Below are positions 1-56,040 of a stretch of DNA of 56,040 bases, one piece after another. The notes under the pieces were generated by a model, which was given only the letters and a program-made list of their open reading frames with translations, was not told where the DNA came from and ran no database searches. A program made the position numbers and the translations under genes. Source of the stretch: a virus (lineage: Duplodnaviria > Caudoviricetes); IMG/VR virus record IMGVR_UViG_3300003937_000295, positions 1 through 56,040 of that record, one strand, 5' to 3'. Each line of letters starts with the position of its first letter. Within the stretch, counting starts at the first letter, position 1.

Positions 1-264
1 AATCCCCAAAGTACCACCAGTGCCAACTATAATTGGATCACCATTGGATATTGCTCCTGATGCAATACCACTGTAAGTTCCACCACCAGCACCTACAGCA
101 CTCCAAGCACTTCCATCATATGCTCTTAAACCACTATCAGAACTATTGAAATATACATCACCTTCTGATGCACTTCCTGGATTTGCTGTGCTTATTGCAA
201 ATCCAACTCTATTATCCCTGATTTTAGAATTATCATCAGTTGGTCCGACGAAAATTGGTGCCAT
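1..264 (-). CDS. Virion/tail-fibre-type protein, partial (runs off left edge)
   Basis: Hand translation MAPIFVGPTDDNSKIRDNRVGFAISTANPGSASEGDVYFNSSDSGLRAYDGSAW...; AGGAGG SD upstream; GDxYFN..YDGSAW motif typical of fibre proteins. Not in ORF track. Confidence 0.7.
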   Translation of the reverse strand, partial: MAPIFVGPTDDNSKIRDNRVGFAISTANPGSASEGDVYFNSSDSGLRAYDGSAWSAVGAGGGTYSGIASGAISNGDPIIVGTGGTLGI

Positions 265-296
265 TTATATGTCCTCCTAAAATATTTTTATTTAAA

Positions 297-1565
297 TCAG
301 GAAATTTCCTGCAAGACAAACTTATATTTCTTGCCGTTTCGCCTGTTAATTAAGAAGAGATCATTCTCTCCCTCTTGGATTGTATACGAACCCCAAGTTC
401 CATCAACCTCATTACCACCTTTTGCTTCGTTACTTAAGTCAATATCAGAAGTGTAAAGGTTTGCCCAACGAGTGCCTGTAGCACCAAGGTCTCTTGTGCC
501 ATTACCATCAGGAATAACATTAGCACCAAACGTAGAAATACCAGCTGTAACGATAAGACCACCATTAGTAATTCTTACACCCGTTCTTGCAGTGATGAGA
601 CCAACAGAATCAACGTTTGTTACATCTTGATATGTAAGGGTTCCTCCAATAGAAACATCACCAGTGAATGTTACTGCAGTACCAGTAATGTTTCTTACTG
701 CTATGTCTGGTGTTCCAGTTAATCCAGTTGCATCACCACTAAAACTTGTAGCAGTAACAATACCAGTGAACTTACCATCACCTTCAACAACTAATGCAGT
801 TTGTCCAGCACCAACTGTTCCATAAACTAATGCTCCACCATCAGTGGTTTCAAGACGTTTTGTATTGTCATAGAAAGCAGCAACAGAACCATCTGGAGTT
901 CCTACTAATATATTTTCATCACCAGTTCTCTTTAAAAACTTAATTTCAGTATCAGACTTTAAAAACAATGACCCAGTTCCAGCATCATCAATGATACTAT
1001 TTGAACCATCATGAACAATCTGTAGATCGCTACCAGTACCAAGATTTAACTTAACGTTATCACCAAGAGTTAAACCAACACCAACAACTAATCCATTATT
1101 AGCAGTTGCAATACCACTAATGTAAACGTCTCCACTAGTGTTCCATTTTGGACCACCTGTAGAAAGTTTTGCAGGTGTTACAGATTCATTTGCTGGAACA
1201 CTAAGAGATAATGCAGTTCCAAAAAGAGTTATTGTACAATCAAGTGTAGCAATAGGTGCTGTGGTAAATATGATATTACTCGTACTTATTGTATAATCAG
1301 ATCCTGCTGATTGAACAACACCACCAAGAACAACTCTTAATTGAGAAGAGTTTACTGGATGAACAGCAGAACCGTCATATGCCAGAGCAAATGTCGTCAA
1401 TACGCCATTAAAGGAACCTGAAATATCAGTAAGAACCTTTATTTCGCTAGGCGATTGTCCAACAAACCCATTCCATACTGTCCCATCCCACTTATAACTA
1501 AATCCAGAAGTAGTGTCTGTAAATATACTCCCAATTCCTGGACTATCTGGAAAGTTTAATGTCAC
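297..1565 (-). CDS. Tail fibre protein with C-terminal chaperone-like domain
   Basis: Gly/Thr-rich beta repeats (GIVTATSFSG, DVTNVDSVG); C-terminal GNEVDGTWGSYTIQEGENDLFLINRRNGKKYKF typical of cyanophage fibres. Confidence 0.75.
   Translation of the reverse strand: MTLNFPDSPGIGSIFTDTTSGFSYKWDGTVWNGFVGQSPSEIKVLTDISGSFNGVLTTFALAYDGSAVHPVNSSQLRVVLGGVVQSAGSDYTISTSNIIFTTAPIATLDCTITLFGTALSLSVPANESVTPAKLSTGGPKWNTSGDVYISGIATANNGLVVGVGLTLGDNVKLNLGTGSDLQIVHDGSNSIIDDAGTGSLFLKSDTEIKFLKRTGDENILVGTPDGSVAAFYDNTKRLETTDGGALVYGTVGAGQTALVVEGDGKFTGIVTATSFSGDATGLTGTPDIAVRNITGTAVTFTGDVSIGGTLTYQDVTNVDSVGLITARTGVRITNGGLIVTAGISTFGANVIPDGNGTRDLGATGTRWANLYTSDIDLSNEAKGGNEVDGTWGSYTIQEGENDLFLINRRNGKKYKFVLQEIS
532..590. 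repeat. 59-bp exact direct repeat, copy 1 (copy 2 at 4537-4595)
   Basis: gtagaaataccagctgtaacgataagaccaccattagtaattcttacacccgttcttgc is identical at both sites. Confidence 0.9.
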
Positions 1566-1593
1566 AGCGACCTATTACCTTACTATTATCAAT

Positions 1594-1600
1594 TATTTAT
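1594..1600 (-). promoter_or_regulatory. T4-type late promoter (ATAAATA)
   Basis: Match about 30 nt upstream of fibre gene start. Confidence 0.65.
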
Positions 1601-1605
1601 CACAT

Positions 1606-1635
1606 AAAAAACCCGCCAGGGGTGACTGACGGGTT
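1606..1635 (-). terminator. Intrinsic terminator
   Basis: AACCCGTCAG-loop-CTGGCGGGTT followed by T run on minus strand. Confidence 0.8.
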
Positions 1636-1644
1636 AAAAATTTA

Positions 1645-1737
1645 TCAAGCAAAACTAATTAACAGTTTAGTTGCAGAAACTGCCCTACCAGCAACTACTG
1701 TTCTGCTCTTTATATTGTCAACATTAATCTGTGACAT
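1645..1737 (-). pseudogene. Collapsed 30-aa fibre-gene remnant
   Basis: MSQINVDNIKSRT|VVAGRAVSATKLLISFA: fibre-type N-terminus fused to a fibre-type C-terminus; own CTAAATA late-promoter variant and terminator. Confidence 0.6.
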
Positions 1738-1765
1738 CTTATTACTTTTTAGTTATTTAGTAATT

Positions 1766-2230
1766 CTAGTGACCTGGTTCTTCAGGCCAATTTATGTTAT
1801 GAGGGAAACCTTCTTGAGTTGTAATATCTCTCAGTTCTTGACGATACTGTCTCCACTCATCACTCATTATAACATCAGAACAACCCATCCAATCAGATTT
1901 TGATATCAAACTATTTCTAGTATTTCTAATACCCTCAGATGCTTGATTATCAATATTTAATCTATATGCTTCTTTATCTTCTTCATTATTGAAGATAGGA
2001 CCAATCACATACTTAGTAAACCATTTACCCTTAATCTCCTCAATACCCTGTCTTACAACAGTTTCATATGGTGAAGTAGTTTGTGGTTGTGGTCCCTCAA
2101 GAATAGCATCAAGACCATATGTATCTATAACATATGGTGTCAATGGTTTAGGGAAAGAGATATTTGGATACTTATAATGTAAATCTCTTTCACTAATGAC
2201 TTCACCAGTTTCTCTAACCCTTAGTTCCAT
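1766..2230 (-). CDS. Tail fibre assembly chaperone-like protein
   Basis: C-terminal RNTRNSLISKSDW...WRQYRQELRDI...FPHNINWP motif. Confidence 0.8.
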   Translation of the reverse strand: MELRVRETGEVISERDLHYKYPNISFPKPLTPYVIDTYGLDAILEGPQPQTTSPYETVVRQGIEEIKGKWFTKYVIGPIFNNEEDKEAYRLNIDNQASEGIRNTRNSLISKSDWMGCSDVIMSDEWRQYRQELRDITTQEGFPHNINWPEEPGH

Positions 2231-2233
2231 ATA

Positions 2234-4201
2234 TTATGCAATAGCAAGGAATAAGTAAGTGCCGCCATTATTGTTAATAGCAGCAGGGGCTGATGAAGTA
2301 ACTGTAAATCCTGCGTTAAGTGGGTCGATGTAATCAGTATTAGTAACTTCAGCGGCTGTGCTATTGACTAGAACATAAGGATCATTGCCAGCAACTATTC
2401 CACGCGCAGAATCCCAAACGTACCAATCACCTGAGCTGTCAGTACGTTTAATCATTACAAAGCGAGCGCCTGCCGTAAACCCACAATCAACGTTAATGTC
2501 ATTACCAGTTCCACTAAAAGTGCCTACTTTTGATACGCCGGGTAAGCTTGCAAACAAATAAGCAATATAAGTTTCGTTATTAGCGTTTACGTCATTGTCA
2601 GGTCCAACGGTAAATACAGACGCAGTTGGCGAAGTGTCATTCCAAAGTTCATGGTTATCAATTGAATCCGCGTTACTATTTAAAATTAAATAATCTGTAT
2701 TATCCCCATAATATACAGCCCAATTAACAGAACCGCTTCTACGTTTTACCCACATCATCTCAGGGGCAACACCAAGATTATGGGATTCAGTTTTTGTACT
2801 ACCTGTGCCAGTGTATGCAGCAACATCAAAGAACCCCAAAGCACGTTTGAAGAAATGCTGAATGCCACCGCTCGTCGATCCTGTAGTAAGGGTTTGAGTG
2901 AATTTACCTGTTGGAGCATCAAACTTCCAAGAAGTAAATGAACCTTCGGCGCTACCAGCGCCAGTAACAAGATACTTACCATTTCCAGTAAGTCTGCTAC
3001 CAACAAAAAATGAATAAGAGCCGCTTCTCACAGGTCTTTGCAATACCAAATCTGGCGCAAAACCAGGCGTAGAGGTTTGTGTATACGATGTAAGCAATTC
3101 TGGTTTAAATACTTCCGTTCCAGCCTCAGGCGGCTTATGCGGACGGCGGATTGCGATGTAGGTGTAATTGACGCCGCTTGAGTTTGCATTGTGATCTGCT
3201 TCTTTTAGTTGAAATCCAGTTGGCGTGACGCCTCCATATGTATGCGAATACTCTTGCGAATTTAAGTCGGCCATTAAATAATTATCATTCTGTCCAATCG
3301 TGTTAAAACCTCTCATTGTGTCAAGCATTAGCCAGTTGCCAGAGGCACTGGTGCTTTTTATCAGCACCCATTGCGGTTCAAAACCTAAAGTGATGGTATT
3401 GATAGGATCACCACCACCCGTGCCTGTACCTGTATAACTCCCACACTTAATAATCGACTCGTCACCATCCTCGCCAAACGATTGATCGTCGTGGGCGAAA
3501 AGGTAAGCGACAAAAGTTCCGCCATTGGTATTAACAGATCCATTCCCAGAGACATGAAAGGTCGCCGCCGTATGATCTTCGCCAGTGCCTGAACCCCAAA
3601 GACGTGTACCGCCAAATTGACCACCAGTGCTTTCAAGCTCAAGTTTTGCAAAATTTTCTGTAGTACCTGAACCCCCACCTGAATGCAAATTTCGGTGATA
3701 AACGATCCAGCTTTCAGAATTATCTGTTCTTTTAATCCAGATGCTGCCAGGTTCTGAACCTAGGTTGTGGGTTATATCTCTATCTGCCCCATTTCCTGTA
3801 TAAGTAACAACATCAAAGAATCCAGGCGCTTTGCGGAATGTCCAGGAGCAAATATCATCGTTATTTTCATTAACGTGCCCATTATCAGCAACAGCGAAAC
3901 CAGTTGACGTGAAAGACGTAATCATGTCCGTCTTTGTTTGCGCTGCACGGGCTCTATTGCTTTCAAGAACTGTATTAGTGCCGCGTTCAGTGTCAGTAAA
4001 TATGTGATCAGCCCCAGAACTTGCATTTCTATTTCTGATCCACACCAAGGCACCTTCGCCGCTCACATCAATGCCGTTATTTATCGTTTGGCTTGTCCCA
4101 TTTCCTTCATACAAAAACGTTGAAAATACGTCGTCAACGTAAACCTTGTCTCCAGATGCTCCAGCAGCACCCATCATCAGTGTTCTTGTTAAGTTACTCA
4201 T
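2234..4201 (-). CDS. Repeat-domain tail/receptor-binding protein
   Basis: About four YTGNG..HxLGxxP..WIKR..W repeats; followed by chaperone gene. Confidence 0.7.
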   Translation of the reverse strand: MSNLTRTLMMGAAGASGDKVYVDDVFSTFLYEGNGTSQTINNGIDVSGEGALVWIRNRNASSGADHIFTDTERGTNTVLESNRARAAQTKTDMITSFTSTGFAVADNGHVNENNDDICSWTFRKAPGFFDVVTYTGNGADRDITHNLGSEPGSIWIKRTDNSESWIVYHRNLHSGGGSGTTENFAKLELESTGGQFGGTRLWGSGTGEDHTAATFHVSGNGSVNTNGGTFVAYLFAHDDQSFGEDGDESIIKCGSYTGTGTGGGDPINTITLGFEPQWVLIKSTSASGNWLMLDTMRGFNTIGQNDNYLMADLNSQEYSHTYGGVTPTGFQLKEADHNANSSGVNYTYIAIRRPHKPPEAGTEVFKPELLTSYTQTSTPGFAPDLVLQRPVRSGSYSFFVGSRLTGNGKYLVTGAGSAEGSFTSWKFDAPTGKFTQTLTTGSTSGGIQHFFKRALGFFDVAAYTGTGSTKTESHNLGVAPEMMWVKRRSGSVNWAVYYGDNTDYLILNSNADSIDNHELWNDTSPTASVFTVGPDNDVNANNETYIAYLFASLPGVSKVGTFSGTGNDINVDCGFTAGARFVMIKRTDSSGDWYVWDSARGIVAGNDPYVLVNSTAAEVTNTDYIDPLNAGFTVTSSAPAAINNNGGTYLFLAIA

Positions 4202-4202
4202 A

Positions 4203-5375
4203 TCAATTAACGTAATCTACTAATGATGAACCTCTAAATCTGGTGCCACCACTAGAAGTAGAAAAAATAAACAAGTGTGTCTTACCTGTTGTAAGTGTTG
4301 GTGCTGTATCTGCCGGGAACTTAACCGATGCTGGCCAAGTTACAGTTCCACTTGAGTGTGTCAGTTCTAATGTAAATGCATATGCACAACCTGTTGGTAC
4401 ATTAGCAAAGGTGAATGTGCTATTACCACTAATAGTCTTTGTAAAGTAGTTTCCTTGTGAACAATCAATCTCCAATGCACCCATTGCAGTGATGTTTTCT
4501 TTATAAGGTCCAGTTACACTTACTCCTGCACCTATTGTAGAAATACCAGCTGTAACGATAAGACCACCATTAGTAATTCTTACACCCGTTCTTGCGGTAA
4601 TAAAACCGCTTGAACTACTTCCAACGTAGATAGGTCCTCCCATATTTCCGTGAGAGGTACACTGATAATAAAGAATTGAAGGTGCATCAAATGGAACATC
4701 AAATATCAGATCAGTTCCATTACCTGCATCATTATTTGTAACACCATCATTATATGCTGTTCCTGCTGAACCATTTGGTGTGCTCTGAATTCTAAATGGG
4801 TGTCCTCCAGATCTATTCTTGAAGATATATTTTTGTCCTCTGATAAGTTGTAAATCAGGATCAGTATCACCACTTAAATCGCCAGGTCCAGTGAATGTAT
4901 AGTGATCAGTGCCACTTGCTCCAAGAGTCCAGAAAGCAATCGAAGCATCTAATGAAGTTGCAGTTACAATACCAACGAAATTTGCATTTCCAGTGCCACT
5001 TACAGAACCGCCAACACCAGCAAGTCCAAATTGAATTCCGCTTCTTGCGGTGACAACACCAATAGAATCGACATTGGTTACATCATCATAAGTTAATGTT
5101 CCACCAACAGTAACATTGCCAGTAAAAGTGGCGGCAACACCAGTAATATTGCCCACAACATCACCATCAAACGTGGTAGCAGTAACAAGACCAATCACAG
5201 TGACTTGTTCTGCGTTAATAAAAGCAGTATTGGCAAGACCAATTAAACCAGCCCCATTACCGCTAAAACTAGTAGCGGTGACAACACCAGTGACCGCTAA
5301 CCCATTATGAACTGTTAAACTATTTGCGGTGGAAAGACCAACACCACCTACTAATTGTGCCTTTGTCTGAGACAT
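4203..5375 (-). CDS. Tail fibre protein
   Basis: GVVTATSFSG repeats; HPFRI..LYYQCTSHxxMGG domain; C-terminal IDCSQGNYFTKTI..TWPASVKFP domain. Confidence 0.75.
   Translation of the reverse strand: MSQTKAQLVGGVGLSTANSLTVHNGLAVTGVVTATSFSGNGAGLIGLANTAFINAEQVTVIGLVTATTFDGDVVGNITGVAATFTGNVTVGGTLTYDDVTNVDSIGVVTARSGIQFGLAGVGGSVSGTGNANFVGIVTATSLDASIAFWTLGASGTDHYTFTGPGDLSGDTDPDLQLIRGQKYIFKNRSGGHPFRIQSTPNGSAGTAYNDGVTNNDAGNGTDLIFDVPFDAPSILYYQCTSHGNMGGPIYVGSSSSGFITARTGVRITNGGLIVTAGISTIGAGVSVTGPYKENITAMGALEIDCSQGNYFTKTISGNSTFTFANVPTGCAYAFTLELTHSSGTVTWPASVKFPADTAPTLTTGKTHLFIFSTSSGGTRFRGSSLVDYVN
4537..4595. repeat. 59-bp exact direct repeat, copy 2
   Basis: Identical to 532-590. Confidence 0.9.
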
Positions 5376-5397
5376 TATATTCGCGGTATTTTTTTAT

Positions 5398-5404
5398 TAT
5401 TTAT
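5398..5404 (-). promoter_or_regulatory. T4-type late promoter (ATAAATA)
   Basis: Match upstream of fibre operon. Confidence 0.65.
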
Positions 5405-5409
5405 CAGGT

Positions 5410-5438
5410 TTGAAATACCTGCAAAAATATGGTACTAT
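5410..5438 (+). promoter_or_regulatory. Sigma70-like promoter
   Basis: TTGAAA-N17-TACTAT upstream of epimerase. Confidence 0.5.
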
Positions 5439-5464
5439 ATAATTTTATCTGAAAGATATTTTAT

Positions 5465-6256
5465 ATGATTATTCTTACTGGCGCAAAGGGATTTATTGGC
5501 GTTAACTTTTTAGTTCATTTAGAGCAAAGAGGAAAAACAGTAATTAAAATAGAAGAGAATAATTACCTAAATTTTAGAGCAACATTTAAAAAATGGGATG
5601 AAGTGGAACTTATCCTTCATCAAGGTGCGATATCTTCAACTGTAGAAACTAACCTAAAAAAAATATTCTCTAACAATATTGAATTTAGTCAATGGTTATT
5701 TGAGAAAGCAGCAAAGTATAATATTCCAGTAAAATATGCCTCATCCGCTTCCGTATATGGAAACGAACAAGGCATCATCAATCCACTTAATTATTACGCA
5801 CTATCCAAAGTGACTATTGATTATTGGGTTCAAGATAATATGGATAGATTTCCTCTTATTCAAGGATTTAGATACTTCAATGTTTATGGAACACCTGAAG
5901 ATAATAAAGGAGACCAAGCAAGTCCCGTAAGTAAGTTTGCAAAACAAGTTGAAGAAACTGGTAAACTTGAATTGTTTGAAGGTTCTGATAAATTTTTACG
6001 AGACTTTATTTGGGTTGGAGATATTATCAAAATTGTTCTTGATAATGATAAAGGTTCTGGCATTTATGATCTTGGAACCAGCAACCCAGTGAGTTTTCAA
6101 CATGTTGCAGAGTGTGTCGCAGAACATTATTTTGGAAAAATTGAATACATCCCATTCCCCGAGCACCTAAAAAGTAAGTATCAAACTTATACTTGTGCTA
6201 AAAAAGAATGGGGTGATTATAAATTCAAAACTATCAAAGAGTATCTCCTTGAATAA
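5465..6256 (+). CDS. hldD: ADP-L-glycero-D-manno-heptose 6-epimerase
   Basis: MIILTGAKGFIG, HQGAISST, YASSASVYG, PLNYYALSK, FRYFNVYG, RDFIWV motifs. Confidence 0.88.
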   Translation: MIILTGAKGFIGVNFLVHLEQRGKTVIKIEENNYLNFRATFKKWDEVELILHQGAISSTVETNLKKIFSNNIEFSQWLFEKAAKYNIPVKYASSASVYGNEQGIINPLNYYALSKVTIDYWVQDNMDRFPLIQGFRYFNVYGTPEDNKGDQASPVSKFAKQVEETGKLELFEGSDKFLRDFIWVGDIIKIVLDNDKGSGIYDLGTSNPVSFQHVAECVAEHYFGKIEYIPFPEHLKSKYQTYTCAKKEWGDYKFKTIKEYLLE

Positions 6257-6614
6257 CACGAATACTATCAGAGTCAAAGTGTTCTGTACTAAATTCAAAC
6301 AACTCTGTATCTTCTAGAGCATACATTTGATGTCTCATACCAACTGGAACGTGGAACTTATCTCCACGTTCTAATGTTTCTATGGTAGATAACTCAATGT
6401 CATCATTCCATCCATAGCAAATTCGTATCCTACCACTTTGAATGTAGAATACTTCGTCTTTTTTAATGTGATAATGCCAAGAACACTTTTTATCTTTTAC
6501 GATATAAAGTAATTTACCACAATAATCTTCAGAGTTTGCAATCCATTTTTCGTATCCCCATCCTTTTGGGACATACTTAATTGGTTCTCCTGCTCTAGGT
6601 TGTGAAGAAGTCAT
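6234..6614 (-). CDS. Cupin-fold sugar(-phosphate) isomerase-like protein
   Basis: KGWGYEKWI, YCGKLL, CSWHYH..KDE, H..E cupin metal motifs; start placed at MTSSQ. Confidence 0.75.
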   Translation of the reverse strand: MTSSQPRAGEPIKYVPKGWGYEKWIANSEDYCGKLLYIVKDKKCSWHYHIKKDEVFYIQSGRIRICYGWNDDIELSTIETLERGDKFHVPVGMRHQMYALEDTELFEFSTEHFDSDSIRVIQGDTL

Positions 6615-6924
6615 CGGAGTGTACCCCTTTGTCGTCAATGTAATAATCTGCGGATGGTTTTCCAAGAAATAACTGATGATACTTACATCCCCACAAACTT
6701 AGTTGTATCTCTGTAAATTCATAGAATTCTTTCTTTGCCAGATCAGCATTATTATTATACCGACCCATTCCTCTGGCAGTAAGATAAACGATGGTATGAC
6801 CTTCGTCGTATAGTTTATTTATTTTGTCAATTCTATCCTGAATCGGCATTGCCTGTTCATATCGCATCTCTTCGGTAGGACCAGGAGTGCAGATAGTTCC
6901 ATCAATATCAACTACATATCGCAT
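6595..6924 (-). CDS. Minimal HAD-family phosphatase (capsule-biosynthesis type)
   Basis: DIDGTIC, TARG, GKP..YIDDK motifs. Confidence 0.85.
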   Translation of the reverse strand: MRYVVDIDGTICTPGPTEEMRYEQAMPIQDRIDKINKLYDEGHTIVYLTARGMGRYNNNADLAKKEFYEFTEIQLSLWGCKYHQLFLGKPSADYYIDDKGVHSDDFFTT

Positions 6925-7699
6925 TTACATCTTCTCCGTTAAGTACATAAGTTCCTGTATGTGATACTGCTATTGCAGCAGATTTATTTGCTAAAGGTAT
7001 TGCATCTTCTATTCTACCATAAGTTAGGTATCCGTAGGCAAGTGTGGCAAGGAAAGTATCTCCAGCACCCACAACATCATATACACTCACCTTTTCGCCT
7101 GGATATAACTTACCTTTATATTCTGCACCCTTTGAACCTCTTGTAATAATAAGGTTTGGATGATCTTTATATTCCAATCTTGAATACTCATAGTCATTAA
7201 TTTTAATATACGCATCATCTATAGGTAGAGTTGTTTTCTTACTATCAATAAAGATTGGGCCATCAAACCACTCGACCAACTCAAATAGTCGTTTAGATGT
7301 TATAAATCCTTTGTTGTAGTCAGATATAACAAGTGCATCAAAATCACCCTCAGGCATATTACCTTTGAAGGGTTTGATATTATTTTCAGTATCAACTCTT
7401 AAAATCTGCTGATTAGACTTCTCATCAATATATCGTGTCTTTACGATGTTCTCATCGTTAGTAATCATCGTAATATCAATGCCAAAAGAAAGTAGATTAG
7501 CATGAACATTCCATGCCATGCCTTTTCTTGTTTCTGTTCTGATGTAATCTAAAACTGGAACAGGTGCTTCTGGATTTAATCGATTAACAGTTCCATAAAC
7601 ATATTCATCGATACAACTATCACCGATAAGTAATACCTTGAATGGTTTTTGTGGTGGAGTAGTCTCCGAGTCTATTGAAAAACCGAACTTCCTTTGCAT
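6908..7699 (-). CDS. PfkB-family heptose-7-phosphate kinase (HldE kinase domain / HldA-like)
   Basis: IGDSCIDEY, RLNPEAPVPV, SDYNKG, DVVGAGDTF. Confidence 0.88.
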   Translation of the reverse strand: MQRKFGFSIDSETTPPQKPFKVLLIGDSCIDEYVYGTVNRLNPEAPVPVLDYIRTETRKGMAWNVHANLLSFGIDITMITNDENIVKTRYIDEKSNQQILRVDTENNIKPFKGNMPEGDFDALVISDYNKGFITSKRLFELVEWFDGPIFIDSKKTTLPIDDAYIKINDYEYSRLEYKDHPNLIITRGSKGAEYKGKLYPGEKVSVYDVVGAGDTFLATLAYGYLTYGRIEDAIPLANKSAAIAVSHTGTYVLNGEDVNAICS

Positions 7700-8018
7700 A
7701 ATGTGAACCTACTACTTCTTTTCCTTTCCAGTCAGAACCTACCACCAGTATATCTGGACTGATGGATTCTAACAACTCTTCCAATTCTTGTTTGCTATCA
7801 AACATATGAACGACATCAACATAACGAATTGACGTAAGCATCAGTTCTCTATCATATTGTGAAAAAATAGGTCGTGTTGGACCTTTCATTTCTGCAACTT
7901 TCTTATCTGTATCTATGGCAACAATAAGATAATCCCCAAGAGATTTAGCATATTTTAGGAGTTCAATGTGTCCTGGATGAAGAACATCGAAACAACCATT
8001 GACAAATGATATTTTCAT
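7620..8018 (-). CDS. Heptose-1-phosphate nucleotidyltransferase (HldE transferase domain / HldC-like)
   Basis: NGCFDVLHPGH, KGPTRPI, YSTTK. Confidence 0.88.
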   Translation of the reverse strand: MKISFVNGCFDVLHPGHIELLKYAKSLGDYLIVAIDTDKKVAEMKGPTRPIFSQYDRELMLTSIRYVDVVHMFDSKQELEELLESISPDILVVGSDWKGKEVVGSHYAKEVRFFNRLGDYSTTKTIQGITYR

Positions 8019-8052
8019 TAAAGTCCAAGTATAATCATAATGCCTCTTGATT

Positions 8053-8062
8053 TATTTAAATA
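8053..8062. promoter_or_regulatory. Palindromic late-promoter variant TATTTAAATA between divergent sugar genes
   Basis: TTTAAATA on both strands; one mismatch to TATAAATA. Confidence 0.35.
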
Positions 8063-8099
8063 TATAATCTACAATTGGTATAGAAATAATAGCATAATA

Positions 8100-8753
8100 A
8101 TGGGAAGATATCAAACTAAAACAGTGTCTGCAACACAACCGCAGCAAGAAGGTTCTCCTTTTATGAACCAACAATCTCAATATTCGCCCGAGGATTGGCC
8201 ATCCATATTTACTAAATCTGTGATTGGGATTGATAGAGATGGGGTGATTAATGAGTGGAAGAATGTAATCAAAAGACGCGAAGACGTTCAGTTTATTTCT
8301 GGTTCATTAGAAGCAATCCGCAAACTTCGTCTTATCGGTCATAGAGTAATATTGTTTTCGGATCAACCCAACATTCAAAGAGGATTATTGACTCAACAAG
8401 ATGTGCAAGGTGTTATGCAATACATGATGCAACAATTTGGACAAGCAGGTATCTTCTCTATAGATGGTTTCTATTACAATACATCTGATATGTCTCAAGA
8501 TACTTTTGCAAAACCAAACATTGGTATGTTGAATAAAGCAAAAAATGAAGTAGGAGTTGATTTCTCAAAAGGATATTATGTTGGTGATACTATTGAAGAC
8601 ATCAAAATGGCAATCAAAGCAAAATCAACTCCAGTTCTTGTAAGAACGGGAAGAGGTGCAGATACTGAAAAGAAATATCTCAAAGCATTTGACACCAAAT
8701 ATAAAGATGTTCAAGTCTTTGATAGTCTGTTAGACTTTGCAAATTCACTATAA
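8100..8753 (+). CDS. gmhB: D,D-heptose 1,7-bisphosphate phosphatase-like HAD
   Basis: DRDGVIN, KPNIGML, VGD..D, VLVRTGRG; start placed at MGRYQ. Confidence 0.8.
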   Translation: MGRYQTKTVSATQPQQEGSPFMNQQSQYSPEDWPSIFTKSVIGIDRDGVINEWKNVIKRREDVQFISGSLEAIRKLRLIGHRVILFSDQPNIQRGLLTQQDVQGVMQYMMQQFGQAGIFSIDGFYYNTSDMSQDTFAKPNIGMLNKAKNEVGVDFSKGYYVGDTIEDIKMAIKAKSTPVLVRTGRGADTEKKYLKAFDTKYKDVQVFDSLLDFANSL

Positions 8754-8754
8754 G

Positions 8755-8782
8755 AAAAGGAGGGTTTTATCCCTCCTTTTTT
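8755..8782. terminator. Bidirectional intrinsic terminator
   Basis: AAAAGGAGGG-loop-CCCTCCTTTTTT between convergent genes. Confidence 0.88.
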
Positions 8783-8783
8783 A

Positions 8784-10517
8784 TTACTCTTCAGTTGTCT
8801 CTTCTACATTCTTAAGTGTTACTAACTTACCCATTTCTGGGAAGTAAAGATATTCAATCTTACTATTCCTCAAGGTGTTGATCGCGTCTTGAAGAGTTTC
8901 AACTAGTGGTTCGCCACCAAGATTGAAACTTGTGTTGAACAATATAGGAACATTAGATAATTTGTAGAACTCGTTAATTAAATCATAATAGTTTTTATTT
9001 TGTTCTTCAGTTACTGTCTGAACTCTACATGTTCCATCGACGTGAGTGATAGCAGGAAGTTCTCCAATCGCTTTTGTTTGAAGTTCTACTGCATACATCA
9101 TATATGGAGTTTCATCCATACCACGAAGGTCAAACCACTCACTAGCGTGTTCTTTGAGTACAGTTCCTGCAAAGGGACGGAACCATTCACGACCTTTCAC
9201 ACTATTAACAAAGTCTTTGCCATTGGTATCTGTGGGGTCATAAAGAATAGAACGATTGCCTAATGCTCTAGGACCTGCTTCTGATCTTCCTTGGAACATT
9301 GCGACAATATTCTTCTCACTAATCAGTTTAGCGATAGAAGCATTATCTGCATCAGACATTTCAATATCTTTGAAATACTTCAAGTCTTCTACAGTGTACT
9401 CGTAGTCTGGTCCAAGATAAAGAGTAGTCAATGGATCAGTTTCAAAATCAAGGTTTTGATTTTTACAATGCTGATATGAGTTATGCTTTGCCCAACCAAT
9501 AGAAGTTCCGCCATCATGTGCTACTGGGTCAACAAAGATATTAAGTTCGGGGAACCTTTCTTTGAAATAATAATTTGCAACACAGTTTAGACCATAACCA
9601 CCAGAGATAACAATATTCTCTTCGCCAGTAATATCTACTGCCTTCTCAATTAAATCGCCAACTCTTTCTTGCGTTTCTTGTTGAACTTTCCATGCAAGAT
9701 TTTTTGCAGCATCTGTAACTTTTGAAGGATTATGATGCCAATCTCTTGAATCTTCAGTTTTCTTCAGATAAGGAATTCGTTCAGAATCAATAAGTGCTCC
9801 TGCTGGATAATGAGGCATAAAAACATTTTTATCACCTCTTCCAGTATCTTTATAGAAGAGATTTGGAATATTTGGATCTTCTTTACCATAAGGTGCAAGA
9901 CCCATAGTTTTTCCTGCATCAATAAATCCAAAATTAAGATATTCTGATACTGCTTCGTATGCTTTTACGGTAGTTACAGTGCCATCAATTTGAGAGTCTG
10001 GTGCATCAATATGGGGAATACCATTATTTGCTCCAATCTTATGAACTGCTTTAATTTCATCATAAGAGCACTTGTAAATTGTTTCAGTTTCAAATGCCTC
10101 AATACTATCTTTTGGATCATGAGAAAATCTAAAGTTAAAGATACTACCGCTACCATCAACAATGACCGCAGCTGCTGTTTCAAAACCAGAATTGTAGAAC
10201 GCACTGTACGCATGACCGTCATGATGTTTTGATCCAACTCTAGAGATTTTTACATTAGGATAATACTTTCTAACTAGAGCACCATAAGAATCTTCTCCAG
10301 TCCAGGGAAGACGATGATTTTCTTGTCCAGTTCCTGCAATAATAAGTTCATTAATGAAATAACTATCCATAATATACATCATTGCACGAAAGGGATTACC
10401 GTCATATTTTTGACGAGTCATTCTTTCTTCTTCAATATAAAGTTCTAACTTACCATCAGATACAAGGGCAGCAGAACCATTATGTCCAGGATTGATTGCT
10501 AATACGTTGTAAGTCAT
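8784..10517 (-). CDS. NodU/CmcH-family O-carbamoyltransferase
   Basis: GHN.SAAL, EEER, HH.GHA, DGSG, GKTMGLAPYG, GPRALGNRS, HVDGTCRVQTV, NTSFNL.GEP. Confidence 0.93.
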   Translation of the reverse strand: MTYNVLAINPGHNGSAALVSDGKLELYIEEERMTRQKYDGNPFRAMMYIMDSYFINELIIAGTGQENHRLPWTGEDSYGALVRKYYPNVKISRVGSKHHDGHAYSAFYNSGFETAAAVIVDGSGSIFNFRFSHDPKDSIEAFETETIYKCSYDEIKAVHKIGANNGIPHIDAPDSQIDGTVTTVKAYEAVSEYLNFGFIDAGKTMGLAPYGKEDPNIPNLFYKDTGRGDKNVFMPHYPAGALIDSERIPYLKKTEDSRDWHHNPSKVTDAAKNLAWKVQQETQERVGDLIEKAVDITGEENIVISGGYGLNCVANYYFKERFPELNIFVDPVAHDGGTSIGWAKHNSYQHCKNQNLDFETDPLTTLYLGPDYEYTVEDLKYFKDIEMSDADNASIAKLISEKNIVAMFQGRSEAGPRALGNRSILYDPTDTNGKDFVNSVKGREWFRPFAGTVLKEHASEWFDLRGMDETPYMMYAVELQTKAIGELPAITHVDGTCRVQTVTEEQNKNYYDLINEFYKLSNVPILFNTSFNLGGEPLVETLQDAINTLRNSKIEYLYFPEMGKLVTLKNVEETTEE

Positions 10518-11458
10518 TTTACTTTCTCCTTAATATCTTTTACAATTGCTTCGTAGATGTTATCAACATCTTTATCACTAAATTCCATACATCTATCATT
10601 CTTACGATCTGCTAGATGTGAATCTAAACCACAAATACGAATTGGTGAGTATTCTTTCTCTACGTTTTCATTTTCAATAATCTGAAAATGATCTGGATAT
10701 GTAATGTTTACTGCATGTGTTGAACCAAGAATAACTGTTCCTGGTTTATTAAATGCTCGTGCCATATGTTGACCAACACTATCACAACCAATAAAGTAAT
10801 CGCACCCCTCAATAATTGAAGCCCAACCACGGAGATCCATCTGTAGTTTGGCACTAATTTGATCCTCTTGAGAAATTAACTGTGCATATTCACCTTCTCC
10901 CATAAAAACAATATTATACTTTTGAGAGAGTTTTTTTACAAGTTTATAGTAGACTCCTGGTTCCAAAGATCTACTACTGTCATCAATAATATCCCCATTA
11001 TCAATTCTTGCTGACCTACCAAAAGGTTGAATTACAATAGTAAGATTTTTATTTTGTTTATTTTTAACTTCTGTAAGAATATTAGAGGCGTTCTTTTCTT
11101 CTCCTTTGCTTAAAACTAACTCTGGAACTCCAAGGTCAGAATGATCTTCTGTTTCGTTGATAAGTTTATCAAAACCCTCTACAAGAGAACACTTTTGATT
11201 GAAATATTCCCAGATTCTATAAGGTTCTGGAGTAATAATGTCAGAATCTTTTAATAAGTTTTTAAAGATTCCTTTTACATCAGAACTATAAACTCTGTCT
11301 TGAAGTTCTGGAATACCCCAAAATAAAGTATCCCAACCGAAAGCAATCGCTGCCCAATCTTCGTCAGGATGGTTTCTTGCATATTTTTTTAGTGCTGGTA
11401 TTGCGGCAATAGCCCGTCCCGCTCCACCGTCAATGGCGAACACCTTTCTTCTTTTCAT
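10514..11458 (-). CDS. GT-B glycosyltransferase, GT9/heptosyltransferase-like
   Basis: GGAG..IAAIPAL, IQPFG, FIGCDSVGQHMARAFNKPGTVILGST. Confidence 0.78.
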   Translation of the reverse strand: MKRRKVFAIDGGAGRAIAAIPALKKYARNHPDEDWAAIAFGWDTLFWGIPELQDRVYSSDVKGIFKNLLKDSDIITPEPYRIWEYFNQKCSLVEGFDKLINETEDHSDLGVPELVLSKGEEKNASNILTEVKNKQNKNLTIVIQPFGRSARIDNGDIIDDSSRSLEPGVYYKLVKKLSQKYNIVFMGEGEYAQLISQEDQISAKLQMDLRGWASIIEGCDYFIGCDSVGQHMARAFNKPGTVILGSTHAVNITYPDHFQIIENENVEKEYSPIRICGLDSHLADRKNDRCMEFSDKDVDNIYEAIVKDIKEKVK

Positions 11459-11495
11459 AAAATAAAACCAAACCTTTAATGTGATTCATTTCACT

Positions 11496-11502
11496 TATTT
11501 AT
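11496..11502 (-). promoter_or_regulatory. T4-type late promoter for GT/carbamoyltransferase operon
   Basis: ATAAATA about 38 nt upstream of the GT start, just after a terminator. Confidence 0.55.
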
Positions 11503-11510
11503 TTTAAAAC

Positions 11511-11538
11511 AAAAAGGGTGGTTTTGCAACCACCCTTC
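11511..11538 (-). terminator. Intrinsic terminator
   Basis: AAGGGTGGTT-GCAA-AACCACCCTT followed by T run. Confidence 0.88.
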
Positions 11539-11555
11539 GGATATCCGCCTTATTC

Positions 11556-11978
11556 TTAAGACTCTGGAATATCTTGTAGATAATAATCACCCGTAGTGGT
11601 TAATCCAACCCATGATGTAGTTCCGAGACCAACAGGATCTCTTACTTCTGCGATATATCGAATTGCATCTCCTGGATACTGTGATTCATCTGGAGATAAT
11701 GGCCAATCTGCAATCATAAACTTATTTGGAGCACGATTATGTGAAGGTAAATCACGAAGTGCTTGTCTATAAGTTTTCCAATCACTAGAAATACCAACAC
11801 CTGTTTCTGATGCTTTTACAACTCTCCAATCAGTTTGTGATAAGAGAGAATCTCTATAGTATCGAAGATCAACTGTAGATCTTTCAATATCATAACCATA
11901 TCCAAGTGATTGTGCTTCTAGTTCATTTTGTACATTTCTAGTTCTACTGATAGAACCGTCTAAATTGTAAGTTGCCAT
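11556..11978 (-). CDS. Tail fibre assembly chaperone-like protein
   Basis: RDSLLSQTDW..WKTYRQALRDLP..WP motif. Confidence 0.75.
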   Translation of the reverse strand: MATYNLDGSISRTRNVQNELEAQSLGYGYDIERSTVDLRYYRDSLLSQTDWRVVKASETGVGISSDWKTYRQALRDLPSHNRAPNKFMIADWPLSPDESQYPGDAIRYIAEVRDPVGLGTTSWVGLTTTGDYYLQDIPES

Positions 11979-12003
11979 TTGATTATTATATCAGTTGAGT
12001 GTA

Positions 12004-12729
12004 TTAGGATTGAGTGTATCCACTATATGCCGATGAGCGAAGTCTCTTACCATATATTCTAAATGAACCGCAGTGACATATAATGCAACTACCGCCATAA
12101 TCCAATGCTACCTTACAAAACTCTTCCCAGCAAGTCCTGCAGAGACAATTTTCCCACCCATTAGTGTGTATCTCTTGACAAACAGACCACGTACAAGTTG
12201 AAAAACATACTCCAAAACCTGCACTTGGATTACATGCAGGTAAGAAAGGAAACCTAGCAAAACATCCTACATAATTTCCACCCTGCCAACATGCGGTCCC
12301 GGTCACTTTGATACAATGAAAACATAATGCTTGGGTAAAACCAAGAGAAGTGGGAGCTGGATCGCCCTCATACTTATAAAACCCCGAACAGCAAGTGCAA
12401 TAGCAATCCTTATTTCCAATTTTCATGGACAGATTCATTGCAGCAGTAGCCTGGCCATATAAACCATTCACTTCCAATTTATACGCAGTAAATTTGCAAT
12501 TATCTGCATCTGCAGTGCTTGGAAATGTAAATTCAACACAAGTGCCATAACATTCATCTATACCATTGCATTCACATATCAACTCCCAATCAGTTCTGAT
12601 ACAACAAATGTTTGTTCCATCGCCTGCAGTAAGTGTACCAGTATAAGATGGAAGGAGAGTGCAAACATTACTGTCTCCATAAGTGGCACCACCACCACTA
12701 GAACCTGCGCTTCTTAAAAATCTACTCAT
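12004..12729 (-). CDS. Cys-rich virion/fibre-tip-type protein
   Basis: About 27 Cys in 241 aa; ends in GSFRIYG fibre-tip-like motif; upstream of chaperone. Confidence 0.65.
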   Translation of the reverse strand: MSRFLRSAGSSGGGATYGDSNVCTLLPSYTGTLTAGDGTNICCIRTDWELICECNGIDECYGTCVEFTFPSTADADNCKFTAYKLEVNGLYGQATAAMNLSMKIGNKDCYCTCCSGFYKYEGDPAPTSLGFTQALCFHCIKVTGTACWQGGNYVGCFARFPFLPACNPSAGFGVCFSTCTWSVCQEIHTNGWENCLCRTCWEEFCKVALDYGGSCIICHCGSFRIYGKRLRSSAYSGYTQS

Positions 12730-14636
12730 CCTTCATACCCCCAAACTTGAGCGGCGAGACCTTCAGTTGTATCATTATTAACAATAACACTTTCACCATC
12801 TGAAATTACAACACCAGTTCTTTCATAGTTATTTGTACTTACACCAAAGTCAAAATATCCACACTTTGGAACAACATCGTTAAAATTGTTGCAACTGGTT
12901 CTTAAGCAATTATCAAAGGTTTCATATTTAAATGTAGTACTAACATTCCACGTAAAGTCTGGTGCAACAGATTTCCAACTAATCAAATCTTCTGTTGTAA
13001 ATCTATCCCATTCTGTAGTATCATGATTATAAACTGTAATTGACCAGAACGGATTTGCTTTTGGAGACATTCTATAAAGACACCCAACACACATCAATGG
13101 AGTTATATATTTAGTTGCAGTCATTACTGATGGGAAGTCTGCAACTTTCTCAATATAAGGACTGTCCGTAACTGTAGTCCTTTTAAAGAATGCATTTTGA
13201 TTTTCTGTCCCTTCTTGAGTACAAATACAAGTGCCGGTGCAGAGGCCCTCACCAATATAATCTGCAAACTTATATTCGAAAATTCCACAGTTAGCTTGTT
13301 TCGACGATCTTACCATAAAGTAAGTTTTTTCAACAGAGACCTTGGGATTATATGCAAGGTACTTAATTGGATATTCACATCCAGATGAGTCTGGAACAGC
13401 AATATCTAACACTTCCCAATTTACACAGGAGCATAAGCTCAGTTGTTGCTGAAATTGACAACCAGGATATGCACTAAGGTATCTCGTAACTCCGCCACAA
13501 GTTTTCATTGCAAATAATGATTCACCATAAGTTGCTGCTCTTGCAACTCCATACGGAGACATAAGATTTGATGTACCCAGATTACAACAAGGTTGATTGC
13601 ACGCCATTACGCCATCTCCGCACACACTAAGTGCAACTGCTAGACGGTTCTTGCATGTACCCAAGCAGCAACAGGGTATTAAATCTCGAAATCCAAAGAA
13701 GCAAGTGCTTACAGCACAGCAACATCCTCCAGCAAATACTCTGAGCGCACAAAGGTATGTACCATTAGCTGTTCCGACTTGTCCACAGCACCCTGCAAAA
13801 AATCCGACAACTGGTGGTTGCAAAGTGCCACTCTCTGCCCCGCCGCACCGGCAAACCAGGCAGACGGCAGCAGTTCCTATGCACACTTCACCTGCATTTT
13901 TTATATAAAAAGGTGGAGCATAACTATTAATCGCATATAGACTACACTCAGTGCAAGCAGTGGGAGTGGAGAAATATGAAAAACTTTGATGATAAATCAT
14001 ACATGGCGAACTAACATTCACATCCCCATAACCAAAATTAGCACCAGCGCAGTCGCACTGTGGATTTATAAACATTGCTCCTGCAAATTCACAGCAACAG
14101 CAAAAGTTTTTAGAACCAATAAATAATGGTCTAATCCCATGACAATCGAATGTCATGAATGCATCTTTATGAACCATCCTGTCCGCACCATTCGTAATCT
14201 CAGAACGATCGGCAAACATATCCTCACCAGGCAAAATACGTTCACTACCACCATATGGAGCTGGTGATAGAAGTGCAGTGCCTGCGATAGAAGTTCTAGT
14301 TCCATTAGGGTTCATGAAACTAGTTGGTCTTGTAGATACCGTTCCGCCAATTGCAGTGGATGATTGTATCCATGCGCCATGAGGATCGGTTTGTCCCGTA
14401 CCAGCAACGGTAATTGCACTAGTATCTTTGAAACAGTTAGTACCTACTGCTTCGTTTTGACTGGATACTAAACAATATGCAGTCGTACCTGCTGCAACAC
14501 TGATTGTATTATTTACAGAAGCATTCAGTCCTTGAGCACCAATTGAAATTGAAGCTTGACTACCAGAACTATTTTGATAAATCTCACAAGATGAGTATGC
14601 CGGAATACACTTAAATCCTAATCTTCCGTTAGCCAT
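12726..14636 (-). CDS. Cys-rich virion-type protein
   Basis: About 47 Cys in 636 aa; termini (MANGRLG / YERTGVVISDGE..VWGYE) resemble a small phage structural domain. Confidence 0.65.
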   Translation of the reverse strand: MANGRLGFKCIPAYSSCEIYQNSSGSQASISIGAQGLNASVNNTISVAAGTTAYCLVSSQNEAVGTNCFKDTSAITVAGTGQTDPHGAWIQSSTAIGGTVSTRPTSFMNPNGTRTSIAGTALLSPAPYGGSERILPGEDMFADRSEITNGADRMVHKDAFMTFDCHGIRPLFIGSKNFCCCCEFAGAMFINPQCDCAGANFGYGDVNVSSPCMIYHQSFSYFSTPTACTECSLYAINSYAPPFYIKNAGEVCIGTAAVCLVCRCGGAESGTLQPPVVGFFAGCCGQVGTANGTYLCALRVFAGGCCCAVSTCFFGFRDLIPCCCLGTCKNRLAVALSVCGDGVMACNQPCCNLGTSNLMSPYGVARAATYGESLFAMKTCGGVTRYLSAYPGCQFQQQLSLCSCVNWEVLDIAVPDSSGCEYPIKYLAYNPKVSVEKTYFMVRSSKQANCGIFEYKFADYIGEGLCTGTCICTQEGTENQNAFFKRTTVTDSPYIEKVADFPSVMTATKYITPLMCVGCLYRMSPKANPFWSITVYNHDTTEWDRFTTEDLISWKSVAPDFTWNVSTTFKYETFDNCLRTSCNNFNDVVPKCGYFDFGVSTNNYERTGVVISDGESVIVNNDTTEGLAAQVWGYEG

Positions 14637-14684
14637 TTACTTTAAACTCCTGAACATAAGTTTACTAATATTAACTGACATTTA

Positions 14685-14891
14685 TTATCTAGCACCTAAA
14701 AAGTATACCTTCCCTTCACCAATACCCGATGAATTAGCATCAATTGCTTGTTTAACCCTGAGAGGGGTCATAATTTGATCATTATTGGTAGCAGTCTCTG
14801 CTTGTGCTTGACTTGCGATACTAGAAACGGAAGCAATTGATAGGACCCTACTGTCATTAATAACAGTAGTTCCTGATATCTTAATGGCCAT
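14685..14891 (-). CDS. Small virion structural protein
   Basis: MAIKISGTTVINDSR N-terminus; ASQAQAE..MTPLRVKQAI fibre repeat. Confidence 0.65.
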   Translation of the reverse strand: MAIKISGTTVINDSRVLSIASVSSIASQAQAETATNNDQIMTPLRVKQAIDANSSGIGEGKVYFLGAR

Positions 14892-14923
14892 TTTCGTGTC
14901 TCCACTAGGCGTTAACTATATTG

Positions 14924-14931
14924 TATTTATA
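14924..14931 (-). promoter_or_regulatory. T4 late promoter TATAAATA
   Basis: Perfect consensus overlapping the upstream stop codon; precedes the Cys-rich operon. Confidence 0.75.
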
Positions 14932-16504
14932 ATTGTTTCTTCTCCAACTCCTCCACTCTTGTAGAGAGTTCTTTCACTGCTTCAATCAGAACACCAACTA
15001 AACCATTATAATTAACAGATTTAGTTCCTGTGTCTGTTCTTTCAGAAATAAGTTCAGGAAATAACTCTTCTACTTCTTGTGCAATGACCCCAAGAGACTT
15101 TCTATCATTCACTTTCCAGGTAAATCTAACACCATTCAGTTTTTTAATTAAATCAGTGGCATCGGTAATAACTTCAATATCTTTCTTTAAGTTGATATCA
15201 GAAGTTGCATTTAAATCTATAACAGTCAACTGACCAGTAGCAGCATTATAAGTTAATGCACTTGCATCAGTCTTTGGTGCTTGGTTTCCTGTTGCAACTG
15301 TAGCAAATAAAGGAAAGCAAGTTGTATCAGAACTTTCATCGGCAAGAGTAATGTTTGTTGCATTAGTTGCCGTGGTTGATGTGGTTGCATTACCACTAAA
15401 TGTTGTTGCTGAAAGTGTACTAGTAGCAGCATTGTAAGTTAATGCACTTGCATCAGTTTTTGGTGCTTGATTGCCCGTCGCATCTGTAGCAAATAGAGGA
15501 AAACAAGTGGTATCAGAACTTTCATCAGCAAGAGTAATATTTGTTGCATTAGTTGCAGTTCCACTTAAAGAACCAACAAATGAAGTTGCAGTAACAACAC
15601 CAACAACTATAATACCAGTTGAATTGGCAGTTACAGCAGATCCAACAGTTACAGAAGTTGCAGTAATAATACCACTGGAAATAATATTACCAACATCTAA
15701 AGAACCAGCACCAAGATCTAAAGATCCAAGACTTGCTGTCAGAATTCCACTTATAGTTGCATTATTAGTAACAGTAAGATCCGCAACAGAGATAGAGTGT
15801 CCTGTTAAAACACCTACATTGAATGGTGAAGCATCGATCCATTGTTTTGATGTTCCATATCCAACTTCACTTTCATCATAATAGATGAAAGTTCTAGCGC
15901 GGTCTGGACTATACCAAAGGTCACCGCCGCTAGGGGTAGGCGGTGCAGTTGTACTAATACTAATAGAACCGCCGCCACCGCCACCAGTGATGTTAATTGT
16001 GGTGATACCAGAAACTGGAGCAGTGATTGTAGAAACACCTGCTCCCCTAAAGTCAAGGAAAGTAATTCCATAACCGGCAATTGAACCTTCTGTTCTGACG
16101 CCAACACCAGCGACAATACCAGTTAGACTTCCACCATCACCATAGTAAGTAACAATACCACTTGCTGCTGTTACAATACCAGAAGCAATTTGTACGCTGC
16201 CTATTGTAGCAGCAGTACCAGTAATGTTTGTGATGGCACCATTAACAATTGTACCAATACCTGTTACATTGATATTCGTAGAATCCAAATCTACAAATGT
16301 TGTATCATTCGTAACGTCAATTGATGCGAAAGTTGCAATTCCGCTTACATATAAATCTGTAGCACCAATTCCACCATTAACATGTAAAGTATAATTTGCT
16401 ATCGAAGTTCCAATACCAACTCTGCTGGTATCAATGTCGGCAAGAATGAGATTTGTGTTTACCTCTAGTCCGTTTTTTACAACGAAATTCTTATTTACTG
16501 CCAA
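14927..16504 (-). CDS. Tail fibre with C-terminal intramolecular chaperone (Peptidase S74-like)
   Basis: TTG start with GGAG SD; KNFVVKNGLEV N-terminus; TSDINLKKDI..GVIAQEVE..KSVNYNGLVGVLIEAVKEL. Confidence 0.88.
   Translation of the reverse strand: MAVNKNFVVKNGLEVNTNLILADIDTSRVGIGTSIANYTLHVNGGIGATDLYVSGIATFASIDVTNDTTFVDLDSTNINVTGIGTIVNGAITNITGTAATIGSVQIASGIVTAASGIVTYYGDGGSLTGIVAGVGVRTEGSIAGYGITFLDFRGAGVSTITAPVSGITTINITGGGGGGSISISTTAPPTPSGGDLWYSPDRARTFIYYDESEVGYGTSKQWIDASPFNVGVLTGHSISVADLTVTNNATISGILTASLGSLDLGAGSLDVGNIISSGIITATSVTVGSAVTANSTGIIVVGVVTATSFVGSLSGTATNATNITLADESSDTTCFPLFATDATGNQAPKTDASALTYNAATSTLSATTFSGNATTSTTATNATNITLADESSDTTCFPLFATVATGNQAPKTDASALTYNAATGQLTVIDLNATSDINLKKDIEVITDATDLIKKLNGVRFTWKVNDRKSLGVIAQEVEELFPELISERTDTGTKSVNYNGLVGVLIEAVKELSTRVEELEKKQL
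15238..15558 (-). repeat. Two-copy intragenic repeat, 186-nt period
   Basis: ATNATNITLADESSDTTCFPLFATxATGNQAPKTDASALTYNAAT occurs twice. Confidence 0.88.
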
Positions 16505-16535
16505 GGTTCACTCTCCCCTTGAGATACTTTTTAGT

Positions 16536-16547
16536 TATTTATAAATA
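16536..16547. promoter_or_regulatory. Bidirectional late promoter palindrome TATTTATAAATA
   Basis: Perfect TATAAATA on both strands between divergent genes. Confidence 0.8.
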
Positions 16548-16571
16548 TTAGAAAAGTAATTTATAAAAACT

Positions 16572-16961
16572 ATGGCATCCCAAGTATTGAGCGGAACTGG
16601 TGACGTAACATACACCAATAATACTGGACAGAATGTTAGAATTGTGACTAACTACATGAAGTTTACTAATAGTAGTACCATTGACTTCGGTAGCATTACT
16701 GTATCATTTGGTGGTGTATCAACCACTATAAGAACTTATGGCGGCACCATCGGAAGAGGTATTGCAGGAACTACACGAGACACTGGTAGTGGAGCAACCG
16801 CTAGTCAAAATTTTGCAAAAGATATTTTCCAATCAGGAGAAATTGAAGGTGTGCCATTGGAACTCATAATCGCACCAACTGAAACATTTTCAGTTGTAGG
16901 ATCTGCAGGGGTTATAACCATTGCAGCGTATAATATAGTGGTTATTCCCGAAGCGGGTTAA
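16572..16961 (+). CDS. Small virion structural protein
   Basis: MASQVLSG..YTNNTGQNVRIV..YNIVVIPE, recurrent cyanophage pattern; late promoter upstream. Confidence 0.65.
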   Translation: MASQVLSGTGDVTYTNNTGQNVRIVTNYMKFTNSSTIDFGSITVSFGGVSTTIRTYGGTIGRGIAGTTRDTGSGATASQNFAKDIFQSGEIEGVPLELIIAPTETFSVVGSAGVITIAAYNIVVIPEAG

Positions 16962-19900
16962 TCAATAAGGCATATTGAACCCGCGTGTCGTGAATGGATA
17001 AGGTGCTCCTGGTTCTACATTATAGTTGAAAGCATTGCCGGTATCATCATAAGTGATGGTGATACCTGTTTGGATACCTGCATTGATTGCAGCACCAATA
17101 GCATCTTGTGCTCTTTCATCAGTATAGAAGAGGTTAGTAGAACCTTCGGAAATATCATCCGTGGTACTAATAACACCTGTTACAACTGTGTTGGGTGATA
17201 CCCAATCAAGAACTCCCCCGCCAGTTGTATGAAGAATGCTATTTGCAGTTCCAACTACTGCTGGTAATGTTAGAGCATAGTTTGCAGAAAGTGTTGGAAC
17301 TTGGAGTCCGACATAGTTACTTCTATTAGATTCAAAAATCCAAACCCTATCTACTGATGCAGTTCCTTTAACATCAAGAGCAGTATTAGCAGTGACAGTA
17401 TTGATACCAACACTTCCATTAATATCAATAATAAATGGTGTTGTATCACTACTAGTATTATCAACTCTTACAATGTTTCCAGAACCACTAGTGGATTTAA
17501 TACGAAGTGCTTCGGTTGTTGTTGAAACAATATCAAGTTTTGCATTAGGAGTAGATGAATTAATACCAATAGAGTTTCCTACAAAGACATCAGTTCCATC
17601 GAAGGTAAAACTACTATTTCCAGCAAAGAACCCACTGTTATTATATTGAATAGAATTCAAAGGCATACCAGGTGATCCAGATCCTGCATTTGTTCCATCA
17701 AAGGTGACACTTGCAATACCTGAAGAATTATAAACTGCAGAAATAGTAATACCAAGTCCAACAAAGTTAATTTCTGTTGCAACACCAACAAAGGTCTTCG
17801 ACAGTCCAATACCAGTAGAAACACCAACATTTAATGGAGATGCATCTACAAAGACGGTTCCAACACCTGCGGTTTGATTATACTCGGTTCTGATAGTTGC
17901 ACCAATACCAGAGCGGAAGTCCAACATAGTTGTGACTCCAAGGAAATTTCTTTCAGAAGCAAATCCAACTCTTGCATCTTCAAAATTTCCAATATATCCG
18001 AAGTTTTCCCACTCATTATTGGTAGTGTAAATCCATCCAGCATAGTTGCTAGATGCAGGAATTCCATTATAAACAATATCTCCAGCGTTTCCTGCTAATA
18101 CAGGAGTGCCAAGACCAACAGAATACTTTCTAGAAACAGTCGTATCTCCTTGTAAGAAGATTGAATTTGCTTCAATGCCCTTTGCGGAAGTTGAAGTAAG
18201 TTTGTTGTTGATGATTAATGGACCATCAAATTCAGAAATAATATTATTATCAGGTCCACCTTCTACTCTAAGTGAACGACTAATAGAAGCTTCTAGTGGA
18301 GAAAGAACATCAAATCCAATATTAACACCGCCAACACCAGGATCTTCTCCTGTTACTGTTGGAACAGGAGCATCAAAGACTTCTTCCTGTCCAGTTGCAG
18401 AATTAACTTTCTTATTACCAGTATAGAAATCTCCATCAGCATTCATCGCAGTGAAGATTGTAATACCACCATCACTCTTTATAGACTGTGAAAGAATTTC
18501 TTCTTGTGGACTGATATTTCTATCTTGTCTTTCTGGGAAAGCAGTAGAGTAGTTACCTGGACCAAACCCAAGATATTCAAACGTATGGGCAGAAGCACGA
18601 ATAAAGGAGTTTCTACGTAATTCAACTGGACTTGGATTGATTCTTCTAACGACAGCACCAGAATTATGTACTGTCTGATCTGTTCCTAAAAGTCCTCTGA
18701 ACACACTTACTGGGTTTGCAGTAACAGTGGACTTAATTCTTACAATTTCATTATCAATTAGTAAGTAATCACCAATGTTAAGGTCAAAGTTTGTTACGTT
18801 TGTAATAGAAATTGTTGCGCTATTTGCAGTTATACCACCGGAAATTGTTGTAGTAATACCTGCATAAGTTGAAACAACTCTGCCACTCGCGCTTTCATTT
18901 GCAGGAACAACTGCACCACCAGCAGAAGCATATGAAGTTGGGTATACAAAACCATTTCCTGCAGTGCCATGAGCGACAGTGCTAATTCCAGAATTAACAG
19001 TGAATGATGTTGAAGAAGCAATAGTCTTGACAACTAGATTCTTATTAAAGAAGTTGTCATCAAATCCACCAATCAATACCTTGTCAGTAACCTTCAATCC
19101 ATGAGGATCAAGAGTAGTGATAGTTGCAATTCCTACAGTATTATTGTATGCGAAAGACTGAATGTTATAAGATTTGCCAGTCAGAATTAAGTTGCCACTT
19201 GTTGCAGTTGCACCAATACCCGTGGTATATGCTGGAGAAATTGTTGATGCAGAAGCAACAGAGATTGCTTTTGGTCCATCAACATCAGTAATTCTATAGA
19301 GAGTATTATATTGACCAAAACTACTTGGAGCAATATCACTGACACTTGCAACATCACCAATGTTACTATAAATGCCGCTAACAGTCAGAACTGCTCCAGT
19401 ATTGCCAGTTGTAGTTCCAACACCAACAACAGAAAGTGTATTACCAACACCATATGCACTACCACCGTCAATAATCTTCAGGGAAGAAATTACTCCACCA
19501 CTTACAGTGATTCTTGCAGTTGCGTGAGAACCAGTGGTAGAACCAGCAAAACCAACTAACTGTGCATTATAATAGTTACCATTAACATAAGCACTACCAG
19601 CACTAGTAATCGTCAGTCCAGTAATTCTATTGAAACCGTGGTCAAGAGTGGTGTGAATAGTATGAGTGGTTCCAGCAGCGCCAGAAGAAATATCAGTAAG
19701 TCCAATACCAACACCATAATCTACCAGTTGATTACTTACAGTTTCTTTAGTGATAGAATTTTGTGGTTCATTAATAACAACTTGACCAATATTATTCGAA
19801 ACTGCAAATGAACGTGCTGCTTGTGGGTCAGACTTTGGATTATCTCTGTTCAACTGTGGATACAGAGATTGAATTGGTTGAGAGAATCTAGAAGATGTAA

Positions 19901-22817
19901 ACGGATCAACTGTAGGAGAGTTAGAAGAGTTGAGAACTAACAGGTGATAGATACCATCTCGTTGATTTGGAATATACTCTTGAATCTCCTGAGTTCTATA
20001 GATGTAGAACGTTCCAGAAGTTTTCTTTTTCTTAAAGTATGGAAGAGAAGTTGTTCTATTAGAAGTATTATTTGTAAATGTTCCGGGGTCAGTTGTCAGA
20101 GAAACACTAAAGTGCTTGGTACTACTAATACCAGCAACCGCAAATGTTCCATTAAATGCGGAGTTTGCAACACCAGTAGTGTTTTTGGTACTGGTGATAT
20201 TAAGAATTTCAACTTCAGAACCAATTGTAAGATCGTGAGGAATCTCAGTAATTATATTTGCAGTATTACTGGACCAAGTTGCATCTGCAATGTGTCTTGG
20301 ATTTCTAAGCTGAGTTGAATCAGAAAGTGTCTGTGCAGTAGGATTGTATAAGAATCCAACTTCTGTATCAGTTGCACCAATAGAAGTATTAGATTGTTGA
20401 AGTACATATCCATCTAAAGGTGGACGTGCAGTTATACTTGCATTAGAAGGAATAACATAACGAACACGATAAACCGTGTCAATCAATCCTCTTTCATCAG
20501 GAATTCTCTTAATGAAAGATCTTGAAGTTGCATCACCAAGAGAAGTTGAACCCAAACCAACAATTGCATTATATAATCCCTGCTCAGTTGTTGCGGTAGC
20601 AACATTCACATACCATTGTGAAGCAGAAGTATCGTATTGGATTGGATGTCCAAGATCACCTGACTTCTTATCGGATACTCTACTTTCTACCTTAAGAATA
20701 CCACCTTTATTGTTGATGATGATTTCAGTATCAGATAGAGCATTATTTAAAGTTTCTGCGATTTTAATCTGGTCAGCGTTGACTCCAGAGGTAATTGCAA
20801 AGTAAATAGAATTATTAGTAATTCCATCTGGAAGTTGTCCGTTTTCGCTAATTATACGGATATTTTCACCGTTAATTAAATTATGATTGGCATCAAAGGT
20901 AAGAGTATTTGAAGTAATGCTATTGATACCAGCAGAACTTTTACCTACATTAGATACTTTTTTGGAAGAGACTTCAGTTCCAGAGTATTCAGTATTCGGC
21001 ATAATGATACGTGCCGAATATGAAGTAGAAACACCACTATTTGAAATTAATACATTAAGTGTATCGTTCTCTTTTGCACCAATTCTAAAACCATCAACAG
21101 TGTGGTCAGGATTTACTGCAGAGTTTGTTTGATTGTAAAGGTACATTCTGCTAGTATTAGCAAAACCTACGACCTTTTTAACATCAATCGAATTAAACTC
21201 AACGCTCTTTTCTGTAGACTCAATTTCTCTTGGAGAAATTATATGAGTGATATATCCAAAATCGTCTCTAGAAAACGCATTTTTCTTAAATCCAGATGCT
21301 TTCAATGCAACTGAACCAAAGTTTGAGTTAGAGTTGTTAATTGATTGGTCGCCACCACTATCAGATATGAACTGTTCTGCAAAACCAATAGCAAATACAG
21401 AAACTACCTGAATGTATCCATCATTTGAAGTTTTAATGTGGAAGTTTGAATAATCTAGTTTGTAACGAGCTGCCGAATCTGTTGATAATGAATCATTTCC
21501 AGATACAGTATAATCTTCGTAGATTCCAGAAGTTGAATTATATTTTACGAATGCTTTATTATCTTTCTGAATACCAATACCAGTAAACTGAGCAACCATC
21601 ATAGATTTGAATCCAGATGCTTTGTTGCCATCGGCATGGAGACCACACATACCATACACAGATCTTATAGAGATATTAAAGATATATGGTGATGCAGAAG
21701 TAACGGTATCTACAGAAACATTTGCAGTTGCATTAGTTACTGTAGGTAGTGCATTACTTGGTGGGTTTTGTACTTTATATTGAATATTCGTTGAATCTAC
21801 TTTATTAAAGACAACATATTGTCCATCATATCCAGCAGAACCTACTCCATTAATTCTGATAGGAGTATCGGTGTCAAATTGTTTTGCTGTTTCATCAAGA
21901 GTGACTGTAATGGTAGTAGTTGAAGTTGCACCATCACCTGCTCTAATACTAGTGATACCGACTTCAGTTCCTCTAGAACCAACAATACGATATTCGTCAA
22001 TCTTAGGTTGAATATCCAGACTGGAAGAAGGATAATCTGGTTCAATTTTACGACCAGAAGAAGGTCCATAAGCAATACCAATCTTCTCATAATACATTTT
22101 AAGGTCAGTTCTATCAGTAGAATAATCACTGATAAAATCATCATTAATACTTACATTATTTGTGCCATCAGCATACTCGAAACCAGTGAGTTTATGGTGA
22201 GAAAAGTTAGGAACAAAAACATTTGTAGTGTAATCTTTGTAGCAGATATCATTTGGATCAGCATCCAGAATGCTAAACTGCCAGAAATAACAACCACCAG
22301 TTACACGGAAAACTGCAGACCTTTCAATATTTGCATTTTCTGGATTTGGAACGTACCTTGGTCGTATAATTGTCTTACGAAGGTCCATACCAACGATAGA
22401 CGTGCCACGGGGAACGATAACACCGCCGTGAATACTATTCAGTTTATATAATGCATTATTTTCAAGAGAAAGATCAAATTGAGTCTGCAAATCAAACGGA
22501 TTAAAATCATTAGACGTTAAACCATTTCGCAATCGAAAATTATTTACTCCATCAGGAATCCATCCAGGTCTGTTATCGACAACGTGGTCGCCTGGATATA
22601 ATATGATAGTAGTTTTGTTGAACCTATCATTATCTAATCCTTTCTGATATGAGAAACGTGATGCTTCAATCAGTGCTCTTTGAATAGTTTTGAAAGGTCT
22701 AGTTAAACTATTACCCTGGTTTTCAATACTATCTGTGGCATCGATACTATTTGGATCAACGTAAATAATAGTTCCGCGAACCGATTTCAGAAAATTATCT
22801 AATCTGGAAAGACCCAT
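16962..22817 (-). CDS. Large virion structural protein (1951 aa)
   Basis: MGLSRLDNFLK start, PFKTIQRALIE pectin-lyase-like N-terminus, beta-rich repeats; conserved cyanomyovirus type. Confidence 0.8.
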   Translation of the reverse strand: MGLSRLDNFLKSVRGTIIYVDPNSIDATDSIENQGNSLTRPFKTIQRALIEASRFSYQKGLDNDRFNKTTIILYPGDHVVDNRPGWIPDGVNNFRLRNGLTSNDFNPFDLQTQFDLSLENNALYKLNSIHGGVIVPRGTSIVGMDLRKTIIRPRYVPNPENANIERSAVFRVTGGCYFWQFSILDADPNDICYKDYTTNVFVPNFSHHKLTGFEYADGTNNVSINDDFISDYSTDRTDLKMYYEKIGIAYGPSSGRKIEPDYPSSSLDIQPKIDEYRIVGSRGTEVGITSIRAGDGATSTTTITVTLDETAKQFDTDTPIRINGVGSAGYDGQYVVFNKVDSTNIQYKVQNPPSNALPTVTNATANVSVDTVTSASPYIFNISIRSVYGMCGLHADGNKASGFKSMMVAQFTGIGIQKDNKAFVKYNSTSGIYEDYTVSGNDSLSTDSAARYKLDYSNFHIKTSNDGYIQVVSVFAIGFAEQFISDSGGDQSINNSNSNFGSVALKASGFKKNAFSRDDFGYITHIISPREIESTEKSVEFNSIDVKKVVGFANTSRMYLYNQTNSAVNPDHTVDGFRIGAKENDTLNVLISNSGVSTSYSARIIMPNTEYSGTEVSSKKVSNVGKSSAGINSITSNTLTFDANHNLINGENIRIISENGQLPDGITNNSIYFAITSGVNADQIKIAETLNNALSDTEIIINNKGGILKVESRVSDKKSGDLGHPIQYDTSASQWYVNVATATTEQGLYNAIVGLGSTSLGDATSRSFIKRIPDERGLIDTVYRVRYVIPSNASITARPPLDGYVLQQSNTSIGATDTEVGFLYNPTAQTLSDSTQLRNPRHIADATWSSNTANIITEIPHDLTIGSEVEILNITSTKNTTGVANSAFNGTFAVAGISSTKHFSVSLTTDPGTFTNNTSNRTTSLPYFKKKKTSGTFYIYRTQEIQEYIPNQRDGIYHLLVLNSSNSPTVDPFTSSRFSQPIQSLYPQLNRDNPKSDPQAARSFAVSNNIGQVVINEPQNSITKETVSNQLVDYGVGIGLTDISSGAAGTTHTIHTTLDHGFNRITGLTITSAGSAYVNGNYYNAQLVGFAGSTTGSHATARITVSGGVISSLKIIDGGSAYGVGNTLSVVGVGTTTGNTGAVLTVSGIYSNIGDVASVSDIAPSSFGQYNTLYRITDVDGPKAISVASASTISPAYTTGIGATATSGNLILTGKSYNIQSFAYNNTVGIATITTLDPHGLKVTDKVLIGGFDDNFFNKNLVVKTIASSTSFTVNSGISTVAHGTAGNGFVYPTSYASAGGAVVPANESASGRVVSTYAGITTTISGGITANSATISITNVTNFDLNIGDYLLIDNEIVRIKSTVTANPVSVFRGLLGTDQTVHNSGAVVRRINPSPVELRRNSFIRASAHTFEYLGFGPGNYSTAFPERQDRNISPQEEILSQSIKSDGGITIFTAMNADGDFYTGNKKVNSATGQEEVFDAPVPTVTGEDPGVGGVNIGFDVLSPLEASISRSLRVEGGPDNNIISEFDGPLIINNKLTSTSAKGIEANSIFLQGDTTVSRKYSVGLGTPVLAGNAGDIVYNGIPASSNYAGWIYTTNNEWENFGYIGNFEDARVGFASERNFLGVTTMLDFRSGIGATIRTEYNQTAGVGTVFVDASPLNVGVSTGIGLSKTFVGVATEINFVGLGITISAVYNSSGIASVTFDGTNAGSGSPGMPLNSIQYNNSGFFAGNSSFTFDGTDVFVGNSIGINSSTPNAKLDIVSTTTEALRIKSTSGSGNIVRVDNTSSDTTPFIIDINGSVGINTVTANTALDVKGTASVDRVWIFESNRSNYVGLQVPTLSANYALTLPAVVGTANSILHTTGGGVLDWVSPNTVVTGVISTTDDISEGSTNLFYTDERAQDAIGAAINAGIQTGITITYDDTGNAFNYNVEPGAPYPFTTRGFNMPY

Positions 22818-22847
22818 CTTATTACTACTTATAGTTCCGTTATAGAT

Positions 22848-22854
22848 TATTTAT
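22848..22854 (-). promoter_or_regulatory. T4-type late promoter
   Basis: ATAAATA upstream of the 1951-aa gene. Confidence 0.65.
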
Positions 22855-22858
22855 CCAT

Positions 22859-22885
22859 AAAAAAACCTCTTTAAAAAAGAGGTTT
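22859..22885 (-). terminator. Intrinsic terminator
   Basis: AAACCTCTTT-loop-AAAGAGGTTT plus T run. Confidence 0.7.
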
Positions 22886-22993
22886 AGAATGCACAATGTG
22901 CCACTATTCACACGGAAGGAAACTATATTATACCATAACTCTCCTTATCCCACAAGATCTCAAGTTTTTTTATTTACTCTATCAATATAAAAA

Positions 22994-23158
22994 TCACTCT
23001 TCACTATTCAAAATATACTCTACAGTATTTGCAACATCATTCATTGCATCACGGAGTTCTTCTTGACCACCAGAGTGTTGCTCCAAGTTCTCTAGAGGAT
23101 CGGTAAGTGTCCATCTCCACTGATTTATACATTTGTTATACCAAAGATTTATAATCAT
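22994..23158 (-). CDS. Hypothetical protein, 54 aa
   Basis: Hand translation MIINLWYNKCINQWRWTLTD..DAMNDVANTVEYIL; AAGGAG SD; below ORF-track cutoff. Confidence 0.65.
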   Translation of the reverse strand: MIINLWYNKCINQWRWTLTDPLENLEQHSGGQEELRDAMNDVANTVEYILNSEE

Positions 23159-23240
23159 AGAATCTCCTTTATAATCTAATTAGCAGATTAATCTTTTTTG
23201 AAAATTTTACTCTAACTCACTAATTGTTTATCCACGAATA

Positions 23241-23325
23241 TAGGAGTAGGGGGACTTGAACCCCCACGACCTTAATGGTCAACAGATTTTAAGTCTGGTG
23301 CGTCTACCGATTCCGCCACACTCCC
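23241..23325 (-). tRNA. tRNA-Leu (anticodon UAA), CCA not encoded
   Basis: GGGAGTG/TACTCCT acceptor stem, TGGCGGAATCGGTAGACGC D arm, CAGA-CTTAAAA-TCTG anticodon arm, long variable arm, GGGGGTTCAAGTCCCCC T arm. Confidence 0.95.
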
Positions 23326-23478
23326 ATCAGGATTGTAGATTGGAGGATGAAATGCACAATACTCATTGAATGTGATTTTCATTTCCTTCTCAGTAAGGTT
23401 AGCATTTTTTGCTGCCTTTGGTAAGTTCCATTTTGCGGACCAAAGATTTTCCATTGATTCGCGTGTTTCGGGTCTCAT
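23272..23478 (-). CDS. Conserved cyanophage hypothetical protein; 3' end overlaps tRNA
   Basis: ATGA-type overlap with upstream gene; WNLPKAAK..LTEKEMKITFNEYC. Confidence 0.65.
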   Translation of the reverse strand: MRPETRESMENLWSAKWNLPKAAKNANLTEKEMKITFNEYCAFHPPIYNPDGSVAESVDAPDLKSVDH

Positions 23479-23657
23479 AATGGAGATGCATACGCAAGTG
23501 TGTCTTCATCAAGCACAGCACGACATAGTTCCAGCACACCCATGAACTGGTCTATGGTTTCACAGTTAACAACCTTCTCGTCACCTTGCCCAGAGTACAG
23601 ATAGAACTTACGTTTTACGGGATCTACAACGCATCGTGTGAGGTAGTCGTCTTGCAT
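23475..23657 (-). CDS. Conserved cyanophage hypothetical protein
   Basis: Directly follows a strong sigma70 promoter. Confidence 0.65.
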   Translation of the reverse strand: MQDDYLTRCVVDPVKRKFYLYSGQGDEKVVNCETIDQFMGVLELCRAVLDEDTLAYASPL

Positions 23658-23680
23658 GGGGTTCGTTTGATTACTTGCTT

Positions 23681-23709
23681 ATTATAGAGCATCCAGGGGG
23701 TGTTGTCAA
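23681..23709 (-). promoter_or_regulatory. Sigma70 consensus (early) promoter
   Basis: TTGACA-N17-TATAAT perfect. Confidence 0.85.
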
Positions 23710-24335
23710 TAGTCAAATCCAGAGATAGAGAATTGGTCTTTGCTGCCTGGATAGTCCGCTGGTGTTTCACCCTCATACTCAACGATGAGTTTCTCACCAT
23801 CAATACGGGATGCTTGAATAGTATAATAACAGTCAATGGCAGATGCGTTTCCAGACCTCACTTTTACCTTTGTTCCCCAGTCTTCGAGACCATCTATAAT
23901 TAAGTCTTGTGATGAACCTATCTGAGTAAGGGAAACTGTAATGGATTCAAGATCAATAAGTCCTTTCCAGTAGGATGGCAATTCAATTGTACTTGAACCA
24001 GTCAATCTACCTCGAATATAAACACCTGCTTCTGGTCCTTCTAGACAAATATGACGCAGACGATGATCTTCTTTATTTGGGTGCTTAATGTCAAATCCTT
24101 TCCAAGACTGAACGTTGATTGATCCATTAAAAGTAGATGCAGTTACATTATTAGTAACTTGTAGGTTATCAAATTTTCCATTAGCTTGAAGAAATCTTTC
24201 ACAAGCATCTTCAGGATAATCTTCATCTCCTGTAGTTGTTCTATGAATATAGTCAAAGTCAGGATGTTTGGTTCCTACAATAGGTTCATCGCAGTTTTTA
24301 TTACCTATCAATCTTTCTTCAAAATTTTCAGGCAT
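23706..24335 (-). CDS. Baseplate-associated protein with chaperone-like C-terminal domain
   Basis: FDIKHP..RLRHICLEGPE..RGR; paralogue of neighbouring gene. Confidence 0.65.
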   Translation of the reverse strand: MPENFEERLIGNKNCDEPIVGTKHPDFDYIHRTTTGDEDYPEDACERFLQANGKFDNLQVTNNVTASTFNGSINVQSWKGFDIKHPNKEDHRLRHICLEGPEAGVYIRGRLTGSSTIELPSYWKGLIDLESITVSLTQIGSSQDLIIDGLEDWGTKVKVRSGNASAIDCYYTIQASRIDGEKLIVEYEGETPADYPGSKDQFSISGFDY

Positions 24336-25135
24336 TATTCACTCTCCTTTTTATCATAGTGGTAACCAGAAACTGAATACTCATCATTGTTTCCAGGATA
24401 ATCTGCTGGACTTTCTCCAAGATACTCAACAATTAGTTTTTCTCCATCCTTTCTTTCTGCAAAGATTTGATAGAAGCAATCAATTGGCATATTACCTTTC
24501 GACTGAAGATATACTTTCTGCTCGTCCCATCTCTTTACAATTACATCCTGATGAGATCCAATAGGAGTTAATGTAATTGTAAATGAGTTCTCATCTACAA
24601 GTCCTTTCCAATATGAAGGCAATTCAATCTCTCTTTTCCCTGATATTCTACCGCGTGTGTAAACATCGTTTGATGGACCTTCAGGGCAGGTGTGGCGCAG
24701 TCTCCAACCCTCTCTCATTGGATGAGGAATATCAAAGTTTTTCTTTGCAGATAAGATGTGTCCACCACAACGTGACATCACTTCACCCTGTGCAACAATA
24801 TCTTTACCAGCAGCAATACTTACTGATACATCAAGGTTATCTAGAATAGCAGCATCACCAATGACACCCAAAGAATATGGATTATTAAGACCAGTGCAGA
24901 GAGCACCAGGAATAATAGGTGATTCTGATTGATTATTCTCAAGTGTACCAACCATTAAGGTAGCCCAACGTGAAGGAAAATCCCCATCCTTCCCAATTTG
25001 AACTGGACCTTGTAAATATGCAGCACCAGTAATGGGTTGTCCAACAGTATCTACAATAGGTCTCGGTTTTGATCCTTCACTAGTTACATATAATGGTCCA
25101 GATAGATTTTCTGGTCCGTGGTGTACTGAACTCAT
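24335..25135 (-). CDS. Baseplate-associated protein with chaperone-like C-terminal domain
   Basis: FDIPHP..RLRHTCPEGP..RGR. Confidence 0.65.
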   Translation of the reverse strand: MSSVHHGPENLSGPLYVTSEGSKPRPIVDTVGQPITGAAYLQGPVQIGKDGDFPSRWATLMVGTLENNQSESPIIPGALCTGLNNPYSLGVIGDAAILDNLDVSVSIAAGKDIVAQGEVMSRCGGHILSAKKNFDIPHPMREGWRLRHTCPEGPSNDVYTRGRISGKREIELPSYWKGLVDENSFTITLTPIGSHQDVIVKRWDEQKVYLQSKGNMPIDCFYQIFAERKDGEKLIVEYLGESPADYPGNNDEYSVSGYHYDKKESE

Positions 25136-25143
25136 AGTTTTAA

Positions 25144-25716
25144 TTATCCTTCAAATTTACTTGTATCAATTGAAGTTGAAAAAGAGGTTGTACCTAATAG
25201 TTTCTCGCCAACTCCACTTAATTTCTCAAACGTATTAGCGTAAGTTTTCATAATATTTATTGCTGTCATTTGAACTGTTCCATCAGAAATAACATTGAAC
25301 AGTTCATCAGCAGTAATATCAACTTTTCTAGAAATTAAGTTTACACTCTCATTTCCATCAATTGTAATATTTCCATTTTTATTATCGCTTCCTTTTGCAA
25401 TAATGTCAATATTCTCCGCTTCCATGCGGATACGACCCTTTGTTTTGATAACAATATCACCACTCTTGGCATCAAAATACATTGCAGGTTGCCCTTTCGG
25501 AACAATGTCTCCAGAAACAACTTGATATCTTCCTCTACATCTAGAACTAATCCACCCCTCTCTTGGAGCAGTCTGGTCTATTGTGATGTAATCTTTTGCC
25601 TTCTGTCCGTGCAACAAAAGAGAAGATTTTACCTGGTCTTCATGAATATGTCCAAATACAATAGAACCGTCTTTGGTATTTTTTACTTTGGTCTCGTAAT
25701 TTATTGACTTTGCCAT
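25144..25716 (-). CDS. Spike/beta-helix-like baseplate protein
   Basis: GDIVIK..GRIRMEAENIDI..GNITIDGNE repeats; located after gp5-like gene. Confidence 0.55.
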   Translation of the reverse strand: MAKSINYETKVKNTKDGSIVFGHIHEDQVKSSLLLHGQKAKDYITIDQTAPREGWISSRCRGRYQVVSGDIVPKGQPAMYFDAKSGDIVIKTKGRIRMEAENIDIIAKGSDNKNGNITIDGNESVNLISRKVDITADELFNVISDGTVQMTAINIMKTYANTFEKLSGVGEKLLGTTSFSTSIDTSKFEG

Positions 25717-26792
25717 TAGACTTTACCTACACAATCGATAACTTGAATAATTTGTGCTCCATCTGGAATCTCATCTATTGTTTCTGGATCAACAACTCTA
25801 AAAACAGGTTTGAATTCTGCATTATATCCAGTGTCAGACACAACTTCAATAGTTGGGATATCATTAAATCCTACTCCAGGTTCTTTAATTCTAACTCCAG
25901 TGACAGAATCTCCTACAATAATTGGTTCTAATACCGCACCATTATCAGGAGTGACGCTAATAGTATCACCAGGTTCATATCCAAATCCAGGATCTGATAC
26001 TATAACATCACCAATTTCAAGGATAACTGGATATTGTTGTGAAGTTTGAGGAAAGTTTTGAGTGTCATCTCTATCAGGAGTTACTCTTGGTGGAAAGTAT
26101 ATAGCAGTATTATCTGGAGGATTAACACCTTCTGGTACTACAACATAGGTTCCATCAGTAGTAATAATGTATCCTTCGTCTGGTTCTGCCCAGACGGTTT
26201 CATTACCACCAAAACTTCCATCTGGTCTATCAATATAACCATCACCAGGAGTATCTGCAACTACACTAATCACACCAATTTCTGGATTGTTTGTAACTGG
26301 ATTTAATACAGTAGGATTTCCATTTCTACCATCAAGTGGTCCAATGATTGCTGTTGCTGCAGCACCTTGACCTTTCCCACATTCATCTATCAGTTCAACA
26401 TATGGAGGACTTAAAAAACCTCTCCCCGGATCTACAATATCAAAACCAATAATGGAATTTGAATTTGGACTAATAATTGCATTAGCAATAGCACCAAGAC
26501 CATTACCACCAAATATTTTTACTTTTGGTGGACCACAAGATTGTGGAGATGTTGGACAAGGTGGACCTTGAGGTAATAGATTCTTTGGGTCTAAATTAAT
26601 AACTTGATTTATTCCAAGTTCACTAAGACTACCATTACCATTTCTATGAAAGAATTTAGTTCCAGGATTCAGTTTTTCAACTTCAAGTGCCTGATCTTGA
26701 GTGGCATCCTTTACTAAAGTTCCATCAGTATCATAGTATGACACCTTAACTGAACTTCTTGGTATAAATTTTTGTAGATCTAAAAGTGACAT
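25716..26792 (-). CDS. Baseplate-associated structural protein
   Basis: I.DPGxGY/F beta repeats; ends IQVIDCVG. Confidence 0.65.
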   Translation of the reverse strand: MSLLDLQKFIPRSSVKVSYYDTDGTLVKDATQDQALEVEKLNPGTKFFHRNGNGSLSELGINQVINLDPKNLLPQGPPCPTSPQSCGPPKVKIFGGNGLGAIANAIISPNSNSIIGFDIVDPGRGFLSPPYVELIDECGKGQGAAATAIIGPLDGRNGNPTVLNPVTNNPEIGVISVVADTPGDGYIDRPDGSFGGNETVWAEPDEGYIITTDGTYVVVPEGVNPPDNTAIYFPPRVTPDRDDTQNFPQTSQQYPVILEIGDVIVSDPGFGYEPGDTISVTPDNGAVLEPIIVGDSVTGVRIKEPGVGFNDIPTIEVVSDTGYNAEFKPVFRVVDPETIDEIPDGAQIIQVIDCVGKV

Positions 26793-26802
26793 TTATATTC
26801 TC

Positions 26803-28482
26803 CTATTCTAATTCAAATGTGACGCCATCAACTTCTTCACCCGCCAGTAAACGTCTTGCTTTTTCACTTTCAATCTGGTCATCGGTTAAATTACTTTGGT
26901 CGGTTACTGATGGTTGATTGCGTATTTGTCTTTCTGGTTCCTGCTGGTTCTCTTCAAATGGTATTACTTGAAGAGGAACAGGTTGAGATTCAGATGTCTG
27001 CGGTTGTTGGACTTGATCTAAAGTGAGTGGTTCTTGACCACCAATCGCCCGCTCTTCGTTAATTAAATCAAGTTCTTCTTGAGTAGTGGTAGTTAAGAAC
27101 TCCTGTCTTTCGTTTACTCTTTCTTCATCAATACTACTTTGAGTTGGTTTTTCTTCATTAGCACCATCGACGATATTTGCATTAGTATCATCTGAACTCT
27201 GACCTTGGCCATCAGCATCTCCACCATCAGTTGATTGTCCAGACTGTTTGATATCGTCATACTCAGAACAAGATGGTTCCTCATCACACTGGAAGAATGT
27301 AAGAATACCCATTACCATATTGAGAGCATTAAATGCACTACCAATCAGGTTCATTGCTTTACCAGTAAGTCCCGTAATAAAAGATGCAAGAGGTCCAACA
27401 ACACTATCAATAAGACCCGTGATTTGCCCGAGAACGCCATCAACAAGTTTAGAAACTATATTTTCTATAGCACACATTGGTGCGTTAATAAACTTACCTA
27501 GAATGGAATCAAGTAGTCCCTCAAAAGTTTTTTGCAATCCATTTACTATTTTTGCGAAACCGCAAGACAATCCATTTAAACTCTCACTCAATTGCTGTTG
27601 TAATTTGGGAATATCAGTAGGAAATAAAAATGGTGCTACGTCTTGAATTCCTGCTTTTACTTTTTTCAATACATAACCACGAACACCACCCATAATTGTC
27701 TTCATATACGAAGCAACTTCTTGAGCAGCGCGTGAAGAAAATCCACGTACTTGAGATGTAATTCGGTTTATTTCTCCTATAAAACCTTGTGCTTTCGTTA
27801 ATTTCTTCTTTGCCTTTTCAACCTCATTAATCATATTCTTAATGGTAAGTTGAATACCCTTCATTTCAGAGTTATTCTTCTTACACTTTCGTGTTGATGC
27901 CAGAGAAGTTTTTACATCTTTATCTTCTTGATCTTCTTTTCTTGCTACACTTAATAAATTTGCAATATATGCTGTATCAGTATTTGGTGATGTGTTTGTC
28001 TTTATTAAAAAGTCAGCAACTTTTGCTTTAGGACCATAGGTATCATTGAATTGTTGATATCCTGCAATAGGTCCGGTTCCCTGCTTCTTTGGAACTTTAT
28101 CATTTGCATTTGCAAGAACGCCATCAATATAAGGTTCCTGACCACCTTCTCCATCAAGGAAAAATCCTGTTACAACACTTCCTGCCGCAAGTGCAGGGGT
28201 TTCAAAATATCCACCGTGACCAGATCCTGCTGTTACTGGAAGAACAACATTTGCCATCAAGAGTTTTTCGTCAGAAACAACTCCAGGATCTCCAGTGTTC
28301 CAACTAAAGATTCTAACTTTATATCTAAATGCCCAACCCTTTACATCTCCAGTATCAGAGAAAGTGTTAGGAACAATGTTATCTTGCCAGGTTGCACTAG
28401 AAACTATCCTTCCAAACCATCTTGGAAGGATACCAATATATTCAGGATTAAATCCAGTGGACGTTGCTTCAAGCATTATCAA
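26803..28482 (-). CDS. gp5-like baseplate hub protein (N-terminal OB fold)
   Basis: RYKVRI..A.V.LPVTAG..V.GFFLDGEGGQEPYI.G. Confidence 0.75.
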   Translation of the reverse strand: MIMLEATSTGFNPEYIGILPRWFGRIVSSATWQDNIVPNTFSDTGDVKGWAFRYKVRIFSWNTGDPGVVSDEKLLMANVVLPVTAGSGHGGYFETPALAAGSVVTGFFLDGEGGQEPYIDGVLANANDKVPKKQGTGPIAGYQQFNDTYGPKAKVADFLIKTNTSPNTDTAYIANLLSVARKEDQEDKDVKTSLASTRKCKKNNSEMKGIQLTIKNMINEVEKAKKKLTKAQGFIGEINRITSQVRGFSSRAAQEVASYMKTIMGGVRGYVLKKVKAGIQDVAPFLFPTDIPKLQQQLSESLNGLSCGFAKIVNGLQKTFEGLLDSILGKFINAPMCAIENIVSKLVDGVLGQITGLIDSVVGPLASFITGLTGKAMNLIGSAFNALNMVMGILTFFQCDEEPSCSEYDDIKQSGQSTDGGDADGQGQSSDDTNANIVDGANEEKPTQSSIDEERVNERQEFLTTTTQEELDLINEERAIGGQEPLTLDQVQQPQTSESQPVPLQVIPFEENQQEPERQIRNQPSVTDQSNLTDDQIESEKARRLLAGEEVDGVTFELE

Positions 28483-28697
28483 TCCTCATATATTCTACAC
28501 TCATCGGCATCAGGATGGGTGTCGCAATACATTTCAAGTGGAGTGGGATCGTGGTCTTCGTTTGGATGATTTCCTTGATATTGCTCAAGTTCGCCAAGTT
28601 CTGATTCAATATGACGCCTACGTTGCGGGCTTAAATTGGGGTTATCCAGTTCACCTTTATCATCATTAATATGTTGTTGAATTGATTTATCTGACAT
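28479..28697 (-). CDS. cp12: CP12 Calvin-cycle inhibitor
   Basis: SPQRRRH..EL and C-terminal PTPLEMYCDTHPDADECRIYED. Confidence 0.92.
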   Translation of the reverse strand: MSDKSIQQHINDDKGELDNPNLSPQRRRHIESELGELEQYQGNHPNEDHDPTPLEMYCDTHPDADECRIYED

Positions 28698-28703
28698 AGT
28701 TCG

Positions 28704-30044
28704 TTATGCGTTGGGTTTTCGACCATAAGAATCTCTTATCAAATTAATTGATGTGAGAGTACTTTGGGAGGTAATACGATGGCATACATCTGCTATCATA
28801 TATATGCCGCTCATCTTCTTGCTAGGTTCTTGATTTGGTTTAGAAGAAAGTTCTGGGAAATCACATTCTATGACATCACCAGCACGAAGGGAGAAATCTC
28901 CGACAAGCATTACCTGAACTTGAATAGTTCCAAGTTGATTATAGCGCATATTTGCTTGATTGGTAATGGTTTGTCTTTCTAAGTTTATTTCTTTAGATCT
29001 TTCCAACTGTTTACTCAAAGTAACGCCAACAGGCAAACCGCCAATATCAGATATATTGTAAGTAATTCTTGATGGTTTGCTTGTAAATTCACTGTTTACG
29101 AATTCAAAATCTCTTCCAGCAGGTCTAATACCTTCTTCTTGTTTATGGAAGTCAAATGGTTTTAGTTCAAACTTACTCGCATAAAAATCAAACTGCTTAT
29201 GTTCATTATTGTAAGTACCCATCATCAATTTAGGTTGCAAGTGAATGTTTGTACTTACAACAGGAGGATTTAATATTTTTCCATTATATCCGATTGGAAC
29301 TTTTGCAGTGTTATTGTAAATATATTTTTTCTTTGGTTTTTGTCCAAATAATGTATCTAGGGATTTATATTTGAATCCATCATAAGTTTCAAAGAAAAGA
29401 TAACCAGCAGATTTTCCTTGATTACTACTAATAGATTTTTTAGCCAACCAAGTGATAGTCCAGAATGGTTTTTTGATTGTACCAATAAAATTATAGCTAT
29501 TAATAGTATCTTCAATACCATCTAAGTTCTTTGGAGTTTTTATAACTTCCTTCATAATTTTTTTAACGGACTCTGATATCTTTCCATCATATCTCTCTTC
29601 AACACGAGTTAGTTCATTATCAAAAAACTCTTTTGATGATGCATCAATTGTAAATGTTTTACCCTTTGAGTAATCGTTTGTTGTATTACGAAGTTGATTT
29701 AAATATAATGCATTTTCTTCAGAGAACTTTAATTTTGTTCCTTGATTATCCTCAAAGTCCAAGAATATTTTTTCTCCACCACCAACTTTAAGACCATCAA
29801 GCAGTTCTACAAATCCACCAGTTCCATCGTCTGCTGGCAGAGCATTTCCTGTATCAACAATCTGTGTAGTTATCTTTATACTATTTTCAAAGATACTTTC
29901 ATAATAATATAACTCAACAGTACCACCTAGTAAAGAAGTTGGTTTCTTTTTATTTTTTTCGTCAACAGATTCGCTTTTAAATAAATTAGGATATATTTCA
30001 AATCTGGTAATATTACCAGACTCCGCTGCTTTTGTAAATGACAT
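28704..30044 (-). CDS. gp27-like baseplate hub protein
   Basis: YYESI, YLFFETYDGFKYKS, GDFSLRAGD, SGIYMIADVCH. Confidence 0.7.
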   Translation of the reverse strand: MSFTKAAESGNITRFEIYPNLFKSESVDEKNKKKPTSLLGGTVELYYYESIFENSIKITTQIVDTGNALPADDGTGGFVELLDGLKVGGGEKIFLDFEDNQGTKLKFSEENALYLNQLRNTTNDYSKGKTFTIDASSKEFFDNELTRVEERYDGKISESVKKIMKEVIKTPKNLDGIEDTINSYNFIGTIKKPFWTITWLAKKSISSNQGKSAGYLFFETYDGFKYKSLDTLFGQKPKKKYIYNNTAKVPIGYNGKILNPPVVSTNIHLQPKLMMGTYNNEHKQFDFYASKFELKPFDFHKQEEGIRPAGRDFEFVNSEFTSKPSRITYNISDIGGLPVGVTLSKQLERSKEINLERQTITNQANMRYNQLGTIQVQVMLVGDFSLRAGDVIECDFPELSSKPNQEPSKKMSGIYMIADVCHRITSQSTLTSINLIRDSYGRKPNA

Positions 30045-30045
30045 A

Positions 30046-32712
30046 TTACCCTATTAACGCTGGTGCAAATATACTTGGAGTATTACTATTTAATACTATT
30101 ACTCCACCACCTCCAGAAGGAGATTGTGACATCGTTTCAATCTGATCTACAATAGGAAGTAAAGCAATTTCTGTATCGCCACCCTTCTCATAATCTGTCA
30201 TATTATCAAGTCCACTAGCAACATTTCTGTTTGGTGGAGTAACATTTGCCTTTTGTTTGCCACCAGATAATCTAAATGGTGCCATTACACTATAATAACT
30301 CAAAGGATCGCTCGTGCCTTCCATCGTATTTCCAGTCCATCCAGTTCCAATTTCCCAATGTAAGTGAGGACCAGTAGACCTACCAGTGTTTCCAACAGTT
30401 GCAATCTTTTCACCCCTCTTAACACTACCAGATTTTTTAACAATGGAGTTAAGATGTGCGTACAAATGAAAATAACCGTTAGCATCTTTATATACTATAA
30501 AGTTGCCCCATCCACCAGGTTGTCCACTCTTAGCATCACTTCGACTTAAATCACCATAATCAACAATAACAGCATCAGTCACAGCAACTAAAGGAGTTCC
30601 AGTTGGAACAGCAATATCAGTTCCACCATGAGGTCTATTTCCTCTCATTTCACCAAATCTACTAGTAACAATAGGATCAACACCAAAGTATTTTTTCTGT
30701 TCTTCAGATGGCATTATTGGTTTTGCTGATGGTTTGCGTTTAGATTTATCAGACGATTCAGCAAGTTTTTTAAGTCTTTCGTCGGTTTTCGTTTTAGTCA
30801 CAAGACTTTCATAGATAGACCTAAACAAGATATCTCCACCGATACCACCTGCAGTAGCACCAATAAATCCACCGGCAACAGGTATTAACAATCCACCAAT
30901 AAATCCACCAAGGGCAGCACCAACACCAGCACCGACAGCACCAGCAGCCGCCAATCCTAATGGATCACCAAAAAGAAGACTTAGGAAAAAGTCAAGAATA
31001 CCACCAACAAGTGGACCAAGAATATTCTTCAGTGGACCTTTTGATATACCACGAAGTGGTTTGGCAATATTTTTAAGTTTTGATGGAATTCTAGATGATG
31101 TAGGGTCAGGGATGAGAGGAGTTCTCTTTGGTTTTCCTTTCGCTAATACTTCTGCAGGAGACAATGCCTTCGGCATCTTTTTGCCACCCACTCCCTGAGT
31201 TCGCTGCATTTCTCTACGTGCAGCTGTAAGTTCACTACCATAAAGTTCTGGATTTTTAAAAGCATTTTCAAGAATTAACTCTTGAACAGGTTTAGGATAG
31301 TTCTTTGCCATATACTCCAAGGCATCAGCAACATCTGGGGCAAATCTTTTTCTACCTAAACCAGGAATAGCAAGTTCAACAGTTCTTTTTCCAAGTTTTG
31401 GACTGTATACTGGTTGCCCTTTTTTGATATTTCTAATTTCTGATTTTCTTGTTTCTCTTCTTGGTTCATCATCTGCAATCATTCCAAATTCATCATTAAA
31501 CATATCTTTAATGTTGCTTGTTATAGGTAATCCTTTGACGGATTTCTTTCTCAATTTTACAAACTTTTCTGCTCTAGCGTCAAATACTTTTTGAACTGAA
31601 GTCCTTGTATCTTGCTTACCACCAAATCCACCAATAGTAACTTTTCTTAAAAGGTCACGCTCTGCTTTTAAAATTTTCCTAGCAGGACGTTTTGTGAGTT
31701 CTGCAAAAGTTCCTCTAGTAGGTTCGCCCGTTCTTGTTGGGTCAAAAAATCCTCTGGTTATTTTACCTTTCCCTTTGCGAAATTCTCTTTCAGCTTTTTC
31801 TTCCTCGAACCTTGCCTCTCTGGCTGCTCGCTTTGCATCTCTAGATCTCTCTATAACTCGATCTCTAGATGTTCCTCTTCTAGAAAGAGTTTGTATTTTT
31901 TTTCTTTTAGATTCGTCGGTAATTTTTTGTCTAAATTGTAAAAGACCAGCACCACTTAAACCTAATGCGGCAGCTGCTGCACCAGCTTTACCTTTATCAA
32001 GTCCAAGTTTTCCTAATGGTCCACCAAGACCTAAAATTGCAGTTGCTGCAATAATAGCACCGTTTAAAACCTTACCTAAATTATCAGTAAAACTATTAAG
32101 ATCATCAGATTTATCAGGTCCAATAATTTCTTGAACTTTTCCTTTTACGAAATCATATGCTTTATAAGAAGCGTCGATAAAGTTTACAACACCACCAACA
32201 ATTCCAACGGTAACATTTTTGAAAAACTCAAACGCTGGTTTTAGTTTGGTCACCATTCCCAGCAACGCAGGAATTAGTGGACCAAATTTGTCTATCGCAA
32301 ATCCAAGTAATCCATAAAGTAAAAATCTTTTTATGGTGTCTAAGAATCCAGTTCTAGGTAAATTTAATTTTGGAAGACTTGCACCAAAATTAAATTTAGT
32401 ATTACTACTTTCCTTTTCTTCTTCTCTCTTCTGTCTTCGTTCTTTTTCTAATTCTATTCTTCTTCGTCTATTTTTATTTCTTTCAAGGTTTGTTTTTTCG
32501 CCAAAAAGTTTTGTTAGAGAAATAAATTTTCTCTTAAGTAATAATGATTGACCCTTCAACTCTTTCTGTTGTGGAGTTGAAACACTATCTTCAACTTTAG
32601 CAAAGTCCTTTGTTGTTATTCTAGATGCAGGAACAAGAAACTTTTGCGAAAAAGATGCTTGATTTTTAGCAACTGGTGCTGGCAATAGTCTTTTAGGATT
32701 AACTTTTTTCAT
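30046..32712 (-). CDS. Tape-measure-like tail protein with C-terminal M23 peptidase
   Basis: Coiled coil, hydrophobic Gly/Ala helices, HGGTD, YAHL, GNTGRSTGPHLHWE. Confidence 0.8.
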   Translation of the reverse strand: MKKVNPKRLLPAPVAKNQASFSQKFLVPASRITTKDFAKVEDSVSTPQQKELKGQSLLLKRKFISLTKLFGEKTNLERNKNRRRRIELEKERRQKREEEKESSNTKFNFGASLPKLNLPRTGFLDTIKRFLLYGLLGFAIDKFGPLIPALLGMVTKLKPAFEFFKNVTVGIVGGVVNFIDASYKAYDFVKGKVQEIIGPDKSDDLNSFTDNLGKVLNGAIIAATAILGLGGPLGKLGLDKGKAGAAAAALGLSGAGLLQFRQKITDESKRKKIQTLSRRGTSRDRVIERSRDAKRAAREARFEEEKAEREFRKGKGKITRGFFDPTRTGEPTRGTFAELTKRPARKILKAERDLLRKVTIGGFGGKQDTRTSVQKVFDARAEKFVKLRKKSVKGLPITSNIKDMFNDEFGMIADDEPRRETRKSEIRNIKKGQPVYSPKLGKRTVELAIPGLGRKRFAPDVADALEYMAKNYPKPVQELILENAFKNPELYGSELTAARREMQRTQGVGGKKMPKALSPAEVLAKGKPKRTPLIPDPTSSRIPSKLKNIAKPLRGISKGPLKNILGPLVGGILDFFLSLLFGDPLGLAAAGAVGAGVGAALGGFIGGLLIPVAGGFIGATAGGIGGDILFRSIYESLVTKTKTDERLKKLAESSDKSKRKPSAKPIMPSEEQKKYFGVDPIVTSRFGEMRGNRPHGGTDIAVPTGTPLVAVTDAVIVDYGDLSRSDAKSGQPGGWGNFIVYKDANGYFHLYAHLNSIVKKSGSVKRGEKIATVGNTGRSTGPHLHWEIGTGWTGNTMEGTSDPLSYYSVMAPFRLSGGKQKANVTPPNRNVASGLDNMTDYEKGGDTEIALLPIVDQIETMSQSPSGGGGVIVLNSNTPSIFAPALIG

Positions 32713-32713
32713 A

Positions 32714-34588
32714 TTAGTTCATTCCCTCTATACCGTAGACAGCAAAGTTCAGTTGTCTAGTATCATTTGATTGCGATGGTGAGAAACTAGGAACAGAAGA
32801 ACCAGAAGCAGATGCTTGCATTTGCGGAGCAGAGTTTCTAACAATTTCAGGAAGTACTGTCATATTTGGTTTCTTAGAACGAACTGGTGGTTCTGGTGGC
32901 AATGTTATCCTTTGGACAGGAGACATCATATTGTCATTATATCTTACTGCTACAGCAGTATTCATTGAAGCACCAGAAGACATCTGAGTATCTAAAGAAG
33001 TCTCAGAACTATCAGAACTCTTTTCATCAGAAATCATCATCAAAGACTTTGCAGGTAAAGTAATTTTTCTGCTAGGTTCTGAAATCATTGGCAATCTATC
33101 ACCAAAACGATCATTATTAGAAACAATACCTTTACCAACTTCCATCATACTAGTTGGTAGTCCCATCATTCCACCACTCATTTTTTGTGAAGTTGGAGAA
33201 CCAACCATTCCACCAACCATTCCACCACCTTGAGCAAATTGAATATTATTGACAAAGTTTGGAATATTAGTTCCACCACTCTCTTTATTCAAATTCATAA
33301 AGAACTGAGAACCATAAGTATTCACAGCATTTTTAGAAATAATAAACTCACCAGGTTGTGCTGCAACTAACTGTGTATCTGGTCCGGCACCTTTAATCTT
33401 TGTGCCAGTTGTAGATGTTACTTTGCCAGATGCTCGTTCAATTGGTCTGCCAAAATAATTCCCTATATTATAAATCTTGCCACCATCTGCTCGAGCCTGC
33501 ACTGGGGGCCCTTCCCTAGGAGGTACTATTGTTCTTGTAAATGTATCTAAAATATTAAAAGGTTTTGAAAGTTCATCTGCTTGCTCTTTTGGAGTCGCAT
33601 CCTCCATTCCTTTTTCTTTTAATATATCTTGAGTCGCATTTCTACTTCTTCTTACACCCTCCACTGCTGCTCCTGTAATAGCAAGTGCTGCTGCAATCTT
33701 AGGATACTTCGCAACTAACCCAAAAAGTTTTGGACCAAGTGTTGTAAGTATTCCAACAATACCTTTTATAAAACCACCAAGAGGTGTGAAGAATAACGCA
33801 AGTCCACCTAATATTGCAGGCCAAAAGTCCTTTAAGAACCTAAACATACTATTAACCTTATCCTTATTCGCAGGATCAGAGAACCAGTTGAGAAATGACT
33901 GGAAACTTCTACCCAACAATCCAAAGAAAAGGAATCTAAAAATACTATCTAATATTCCACGAACAGGAGTAAATAATTTATTAACTACTTTAGATACTTT
34001 TTGTTGACTTTTCTCTAATAGTTTTTCTCTAGCAACTCTACGATTTCTTATCTTTTGTCTTCTCTCTAATTCTGCTTGTTTCTTCTCTTCTGCATTATCT
34101 GCTTTGATTTCTCCAAGAAGTTTATCAAGAGCTTCGTGAATACCTTTTAAGTCTTCACTGACCTTTGCTACACCAGGATTTTCTGGTATTACTGCACTGC
34201 TAGTCAGGAAGAATTTATCTTTACTTACTTTTAGTGGTGTAGAACCTGTAATAGCACCAGCATTAACAGTTCTTCTGTTTATCTTAAATCTACCAACCTT
34301 ACCCTTTACTCTTCTAAATTCATCTTGCAAGAGCATTTGCTCCTCTCTCGCAAGAGAACCACCACCCATACTAACTTGTACGAGTTTCTCTTTTAATAAT
34401 GTAAGATAGGTTGCATAGTCAATATCAAAAACTTGACCTAAACCTAATATGTTTACGACTCTTTCATCTATAGACTCATTAACTAAATCGGTGCCCCTGG
34501 TTCCCTTATACAAAGCAAGAGCAGAGCGTTCTTTCTTGCCCTCTGCCCTTATACTTGTCAGTAGATCGTCTAGTTCTTCAGGACCCAT
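32714..34588 (-). CDS. Tape-measure-like tail protein
   Basis: Coiled coil plus hydrophobic helices; GAGPDTQLVAAQPGEFII. Confidence 0.65.
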   Translation of the reverse strand: MGPEELDDLLTSIRAEGKKERSALALYKGTRGTDLVNESIDERVVNILGLGQVFDIDYATYLTLLKEKLVQVSMGGGSLAREEQMLLQDEFRRVKGKVGRFKINRRTVNAGAITGSTPLKVSKDKFFLTSSAVIPENPGVAKVSEDLKGIHEALDKLLGEIKADNAEEKKQAELERRQKIRNRRVAREKLLEKSQQKVSKVVNKLFTPVRGILDSIFRFLFFGLLGRSFQSFLNWFSDPANKDKVNSMFRFLKDFWPAILGGLALFFTPLGGFIKGIVGILTTLGPKLFGLVAKYPKIAAALAITGAAVEGVRRSRNATQDILKEKGMEDATPKEQADELSKPFNILDTFTRTIVPPREGPPVQARADGGKIYNIGNYFGRPIERASGKVTSTTGTKIKGAGPDTQLVAAQPGEFIISKNAVNTYGSQFFMNLNKESGGTNIPNFVNNIQFAQGGGMVGGMVGSPTSQKMSGGMMGLPTSMMEVGKGIVSNNDRFGDRLPMISEPSRKITLPAKSLMMISDEKSSDSSETSLDTQMSSGASMNTAVAVRYNDNMMSPVQRITLPPEPPVRSKKPNMTVLPEIVRNSAPQMQASASGSSVPSFSPSQSNDTRQLNFAVYGIEGMN

Positions 34589-34745
34589 TTTGTTGCTGCT
34601 TTAGTTTTTCTTCTTCTAAATGATTCTTCAACATAGCAACGTAAATATCACGTTCCCACGGTATCATATTTTCAATCTCTGTTAATGAGTATTTATGGTA
34701 CTGCATTAAGGAAAAATTCAGATTGTAGAAGTTTTCAAGGTCCAT
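34578..34745 (-). CDS. gp51-like baseplate/tail assembly protein
   Basis: Hand translation MDLENFYNLNFSLMQYHKYSLTEIENMIPWERDIYVAMLKNHLEEEKLKQQQNGS; not in ORF track. Confidence 0.85.
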   Translation of the reverse strand: MDLENFYNLNFSLMQYHKYSLTEIENMIPWERDIYVAMLKNHLEEEKLKQQQNGS

Positions 34746-34756
34746 ATGAACCAGGG

Positions 34757-35476
34757 CTACCCGAAAAAACTTGCAAGTCCTTCCAGTACAACTGTGCTTT
34801 CTACATCAGTATTTGGATTCTTCACTTTAATATCGTGAGATAACTTAGGCATCGTCTCAAAGAACTTCTCAATCTGTTTAAACTGCTTGGAGTTCATTTG
34901 CTCCAAGAAGTCAGTAATTTCTTTATTGGTCACATCAGCAGTGGACCAAACTTCTTCTTCATTATAAATTTTATCAATACAAGAAGTAATCAATTGGAAT
35001 GATTGATCAATCTGATTCTCTTCACTGAAGTCAAAGTTGTTCTTAATAAACTGATCCAATGAAGGATACTTCATTTCCATAATCAGAGAATCATCAATCT
35101 GAATTTTGGTTGTATGTTCTTTACTCTTTTGAACTTTAATATCATCAACGTTCAAGACAATGGGCACTGTAGTTTGCTCATCATCAGGACAGATGACATT
35201 AACTTCAATCTCTTCGCCAACCGATTTACCACGAATATTCAAAAACAAATACTCAATATCAAAAGTAGGCAGAGTTTCTACCTTAACTCCTCTAGTTTGA
35301 ATACAGTTTTTAATAACTGTCTTCATTGCTGTAGTGATATCTTTCGGATCTTCCGTTTCTAGTGCTAACACTAGAAGTTTTTCTTCTCTAACCAGAAATG
35401 GTCTATATTGAACTTTCTTTCCTGTTGATGGCAAATTCAACTCATAAGTTGGTGTTGAAATCTTTGGTAATGGCAT
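34757..35476 (-). CDS. gp26-like baseplate hub assembly protein
   Basis: MPLPKI.TPTYEL, YRPFLVREEK, FDIEYLFLNIRGKSVGE, LEGLASFF. Confidence 0.88.
   Translation of the reverse strand: MPLPKISTPTYELNLPSTGKKVQYRPFLVREEKLLVLALETEDPKDITTAMKTVIKNCIQTRGVKVETLPTFDIEYLFLNIRGKSVGEEIEVNVICPDDEQTTVPIVLNVDDIKVQKSKEHTTKIQIDDSLIMEMKYPSLDQFIKNNFDFSEENQIDQSFQLITSCIDKIYNEEEVWSTADVTNKEITDFLEQMNSKQFKQIEKFFETMPKLSHDIKVKNPNTDVESTVVLEGLASFFG
34763..34769 (-). other. Candidate -1 frameshift slippery heptamer T TTT TTC
   Basis: In-frame X XXY YYZ one codon before the gp26 stop; -1 frame is open into gp51. Confidence 0.55.
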
Positions 35477-35504
35477 AATATCCTATAGAGTATTTCAGTA
35501 TGAT

Positions 35505-35511
35505 TATTTAT
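35505..35511 (-). promoter_or_regulatory. T4-type late promoter
   Basis: ATAAATA upstream of gp26. Confidence 0.6.
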
Positions 35512-36404
35512 TAAGCAATTTGAGATGATGTTGGAACTCGAAGTGGATCATTCGGAAATGTTGCTGGTCTTAAAACAGGGGGAACAGGAACTCCTGGAGG
35601 AAATATTGTAGTCCCTGGAATTCCTGGGTCACGGGTTTCTTGAGTAACTCTCAGAGTACGGTTTGCCATATTTTCTTGTCTAATAGTATATCTAGTATAT
35701 GCAAAATTAACCGTACATTTTAAGAGTTGAGATGCCTCATAACTAATTGGCATTGTAACAATACTAAGAGGAAATGCTTTGAAGAACTGATACTGCAATG
35801 CTTTAGTAGAAATGTCATCTGCATAATCTTTTTCAAACTTTGTAATGAATAAATTATCAGTTTGATATTGTTCGGGATATCTTACTTTATAAAAGTAATT
35901 TGGATCCTCTATACCAGGTCTGTCACCTGAACTATCAAATTGCTCTCCAACAATAAATGACATCCAGTTTTCAAAAATTTTAATAATAGTATAATCATGA
36001 TCTACCATGAATGTAAAATTTGCCGTTTGATCGTATGCTCTACGATATACATGTTTTTCAGTGACTCCAGTATAAGCATTATTCAGTTCATGTGTCATCA
36101 ATGAAGAACCAGGAAGTGCTGCTTCAGAACAAGATAACTCTAAAAGTTCTCTATTTTGATAATTAAAAGGTGTTCTCTTTTGCTCCGTCCAAGTTCTCAC
36201 CAACGGTGGTAGATCAAACTTACAAGCATACTGAGACGTAAGAGAAGGTCTAAGTAACTTACTCTTAATATCACTCAGTTTTCTTCTACGATTACTAGGA
36301 CCACCATCAGAAGTCCTTGGAGTATCCACAGTATTTTGTCTAGCAGGAACTGGAGAACCTGCAGGTGTTCTATTACTCAATGAACCGTTGTCTTCTACAG
36401 GCAT
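35511..36404 (-). CDS. Tail tube-like protein (gp19/gp54 family)
   Basis: CSEAALPGSS, FENWMSFI, FFKAFPLSI..LKCTVNFAY. Confidence 0.7.
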   Translation of the reverse strand: MPVEDNGSLSNRTPAGSPVPARQNTVDTPRTSDGGPSNRRRKLSDIKSKLLRPSLTSQYACKFDLPPLVRTWTEQKRTPFNYQNRELLELSCSEAALPGSSLMTHELNNAYTGVTEKHVYRRAYDQTANFTFMVDHDYTIIKIFENWMSFIVGEQFDSSGDRPGIEDPNYFYKVRYPEQYQTDNLFITKFEKDYADDISTKALQYQFFKAFPLSIVTMPISYEASQLLKCTVNFAYTRYTIRQENMANRTLRVTQETRDPGIPGTTIFPPGVPVPPVLRPATFPNDPLRVPTSSQIA

Positions 36405-36405
36405 C

Positions 36406-36413
36406 TATAAATA
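36406..36413 (+). promoter_or_regulatory. T4 late promoter TATAAATA
   Basis: Perfect consensus upstream of gp4. Confidence 0.75.
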
Positions 36414-36439
36414 CTATTTGACCCGATATATTATGTATA

Positions 36440-36886
36440 ATGGCAGGAACGATAAAAAGTCGTTATAAACCCGAATATCCAAGAAAATATAAAGGTGACC
36501 CTAATAATATCATATGTCGTAGTTCTTGGGAAAGAAAATTTTGTCGGTGGTGTGATCTGAATGAGAATATTTTAGAATGGGGTAGTGAAGAATTTTGCGT
36601 TCCATATCGTTCTCCTATTGATAAAAGAGTTCATCGTTACTTTCCAGACTTCATTATTAAGGTAAGAGAGCAGACTGGCGAAATAAAACGTTATGTTATT
36701 GAAGTGAAACCTAAGAAACAAACCCGACCACCAGTTCAAACAACTAAAAAAAGAACGAAAACATATATCAACGAAGTGAAAACATATGCTGTCAATGAAG
36801 CAAAGTGGAAAGCAGCAGACGAGTGGTGTAAAGATAGATTATTAGAGTTTAAAATTATTACAGAAGACCAACTAGGTATCAAGTAA
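36440..36886 (+). CDS. gp4-like head completion nuclease
   Basis: KYKGDP, RSSWERKF, RYFPDF, IEVKP, VNEAKW. Confidence 0.9.
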   Translation: MAGTIKSRYKPEYPRKYKGDPNNIICRSSWERKFCRWCDLNENILEWGSEEFCVPYRSPIDKRVHRYFPDFIIKVREQTGEIKRYVIEVKPKKQTRPPVQTTKKRTKTYINEVKTYAVNEAKWKAADEWCKDRLLEFKIITEDQLGIK

Positions 36887-37275
36887 TGGCAGAGGGTTTC
36901 GGTAAGGACATACAAACTTCTTCTAGCAAAGTGTCTCAACTCAGAAAAGCACTTGCAATTGAAGGTGCCGAAGATGCTGACCTTATAATGATGAATATTC
37001 TACAAATATTCAACGAAACTGACTTAATACCTGATGCTGGTAAGTTTTATACCTTTGTATATCAAGCAAAGACTCCAAAGTTAGAGTATGACGAACATCC
37101 TTTGGTTGCAGTAACTGAAGTCTTTAGATGGGGGTTCAAAGGATATAACTATCATTGGCGTCAAATAAGACAATATACTTGGGCAGAAGTTGTGGGTTCT
37201 CTACACATTGTAAGAGAAAACGAAGTGAGATACTTAAGTTCTTTACCTTATGGAAAAAAGAGGATAAATAACTAA
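36886..37275 (+). CDS. gp2-like DNA end protector (short form)
   Basis: GKFYTFVY.AKT..YDEHPL..GYNYHW. Confidence 0.65.
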   Translation: MAEGFGKDIQTSSSKVSQLRKALAIEGAEDADLIMMNILQIFNETDLIPDAGKFYTFVYQAKTPKLEYDEHPLVAVTEVFRWGFKGYNYHWRQIRQYTWAEVVGSLHIVRENEVRYLSSLPYGKKRINN

Positions 37276-37288
37276 AAATGTATGTCTG

Positions 37289-38776
37289 ATGGCAGATCTG
37301 AATAGAACAAATTTAGTTTCTAAAACGTTTAGTTTAGAATTAAATACTGGTCAGACTAGAACAATAAGAAGAGGACAGGGACCGGGGAGACCTGTAACTA
37401 CTCCTATAACAGTAAGAGTTCCAAACATAACTACAGTATCTTCATATAATGTTGCCGAAGATGGCACAGTGAGTAATGTGGATTCGGTCGTTAGACAAGT
37501 AGTAACTGAAGAGCAATTTAATAATCTAGAACCTAGCAATAGATCATCCGAACAAGTTGCGACCCGTGGAGCTAGATCTGGGCGTACAATATATTATGCT
37601 ACACTTGCAACAAGAGATGGAGAAACGAACAAATATACATATACATCTGCTGTTGATAAAGTATTGCCCGAAGATACTGCAACACTTTTTAAACAAGATG
37701 TTGCTAAAGAAAATAAGGGAGAAACGAGTCAGTTTTCAACCGTCTCTGCTGCGACACAGCAAGCAATTACCAAAGAAGAAGGATTAAATACAGACGACCC
37801 AAGAAATAGAACAGGTTTGTCCCCCAGTATTCCATCCAACGTAGACACAGCACCACAAGAAATCTCTGCAGCAACAAGAATACAAGGAAAACCAATAAGA
37901 AGAAAATATCCAGATCTAAGATATCCAAAAGAAAGACACGTAACACAAGATTACATCCAGTTTAAAATGCTGGAGTATAAAGGTCTTAAATTTAAAAGGG
38001 GCACTCTAGGTGGTCTAACAAACCCACTTTCTGAGAGCAGAGAATTTGGAACGATAGAAGGTTCAGTGACTTTACCAATGCAGTCAAAAATTTCAGATGT
38101 CAATACTGTAAATTGGGGAGAGTCTGATATAAATCCTCTTCAGGCAGTTGGTCTTGGTCTTTTGGCTTCTGATGATGCTCTCAAAGGATTAGAAACACTA
38201 AAAGAAACTGTTACAAATAATACAGCTGGTGTTCTTAGTAATACGGTAAGTGCAGCAAAAATTCTTGCTTTCCAAGAAGCATTACAAGTCAAAGGTTTAT
38301 TAGCAAGAACGACTGGTGCAATTTTCAATCCAAACACTGAACTTTTATTCCGTGGTCCACAATTAAGACCTTTTGGATTTTCATTTTTCCTTGCAGCAAG
38401 AAGTCAATCAGAAGCATCTGAAATTAAACAAATTATTCGTTTCTTTAAACAAGGAATGTCAATTAAAGAATCATCGAACAATCTATTCCTTAAAACACCC
38501 AATGTGTTTAACATTAGATATGTATATGGAGCAACTGGACAAGATCATCCTGGATTAAATAGAATTAAAACCTGTGCTTTAAAATCTTGCAGTGTTGATT
38601 ATAATCCAGATAATACCTTTATGACATTTGAAGATGGAACAATGACCGCATACAGAATTACAATGCAGTTCCAAGAACTTCTACCAATCACTGAAAGTGA
38701 TTATCAGGGCACAGGTCCTCTAGCAAATCCAGATCAGGTAATTTTTGGACTTACTTCCGATTCAATAGGTTTCTAA
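37289..38776 (+). CDS. gp48-like baseplate tail-tube cap
   Basis: LRYP, NPNTELLFRGPQLR.F.F.F, V.YNPD. Confidence 0.82.
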   Translation: MADLNRTNLVSKTFSLELNTGQTRTIRRGQGPGRPVTTPITVRVPNITTVSSYNVAEDGTVSNVDSVVRQVVTEEQFNNLEPSNRSSEQVATRGARSGRTIYYATLATRDGETNKYTYTSAVDKVLPEDTATLFKQDVAKENKGETSQFSTVSAATQQAITKEEGLNTDDPRNRTGLSPSIPSNVDTAPQEISAATRIQGKPIRRKYPDLRYPKERHVTQDYIQFKMLEYKGLKFKRGTLGGLTNPLSESREFGTIEGSVTLPMQSKISDVNTVNWGESDINPLQAVGLGLLASDDALKGLETLKETVTNNTAGVLSNTVSAAKILAFQEALQVKGLLARTTGAIFNPNTELLFRGPQLRPFGFSFFLAARSQSEASEIKQIIRFFKQGMSIKESSNNLFLKTPNVFNIRYVYGATGQDHPGLNRIKTCALKSCSVDYNPDNTFMTFEDGTMTAYRITMQFQELLPITESDYQGTGPLANPDQVIFGLTSDSIGF

Positions 38777-38777
38777 A

Positions 38778-39791
38778 ATGGCAAGTTACTTCAGACAAGT
38801 TCCAAATTTTGAATACGTCAACAGACGAGCAGATAACAAGACAATATCTGATTATGTTACTGTCAAAAATTTATTTAAACGTGGAAAACTCCGTCCAGAC
38901 ATCTTTGAAAATTTAACTTTCTTCACCAAATATCAAATTATAGGTGATGAAAGACCAGATAATGTTGCTTTTAGTTTTTATAATGACTCTACCTTGGATT
39001 GGGTTGTTTTACTTGCTAATAATATCCTAAATCTTCAATCAGAATGGCCAACACCACAACTGGTATTTGATCAATTGATGCTTGATAAGTATGGCACTTA
39101 CGATAATTTATACAACGGAGTTTATGATTACGAAGTGAGTGAAGACGTTAAAAATACAGCAGGAACAGTTCTATTAAAGAAGGGAACTAAACTTCCAAAA
39201 AATTGGAATACCAATGGCAATTTCATTAAATTCAACAATAGTAAGATTAGTCAGATATTCTCTGGTGATGGTGTAATTCCATCAACTAAAGTGTCAGTAA
39301 CACCTAAAGTTGGTATTTTAAATCTCAAAGTTGGCAATGAAGTAGTCATTGAAAACGTTTCTGAGAATGAATACAATGGAAGATTTGTTGTCACTAGTGT
39401 AGTTACTGTTGGTAATGACAATATTGCTAGAGCATTTACATATGAATTAGCATCAACAGCAACAATAGCAAATCCAACATTAAGTTCCAATAATTCAGAA
39501 GAAGTTTTATTTAAGTCAGAAACTAGTGGCAATTCTTATTATTTTGAATACTATGATGATTCATTAGGTTATTATCAGATTATCCCAACAAGTTCTTTCA
39601 TCAGAGAAGTAACAAATTACCAACATGAAGAAAGACTTGAAGACGATAAGAGAAATATCTATATTCTAAAACCAGAATACTTGAATGTAATATTTAATGA
39701 CATTGAAGAAATTATGCCATACAAAAAAGGTGGAGATCAATACCTGACCCCCACCCTGAAAAAAGGCGATAATATTAGATTATACGAATAA
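38778..39791 (+). CDS. gp53-like baseplate wedge protein
   Basis: GDERPDNVA..YNDS.LDWVVLL.N; VTNYQHE...KRNIYILKP. Confidence 0.85.
   Translation: MASYFRQVPNFEYVNRRADNKTISDYVTVKNLFKRGKLRPDIFENLTFFTKYQIIGDERPDNVAFSFYNDSTLDWVVLLANNILNLQSEWPTPQLVFDQLMLDKYGTYDNLYNGVYDYEVSEDVKNTAGTVLLKKGTKLPKNWNTNGNFIKFNNSKISQIFSGDGVIPSTKVSVTPKVGILNLKVGNEVVIENVSENEYNGRFVVTSVVTVGNDNIARAFTYELASTATIANPTLSSNNSEEVLFKSETSGNSYYFEYYDDSLGYYQIIPTSSFIREVTNYQHEERLEDDKRNIYILKPEYLNVIFNDIEEIMPYKKGGDQYLTPTLKKGDNIRLYE
39723..39755 (-). terminator. Terminator for gp32 transcript embedded in gp53 coding sequence
   Basis: GGTGGGGGTCA-loop-TGATCTCCACC-TTTTTT on minus strand. Confidence 0.7.
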
Positions 39792-40790
39792 TTATTCTTC
39801 AGCCAGACGTTGGAAGTAAGACAGTGCATCATCTTCTTCAGAAGAGTTAGAAGGAGTGATATCAGGTGAATTGAAGTCCGAACCAGAACTAAGTGTGTTC
39901 AGTTCATTCTTCATTTCACTAGGAAGTTCAGACTTACTACGTTGATAAGATTTCTCCAGTTCTTGCATTACGTTCTCTTCACGGGTAGGAGTACTTTGCT
40001 CAAAACTAGAATACTGTTCTTCTTGTTCACGAACAGTAGATGGAGCAGACTTCTGACCTAGGACATACTTCAGACGCTTGTTCAGATCATCATAAGACTT
40101 GAACTGGTCTTCAGCAACGAGAGTGCTCAGAGAATACTCTTTCTTCCAAAGAGATTCCAGTGCATCATCATCGTCCAGGAGAGGTTTGACACGATCAAAC
40201 TCAGAAGAGTCATAGTTCCAATATCCTGCAACTTTCTTCAGTTTCAGTTTGAAATTAGCACCGCTCCAGAAATCAAAGGGGTTGATAGGTTCTTCATCTT
40301 CAAACTCAGGTTGCATAGCAGCAAGAATCTTGTCAAAGATTTTCTTACCAAACTTATACAAGAAGACACGACCTTCGTTCTCAGGATGAGCAGGGTCACG
40401 CACAACATAGATGTTTGTGTAATAAGACAGTTTACGCTTTTGTTTACGAACAGTCTCTTTATCTGCATCAATACCACTGTTCCACAGTTCACGGTTGTGT
40501 TCAGAAACAGGGTCTTTCTGTCCCAGAGTGGTCAGAGAGTTCTCAATATACCAACCACCAGGTCCTTGGAAGGCATGGGAATACATCTTCACCCAGGGAA
40601 GATCTTCACTATCAGGTGCGGGCAGGAAACGAATGACTGCATAACCATTGCCAGTCTTATCCATTTCAGGTTTCCAGAAACGCTCATCAGCGCCTCCACC
40701 GCCATTATTATTCATCTTTTCAACTTGCTTGACCAGTTTGTCGGTCAGAGAACCAAGTTGAGACTGTTTTTTAAGATTTGCAAAAGACAT
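39792..40790 (-). CDS. gp32 single-stranded DNA-binding protein
   Basis: DERFWKP, GYAVIRFLP, GWYIENS, KFGKKIFDKI, acidic tail; start moved to MSFANLKK. Confidence 0.93.
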   Translation of the reverse strand: MSFANLKKQSQLGSLTDKLVKQVEKMNNNGGGGADERFWKPEMDKTGNGYAVIRFLPAPDSEDLPWVKMYSHAFQGPGGWYIENSLTTLGQKDPVSEHNRELWNSGIDADKETVRKQKRKLSYYTNIYVVRDPAHPENEGRVFLYKFGKKIFDKILAAMQPEFEDEEPINPFDFWSGANFKLKLKKVAGYWNYDSSEFDRVKPLLDDDDALESLWKKEYSLSTLVAEDQFKSYDDLNKRLKYVLGQKSAPSTVREQEEQYSSFEQSTPTREENVMQELEKSYQRSKSELPSEMKNELNTLSSGSDFNSPDITPSNSSEEDDALSYFQRLAEE

Positions 40791-40836
40791 TTGGATTATC
40801 TCGGTTTGTTTGGATTTGGTCTGTTTGGACTTCGTT

Positions 40837-40865
40837 ATTCTACAGGTCTGTACCTGTTTTGTCAA
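40837..40865 (-). promoter_or_regulatory. Sigma70-like promoter of gp32
   Basis: TTGACA-N17-TAGAAT. Confidence 0.8.
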
Positions 40866-41184
40866 TCTGTTCACGCATATTTTCTAGAAGATTAGACATA
40901 TTCTTAAAGATGACGTTCATATCAATGTCAGGGGGTAACCCCATCATAGAAGCAGAATCGCACATTCTCTTTTTCATTTCCTTTGCTTCTGGGTCATCAG
41001 AGAGACTCATACGGGTGTAGAGAATTTTTTGCTTATTCAGCAAACGCTCTAACATTATAACATGATGTATTTTCTCTTCTTTGTTCATACGAGGAAAATC
41101 AAATACACTTTTGTAAACTTCCTCTTGAAGTTCAGAAATTTCAGTCATCTCTGCACGGACAACTTCTGAATCAAAAAAACTCAT
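40840..41184 (-). CDS. DUF1825-like protein
   Basis: MSFFDSEVVR, R.SLSDDPEA. Confidence 0.75.
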   Translation of the reverse strand: MSFFDSEVVRAEMTEISELQEEVYKSVFDFPRMNKEEKIHHVIMLERLLNKQKILYTRMSLSDDPEAKEMKKRMCDSASMMGLPPDIDMNVIFKNMSNLLENMREQIDKTGTDL

Positions 41185-41780
41185 CTTTCCCCTAAAACTA
41201 CTTGCTTAAGAATTTTCTTAAAACGAAATACATCGGTATTTAGAAAAGGACCATATTTGGTCATTTTCATAGATGTCAGTTGCCACACTGGATCATCTAA
41301 TTTCTTGTCAAATTTTCTTTTATATCCAAGAATTCTATCTAATATAATCATTGTTTCCAAAGATATATTACCTCGAAGATACATCTTTAATATCATTGGA
41401 TGTCTAGAACCCTCTATATGAAATAAAGAATCAAAGTTTACATCAGTAAAAACTGATTCTACTTCTCCTTTAAAAATATAAGAGAGTGACTGAATTTTTT
41501 TCTGCCACTCTCTATAGTTACCTTCACCATTCCTAATAATCTCACCAATCCATAACGTCTGTGGGTCGCTACAGGTAATGAAATTAGAAACGAAAAAGTG
41601 CTCTACTTCTTTTTCTGTCTTTTGTCTTGATACTTTTTCAAACCAGAATCTATCCTTACGTTTGTAAAATGACTGGAGACTTGCTCTGGTTTTTTTATTG
41701 TACTTATGATAATCATATGTGCTCTTAGTGAAGTGATTCTTTAGAGCAAGATATGTTTTATAAGTTTCAAAAGGTGCCAT
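41181..41780 (-). CDS. gp59-like helicase loader
   Basis: YLALKNHF..YDY.KY..SFYKRKDRFWF; synteny with gp32/gp33. Confidence 0.82.
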   Translation of the reverse strand: MAPFETYKTYLALKNHFTKSTYDYHKYNKKTRASLQSFYKRKDRFWFEKVSRQKTEKEVEHFFVSNFITCSDPQTLWIGEIIRNGEGNYREWQKKIQSLSYIFKGEVESVFTDVNFDSLFHIEGSRHPMILKMYLRGNISLETMIILDRILGYKRKFDKKLDDPVWQLTSMKMTKYGPFLNTDVFRFKKILKQVVLGER

Positions 41781-41837
41781 TATAAAAAAGGTAATCGCGT
41801 AAAATTTTTGCCGGAATTTTTTTCGACCAAAAATGGA

Positions 41838-42095
41838 TTAAAAGACCAATTTTGCTCTGGAGGTCCGCTTAAGAAAGTTTAACTCCATTGCTTGATACTT
41901 AATCTTTTCCTTCAATGGTTTTGATATTAGTTTTGGTACGGAGTCTAACTCAATATTATTTTGCTCGCAGAAGTGAACTATTGCATCAATATAATTCATA
42001 TTAGAATTATCACGAACAAGTTCTTCTATCTCTTGAGCAAAGCGAGACTTGCAAAAGAATTTACTTTCCAATACTTTTTCTAATTCATTCTCCAT
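41838..42095 (-). CDS. gp33 late transcription co-activator
   Basis: YIDAIVHFCE, LISKPLKEKI...A.ELNFL; start moved to MENEL. Confidence 0.85.
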   Translation of the reverse strand: MENELEKVLESKFFCKSRFAQEIEELVRDNSNMNYIDAIVHFCEQNNIELDSVPKLISKPLKEKIKYQAMELNFLKRTSRAKLVF

Positions 42096-42143
42096 GGTCC
42101 CTAGAACTGTAATGTGCAAATTCTTATACTCAAGTCTCATAAT

Positions 42144-42172
42144 ATTATACAAATAATTTATCTTAATGTCAA
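42144..42172 (-). promoter_or_regulatory. Sigma70 consensus promoter
   Basis: TTGACA-N17-TATAAT perfect. Confidence 0.85.
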
Positions 42173-42846
42173 GAATATTGTTTTAACTTATCATCTACAA
42201 ACTTCTTGATATATTGCGTAAGCAACTTAATATATTTTGCCTTATCATACTCTTCATAAACTTCTACCTCACCATTTTCACATGCCATAATAATCACAAA
42301 CTTTTTGACAGGAATATTAGTCAGTTCATGAAGCATACATGCATATGCACAGCACTGAACAAAATAACCATCAATCCATTCGCGTGGTTTAGGTTGCTTT
42401 GAAGTCTTGAAATCAATGATTGAAAGTTCTCCATCAAATTCAGCGATACAGTCAACCGTACCTGCAATACCTAAGTATTGACTGAAAAGAGAACCTTCTA
42501 ATACATGAATATTATTTATACGATTCAGAGTAGGTTTAGCAATCTTAAACAAATGCTCTGAAATAGGTTGTACTGTAGGCAGTTCTTTGTTTTTCAGATA
42601 ATACTCAGAAAGAGTATGCATATCTGTACCACGACTTGTTGCTTTACGAGTGATGTTATTGGCTTTTTCTTCACCAACTCTCTTACGCCATGCAGCAAAC
42701 TTTTCTTTATTAAAATGAGAAGTAACTGAAGTGATAGAAACTAACCTCTTTAGTCCATCTTCTCCTGGAACTTTATAATAACGAACCCCGTCAATGGTTT
42801 CGCGATCCAATGAAGGAATATTCAAATCAATATGGTTAAACATCAA
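42169..42846 (-). CDS. PD-(D/E)xK exonuclease
   Basis: RGT.MH, AGTVDC, IIDFKTS, Q..AY. Confidence 0.85.
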   Translation of the reverse strand: MMFNHIDLNIPSLDRETIDGVRYYKVPGEDGLKRLVSITSVTSHFNKEKFAAWRKRVGEEKANNITRKATSRGTDMHTLSEYYLKNKELPTVQPISEHLFKIAKPTLNRINNIHVLEGSLFSQYLGIAGTVDCIAEFDGELSIIDFKTSKQPKPREWIDGYFVQCCAYACMLHELTNIPVKKFVIIMACENGEVEVYEEYDKAKYIKLLTQYIKKFVDDKLKQYS

Positions 42847-43592
42847 AGACCTAATTCATTTTTTGCAACAAGGTATTCTTTACAGAGACCTGAACGGACA
42901 ATATCCTCAAGACCAAATTCAATAATATCAAATGATGGCATTACTCTTAAGATTTTCATAAAGTCAGCAATACCATTCTTTTCATTCTGTTTAGTAAGGT
43001 CAGATTGAGTGGCATCACCACAGAACATAATCTTAGTGTTCTCACCTACACGAGTAATAATACTATCAAGTTCGTGAAAGTTCAAGTTTTGGAACTCATC
43101 AACCAGGATGATAGCATTATCAAGTGTAGTGCCACGAATAAATGATGTGGACCAGAAAGAAATAGTTCCTTGAGTCTTCAAGTTGCCATAGAGCATTTCA
43201 AATGCACTATCGTCTGGCATTTCAAACATATACTTTACCATATTCTTATATGGAATCTGGTAAAGGGAAGACTTATCCTCATGATCACCAGGTAGGAAAC
43301 CAATCTCACGGGTAGCTACAAGGGACCTAACGATGTAGATCTTATCATAGGGACTACGATCACCCAGAACATCTTTAAGAGCGTTATAGAGGGTAATAAA
43401 AGTCTTTCCTGTTCCTGCTGCACCATATGCAACTAAGTTTTGATCCAGTTTATAGCAACGAAAAAGTTCTTCTTGGTTTTTCGTAAGAGGTTCAATCTTT
43501 TTTATATAATCAAGATTGATTGGTTTTTTTCTTTTCATATGTTTGTTACTCATCCCAAAAGGTACTGGATTATCTACTTTTTTACGTGGCAT
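42843..43592 (-). CDS. phoH: PhoH-family ATPase
   Basis: GAAGTGKT, IGFLPG, RGTT, DEFQN, GDATQSD, DIVRSG. Confidence 0.93.
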   Translation of the reverse strand: MPRKKVDNPVPFGMSNKHMKRKKPINLDYIKKIEPLTKNQEELFRCYKLDQNLVAYGAAGTGKTFITLYNALKDVLGDRSPYDKIYIVRSLVATREIGFLPGDHEDKSSLYQIPYKNMVKYMFEMPDDSAFEMLYGNLKTQGTISFWSTSFIRGTTLDNAIILVDEFQNLNFHELDSIITRVGENTKIMFCGDATQSDLTKQNEKNGIADFMKILRVMPSFDIIEFGLEDIVRSGLCKEYLVAKNELGL

Positions 43593-43596
43593 AAAA

Positions 43597-43839
43597 TCAG
43601 GTAATAGGCTTTACATTTGCTCCTGGCATCTTAGATGCCCTTGTTAGAACTTCATTCCAACCAGGTTTTTGTTTGATAAGTTTGTTAGCCCAATCTCCAA
43701 CCTCTCCAACATTCATTTGTGTTGGAAGAAGTGGTTTAAGAAGTGGATTCTCTTTCAGATATGGATCTTTCTCTGCCATATACATCCACTTCTCAAATAT
43801 TTCACCCGTTTCCGTATTTTCAAATCTGTAAGTTGGCAT
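43597..43839 (-). CDS. FmdB-like small protein
   Basis: MPTYRF.N.ETGE; PGWNEVL. Confidence 0.65.
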   Translation of the reverse strand: MPTYRFENTETGEIFEKWMYMAEKDPYLKENPLLKPLLPTQMNVGEVGDWANKLIKQKPGWNEVLTRASKMPGANVKPIT

Positions 43840-43865
43840 AGTTTAAATGAGTGTCATGTCAATAT

Positions 43866-44510
43866 TTAGGAAACCCATTCGAGAGCAGTAGCAACAACAG
43901 GAAACTGTTCACAGAAGATTTCTTTAGCAGAATTTGCAATATCCATATGCTCTTTCTGAGTTCCATTAGCAGAACGCAAATCGATATAATGAATCCATGA
44001 ACGAACTGATCCGGTCATGTACATTTTTGTTGGAACGGCCAGGGGAAGCACAAAACGGGCACACTCCTTCGCGACTCCTCGGTCAAGCATTTGCTTATAC
44101 AATGCCATAGAAGAATCAAACAGAGTCTGCATCTGGAGTTCCAGGTTCTGAAGATCAAATGCATCTAGATCGTCAATAGAGTTCTGGCGGTTCTTAGTAT
44201 CTTGCCGACGCAGAGCAGGCAGAGGAATCTTATCGAAACCTAACAAGGAAGAATCAGCATAGCGTTGCGAAAATTCTTGATATGTGAAAGAACGATGTCG
44301 GAGTACTTGAGCTGCGAGTCCTCTGGTAGTATAGATTTCCAGTGTCATAAATGCTTGCTCAAAGATAGACCAATGCTGATGCTTGATACAGTACTTCAAC
44401 AGTCCATCAAACTTTTCGTTATCTTGGTTCTTCGGATTACTTACTCTCGCACAATATGCCATGTGCTGTTCTGCATCAGGTGTTACTGATATAAGTTTTG
44501 CATTATTCAT
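43866..44510 (-). CDS. thyX: FAD-dependent thymidylate synthase
   Basis: RHRSFTYQEFSQRY signature; AKECARFVLP; start moved to MNNAK. Confidence 0.95.
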   Translation of the reverse strand: MNNAKLISVTPDAEQHMAYCARVSNPKNQDNEKFDGLLKYCIKHQHWSIFEQAFMTLEIYTTRGLAAQVLRHRSFTYQEFSQRYADSSLLGFDKIPLPALRRQDTKNRQNSIDDLDAFDLQNLELQMQTLFDSSMALYKQMLDRGVAKECARFVLPLAVPTKMYMTGSVRSWIHYIDLRSANGTQKEHMDIANSAKEIFCEQFPVVATALEWVS

Positions 44511-44685
44511 CTTTCTTGTTTTTGAATTGTTTGCGGCATTCTTTAAGCACCTTGAGTTCTTCCTTGATAGTTTTGTAGGCATCTTCGGCAGATAGTTTTC
44601 TTCCCATCTCTAGAGCAATTGTCAATTCAACTCTAGTTCCGAAATGTTTGAGTGCCTCCTCAAAACAATTTAGATCTTCATACAT
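44503..44685 (-). CDS. Small cyanobacterial-type hypothetical protein
   Basis: FEEALKHFGTRV..LEMG.KLS.EDAY; coupled to neighbours. Confidence 0.7.
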   Translation of the reverse strand: MYEDLNCFEEALKHFGTRVELTIALEMGRKLSAEDAYKTIKEELKVLKECRKQFKNKKDE

Positions 44686-44855
44686 TAGTCTGAATATTCC
44701 TCATTATCATAAAATACTTCATCATAGTCAGTGATATGCTCTACAATTTTATCATACTCTAGATATGACTCTGTATCCGAATATAGTTCACTTTTAAGGC
44801 ACTCAACAAGTGACTCTAAGTTTTTTACGATTAGTTTCAGTTTTTCTTTGTCCAT
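44685..44855 (-). CDS. Conserved cyanophage hypothetical protein
   Basis: MDKEKLKLIVKNLE.LV..LKSE.YSD. Confidence 0.65.
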   Translation of the reverse strand: MDKEKLKLIVKNLESLVECLKSELYSDTESYLEYDKIVEHITDYDEVFYDNEEYSD

Positions 44856-44887
44856 GAAAGTAAACGTACACAAAAGTAATTATACAC

Positions 44888-44915
44888 AAAAAAAGAGGGT
44901 TTTGCAACCCCCCTT
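44888..44915 (-). terminator. Intrinsic terminator
   Basis: AAGGGGGGTT-GCAA-AACCCTCTT plus T run. Confidence 0.85.
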
Positions 44916-44916
44916 A

Positions 44917-45009
44917 TCATTTATTGAGCAAAATTAGTTCTCCGTATATCAAAGATAGAAACGTAATACTTACGAGGGATATACTCCCAGCGATTTGTAG
45001 TGCTTCCAT
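44917..45009 (-). CDS. 30-aa hydrophobic microprotein
   Basis: MEALQIAGSISLVSITFLSLIYGELILLNK; fills the gap between DUF4278 gene and terminator. Confidence 0.55.
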   Translation of the reverse strand: MEALQIAGSISLVSITFLSLIYGELILLNK

Positions 45010-45013
45010 AACT

Positions 45014-45181
45014 TCACTTGGCGTAAAGTTTACCACGATAACAGAATGTACCGTGAGTCTCTTTTGATTCTACACAACGTGTATCATACTCAACACCACG
45101 GTATGTAGTGTGAAGAACTTGTGCGTCATGTAGCGCAGATGCTTTTTGAATCTGCTTACGAATCAGGTTAAGCGTGTTCAT
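45014..45181 (-). CDS. DUF4278-like small protein (YRG motifs)
   Basis: MNTLNLIRKQIQKA..TYRGVEY..CYRGKLY; AGGAG SD; downstream of riboswitch. Confidence 0.8.
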   Translation of the reverse strand: MNTLNLIRKQIQKASALHDAQVLHTTYRGVEYDTRCVESKETHGTFCYRGKLYAK

Positions 45182-45189
45182 TTGTCAGT

Positions 45190-45399
45190 CTCCTGAAGTT
45201 AGGGTTTTAATCCCCGTTCCTTCAGTCGTGTGCGTCCCAATACCACTGGCATTCTGGCGCAGAATCCTTTAAGGTTTCTACTAACTCAATCTTAACTTGA
45301 TTGCTAAGATTAGCATTGTTCTCAATCTTCAGCACGATAGCATCAGTTTGAGTGCATGAGAGTGTTGTATAGAATAATAGTTCTAGCATGGGATGAACG
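45190..45399 (-). ncRNA. Glutamine-II (Downstream-peptide) riboswitch-like aptamer 2 with ORF in its P2 loop
   Basis: CGTTCATCCCA ... TGGGACGCACACGACTGAAGGAACG; CTGAAG complementary to CTTCAG overlapping the SD. Confidence 0.7.
45222..45389 (-). CDS. 55-aa protein nested in riboswitch
   Basis: MLELLFYTTLSCTQTDAI..APECQWYWDAHD; GGAG upstream. Confidence 0.7.
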   Translation of the reverse strand: MLELLFYTTLSCTQTDAIVLKIENNANLSNQVKIELVETLKDSAPECQWYWDAHD

Positions 45400-45403
45400 A
45401 CTC

Positions 45404-45447
45404 CGTTCCGCGACTTACTTGCGTCCCACCCAAGAGTGGGATGAACG
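45404..45447 (-). ncRNA. Glutamine-II (Downstream-peptide) riboswitch-like aptamer 1
   Basis: CGTTC-A-TCCCAC(loop)GTGGGA-CGCAAGTAAGTCGCG-GAACG. Confidence 0.7.
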
Positions 45448-45456
45448 TCAGGTCTT

Positions 45457-45485
45457 ATTATAGACCTCATACATTATTTAGTCAA
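45457..45485 (-). promoter_or_regulatory. Sigma70 promoter with nested late-promoter variant
   Basis: TTGACT-N17-TATAAT; CTAAATA overlaps the -35. Confidence 0.75.
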
Positions 45486-45496
45486 GTGTCTTGGTA

Positions 45497-45739
45497 TTAA
45501 CACGAACACTTGTAGTTATATTTGTTTAGATAATTCAAGGTTTCCTTAAGACCACCACGATGCTTCAGTCCAATTGAGATTTGTGGATACTCTGCATTAC
45601 TACCAAACTCTGCATGAAACTGTTTATCTGTAAAGTCTTCATCCAAAAAGTATTCATGGAAATCTTCGTGAATACTTTTCAAGAGCATACCAGCTCGTTC
45701 ACATTCTTGACTACCGTTACTATAAATTACTGCTTGCAT
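45497..45739 (-). CDS. Glutaredoxin-like protein (single Cys)
   Basis: IYSNGSQEC..YPQI..GGL. Confidence 0.7.
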   Translation of the reverse strand: MQAVIYSNGSQECERAGMLLKSIHEDFHEYFLDEDFTDKQFHAEFGSNAEYPQISIGLKHRGGLKETLNYLNKYNYKCSC

Positions 45740-45930
45740 GTGTCTTCTTTGTAAGTAATGGTGATTTGATTATATACTTCATCTCGATTGTCACTATTAT
45801 AGACATGACAACGTTCTACTTTAGCATCTAATACCTTCACAATATTATCTAGTTGAATTTGAACTACATGTTTTTTGAAATCATCATTCATCAAACTCTT
45901 ATTAGATCCTGGTGTGTTAAAATCATCCAT
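45727..45930 (-). CDS. Hypothetical protein
   Basis: Translationally coupled ORF. Confidence 0.55.
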   Translation of the reverse strand: MDDFNTPGSNKSLMNDDFKKHVVQIQLDNIVKVLDAKVERCHVYNSDNRDEVYNQITITYKEDTCKQ

Positions 45931-46205
45931 TATTCAATACCTTTAGGAAAGTCTTCAATCTCAGTCAATTCATAGTCCCAGTCTTCCATGACTGTGTTGG
46001 CAAGAAATCTATCAGATAGCATTTCAAGTTCCTTCTCAGCATACTCTCTGGTCTCTGCTTCTAACCAAACATCAATCACCTTACCAAGTCTAAGTTTTTT
46101 GATGTCTAATTCAGACAATCTCTTGCAGGCGTCTCTCACAGCATTGCCAGGAGAGTCATCCACCTGTGATCTCAGTCGGACAAATACTAGTGCTTTAAAT
46201 TTCAT
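45930..46205 (-). CDS. purS: FGAM synthase subunit PurS
   Basis: V.DSPGNAV, RLGK.I, LAN.VMED. Confidence 0.88.
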   Translation of the reverse strand: MKFKALVFVRLRSQVDDSPGNAVRDACKRLSELDIKKLRLGKVIDVWLEAETREYAEKELEMLSDRFLANTVMEDWDYELTEIEDFPKGIE

Positions 46206-46438
46206 TATTATAATATGCGATAGTTGCATGGAACTTATCTATGGGATCAACAGTCTCCCCCAATGCACTTCTTATTCTTACTTTCACTTCTTCATTACTA
46301 ATCTCTTTCAAGATCTGTCGCAGTTCATCATCATCAAACTTGACATAATAGGATTTTTACTGGCATCGGTTCATAACTACTTGGTTTCTTTGATTTACCA
46401 GGAAGACTCATACCCTGTGTGTCAATTTTGTCTTTCAT
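46195..46438 (-). pseudogene. Two fused gene fragments (apparent deletion junction near 46353)
   Basis: MKDKIDTQGM..PVKI stops at 46334; 52-codon SYYVKFDDDE.. frame has no start codon (TAA just upstream). Confidence 0.55.
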
Positions 46439-47231
46439 TTTACTTCTCCAATAACCCAAGATCTCATACCAAAAGGAGTATCAGCGATCAAAGTTTGAGT
46501 ATGTTCTACTACCTCTTGTGGGACAACTAAACAGAATCCAATACCAAGATTGAATACATTTCTCATTTCTTCCTCTGCAATGTCTCCCGCTTCCTGGATC
46601 TTGTTAAAGAGTTCTGGTCGTTCCCAAGCATCATAATCAACATCAACTGTAAGACCCATTGGAAGGCATCGTGGAAGGTTTTCGGGCAGTCCCCCTCCCG
46701 TAATATGTGCCATACCTAGGATAGGAACTTCATCCAATAGGTGCTGAATGAGACGAGCATAGATGGTAGTAGGTCTCAGCAACTCAGGCATATCCTTGTA
46801 GAAAATCTTATGTCTCCACAACATATCATTGATGAGTGTGTATCCATTACTGTGAAGACCACTACTCTCAATACCAATGACTACATCACCTGCTCGGATG
46901 TTACTACCATTAATAACATCATTCTTCTCTACAATACCAGTACAGAAACCAGCAACATCATAATCATTTTGTCTGTAATGCCAGAACATATAACGTCATT
47001 GACGCACATAGCAACGAGATCTTGACCAATAGTGTTGTAATCATCAGCAATCCCACAGATATTCATTTTAGTTCCGACACCATCAGCACCAGATACTAGT
47101 ACTGGATTTTCATATCCTGATGGGACTTCCATCATTCCACTGAACCCACCAATCTTAGGTGCCAATACCTTTAGATACTCCACGAAAGATCGACCTTTAA
47201 TAATGTCAACACCAGAAGTTTTATAGTCCAT
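46435..47231 (-). pseudogene. purM: AIR synthase with internal deletion and frameshift
   Basis: [23 protein letters not shown] then jumps frame to [30 protein letters not shown]; conserved GAxPLxFLDY..GGETAE block absent. Confidence 0.85.
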
Positions 47232-47500
47232 TAATGAATTTCTCCTTTCGCAATTTGTTCACGACGTTTTAGTTTCCATACTATGTAATCCATCGTGGGG
47301 ATACACATTGGATTCCAACCAACAAAGGTTGATGATTCCTTACTTGGAATCCTCCAGCAGGGAGCATCATCATTCTCAAGATCTAATGACTTACGATACT
47401 CATCCTCACCATACATAACAACTGCTCTCTCAGCAGCATTCAAACTCTTGAAACAATCAAAGCAGTTCTTTCTAATCTCATCAGGGATTTTGTGTTTCAT
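47231..47500 (-). CDS. Hypothetical protein
   Basis: Coupled ORF in pur cluster. Confidence 0.6.
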
Positions 47501-47679
47501 TTTGTCAATTCTCCAAATCTATCGCATTTTGGACAGTATTTGCCATAACTTGGGTTAGGTGTATTAGTGTGAGGATAAAACTCATCAGCATACCTATTAC
47601 ACTCCCAACCATTATGACACTTATCACATACTTTACCACCACACCAGGGGCAAATTACATGAACTTCAAGAGGTTTCAT
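47497..47679 (-). CDS. Small CxxC zinc-finger-like protein
   Basis: CPWC, CDKC, CPKC. Confidence 0.55.
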   Translation of the reverse strand: MKPLEVHVICPWCGGKVCDKCHNGWECNRYADEFYPHTNTPNPSYGKYCPKCDRFGELTK

Positions 47680-48380
47680 TGGATTGCAAGTGGTTGCAGT
47701 CGGTCAAGGATCTCACGATAGGCAGGAACAATATCACCTTCATCTTTTCGGAATAGGTCTTTATCAAATCTTTCATCACTACCGATCTTCCATAGTCTCA
47801 TACTATCAGGACTGATTTCATCTGCAAGTAACAACTCTCCATGAGCAGTGTATCCATACTCAACTTTAAAATCTACAAGATCAATACCCATGATGTAGAA
47901 CATTTGACGAAGGAAATCATTGATACGGAGTGTCATCTCAATGAAAGGTAAAGGTTCTGGATCATATCCCATCAGACGCACACGGTCTGGTGTCAGTAGA
48001 GGGTCATGCTTACTATCATCCTTCAAAAAGAACTCAACAATCGGTTGTGGTAGTGGAGCACCCTCTACTAAAGTTGTTTCACGAACAATAGATCCAGCAG
48101 CACGATTCCTACAGATAACTTCTAGTGGAACAATATTAACCTTCTTACAAATCATTTTATTAGCACCAACCATATTGATATAATGAGTTGGGATATTTTC
48201 TTTAGAAAGTTTCTCAAAAATTATAGATGAGATACTGCAACAGAGAGATCCTTTTCCTAAAGGATGATCTTCCTTCTCTCCGTTCCCTGCAGTCACTTTA
48301 TCATGATATTCAATGATGACTTGCTGTGCATCGTCACCCTGATATACCGTTTTTACTTTTCCTAATGTAATTACTTCCAT
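47676..48380 (-). CDS. purC: SAICAR synthase
   Basis: GKVK.VY, PLEVICRN.AAGS, LVDFKVEYG, LADEISPDSMRLW, DKD.FR. Confidence 0.93.
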   Translation of the reverse strand: MEVITLGKVKTVYQGDDAQQVIIEYHDKVTAGNGEKEDHPLGKGSLCCSISSIIFEKLSKENIPTHYINMVGANKMICKKVNIVPLEVICRNRAAGSIVRETTLVEGAPLPQPIVEFFLKDDSKHDPLLTPDRVRLMGYDPEPLPFIEMTLRINDFLRQMFYIMGIDLVDFKVEYGYTAHGELLLADEISPDSMRLWKIGSDERFDKDLFRKDEGDIVPAYREILDRLQPLAIQ

Positions 48381-48399
48381 AATTTTTTTGCTGTAATAG

Positions 48400-48594
48400 T
48401 CATTCCAAAGGACGAACAAATTCATTAGACACAATATCAGTTGCCTTCAATTGTTCTTTCATATATTCTACACCATTTTCAGGCATAGCACTATCTCCAC
48501 AAGTAAAGACATCACAAACTGCCATACCATTCTCTGGCCAAGTATGAATACTAAGATGACTCTCAGCAAGCATAGCAATTCCAGTCACACCTTG
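48400..48594 (-). pseudogene. speD: S-adenosylmethionine decarboxylase, N-terminally truncated
   Basis: QGVT...LAESHLSIHTWPE...DVFTCG present; upstream beta-chain region replaced by denV sequence. Confidence 0.8.
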
Positions 48595-49035
48595 ATTTCA
48601 CCCATGGTTTAGATGAAATATACATCTTGTAAGCAGTAAAGATATCAATGCTTGTATCATACTTGAACTCATCAGGTCCTGCAAATACAAAAGGAGTTGT
48701 GTCCGTTCCACTACGACCTTGTGGATCTGCAGTAGGAAGTATCTCTTTTGCTGCTAGAAGGGTCTTCTGGCAGGTGTGGACCTTACCGTAGCGAGCAGTG
48801 TACTCGTCACACATAGCAAGTCCATGAGCGAGTAACCACTGCCAGTTAGTCACAAACTCATTTGCCCATTTAGTGCAGGGATGATTACGAAATGCACCCT
48901 TGTCAGTAGCATAGGGAGTACCATCTGCTCTGGGAAGAGTGCCGAAGTTATGACCCCATTTGTCAGAGCATACAATAGCAAGCATCTGACAGGTCTCTAG
49001 GGGCATCTTGACGATGTGCTTGTCAGGGAGAGTTT
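48563..49035 (-). pseudogene. Pyrimidine-dimer glycosylase/DenV-like gene truncated at both ends
   Basis: LPDKHIVKMPLETCQML, NHPCT.W, EY..RYGKVH; no MNIF start; C-terminus runs into speD. Confidence 0.65.
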
Positions 49036-49149
49036 GCAGAGCGAATTCTTATATCTGTTTTCAGATGGGACATAGCATCCGATCTGAGGGCATTTATTCG
49101 CTGGTATCATTCTACCACACCCGGAGCATTTTGTCTCCCACATCTTCAT
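48997..49149 (-). pseudogene. Small Cys-rich ORF fused out of frame to denV-like gene
   Basis: MKMWETKCSGCG..NSLCK|LSLTSTSSRCP. Confidence 0.45.
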
Positions 49150-49445
49150 AATGTTCTTTCTAATCTTTTAGTTGCTTGGTCTGGGAAGTCTCTTGGTCTA
49201 CTATCAGTAGCATTATCAGTTTTAGGAGAACCTTCGTTTGCCTTCATTGTATGCTGATAATTTGGTCTTGGGTATCTGATACTAAATGGATCAGGCAACC
49301 AATATGTTACCTGCCATTCTTGATCAGGACATAACTCAAGATGCTTCTCTACACTATGATCGAAACTTCCAAGTTGAATGTAACCATCGTGACTGATACA
49401 TCTATCATCACCATTAGCAACCAAGAACATCATCTTACTACTCAT
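49146..49445 (-). CDS. Hypothetical protein
   Basis: Coupled ORF. Confidence 0.6.
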   Translation of the reverse strand: MSSKMMFLVANGDDRCISHDGYIQLGSFDHSVEKHLELCPDQEWQVTYWLPDPFSIRYPRPNYQHTMKANEGSPKTDNATDSRPRDFPDQATKRLERTL

Positions 49446-49611
49446 AATCTTTAATCAATCGTTCCACTTGTTTCTTATCACTACCGCAAGGAGCATTTCT
49501 TAAACAAATAAGAATTAATTCATTATCACTGATAGAAGGTTTGAGTGTAAACCCCCACCTATCAACTTCACCATCAGTAGGTGCTTCGACGTAATCAAAT
49601 TCACTCGGCAT
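49438..49611 (-). CDS. Hypothetical protein, 57 aa
   Basis: Hand translation MPSEFDYVEAP..CLRNAPCGSDKKQV; overlaps both neighbours. Confidence 0.6.
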   Translation of the reverse strand: MPSEFDYVEAPTDGEVDRWGFTLKPSISDNELILICLRNAPCGSDKKQVERLIKDYE

Positions 49612-49925
49612 TAGTCGCGTTGCCTCCAGTCATCAGGTTTATCCCTACCAAACCATTCTTTAATGTCGTCAGCACTATCAAATCCCCTTTTGTGATTGGA
49701 TGGGTCGGGATCGCCTAATCCCATCCTATTCAGAAAATCGTCAGTACTACCTTCCTCAATATCTTGAGCAGCTTGTCGCCGTGCCTTTTGCAACCAATCC
49801 CTAGCAAGGGTATGAGACTTTGCTAGTTTTTCTGCCCAGATCATATCATCTAATTGGACTTCCTCCTTGTGTGCAATCTTCTTACAGATAAATTCTAGTC
49901 TTAGTCTGTATTGAGTAGATAACAT
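49611..49925 (-). CDS. Conserved cyanophage/cyanobacterial hypothetical protein
   Basis: MLSTQYRLRLE.IC..DDMIWAEKL..DDW.QRD. Confidence 0.75.
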   Translation of the reverse strand: MLSTQYRLRLEFICKKIAHKEEVQLDDMIWAEKLAKSHTLARDWLQKARRQAAQDIEEGSTDDFLNRMGLGDPDPSNHKRGFDSADDIKEWFGRDKPDDWRQRD

Positions 49926-49926
49926 T

Positions 49927-50118
49927 TTAGTCTCTTAATTTTGCTACTAGTTCAGTGATTTTTGTGAAATCGCCAAATGCCGTTTCGGAACGAGATTCTA
50001 GAACATTAAAAATGTCATTCATGATTAAGTCATTATCAACATAATCATCAAGATACTTATCAATTGCTTCTTTTAAGTATCTGTATCTGTGCCATTCTGG
50101 TGAGTATGGTTTATACAT
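49927..50118 (-). CDS. Hypothetical protein
   Basis: YKPYSPEWHR.RYLKEA. Confidence 0.65.
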   Translation of the reverse strand: MYKPYSPEWHRYRYLKEAIDKYLDDYVDNDLIMNDIFNVLESRSETAFGDFTKITELVAKLRD

Positions 50119-50120
50119 GG

Positions 50121-50384
50121 TTAAGCATCAAGTTTTTTAATTCGATTTAAATTAGATCTCTCACTTTTTTTTATCTTCTTATACTTTTTAATCAGGTAAT
50201 CTACTTCTTCATTTGAAATATTCACTTTCAATTCTTTGTCATCTTCCGATTCTACAAATCCTAGACCAGATTGTTCCATACGGAATACTTGGTTTTCAGT
50301 TTCATCAACATAATCGTTGATAACATCTTGAATTTCAGTGCGAATAAGAGCATTAATTTGCTCCCTCAATTCATCCTCTTTCAT
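50121..50384 (-). CDS. Hypothetical protein
   Basis: Coupled ORF. Confidence 0.6.
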   Translation of the reverse strand: MKEDELREQINALIRTEIQDVINDYVDETENQVFRMEQSGLGFVESEDDKELKVNISNEEVDYLIKKYKKIKKSERSNLNRIKKLDA

Positions 50385-50647
50385 TTCTTTTTCTTCTTAT
50401 CGGGACTAGTATAACCCCAAAGTTTTGGGTTGATTCTACCTTCTGTTTGAGTAATATTGATGAAATCTTTTTTATACTTATCGTAGTATTCGTCAAAAAT
50501 TTCTACTTGTTTTCCACAGGTTACAATATCAAAATGAGTGACCCCATCCTGAAGATATTCAACAAGATATGCATTACTTGGTAAAGATTTATCTTCAGAT
50601 AGGGTAGGATCACAATCAGCGTTGATTACCTTTATACCTTTTACCAT
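50381..50647 (-). CDS. Conserved cyanophage hypothetical protein
   Basis: CDP..DKSLP..YLVEY..FD.YYD..GRINPKLW. Confidence 0.65.
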   Translation of the reverse strand: MVKGIKVINADCDPTLSEDKSLPSNAYLVEYLQDGVTHFDIVTCGKQVEIFDEYYDKYKKDFINITQTEGRINPKLWGYTSPDKKKKK

Positions 50648-51153
50648 CAAGAACGATCTCCCCACAGAATATCAGAATATGCTTCTTTCACATCATTCGC
50701 ACTAATATTATATTTGGTTTGAAGTTGCTTATCTTTTACCAAGCAAATAATTTCTGCTTCTTTGGGATGAAGACCTTCAAGAAGTTGAATGAACATAGTC
50801 TCTCTACGTAGAGAAGAAAGTCCATCGTTACCACCTTTAATAAAGTGATACAGATTCTTATACTCCCTACGTAGAGAAGTGTGATCAGTTCCAACAGGAA
50901 CTTCATTCTCTTTGTAAGGAACTTCGCCCTCAGGTATTGCAGAAATCACAGAAGGATCAAAGTTCCAAATAAAAATCGCTTTGATAGAAGAATCTTCATA
51001 CTCTTTCAGGATTTCAACCTTCTTTGCCTTTGAGCGTTGCTTTGATACAAGATCAAGAACTTCATGGACAAAAGGATTGGCAGGAAGTTGAACTTTCTTT
51101 CTAGGTGCTGCTTTTTTTCTAGTTGTTGTCGTTGTCGTTGTCGTCTTCGTCAT
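50647..51153 (-). CDS. Conserved T4-like hypothetical protein (DUF6433-like)
   Basis: LP.NPF..WNFD..P.GEVPY..RRE.MFIQLLEGLHP.EA. Confidence 0.75.
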   Translation of the reverse strand: MTKTTTTTTTTRKKAAPRKKVQLPANPFVHEVLDLVSKQRSKAKKVEILKEYEDSSIKAIFIWNFDPSVISAIPEGEVPYKENEVPVGTDHTSLRREYKNLYHFIKGGNDGLSSLRRETMFIQLLEGLHPKEAEIICLVKDKQLQTKYNISANDVKEAYSDILWGDRS

Positions 51154-51343
51154 AATCGTTTTCAAATCTCACTGCTAAAATTTCATCTGGAAGAACATTT
51201 CCATTTTCATCAAACATCTCTGGATGTGTATACACAATATTTGTGCTGTAGAAATGTTCCTTTGCTAACCATCCTACCACACCTCCAACAAAAAAGAACA
51301 TTATTGAAACAAGTGTGCCGATAGTAAGTGCTACTGCTAACAT
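51119..51343 (-). CDS. Small membrane protein
   Basis: N-terminal TM helix; HPEMFDENGN; GGGGGAG SD. Confidence 0.7.
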   Translation of the reverse strand: MLAVALTIGTLVSIMFFFVGGVVGWLAKEHFYSTNIVYTHPEMFDENGNVLPDEILAVRFENDYDEDDNDNDNN

Positions 51344-51362
51344 CTTTCTTCTCCCCCAGAGA

Positions 51363-51569
51363 TTATTTCTTTCTGATATCTAGATAGAAGTTCAAGTGTA
51401 AAATAATCTCTCTGCGGAAAAAGGAGACCATTTTACCAAACTTTATCTGAAAGGTTTTTGGTGATTCTGGTTTCGTCCTCCTCTTACGAAGTAGTAATTC
51501 AACGCCCCGATTTATCTCGGTTCTTGATTTATTTAGTTTGCTTTCTTCTTCTTCCTGGTCGTTTATCAT
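51363..51569 (-). CDS. Hypothetical basic protein
   Basis: NRGVELLLR..FGK..RRE; start uncertain. Confidence 0.55.
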   Translation of the reverse strand: MINDQEEEESKLNKSRTEINRGVELLLRKRRTKPESPKTFQIKFGKMVSFFRREIILHLNFYLDIRKK

Positions 51570-51888
51570 TGCTATATCTCCTAGCATCTTCTAAGATACC
51601 ATTCAAATAATTTTTGATTTTTCTTGCCTGTGGTTTTGGAATATGTCCATATCCTTCACGAAGTTGTTTGTGCATTTCATCATTCCCCCCTTCAAGATAT
51701 TCTTCAAGGTCGGTTATAAGATTACTAATTTCTACGGCAGTTGAACTCTCAATGAACTGATTAATTTCATCTCTCTTTGTCTTACGAATTTTTAGATAGT
51801 CATAAAACTTGATAACAAACTTCCCCTCAAAAGCATAGTCAATTGCTTGCTCTACGTCAATATTAATTTCTAGAAAGTTGTTTTCCAT
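51529..51888 (-). CDS. Conserved cyanophage hypothetical protein
   Basis: DVE.AIDYAF..QLREGYGH.PKPQARKI. Confidence 0.7.
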   Translation of the reverse strand: MENNFLEINIDVEQAIDYAFEGKFVIKFYDYLKIRKTKRDEINQFIESSTAVEISNLITDLEEYLEGGNDEMHKQLREGYGHIPKPQARKIKNYLNGILEDARRYSNDKRPGRRRKQTK

Positions 51889-52124
51889 TAGACCAGTTTT
51901 TGTTCCCTTAGATACTTAACAGTTTCGGTACATCCCCCGATAGATTTATCATCTACAAGAATTTGAGGAAAAGTGGAACCATCACCAAATTTATCATAAA
52001 ACTCAGTTCGGTCAAAGTCATCTCCAAGTTTATATACAACGTGCTCTAACTTTGCTAATTTTAATACTTGTTGAACTTTCACGCAGAAAGGACAACCATC
52101 TTTTGAATAAACTACAAATGTCAT
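51888..52124 (-). CDS. Glutaredoxin
   Basis: YSKDGCPFC, TFPQI, IGGC. Confidence 0.9.
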   Translation of the reverse strand: MTFVVYSKDGCPFCVKVQQVLKLAKLEHVVYKLGDDFDRTEFYDKFGDGSTFPQILVDDKSIGGCTETVKYLREQKLV

Positions 52125-52213
52125 AATGAAATCTTTTAAAATTTATTTAGGAGAAAGTTATTGCTTTAGATTAAGAGATGGAGCATCCACTTCTGGTTCA
52201 AGACTTCTAGACA

Positions 52214-52240
52214 CAAAAAAAGAGGGTGCTAACCCTCTTA
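52214..52240 (-). terminator. Intrinsic terminator
   Basis: AAGAGGGT-loop-ACCCTCTT plus T run. Confidence 0.8.
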
Positions 52241-52302
52241 GTATATCAGATTAAAAGCATCTCTGCAAATAGGCATATATGATACGTTTAGTTAAATAAA
52301 CA

Positions 52303-52500
52303 TCAACCAACAGGTTGATCCCTTAAAACCTCCCGACAGATACGTTTACATCTTGATTGGTCATCATCACACTCAATTAAACAATCATAATAGTCGTTAA
52401 TTACATCTGACTCTTCCATTGTTTTATCTAATGTTTTACCTAGTTTTTTAAAACTTTCTTTCCATCCCGCTAGTTGATTATAAGATATTAGATTATGCAT
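52303..52500 (-). CDS. Small protein with Cx3C-x6-Cx3C motif
   Basis: YDCLIECDDDQSRCKRICR; GGAGG SD. Confidence 0.75.
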   Translation of the reverse strand: MHNLISYNQLAGWKESFKKLGKTLDKTMEESDVINDYYDCLIECDDDQSRCKRICREVLRDQPVG

Positions 52501-52651
52501 GGAAACCTCCGCAGATAATTTATTGTGTGATAAAGATTAGAACCTTTCTCAACTCTCCAATTCTACTACTATATAGATGATTTGTGTGCAAATCAATACA
52601 ATTGAGAAACAAAAATTTATGCCTACGAGTTTATACTTAAGTTGACAACCT

Positions 52652-52819
52652 TTAGTGGCCACTGTCAAACGGTGCCCAGTGCTGCCATCCATTTTTATGA
52701 ACTAAATGCATACCAATAATAGGTACAACAATTAATGCAAGACTTAAAGTTCCAATCCCAAAAGGATTGTTGAGTGTAGCAGCTGCAAAGTGTGCTGCCT
52801 TAAGTGCTATGTTGCCCAT
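52652..52819 (-). CDS. 55-aa membrane microprotein
   Basis: Hand translation MGNIALKAAHFAAATLNNPFGIG..VPIIGMHLVHKNGWQHWAPF; GGGAG SD. Confidence 0.65.
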   Translation of the reverse strand: MGNIALKAAHFAAATLNNPFGIGTLSLALIVVPIIGMHLVHKNGWQHWAPFDSGH

Positions 52820-53027
52820 AAGTAGTCTCCCTTTTTTTCCAAAGTTCTAGAAAATAACGATCAACTTGGTACAAGTCTTTAGCAGGTGGTATTTCATTAA
52901 TATTTTCAGACCACTCTCTACAAAATGCTCTCATCTCACATACAATATTATTAGGTTTAAACATTCTACCAAATGATGACATGGCAAACGCATACCTCAT
53001 TCTAATGCGCTGTTCCATTTCCGTCAT
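52800..53027 (-). CDS. Hypothetical protein
   Basis: Start moved to MTEMEQ; MRYAFAMSSFGRMF..DLYQVDRYFL. Confidence 0.65.
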   Translation of the reverse strand: MTEMEQRIRMRYAFAMSSFGRMFKPNNIVCEMRAFCREWSENINEIPPAKDLYQVDRYFLELWKKRETTYGQHST

Positions 53028-53133
53028 ATTTGTCACTTTCATAGTAGATATTTTCACCTTTTCTGTACCCGAAATAAATGGTGGCACATAGAAAGGGTAA
53101 TGATCCGAAAAGTAAGACATGTGCTAAAGTCAC
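53002..53133 (-). CDS. ndhP: NDH-1 complex small subunit NdhP
   Basis: GTG start in GTGA overlap; MTLAHVLLFGSLPFLCATIYFGYRKGENIYYESDKYDGNGTAH: TM helix plus Y..D.Y.GNG.AH C-terminus; not in ORF track. Confidence 0.82.
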   Translation of the reverse strand: MTLAHVLLFGSLPFLCATIYFGYRKGENIYYESDKYDGNGTAH

Positions 53134-53600
53134 TTAACATTTCCTGGCGATAAGGATTGAAAAATTTTGGAACAAGCATCAACAGCATAGGGTGCTCCAT
53201 ATACTCCAGAGAAAATATATGAGATGCCCAACTTGGAGCAATACTTTTCAAGTTCCTGACACTTTGATATGTCTCTGTTGCTATGATCAATGATGATATC
53301 ACCCCCCTCAAGTAATGGTAGCAACTCATCAAGTGTGTCTTCTACTTTTTGCTCTGGGAGTGTGATCTGAAAGATGCCAGGAATTCTACCAGCACTAGTA
53401 AATTTCTTACCATCAGACTTAACTGCTTGGACAAGATACTCTAGTGAGGTTACACACCCACTAATATATCCTGCCTCATATTGTCCACAAGCACTTTCGT
53501 AGTTAGTACTACTATAACCCCAGACTTCAATTCCCTTTTCAATCATACGGCGGGACATGCCTTCACCAGTACGACCTAAGCCAATCATTCCTACTTTCAT
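53130..53600 (-). CDS. 6-phosphogluconate dehydrogenase-like, NAD(P)-binding domain only
   Basis: MKVGMIGLGR.GEGMSRRM, GDIIIDH.N; no C-terminal catalytic domain. Confidence 0.7.
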   Translation of the reverse strand: MKVGMIGLGRTGEGMSRRMIEKGIEVWGYSSTNYESACGQYEAGYISGCVTSLEYLVQAVKSDGKKFTSAGRIPGIFQITLPEQKVEDTLDELLPLLEGGDIIIDHSNRDISKCQELEKYCSKLGISYIFSGVYGAPYAVDACSKIFQSLSPGNVK

Positions 53601-54250
53601 TAATTACTCCCAACAACTGACTGCCAATCGTTCTCAAAAATTTCCATACCTTTATCTGTAAGAATGTGATCATACATTTGATCAAATACCTTCGGTGGCA
53701 TCGTACAGATGCTAGCACCATTATACCATGACCTCACAGCACGTTGAACACTACGAATTGAAGCAGAAAGAATTTGAGTTCTCACACCATGAATTCGATA
53801 CAGTTCAGAGATGGATCTTACAACCTCCAGTCCTGCGACTGATTGGTCATCTAAGCGTCCAACAAAAGGTGAGACATATGTTGCCCCTGCCTTTGCTGCT
53901 AGGACTGCCTGAGAGGCACAGAAGATAAGTGTGACATTAACCTTAATGTTCTGATCGGATAAAGATTTACAGACTGCAAGACCTTCTCTTGTACAGGGAA
54001 CCTTCACAGTGCATACGTCACCAAACTTTTCATGAAGACGTTTGCCTTCACAATACATCTCACCTTCTGTTCCCATTACTTCCATACTGATATCTTTGAC
54101 ACCAATATCTTTGATTTCTTGATATACATCTTCTGGATTTCGACCACTCTTTAAGATGAGTGAAGGATTGGTTGTGACACCATCAACTAATCCTGTCTTA
54201 AAGTATTCATTAATAATTTCTGTATCGGCAGTGTCAAGAAAAATTTTCAT
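53600..54250 (-). CDS. talC: Transaldolase (TalC type)
   Basis: MKIFLDTAD, GVTTNPSL, VKVP, NVTLIF, YVSPFVGRLDD, ASIR. Confidence 0.95.
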   Translation of the reverse strand: MKIFLDTADTEIINEYFKTGLVDGVTTNPSLILKSGRNPEDVYQEIKDIGVKDISMEVMGTEGEMYCEGKRLHEKFGDVCTVKVPCTREGLAVCKSLSDQNIKVNVTLIFCASQAVLAAKAGATYVSPFVGRLDDQSVAGLEVVRSISELYRIHGVRTQILSASIRSVQRAVRSWYNGASICTMPPKVFDQMYDHILTDKGMEIFENDWQSVVGSN

Positions 54251-54270
54251 ATAGTTGTGTGTATACTTCA

Positions 54271-54612
54271 TTATTCAACGTGGATAACTCCTGCCATTCC
54301 TGCCCCTTGATGGGGTCCACAAAAGAAATTATAGTCGCCAACATCAGCGAAAAGAATATCTTGCGACTCACCGGGAGAGAACATTAATGATTCTCTAGAA
54401 AGATCAGGACGATCCTCGACAATAATATTATGGGGAGGGAGCATATTATTCACGAAGTGAATTGTTTCTCCTGCACTGATAGTAACATCAGAAGGTTCAA
54501 AAATCAAGTTCCCATTTGAACCCATTTCAATATCTAATGCATATGCACTTTTAGGTAAAAAGATAATCAGTGCTGCAATCGTAGCAAGTATTATTACACG
54601 AATAAATTTCAT
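54271..54612 (-). CDS. petE: Plastocyanin
   Basis: Signal peptide; PPHN; CGPHQGAGM. Confidence 0.93.
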   Translation of the reverse strand: MKFIRVIILATIAALIIFLPKSAYALDIEMGSNGNLIFEPSDVTISAGETIHFVNNMLPPHNIIVEDRPDLSRESLMFSPGESQDILFADVGDYNFFCGPHQGAGMAGVIHVE

Positions 54613-54707
54613 TATTGTTTATGTAACTATTATATCTATTATTATAGCATATGGTTGAACCTCAATTTGTTTTGAGTCCATAACTTGACAATAAAAAACC
54701 ACCCCAG

Positions 54708-54791
54708 TCAAGGAGTGGTGGTCGGTCTAGGAGGTGGTCTGAATGGACAGTCTGGACATCCAGCACCACAACATCCTCTATTCGTGATCAC
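54708..54791 (-). CDS. 27-aa Cys4 micropeptide (CCGxGCxxCP)
   Basis: GTG start overlapping upstream gene; MITNRGCCGAGCPDCPFRPPPRPTTTP. Confidence 0.5.
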   Translation of the reverse strand: MITNRGCCGAGCPDCPFRPPPRPTTTP

Positions 54792-54999
54792 TAAAGTGAT
54801 TCTGAATAACTTCAATACGCTCTTCTTCGTGAGCAATGATATCTAATTGTTCCTGAATAGCACCAAGTACATCAGGGTGCTCACCAATACCGGCAGGGTT
54901 GTGTAGGTATACTTCTACGTTTGCTTTTGCTTTGGCAATGTTACCTTGAGCATCAGCAAGTAAGGCATCTAACATTTTAACGCGAAGATTGCAAGACAT
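54778..54999 (-). CDS. Conserved phage hypothetical protein
   Basis: ANVEVYL.NP.GIGEHPD. Confidence 0.75.
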   Translation of the reverse strand: MSCNLRVKMLDALLADAQGNIAKAKANVEVYLHNPAGIGEHPDVLGAIQEQLDIIAHEEERIEVIQNHFSDHE

Positions 55000-55289
55000 T
55001 AGTAAAGTTCCTCTTCTTTTTCAGTTTCAATCACACAATCAGATGTGGGATAGGACACACATGTAAGTAAAAATCCTGCCTCAAGTTGATCATCATCCAA
55101 GAAAGATTGATCGCTCTGATCAACAGTGCCACTCACAATTTTACCAGCACAGGAAGAGCAGGCACCAGCACGACAAGAGTAATTAATATCAACTCCTGCT
55201 TCTTCAGCAGCGTCCAGGATGTATTGATCGTCTTCACACTGAATAGTATGATCTCCTTCAGTTGTCTTGAGTGTAATAGTGAATGTCAT
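54999..55289 (-). CDS. petF: 2Fe-2S plant-type ferredoxin
   Basis: [40 protein letters not shown]. Confidence 0.96.
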
Positions 55290-55310
55290 AATGATACGAT
55301 TGATTGTTTT

Positions 55311-55520
55311 TTATTTATTAAAGAGATCTTCCAGTTTTTCTCTGGATAGATCTACATACATCAACTCTTCACCTGCTTGTGGTGCTTCAGGGTGACGTGG
55401 TTTAGGAGTCCTCATCTCTACGTTAATAGATTGAATGTTAGCCCACATCATAGCGAAGGCACCACCGGCAATGAGAGCAAAGCATATAAAGTATAGCGTG
55501 ACTTCAAAACTATTCATCAT
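55311..55520 (-). CDS. DUF2973-like membrane protein
   Basis: LY..F..IAGGAFAMMW.N; RHPE. Confidence 0.7.
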   Translation of the reverse strand: MMNSFEVTLYFICFALIAGGAFAMMWANIQSINVEMRTPKPRHPEAPQAGEELMYVDLSREKLEDLFNK

Positions 55521-55762
55521 GCTTCCTGTAGAGATTGAACTGTGTTGTGAAGTTCTCCAATGTCACGGAGACCTTCAACGCTGAACCATGGGGCATTCGC
55601 CCAACTAAATCCTTCACCCATAGTGCTATCGGGTGCTGTGATATACCAATGACAAGATGTGTCTGGTACATCTACTGCACACTTAGACCAATCGTCACTC
55701 CACTGTGGAACTTGTACCCACATTAGTGCAGCGAACATAAAAGTGAATAGAGATTTAATCAT
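55517..55762 (-). CDS. Hypothetical protein
   Basis: WVQVPQWSDDWSKCAVD..CHWY. Confidence 0.7.
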   Translation of the reverse strand: MIKSLFTFMFAALMWVQVPQWSDDWSKCAVDVPDTSCHWYITAPDSTMGEGFSWANAPWFSVEGLRDIGELHNTVQSLQEA

Positions 55763-56040
55763 TTGTGAGTCTCCGTTTTATGAGATGATCTAGTGAGAAA
55801 TTGCCCCCGCCATTGAGAACGATACATGCTGCAGCTCCCCAGTAAAGAACTAGAAGTTCTAACAAATAGATATTAAATCCAGATGTAACTAGGGCATGAT
55901 AAATTGCGAATGATATTGTACCTAAGATTGCCAAGGCACCTAGACGAGTGCCGAGTCCAAAGATAACCAACCAACTCCCCACAATCTCAGAGAATGCTGC
56001 GAAGTATGAGGAGAAGATTGGGAATGGAAGATGCAATGGT
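55755..56040 (-). CDS. DoxX-family membrane protein, partial (starts beyond window)
   Basis: AA.SEI.G..GL.TRLGA..EL..Y..G.G.FSLD. Confidence 0.8.
   Translation of the reverse strand, partial: PLHLPFPIFSSYFAAFSEIVGSWLVIFGLGTRLGALAILGTISFAIYHALVTSGFNIYLLELLVLYWGAAACIVLNGGGNFSLDHLIKRRLTND

Follow-up and report, generated by a model that had tools for sequence, protein, structure and literature searches.

The locus analyzed here raises the question whether an intact protein gene can be housed within the aptamer of a riboswitch and, if so, which of the repeated aptamer strands surrounding this gene pair with one another. It lies in a window (the whole stretch of DNA that was analyzed, 56,040 nucleotides) that belongs to a T4-like cyanomyovirus (IMG/VR record), of which it is a 56-kb fragment. 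An earlier note on this DNA had described a promoter, a compact aptamer and the two halves of a second aptamer separated by a nested ORF, and each of these elements is indeed present on the minus strand at the positions listed below. The whole gene within the stem-loop of a glutamine aptamer was confirmed as real, conserved and coding (228 copies, codon-position entropy). The same note had treated the compact aptamer and the split aptamer as independent of each other, and on this point the analysis led to a different answer: it is fairly probable that the leader and body of this small cyanomyovirus operon are controlled by one type-1 glutamine riboswitch that carries protein genes in its stem-loops.

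Organization of the locus

On the minus strand, a promoter, a compact aptamer-like element, a linker, a second aptamer 5' half, a 55-codon ORF, the 3' half, a hairpin, a DUF4278-like ORF and a terminator follow one another:

45485..45457, minus strand: sigma-70-like promoter TTGACT-17-TATAAT, 11/12 consensus positions, kept in relatives
45447..45404, minus strand: compact glutamine-aptamer-like element CGTTCATCCCAC..GTGGGACGCA..GGAACG, found by pattern match
between 45404 and 45399, minus strand: 4-nt linker after the compact element, completing the Shine-Dalgarno (SD) sequence GGAG
45404..45401, minus strand: SD sequence GGAG of the nested ORF, located in the inner hairpin
45399..45387, minus strand: second 5' half CGTTCATCCCATG, consisting of CGTTCATCCC plus ATG
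45222..45389, minus strand: nested ORF, 55 aa plus stop (phrog_504, T4-GC_430, Syn9 gp197-like), with a three-helix prediction and a coding signature
45239..45215, minus strand: second 3' half TGGGACGCACACGACTGAAGGAACG, containing the stop codon TGA (45224..45222)
45201..45214, minus strand: small hairpin GGG/CCC after the aptamer, followed by CUUCAGGAG upstream of the DUF4278-like ORF
45014..45181, minus strand: downstream DUF4278/IF17-like gene, 55 aa (phrog_545, T4-GC_937, Syn9 gp198-like), assigned by family matches
44892..44915, minus strand: intrinsic-terminator-like hairpin with a T run at the end of the small operon

The -10 box of the promoter is located within an inverted repeat AGGTCT/AGACCT (45467..45450, minus strand). 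The pattern of the compact aptamer was matched once in the window, compared with 0.00 matches expected from 100 shuffles. The second CGUUCAUCCC runs straight into the AUG of the nested ORF, and UGGGACGCACACGACUGAAGGAACGG serves both as the end of this ORF (W-D-A-H-D-stop) and as the aptamer 3' half.

By blastn the region matched 420 phage records. The same layout was observed in every related locus examined, with 309 to 420 phage records containing the gene or the region. The 227 fetched loci and the window together gave 228 copies of the ORF, and the 5' half and the 3' half are retained in every copy. In an unbiased sample, the second 3' half was present in all testable loci with the first one (75/75). 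In about one quarter of the relatives the GGG/CCC hairpin is swapped for a longer element with a GNRA hairpin. Contigs of the locus were also identified in four RNA libraries; one of them, identical over 176 nt, spans 45215..45390 and the others originate from relatives, and these contigs are silent on transcription, transcript ends and strand.

The two aptamer-like units probably form one composite aptamer

When the strands were assigned by covariation, by Rfam alignments and by structure prediction, the following elements were obtained:

45421..45447, minus strand: aptamer 5' part, with the P1 5' strand CGUUC (45447..45443), A, the P2 hairpin UCCCAC/GUGGGA and the linking strand ACGC
45420..45416, minus strand: 5' half of loop E, AAGUA (Rfam alignments of the composite)
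45415..45411, minus strand: P3 5' strand AGUCG (Rfam alignments and covariation)
45394..45409, minus strand: inner hairpin GAACG-GAGU-CGUUC, formed by GGAACG (45409..45404) and CGUUCA (45399..45394) (predicted MFE and pair swap)
45389..45393, minus strand: 5' strand UCCCA of the long-range stem, including the A of AUG (covariation)
45229..45239, minus strand: 3' strand UGGGA of the long-range stem (45239..45235) plus junction CGCACA, within codons W-D-A-H
45228..45224, minus strand: P3 3' strand CGACU (covariation with AGUCG)
45223..45221, minus strand: loop-E GAA (Rfam alignments of the composite)
45220..45214, minus strand: P1 3' strand GGAACG plus G (covariation), of which the outer P1 uses GAACG (45219..45215)

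In the fold proposed from these elements, the outer P1 would be formed by the first CGUUC and the last GAACG, and P2 would be the hairpin directly following the first CGUUCA, which is compact in the window. AAGUA and GAA would represent the two halves of loop E, and AGUCG:CGACU would be P3, which would open into a two-branch junction. The first branch would be the inner hairpin GAACG-GAG(U)-CGUUC bearing the SD of the nested gene and the second one the stem UCCCA:UGGGA around the entire 55-codon gene.

The covariation connects strands across the two units, with the 5' strand of "aptamer 1" matched to the 3' strand of "aptamer 2" and the two strands in the middle matched to each other. The complementarity of AGTCG and CGACT had been pointed out before, both for the copy in the first aptamer and for a copy in the linker. 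The former (45415..45411 with 45228..45224) is the covarying P3, which was paired in 288/288 contexts, its second pair being G-C in 269, A-U in 14, U-A in 3 and G.U in 2 of them. Besides AGUCG:CGACU (268), the variants AAUCG:CGAUU (11), GAUCG:CGAUU (3), AUUCG:CGAAU (3), AGUCG:CGAUU (2) and GGUCG:CGACU (1) were found. In a directed test, the partner strand was read only after loci had been chosen for a variant 5' strand; it was complementary each time. The linker copy was rejected as a conserved element, being present in 10/227 related loci, and is probably incidental.

P1 strands could be assigned in the same way. In all loci in which the first 3' strand reads GCAACG and a second 5' strand lies next to it, the latter reads CGUUG (112/112), and no locus with an uncompensated form of this swap was found in IMG/VR. 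CGUUU as first 5' strand occurs together with AAACG as last 3' strand in 9 loci, which changes the fifth P1 pair from C-G to U-A; the other four pairs of the outer P1 are invariant. P1 covaries in the composite register and not in the register of the split aptamer, and from P3 covariation and strand swaps combined it follows that only the composite fold, with an outer P1 and an inner hairpin, fits. These covariation counts are numbers of sequences and not of independent events, and the G-C to C-G swap in the inner hairpin, which was found with 9 different linkers, may trace back to one or a few ancestral changes. The P2 hairpin covaries as well, and its length varies among relatives.

The distribution of the conserved elements is in line with this assignment. 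The first unit contains AAGUA and AGUCG and is devoid of GAA, and the second unit contains CGACU and GAA and is devoid of AAGUA. At the level of sequence, a complete type-1 aptamer is found in neither unit alone; the RF01739 consensus results when both are combined. In compact relatives AAGUA lies opposite GAA and is aligned to the loop-E columns of the model; GAA is replaced by AAA in 29/103 sequences. The C of ACGC and the G following GGAACG, which would make the long-range pocket-closing pair, are present and invariant, and this invariance is neutral as to their pairing. Covariation shows the predicted conserved fold to be one composite type-1 (glnA) aptamer and not two aptamers side by side, and we infer that this aptamer would bind glutamine.

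In the window no Rfam match was obtained at the gathering score. The first unit alone reached 24.3 bits with RF01739 (gathering score 35) and 23.2 bits with RF01704 (gathering score 33), and the composite is missed by the RF01739 model because the model cannot span the insert of 190 nt. Natural relatives without the ORF were scored with the Rfam models in place of a sequence with a deleted insert. RF01739 passed its gathering score of 35 only on the composite, in 5 of the 7 compact relatives tested (43.6, 43.6, 42.9, 40.3, and 38.4 bits), in which P3 (AGU..ACU) spans 38 to 48 nt. For the remaining 2/7, L260 and L244, no match at the gathering level was found. With RF01704, the second unit of the compact relatives L236 and L254 scored 25.9 and 34.0 bits, respectively, compared with a threshold of 33.

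The score of L254 is among the observations that would be expected if the locus instead contained two independent glutamine aptamers side by side, a compact one and a split, type-2-like one with the ORF in the loop of P1, the composite pairing being a by-product of the repeat. CGUUCA, a stem, GGGACGCA and GGAACGG are indeed present in both units, the nucleotides of the second unit that resemble ligand-contacting ones are frozen at synonymous sites, the P1 sequence is kept in the inner strands, and a type-2 aptamer made of two pieces has been described to assemble (Huang 2019, PMC6698751). In the side-by-side arrangement, however, the fifth pair would be mismatched (C.C and G.G) in at least 88 loci in which the composite register is perfect, and the 9 further loci with an outer U-A pair fit the composite only. 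Moreover, each unit is devoid of one half of loop E and of one strand of a P3 that covaries across the units, and the first unit alone stays below the RF01739 threshold. For the type-2 pseudoknot register the strands are complementary in most loci, with the G.G combination at the fifth pair in the loci just mentioned, and the window does not appear to be a member of type 2, the type-2 register being contradicted by the fifth-pair covariation. The predicted energy of the composite is also 2.4 to 4.3 kcal/mol better than that of the side-by-side fold. Both aptamer folds are 7 to 13 kcal/mol above the MFE, in energies that follow the nearest-neighbour model and omit tertiary and ligand contributions; the predicted ligand-free MFE holds the inner hairpin and the anti-SD helix described below. 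We consider two independent aptamers unlikely, with the composite aptamer being the reading that fits the varying loci.

In the inner strands the P1 sequence is preserved exactly, and synonymous sites are frozen at the second GGGACGCA. Neither is an evident requirement of a purely structural branch, which hints that the side-by-side register, or an exchange of strands, also matters. The RNA might isomerise between the composite and the side-by-side fold, with ribosomes on the nested genes setting which register can be reached, a proposal that overlaps with the composite aptamer and extends it. The four P1 strands are interchangeable in 269/282 tabulated contexts, the second-unit nucleotides are conserved beyond the requirement of a branch, and the SD of the nested ORF is located exactly between the strands that would be exchanged. 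Yet lineages in which one register is weakened by one mismatch per helix retain the whole architecture, and such a strand-exchange switch is regarded as improbable. Ten of the tabulated rows show CGTTG, CGTTT or CGTTA as first 5' strand; these are probably matches within the gp196-like ORF (described below) that were wrongly assigned.

The nested ORF encodes a conserved protein

Within the composite aptamer, the second P3 branch would enclose the 55-codon ORF. The nested protein matched 309 phage records with 31 to 89% identity and belongs to a family with conserved Cys and Glu positions. Length varies between 52 and 56 codons with indels in multiples of three, the codon-position entropy is 0.476/0.196/0.718, and AlphaFold predicted a three-helix model with a pLDDT of 81.6. 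Based on this entropy, the variation by whole codons and the confident model, the ORF is considered to be coding. The SD GGAG was found 10 to 11 nt upstream of the ORF in 216/227 loci.

The placement of this SD in a small hairpin and of the AUG in a stem would also suit an untranslated ORF that merely forms a structured spacer. A spacer would account neither for the codon-position entropy and the indels in threes, nor for the conservation of Cys and Glu down to 31% identity over 309 phage records, the AlphaFold confidence or the spacing of GGAG, and we consider this explanation very improbable.

Neither Pfam (no match for the nested protein) nor the structure search (no PDB match of the AlphaFold model by Foldseek at E<=0.001) identified a relative. 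In PHROGs the protein corresponds to phrog_504, a family without assigned function, and in the ESM Atlas only unnamed clusters were found. In a scan of prokaryote genomes with a single peptide pattern, one match was obtained, on a 10-kb MAG contig labelled Euryarchaeota, which most likely is phage DNA.

The aptamer 3' half is under RNA-level selection within the coding sequence

The location of the start codon in the 5' strand of the stem and of the last codons and TGA in the 3' part of the aptamer, both noted earlier, holds for a stem that covaries and for codons with frozen synonymous sites. The stem of 5 bp closes an ORF loop of 160 nt. Its pairs 1 to 4 are paired in 274 to 275 of the 275 distinct split sequences and show compensatory changes, with UA 270, CG 4 and GC 1 at pair 1 and CG 239, UA 20, UG 15 and UC 1 at pair 4. 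The long-range covariation proposed as a check in the earlier note was found for the stem UCCCA:UGGGA, in addition to the composite P1. Extension beyond five pairs is not conserved, as among 88 unique sequences just 19 to 32 form pairs at positions 6 to 9. Versions without the ORF, 7 of them distinct, carry ordinary hairpins that covary.

At the last five codons the synonymous sites are frozen (GAC 170:0, GCA 169:0, NAC 170:0, GAC 165:5), compared with GAC:GAT 63:388, GCA 244:302, and NAC 192:321 in the body of the ORF. Where D is replaced by G, W by K or D by E, the pairing partner carries compensatory changes. TAG was never seen as stop codon of the nested ORF. In S-CAM1, an early end of the ORF leaves the 3' half behind the stop codon, where it persists as non-coding RNA. 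Taken together, the aptamer 3' half within the coding sequence is clearly under selection at the RNA level.

Coding in the 3' half and translation initiation at the 5' half could each account for conservation. Still, it is hardly conceivable that the halves are relics or are kept for these reasons only, with no RNA structure spanning the ORF, given that the frozen sites run against the codon preference of the ORF itself, that S-CAM1 keeps the 3' half outside the ORF, that replacements go with compensatory partner changes and that P3 and the stems covary.

Further genes in the loops of the aptamer

The first hairpin (P2), compact in the window, encloses a second ORF in 76/228 loci, e.g., in Syn9, S-CAM1, S-IOM18, S-TIM66, and Syn19. 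This gp196-like gene encodes 66 aa (phrog_6471), with its AUG in the 5' strand of P2 and its stop codon in the 3' strand. Position 3 of the stem around it was CG in 26, UA in 15, UG in 2 and AU in 1 of 44 unique sequences, and the observed pairing was reached by 0/2000 shuffles of the partners. The gp196-like protein had no match in Pfam, and phrog_6471 is a family without assigned function. The gp196-like and gp197-like proteins may be distant paralogues, for which their comparison by hhalign (probability 34.6%, E 4e-4, 37 columns) is only suggestive.

In 80 loci of an unbiased sample, first and second hairpin were combined as compact/split in 54, split/split in 17, compact/compact in 6 and split/compact in 1. 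The loop of the inner hairpin is a third insert site, where some phages carry a large ORF or what remains of one. In locus L278, an unrelated ORF is closed by a different stem of 9 bp.

The downstream gene and a possible switch

The downstream protein of the window matched Pfam PF14105 with 20.8 bits (E 5e-4), compared with a cut-off of 25.3. In its family, 16/17 members matched DUF4278 at E<=0.01 (best 3e-06), and two YRG motifs are invariant. DUF4278 genes are known targets of glutamine riboswitches, which are ON switches (Klahn 2018, PMC6212724; Huang 2019, PMC6698751), and the IF17-like family is controlled by glutamine riboswitches in cyanobacteria, e.g., gifB (Klahn 2018, PMC6212724). 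Picocyanobacterial IF17-like proteins are described as being without the C-terminal part required for the interaction with GS in Synechocystis (Klahn 2018, PMC6212724). Two elements precede the gene:

45194..45190, minus strand: downstream SD AGGAG, overlapped by CTTCAG (45198..45193)
45190..45198, minus strand: region of the anti-SD helix, formed by CUGAAG (45225..45220) with CUUCAG (45198..45193) (covariation and predicted MFE)

Pairing of CTGAAG with the CTTCAG that overlaps this SD had been predicted before and is supported by covariation: the central pair was G-C in 55, A-U in 29 and G.U in 19 cases and never unpaired, and a separate tally gave A:U 65 and A:C 0. The central change also toggles the stop codon of the nested ORF between UGA and UAA. 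The helix covers only 2 nt of AGGAG. As CUGAA overlaps both CGACU and GAA, formation of P3 with loop E precludes the anti-SD helix and vice versa.

It is plausible that the CUGAA pairing acts as a glutamine-ON platform. Without glutamine, CUGAA would pair with UUCAG, and the SD of the DUF4278/IF17-like gene would be partly masked. In the presence of glutamine, CGACU would be taken into P3 and GAA into loop E of the composite aptamer, which would dissolve the anti-SD helix and turn the IF17-like gene ON, in analogy to cyanobacterial gifB (Klahn 2018, PMC6212724) and to the type-2 structure (Huang 2019, PMC6698751).

The nested gene may add a second layer. The stretch from its SD to its AUG runs through strands of the aptamer, and its stop codon belongs to both P3 and the anti-SD helix; from this geometry we infer that translation of the nested ORF and folding of the aptamer exclude each other, i.e., that a translating ribosome and the folded aptamer could not coexist. 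Glutamine would then disfavour the nested gene, and its translation would transiently reset the switch. The two-step logic gate over two genes suggested in the earlier note may be put forward as a hypothesis on this basis.

Significance and relation to known systems

Riboswitch aptamers are usually regarded as compact domains that precede genes and contain no coding sequence. Here, translated genes are housed in the variable stem-loops, and core helices share nucleotides with the start codon, the stop codon, two Shine-Dalgarno regions and five sense codons. Such an extreme overlap of RNA-structure and protein codes may provide a natural system for coupling ligand sensing to translation. The locus also raises the possibility that marine cyanophages control an IF17-like protein in a glutamine-dependent manner, and through it possibly host glutamine synthetase.

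Searches of the literature with phrases for a gene or ORF inside a riboswitch aptamer found none, phrase matching being no proof of absence, and the literature found on cyanophage glutamine riboswitches contained only general mentions in T4-like cyanophages. In one survey, only two glutamine aptamers were detected in cyanophage genomes, and a rare use of riboswitches by phages was concluded (McCown 2017, PMC5473149). The present element occurs in hundreds of cyanomyovirus genomes and is missed because inserts interrupt the aptamer, and interrupted aptamers may explain the apparent rarity of such switches in phages. In its widest form, this would be the first natural riboswitch with one to two whole conserved protein genes in each aptamer, start and stop codons in core helices, ribosome traffic and glutamine as two inputs, reciprocal control of the nested proteins and of an IF17-like regulator of host nitrogen assimilation, P1 strands isomerising between registers, and phage riboswitches much commoner than reported; this full set of claims is held tentatively, at slightly below an even chance.

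Among known RNAs, the phage element shares with type-1 aptamers (glnA RNA, RF01739) P1 CGUUC/GAACG, the P2 stem-loop, the linking strand GGACG(C), loop-E AAGUA and GAA, P3, and the association with a DUF4278/IF17-like gene, as described in cyanobacteria (Klahn 2018, PMC6212724). Unlike in type 1, its P3 is no simple hairpin and opens into a junction with an inner hairpin, made from a second copy of the P1 strands, and a branch that encloses a gene; its P2 can hold a gene of 66 codons, and start and stop codons are located in stems. With type 2 (Downstream-peptide motif, RF01704) it has in common a second unit with CGUUCA, stem and GGGACGCA, and GGAACGG inside a helix CUGAA:UUCAG next to a DUF4278 gene, whereas in the phage an additional hairpin is included in the enclosing helix, which overlaps with the SD. 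Tandem glnA RNAs are known (Weinberg et al. 2010, PMC2864571) and likewise contain two aptamer-like units in a row. The phage units are not independent repeats like these and appear interlocked, with P1 and P3 formed between them.

Coding sequence is also tolerated in the loops of other structured RNAs, as in the ORFs in peripheral loops of group I and group II introns and in the tag ORF of tmRNA. In contrast to the phage element, these RNAs self-splice or trans-translate and do not act as ligand-sensing aptamers, and their start and stop codons are not known to be placed in core helices. In ion- or metabolite-sensing leaders such as mgtA/mgtL of Salmonella, a leader ORF is translated and the position of the ribosome and the ligand shape the fold. 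The ORFs of such leaders encode short leader peptides in the expression platform, whereas those of the phage element encode conserved proteins of 55 to 66 aa in the stem-loops of the aptamer itself.

Sequence Elements Flanking and Interrupting the Proposed Composite Aptamer

The region between the composite type-1-like glutamine aptamer and the downstream Shine-Dalgarno (SD) sequence varies among the related loci. In about one quarter of them, the short post-aptamer hairpin is replaced by an element of 45 to 55 nt, examples of which are found in L005, L091 and at the following position:

L002:920-975, 45- to 55-nt replacement element

The layout of this element is ..ACGGAUCC-stem-GNRA-stem-GAGAAGGUU.., and its inner stem covaries between related loci (CAGC/GCUG, CUGC/GCAG and CACC/GGUG). 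The element is a structured insert positioned between the aptamer and the SD.

L391, L409 and L458 carry a large ORF in the inner-hairpin loop (the hairpin is GAACG-GAGU-CGUUC in the window), where it separates the first GGAACGG from the second CGUUCA. Remnants of this ORF are present in L037, L073 and L294, and those in L073 include a small helix-turn-helix-like ORF. The ORF looks like a mobile-element insertion, and the inner-hairpin loop like a third loop that tolerates inserts.

The first aptamer strand is involved in two further observations. On the minus strand of the window, GUUCAU in this strand (45441-45446) matches, as its complement, the AUGAAC with which the downstream DUF4278 gene begins (45176-45181), and the two are paired in the predicted minimum free energy structures of both the window and the related locus L236. 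The pairing may act as an additional sequestor of the start codon, or it may be due to chance only. In L351, L355 and L360, the first 5' half is doubled around a small hairpin upstream of the gp196-like ORF; it reads CGTTCATCTTATG-TGTAA-CATAAG-TTCATCTTATG, so that the 5' strand occurs twice and a mini stem-loop is added.

Promoter Region

The TATAAT -10 box lies within a perfect inverted repeat, AGGTCT ATAATA AGACCT (window 45450-45467, minus strand). In relatives, the -10 box is likewise surrounded by an inverted repeat, whose arms differ in sequence, e.g., GGTATAATTACC and GGTAGACTACTACC. The repeat could serve as a regulator's operator or form a structure where the transcript begins.

Other Features and Related Proteins

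In the single-peptide-pattern scan, the only match of the nested 55-codon gene product in a prokaryote genome was L350 (53% identity), a 10-kb contig (NHGE01000043.1) from a metagenome-assembled genome labelled Euryarchaeota. Most likely, this contig is cyanophage DNA that was mis-binned. Two other features were observed in the window:

23241-23325, minus strand, tRNA encoded by the phage, long variable arm (Rfam, 55.1 bits)
44917-45036, minus strand, 39-aa hydrophobic ORF

The tRNA is the sole Rfam match in the window that reaches the gathering score. The hydrophobic ORF shares sequence with the 3' end of the DUF4278 gene and lies upstream of the terminator-like hairpin, and a small CDS resembling it is included in the annotation of S-MbCM7.
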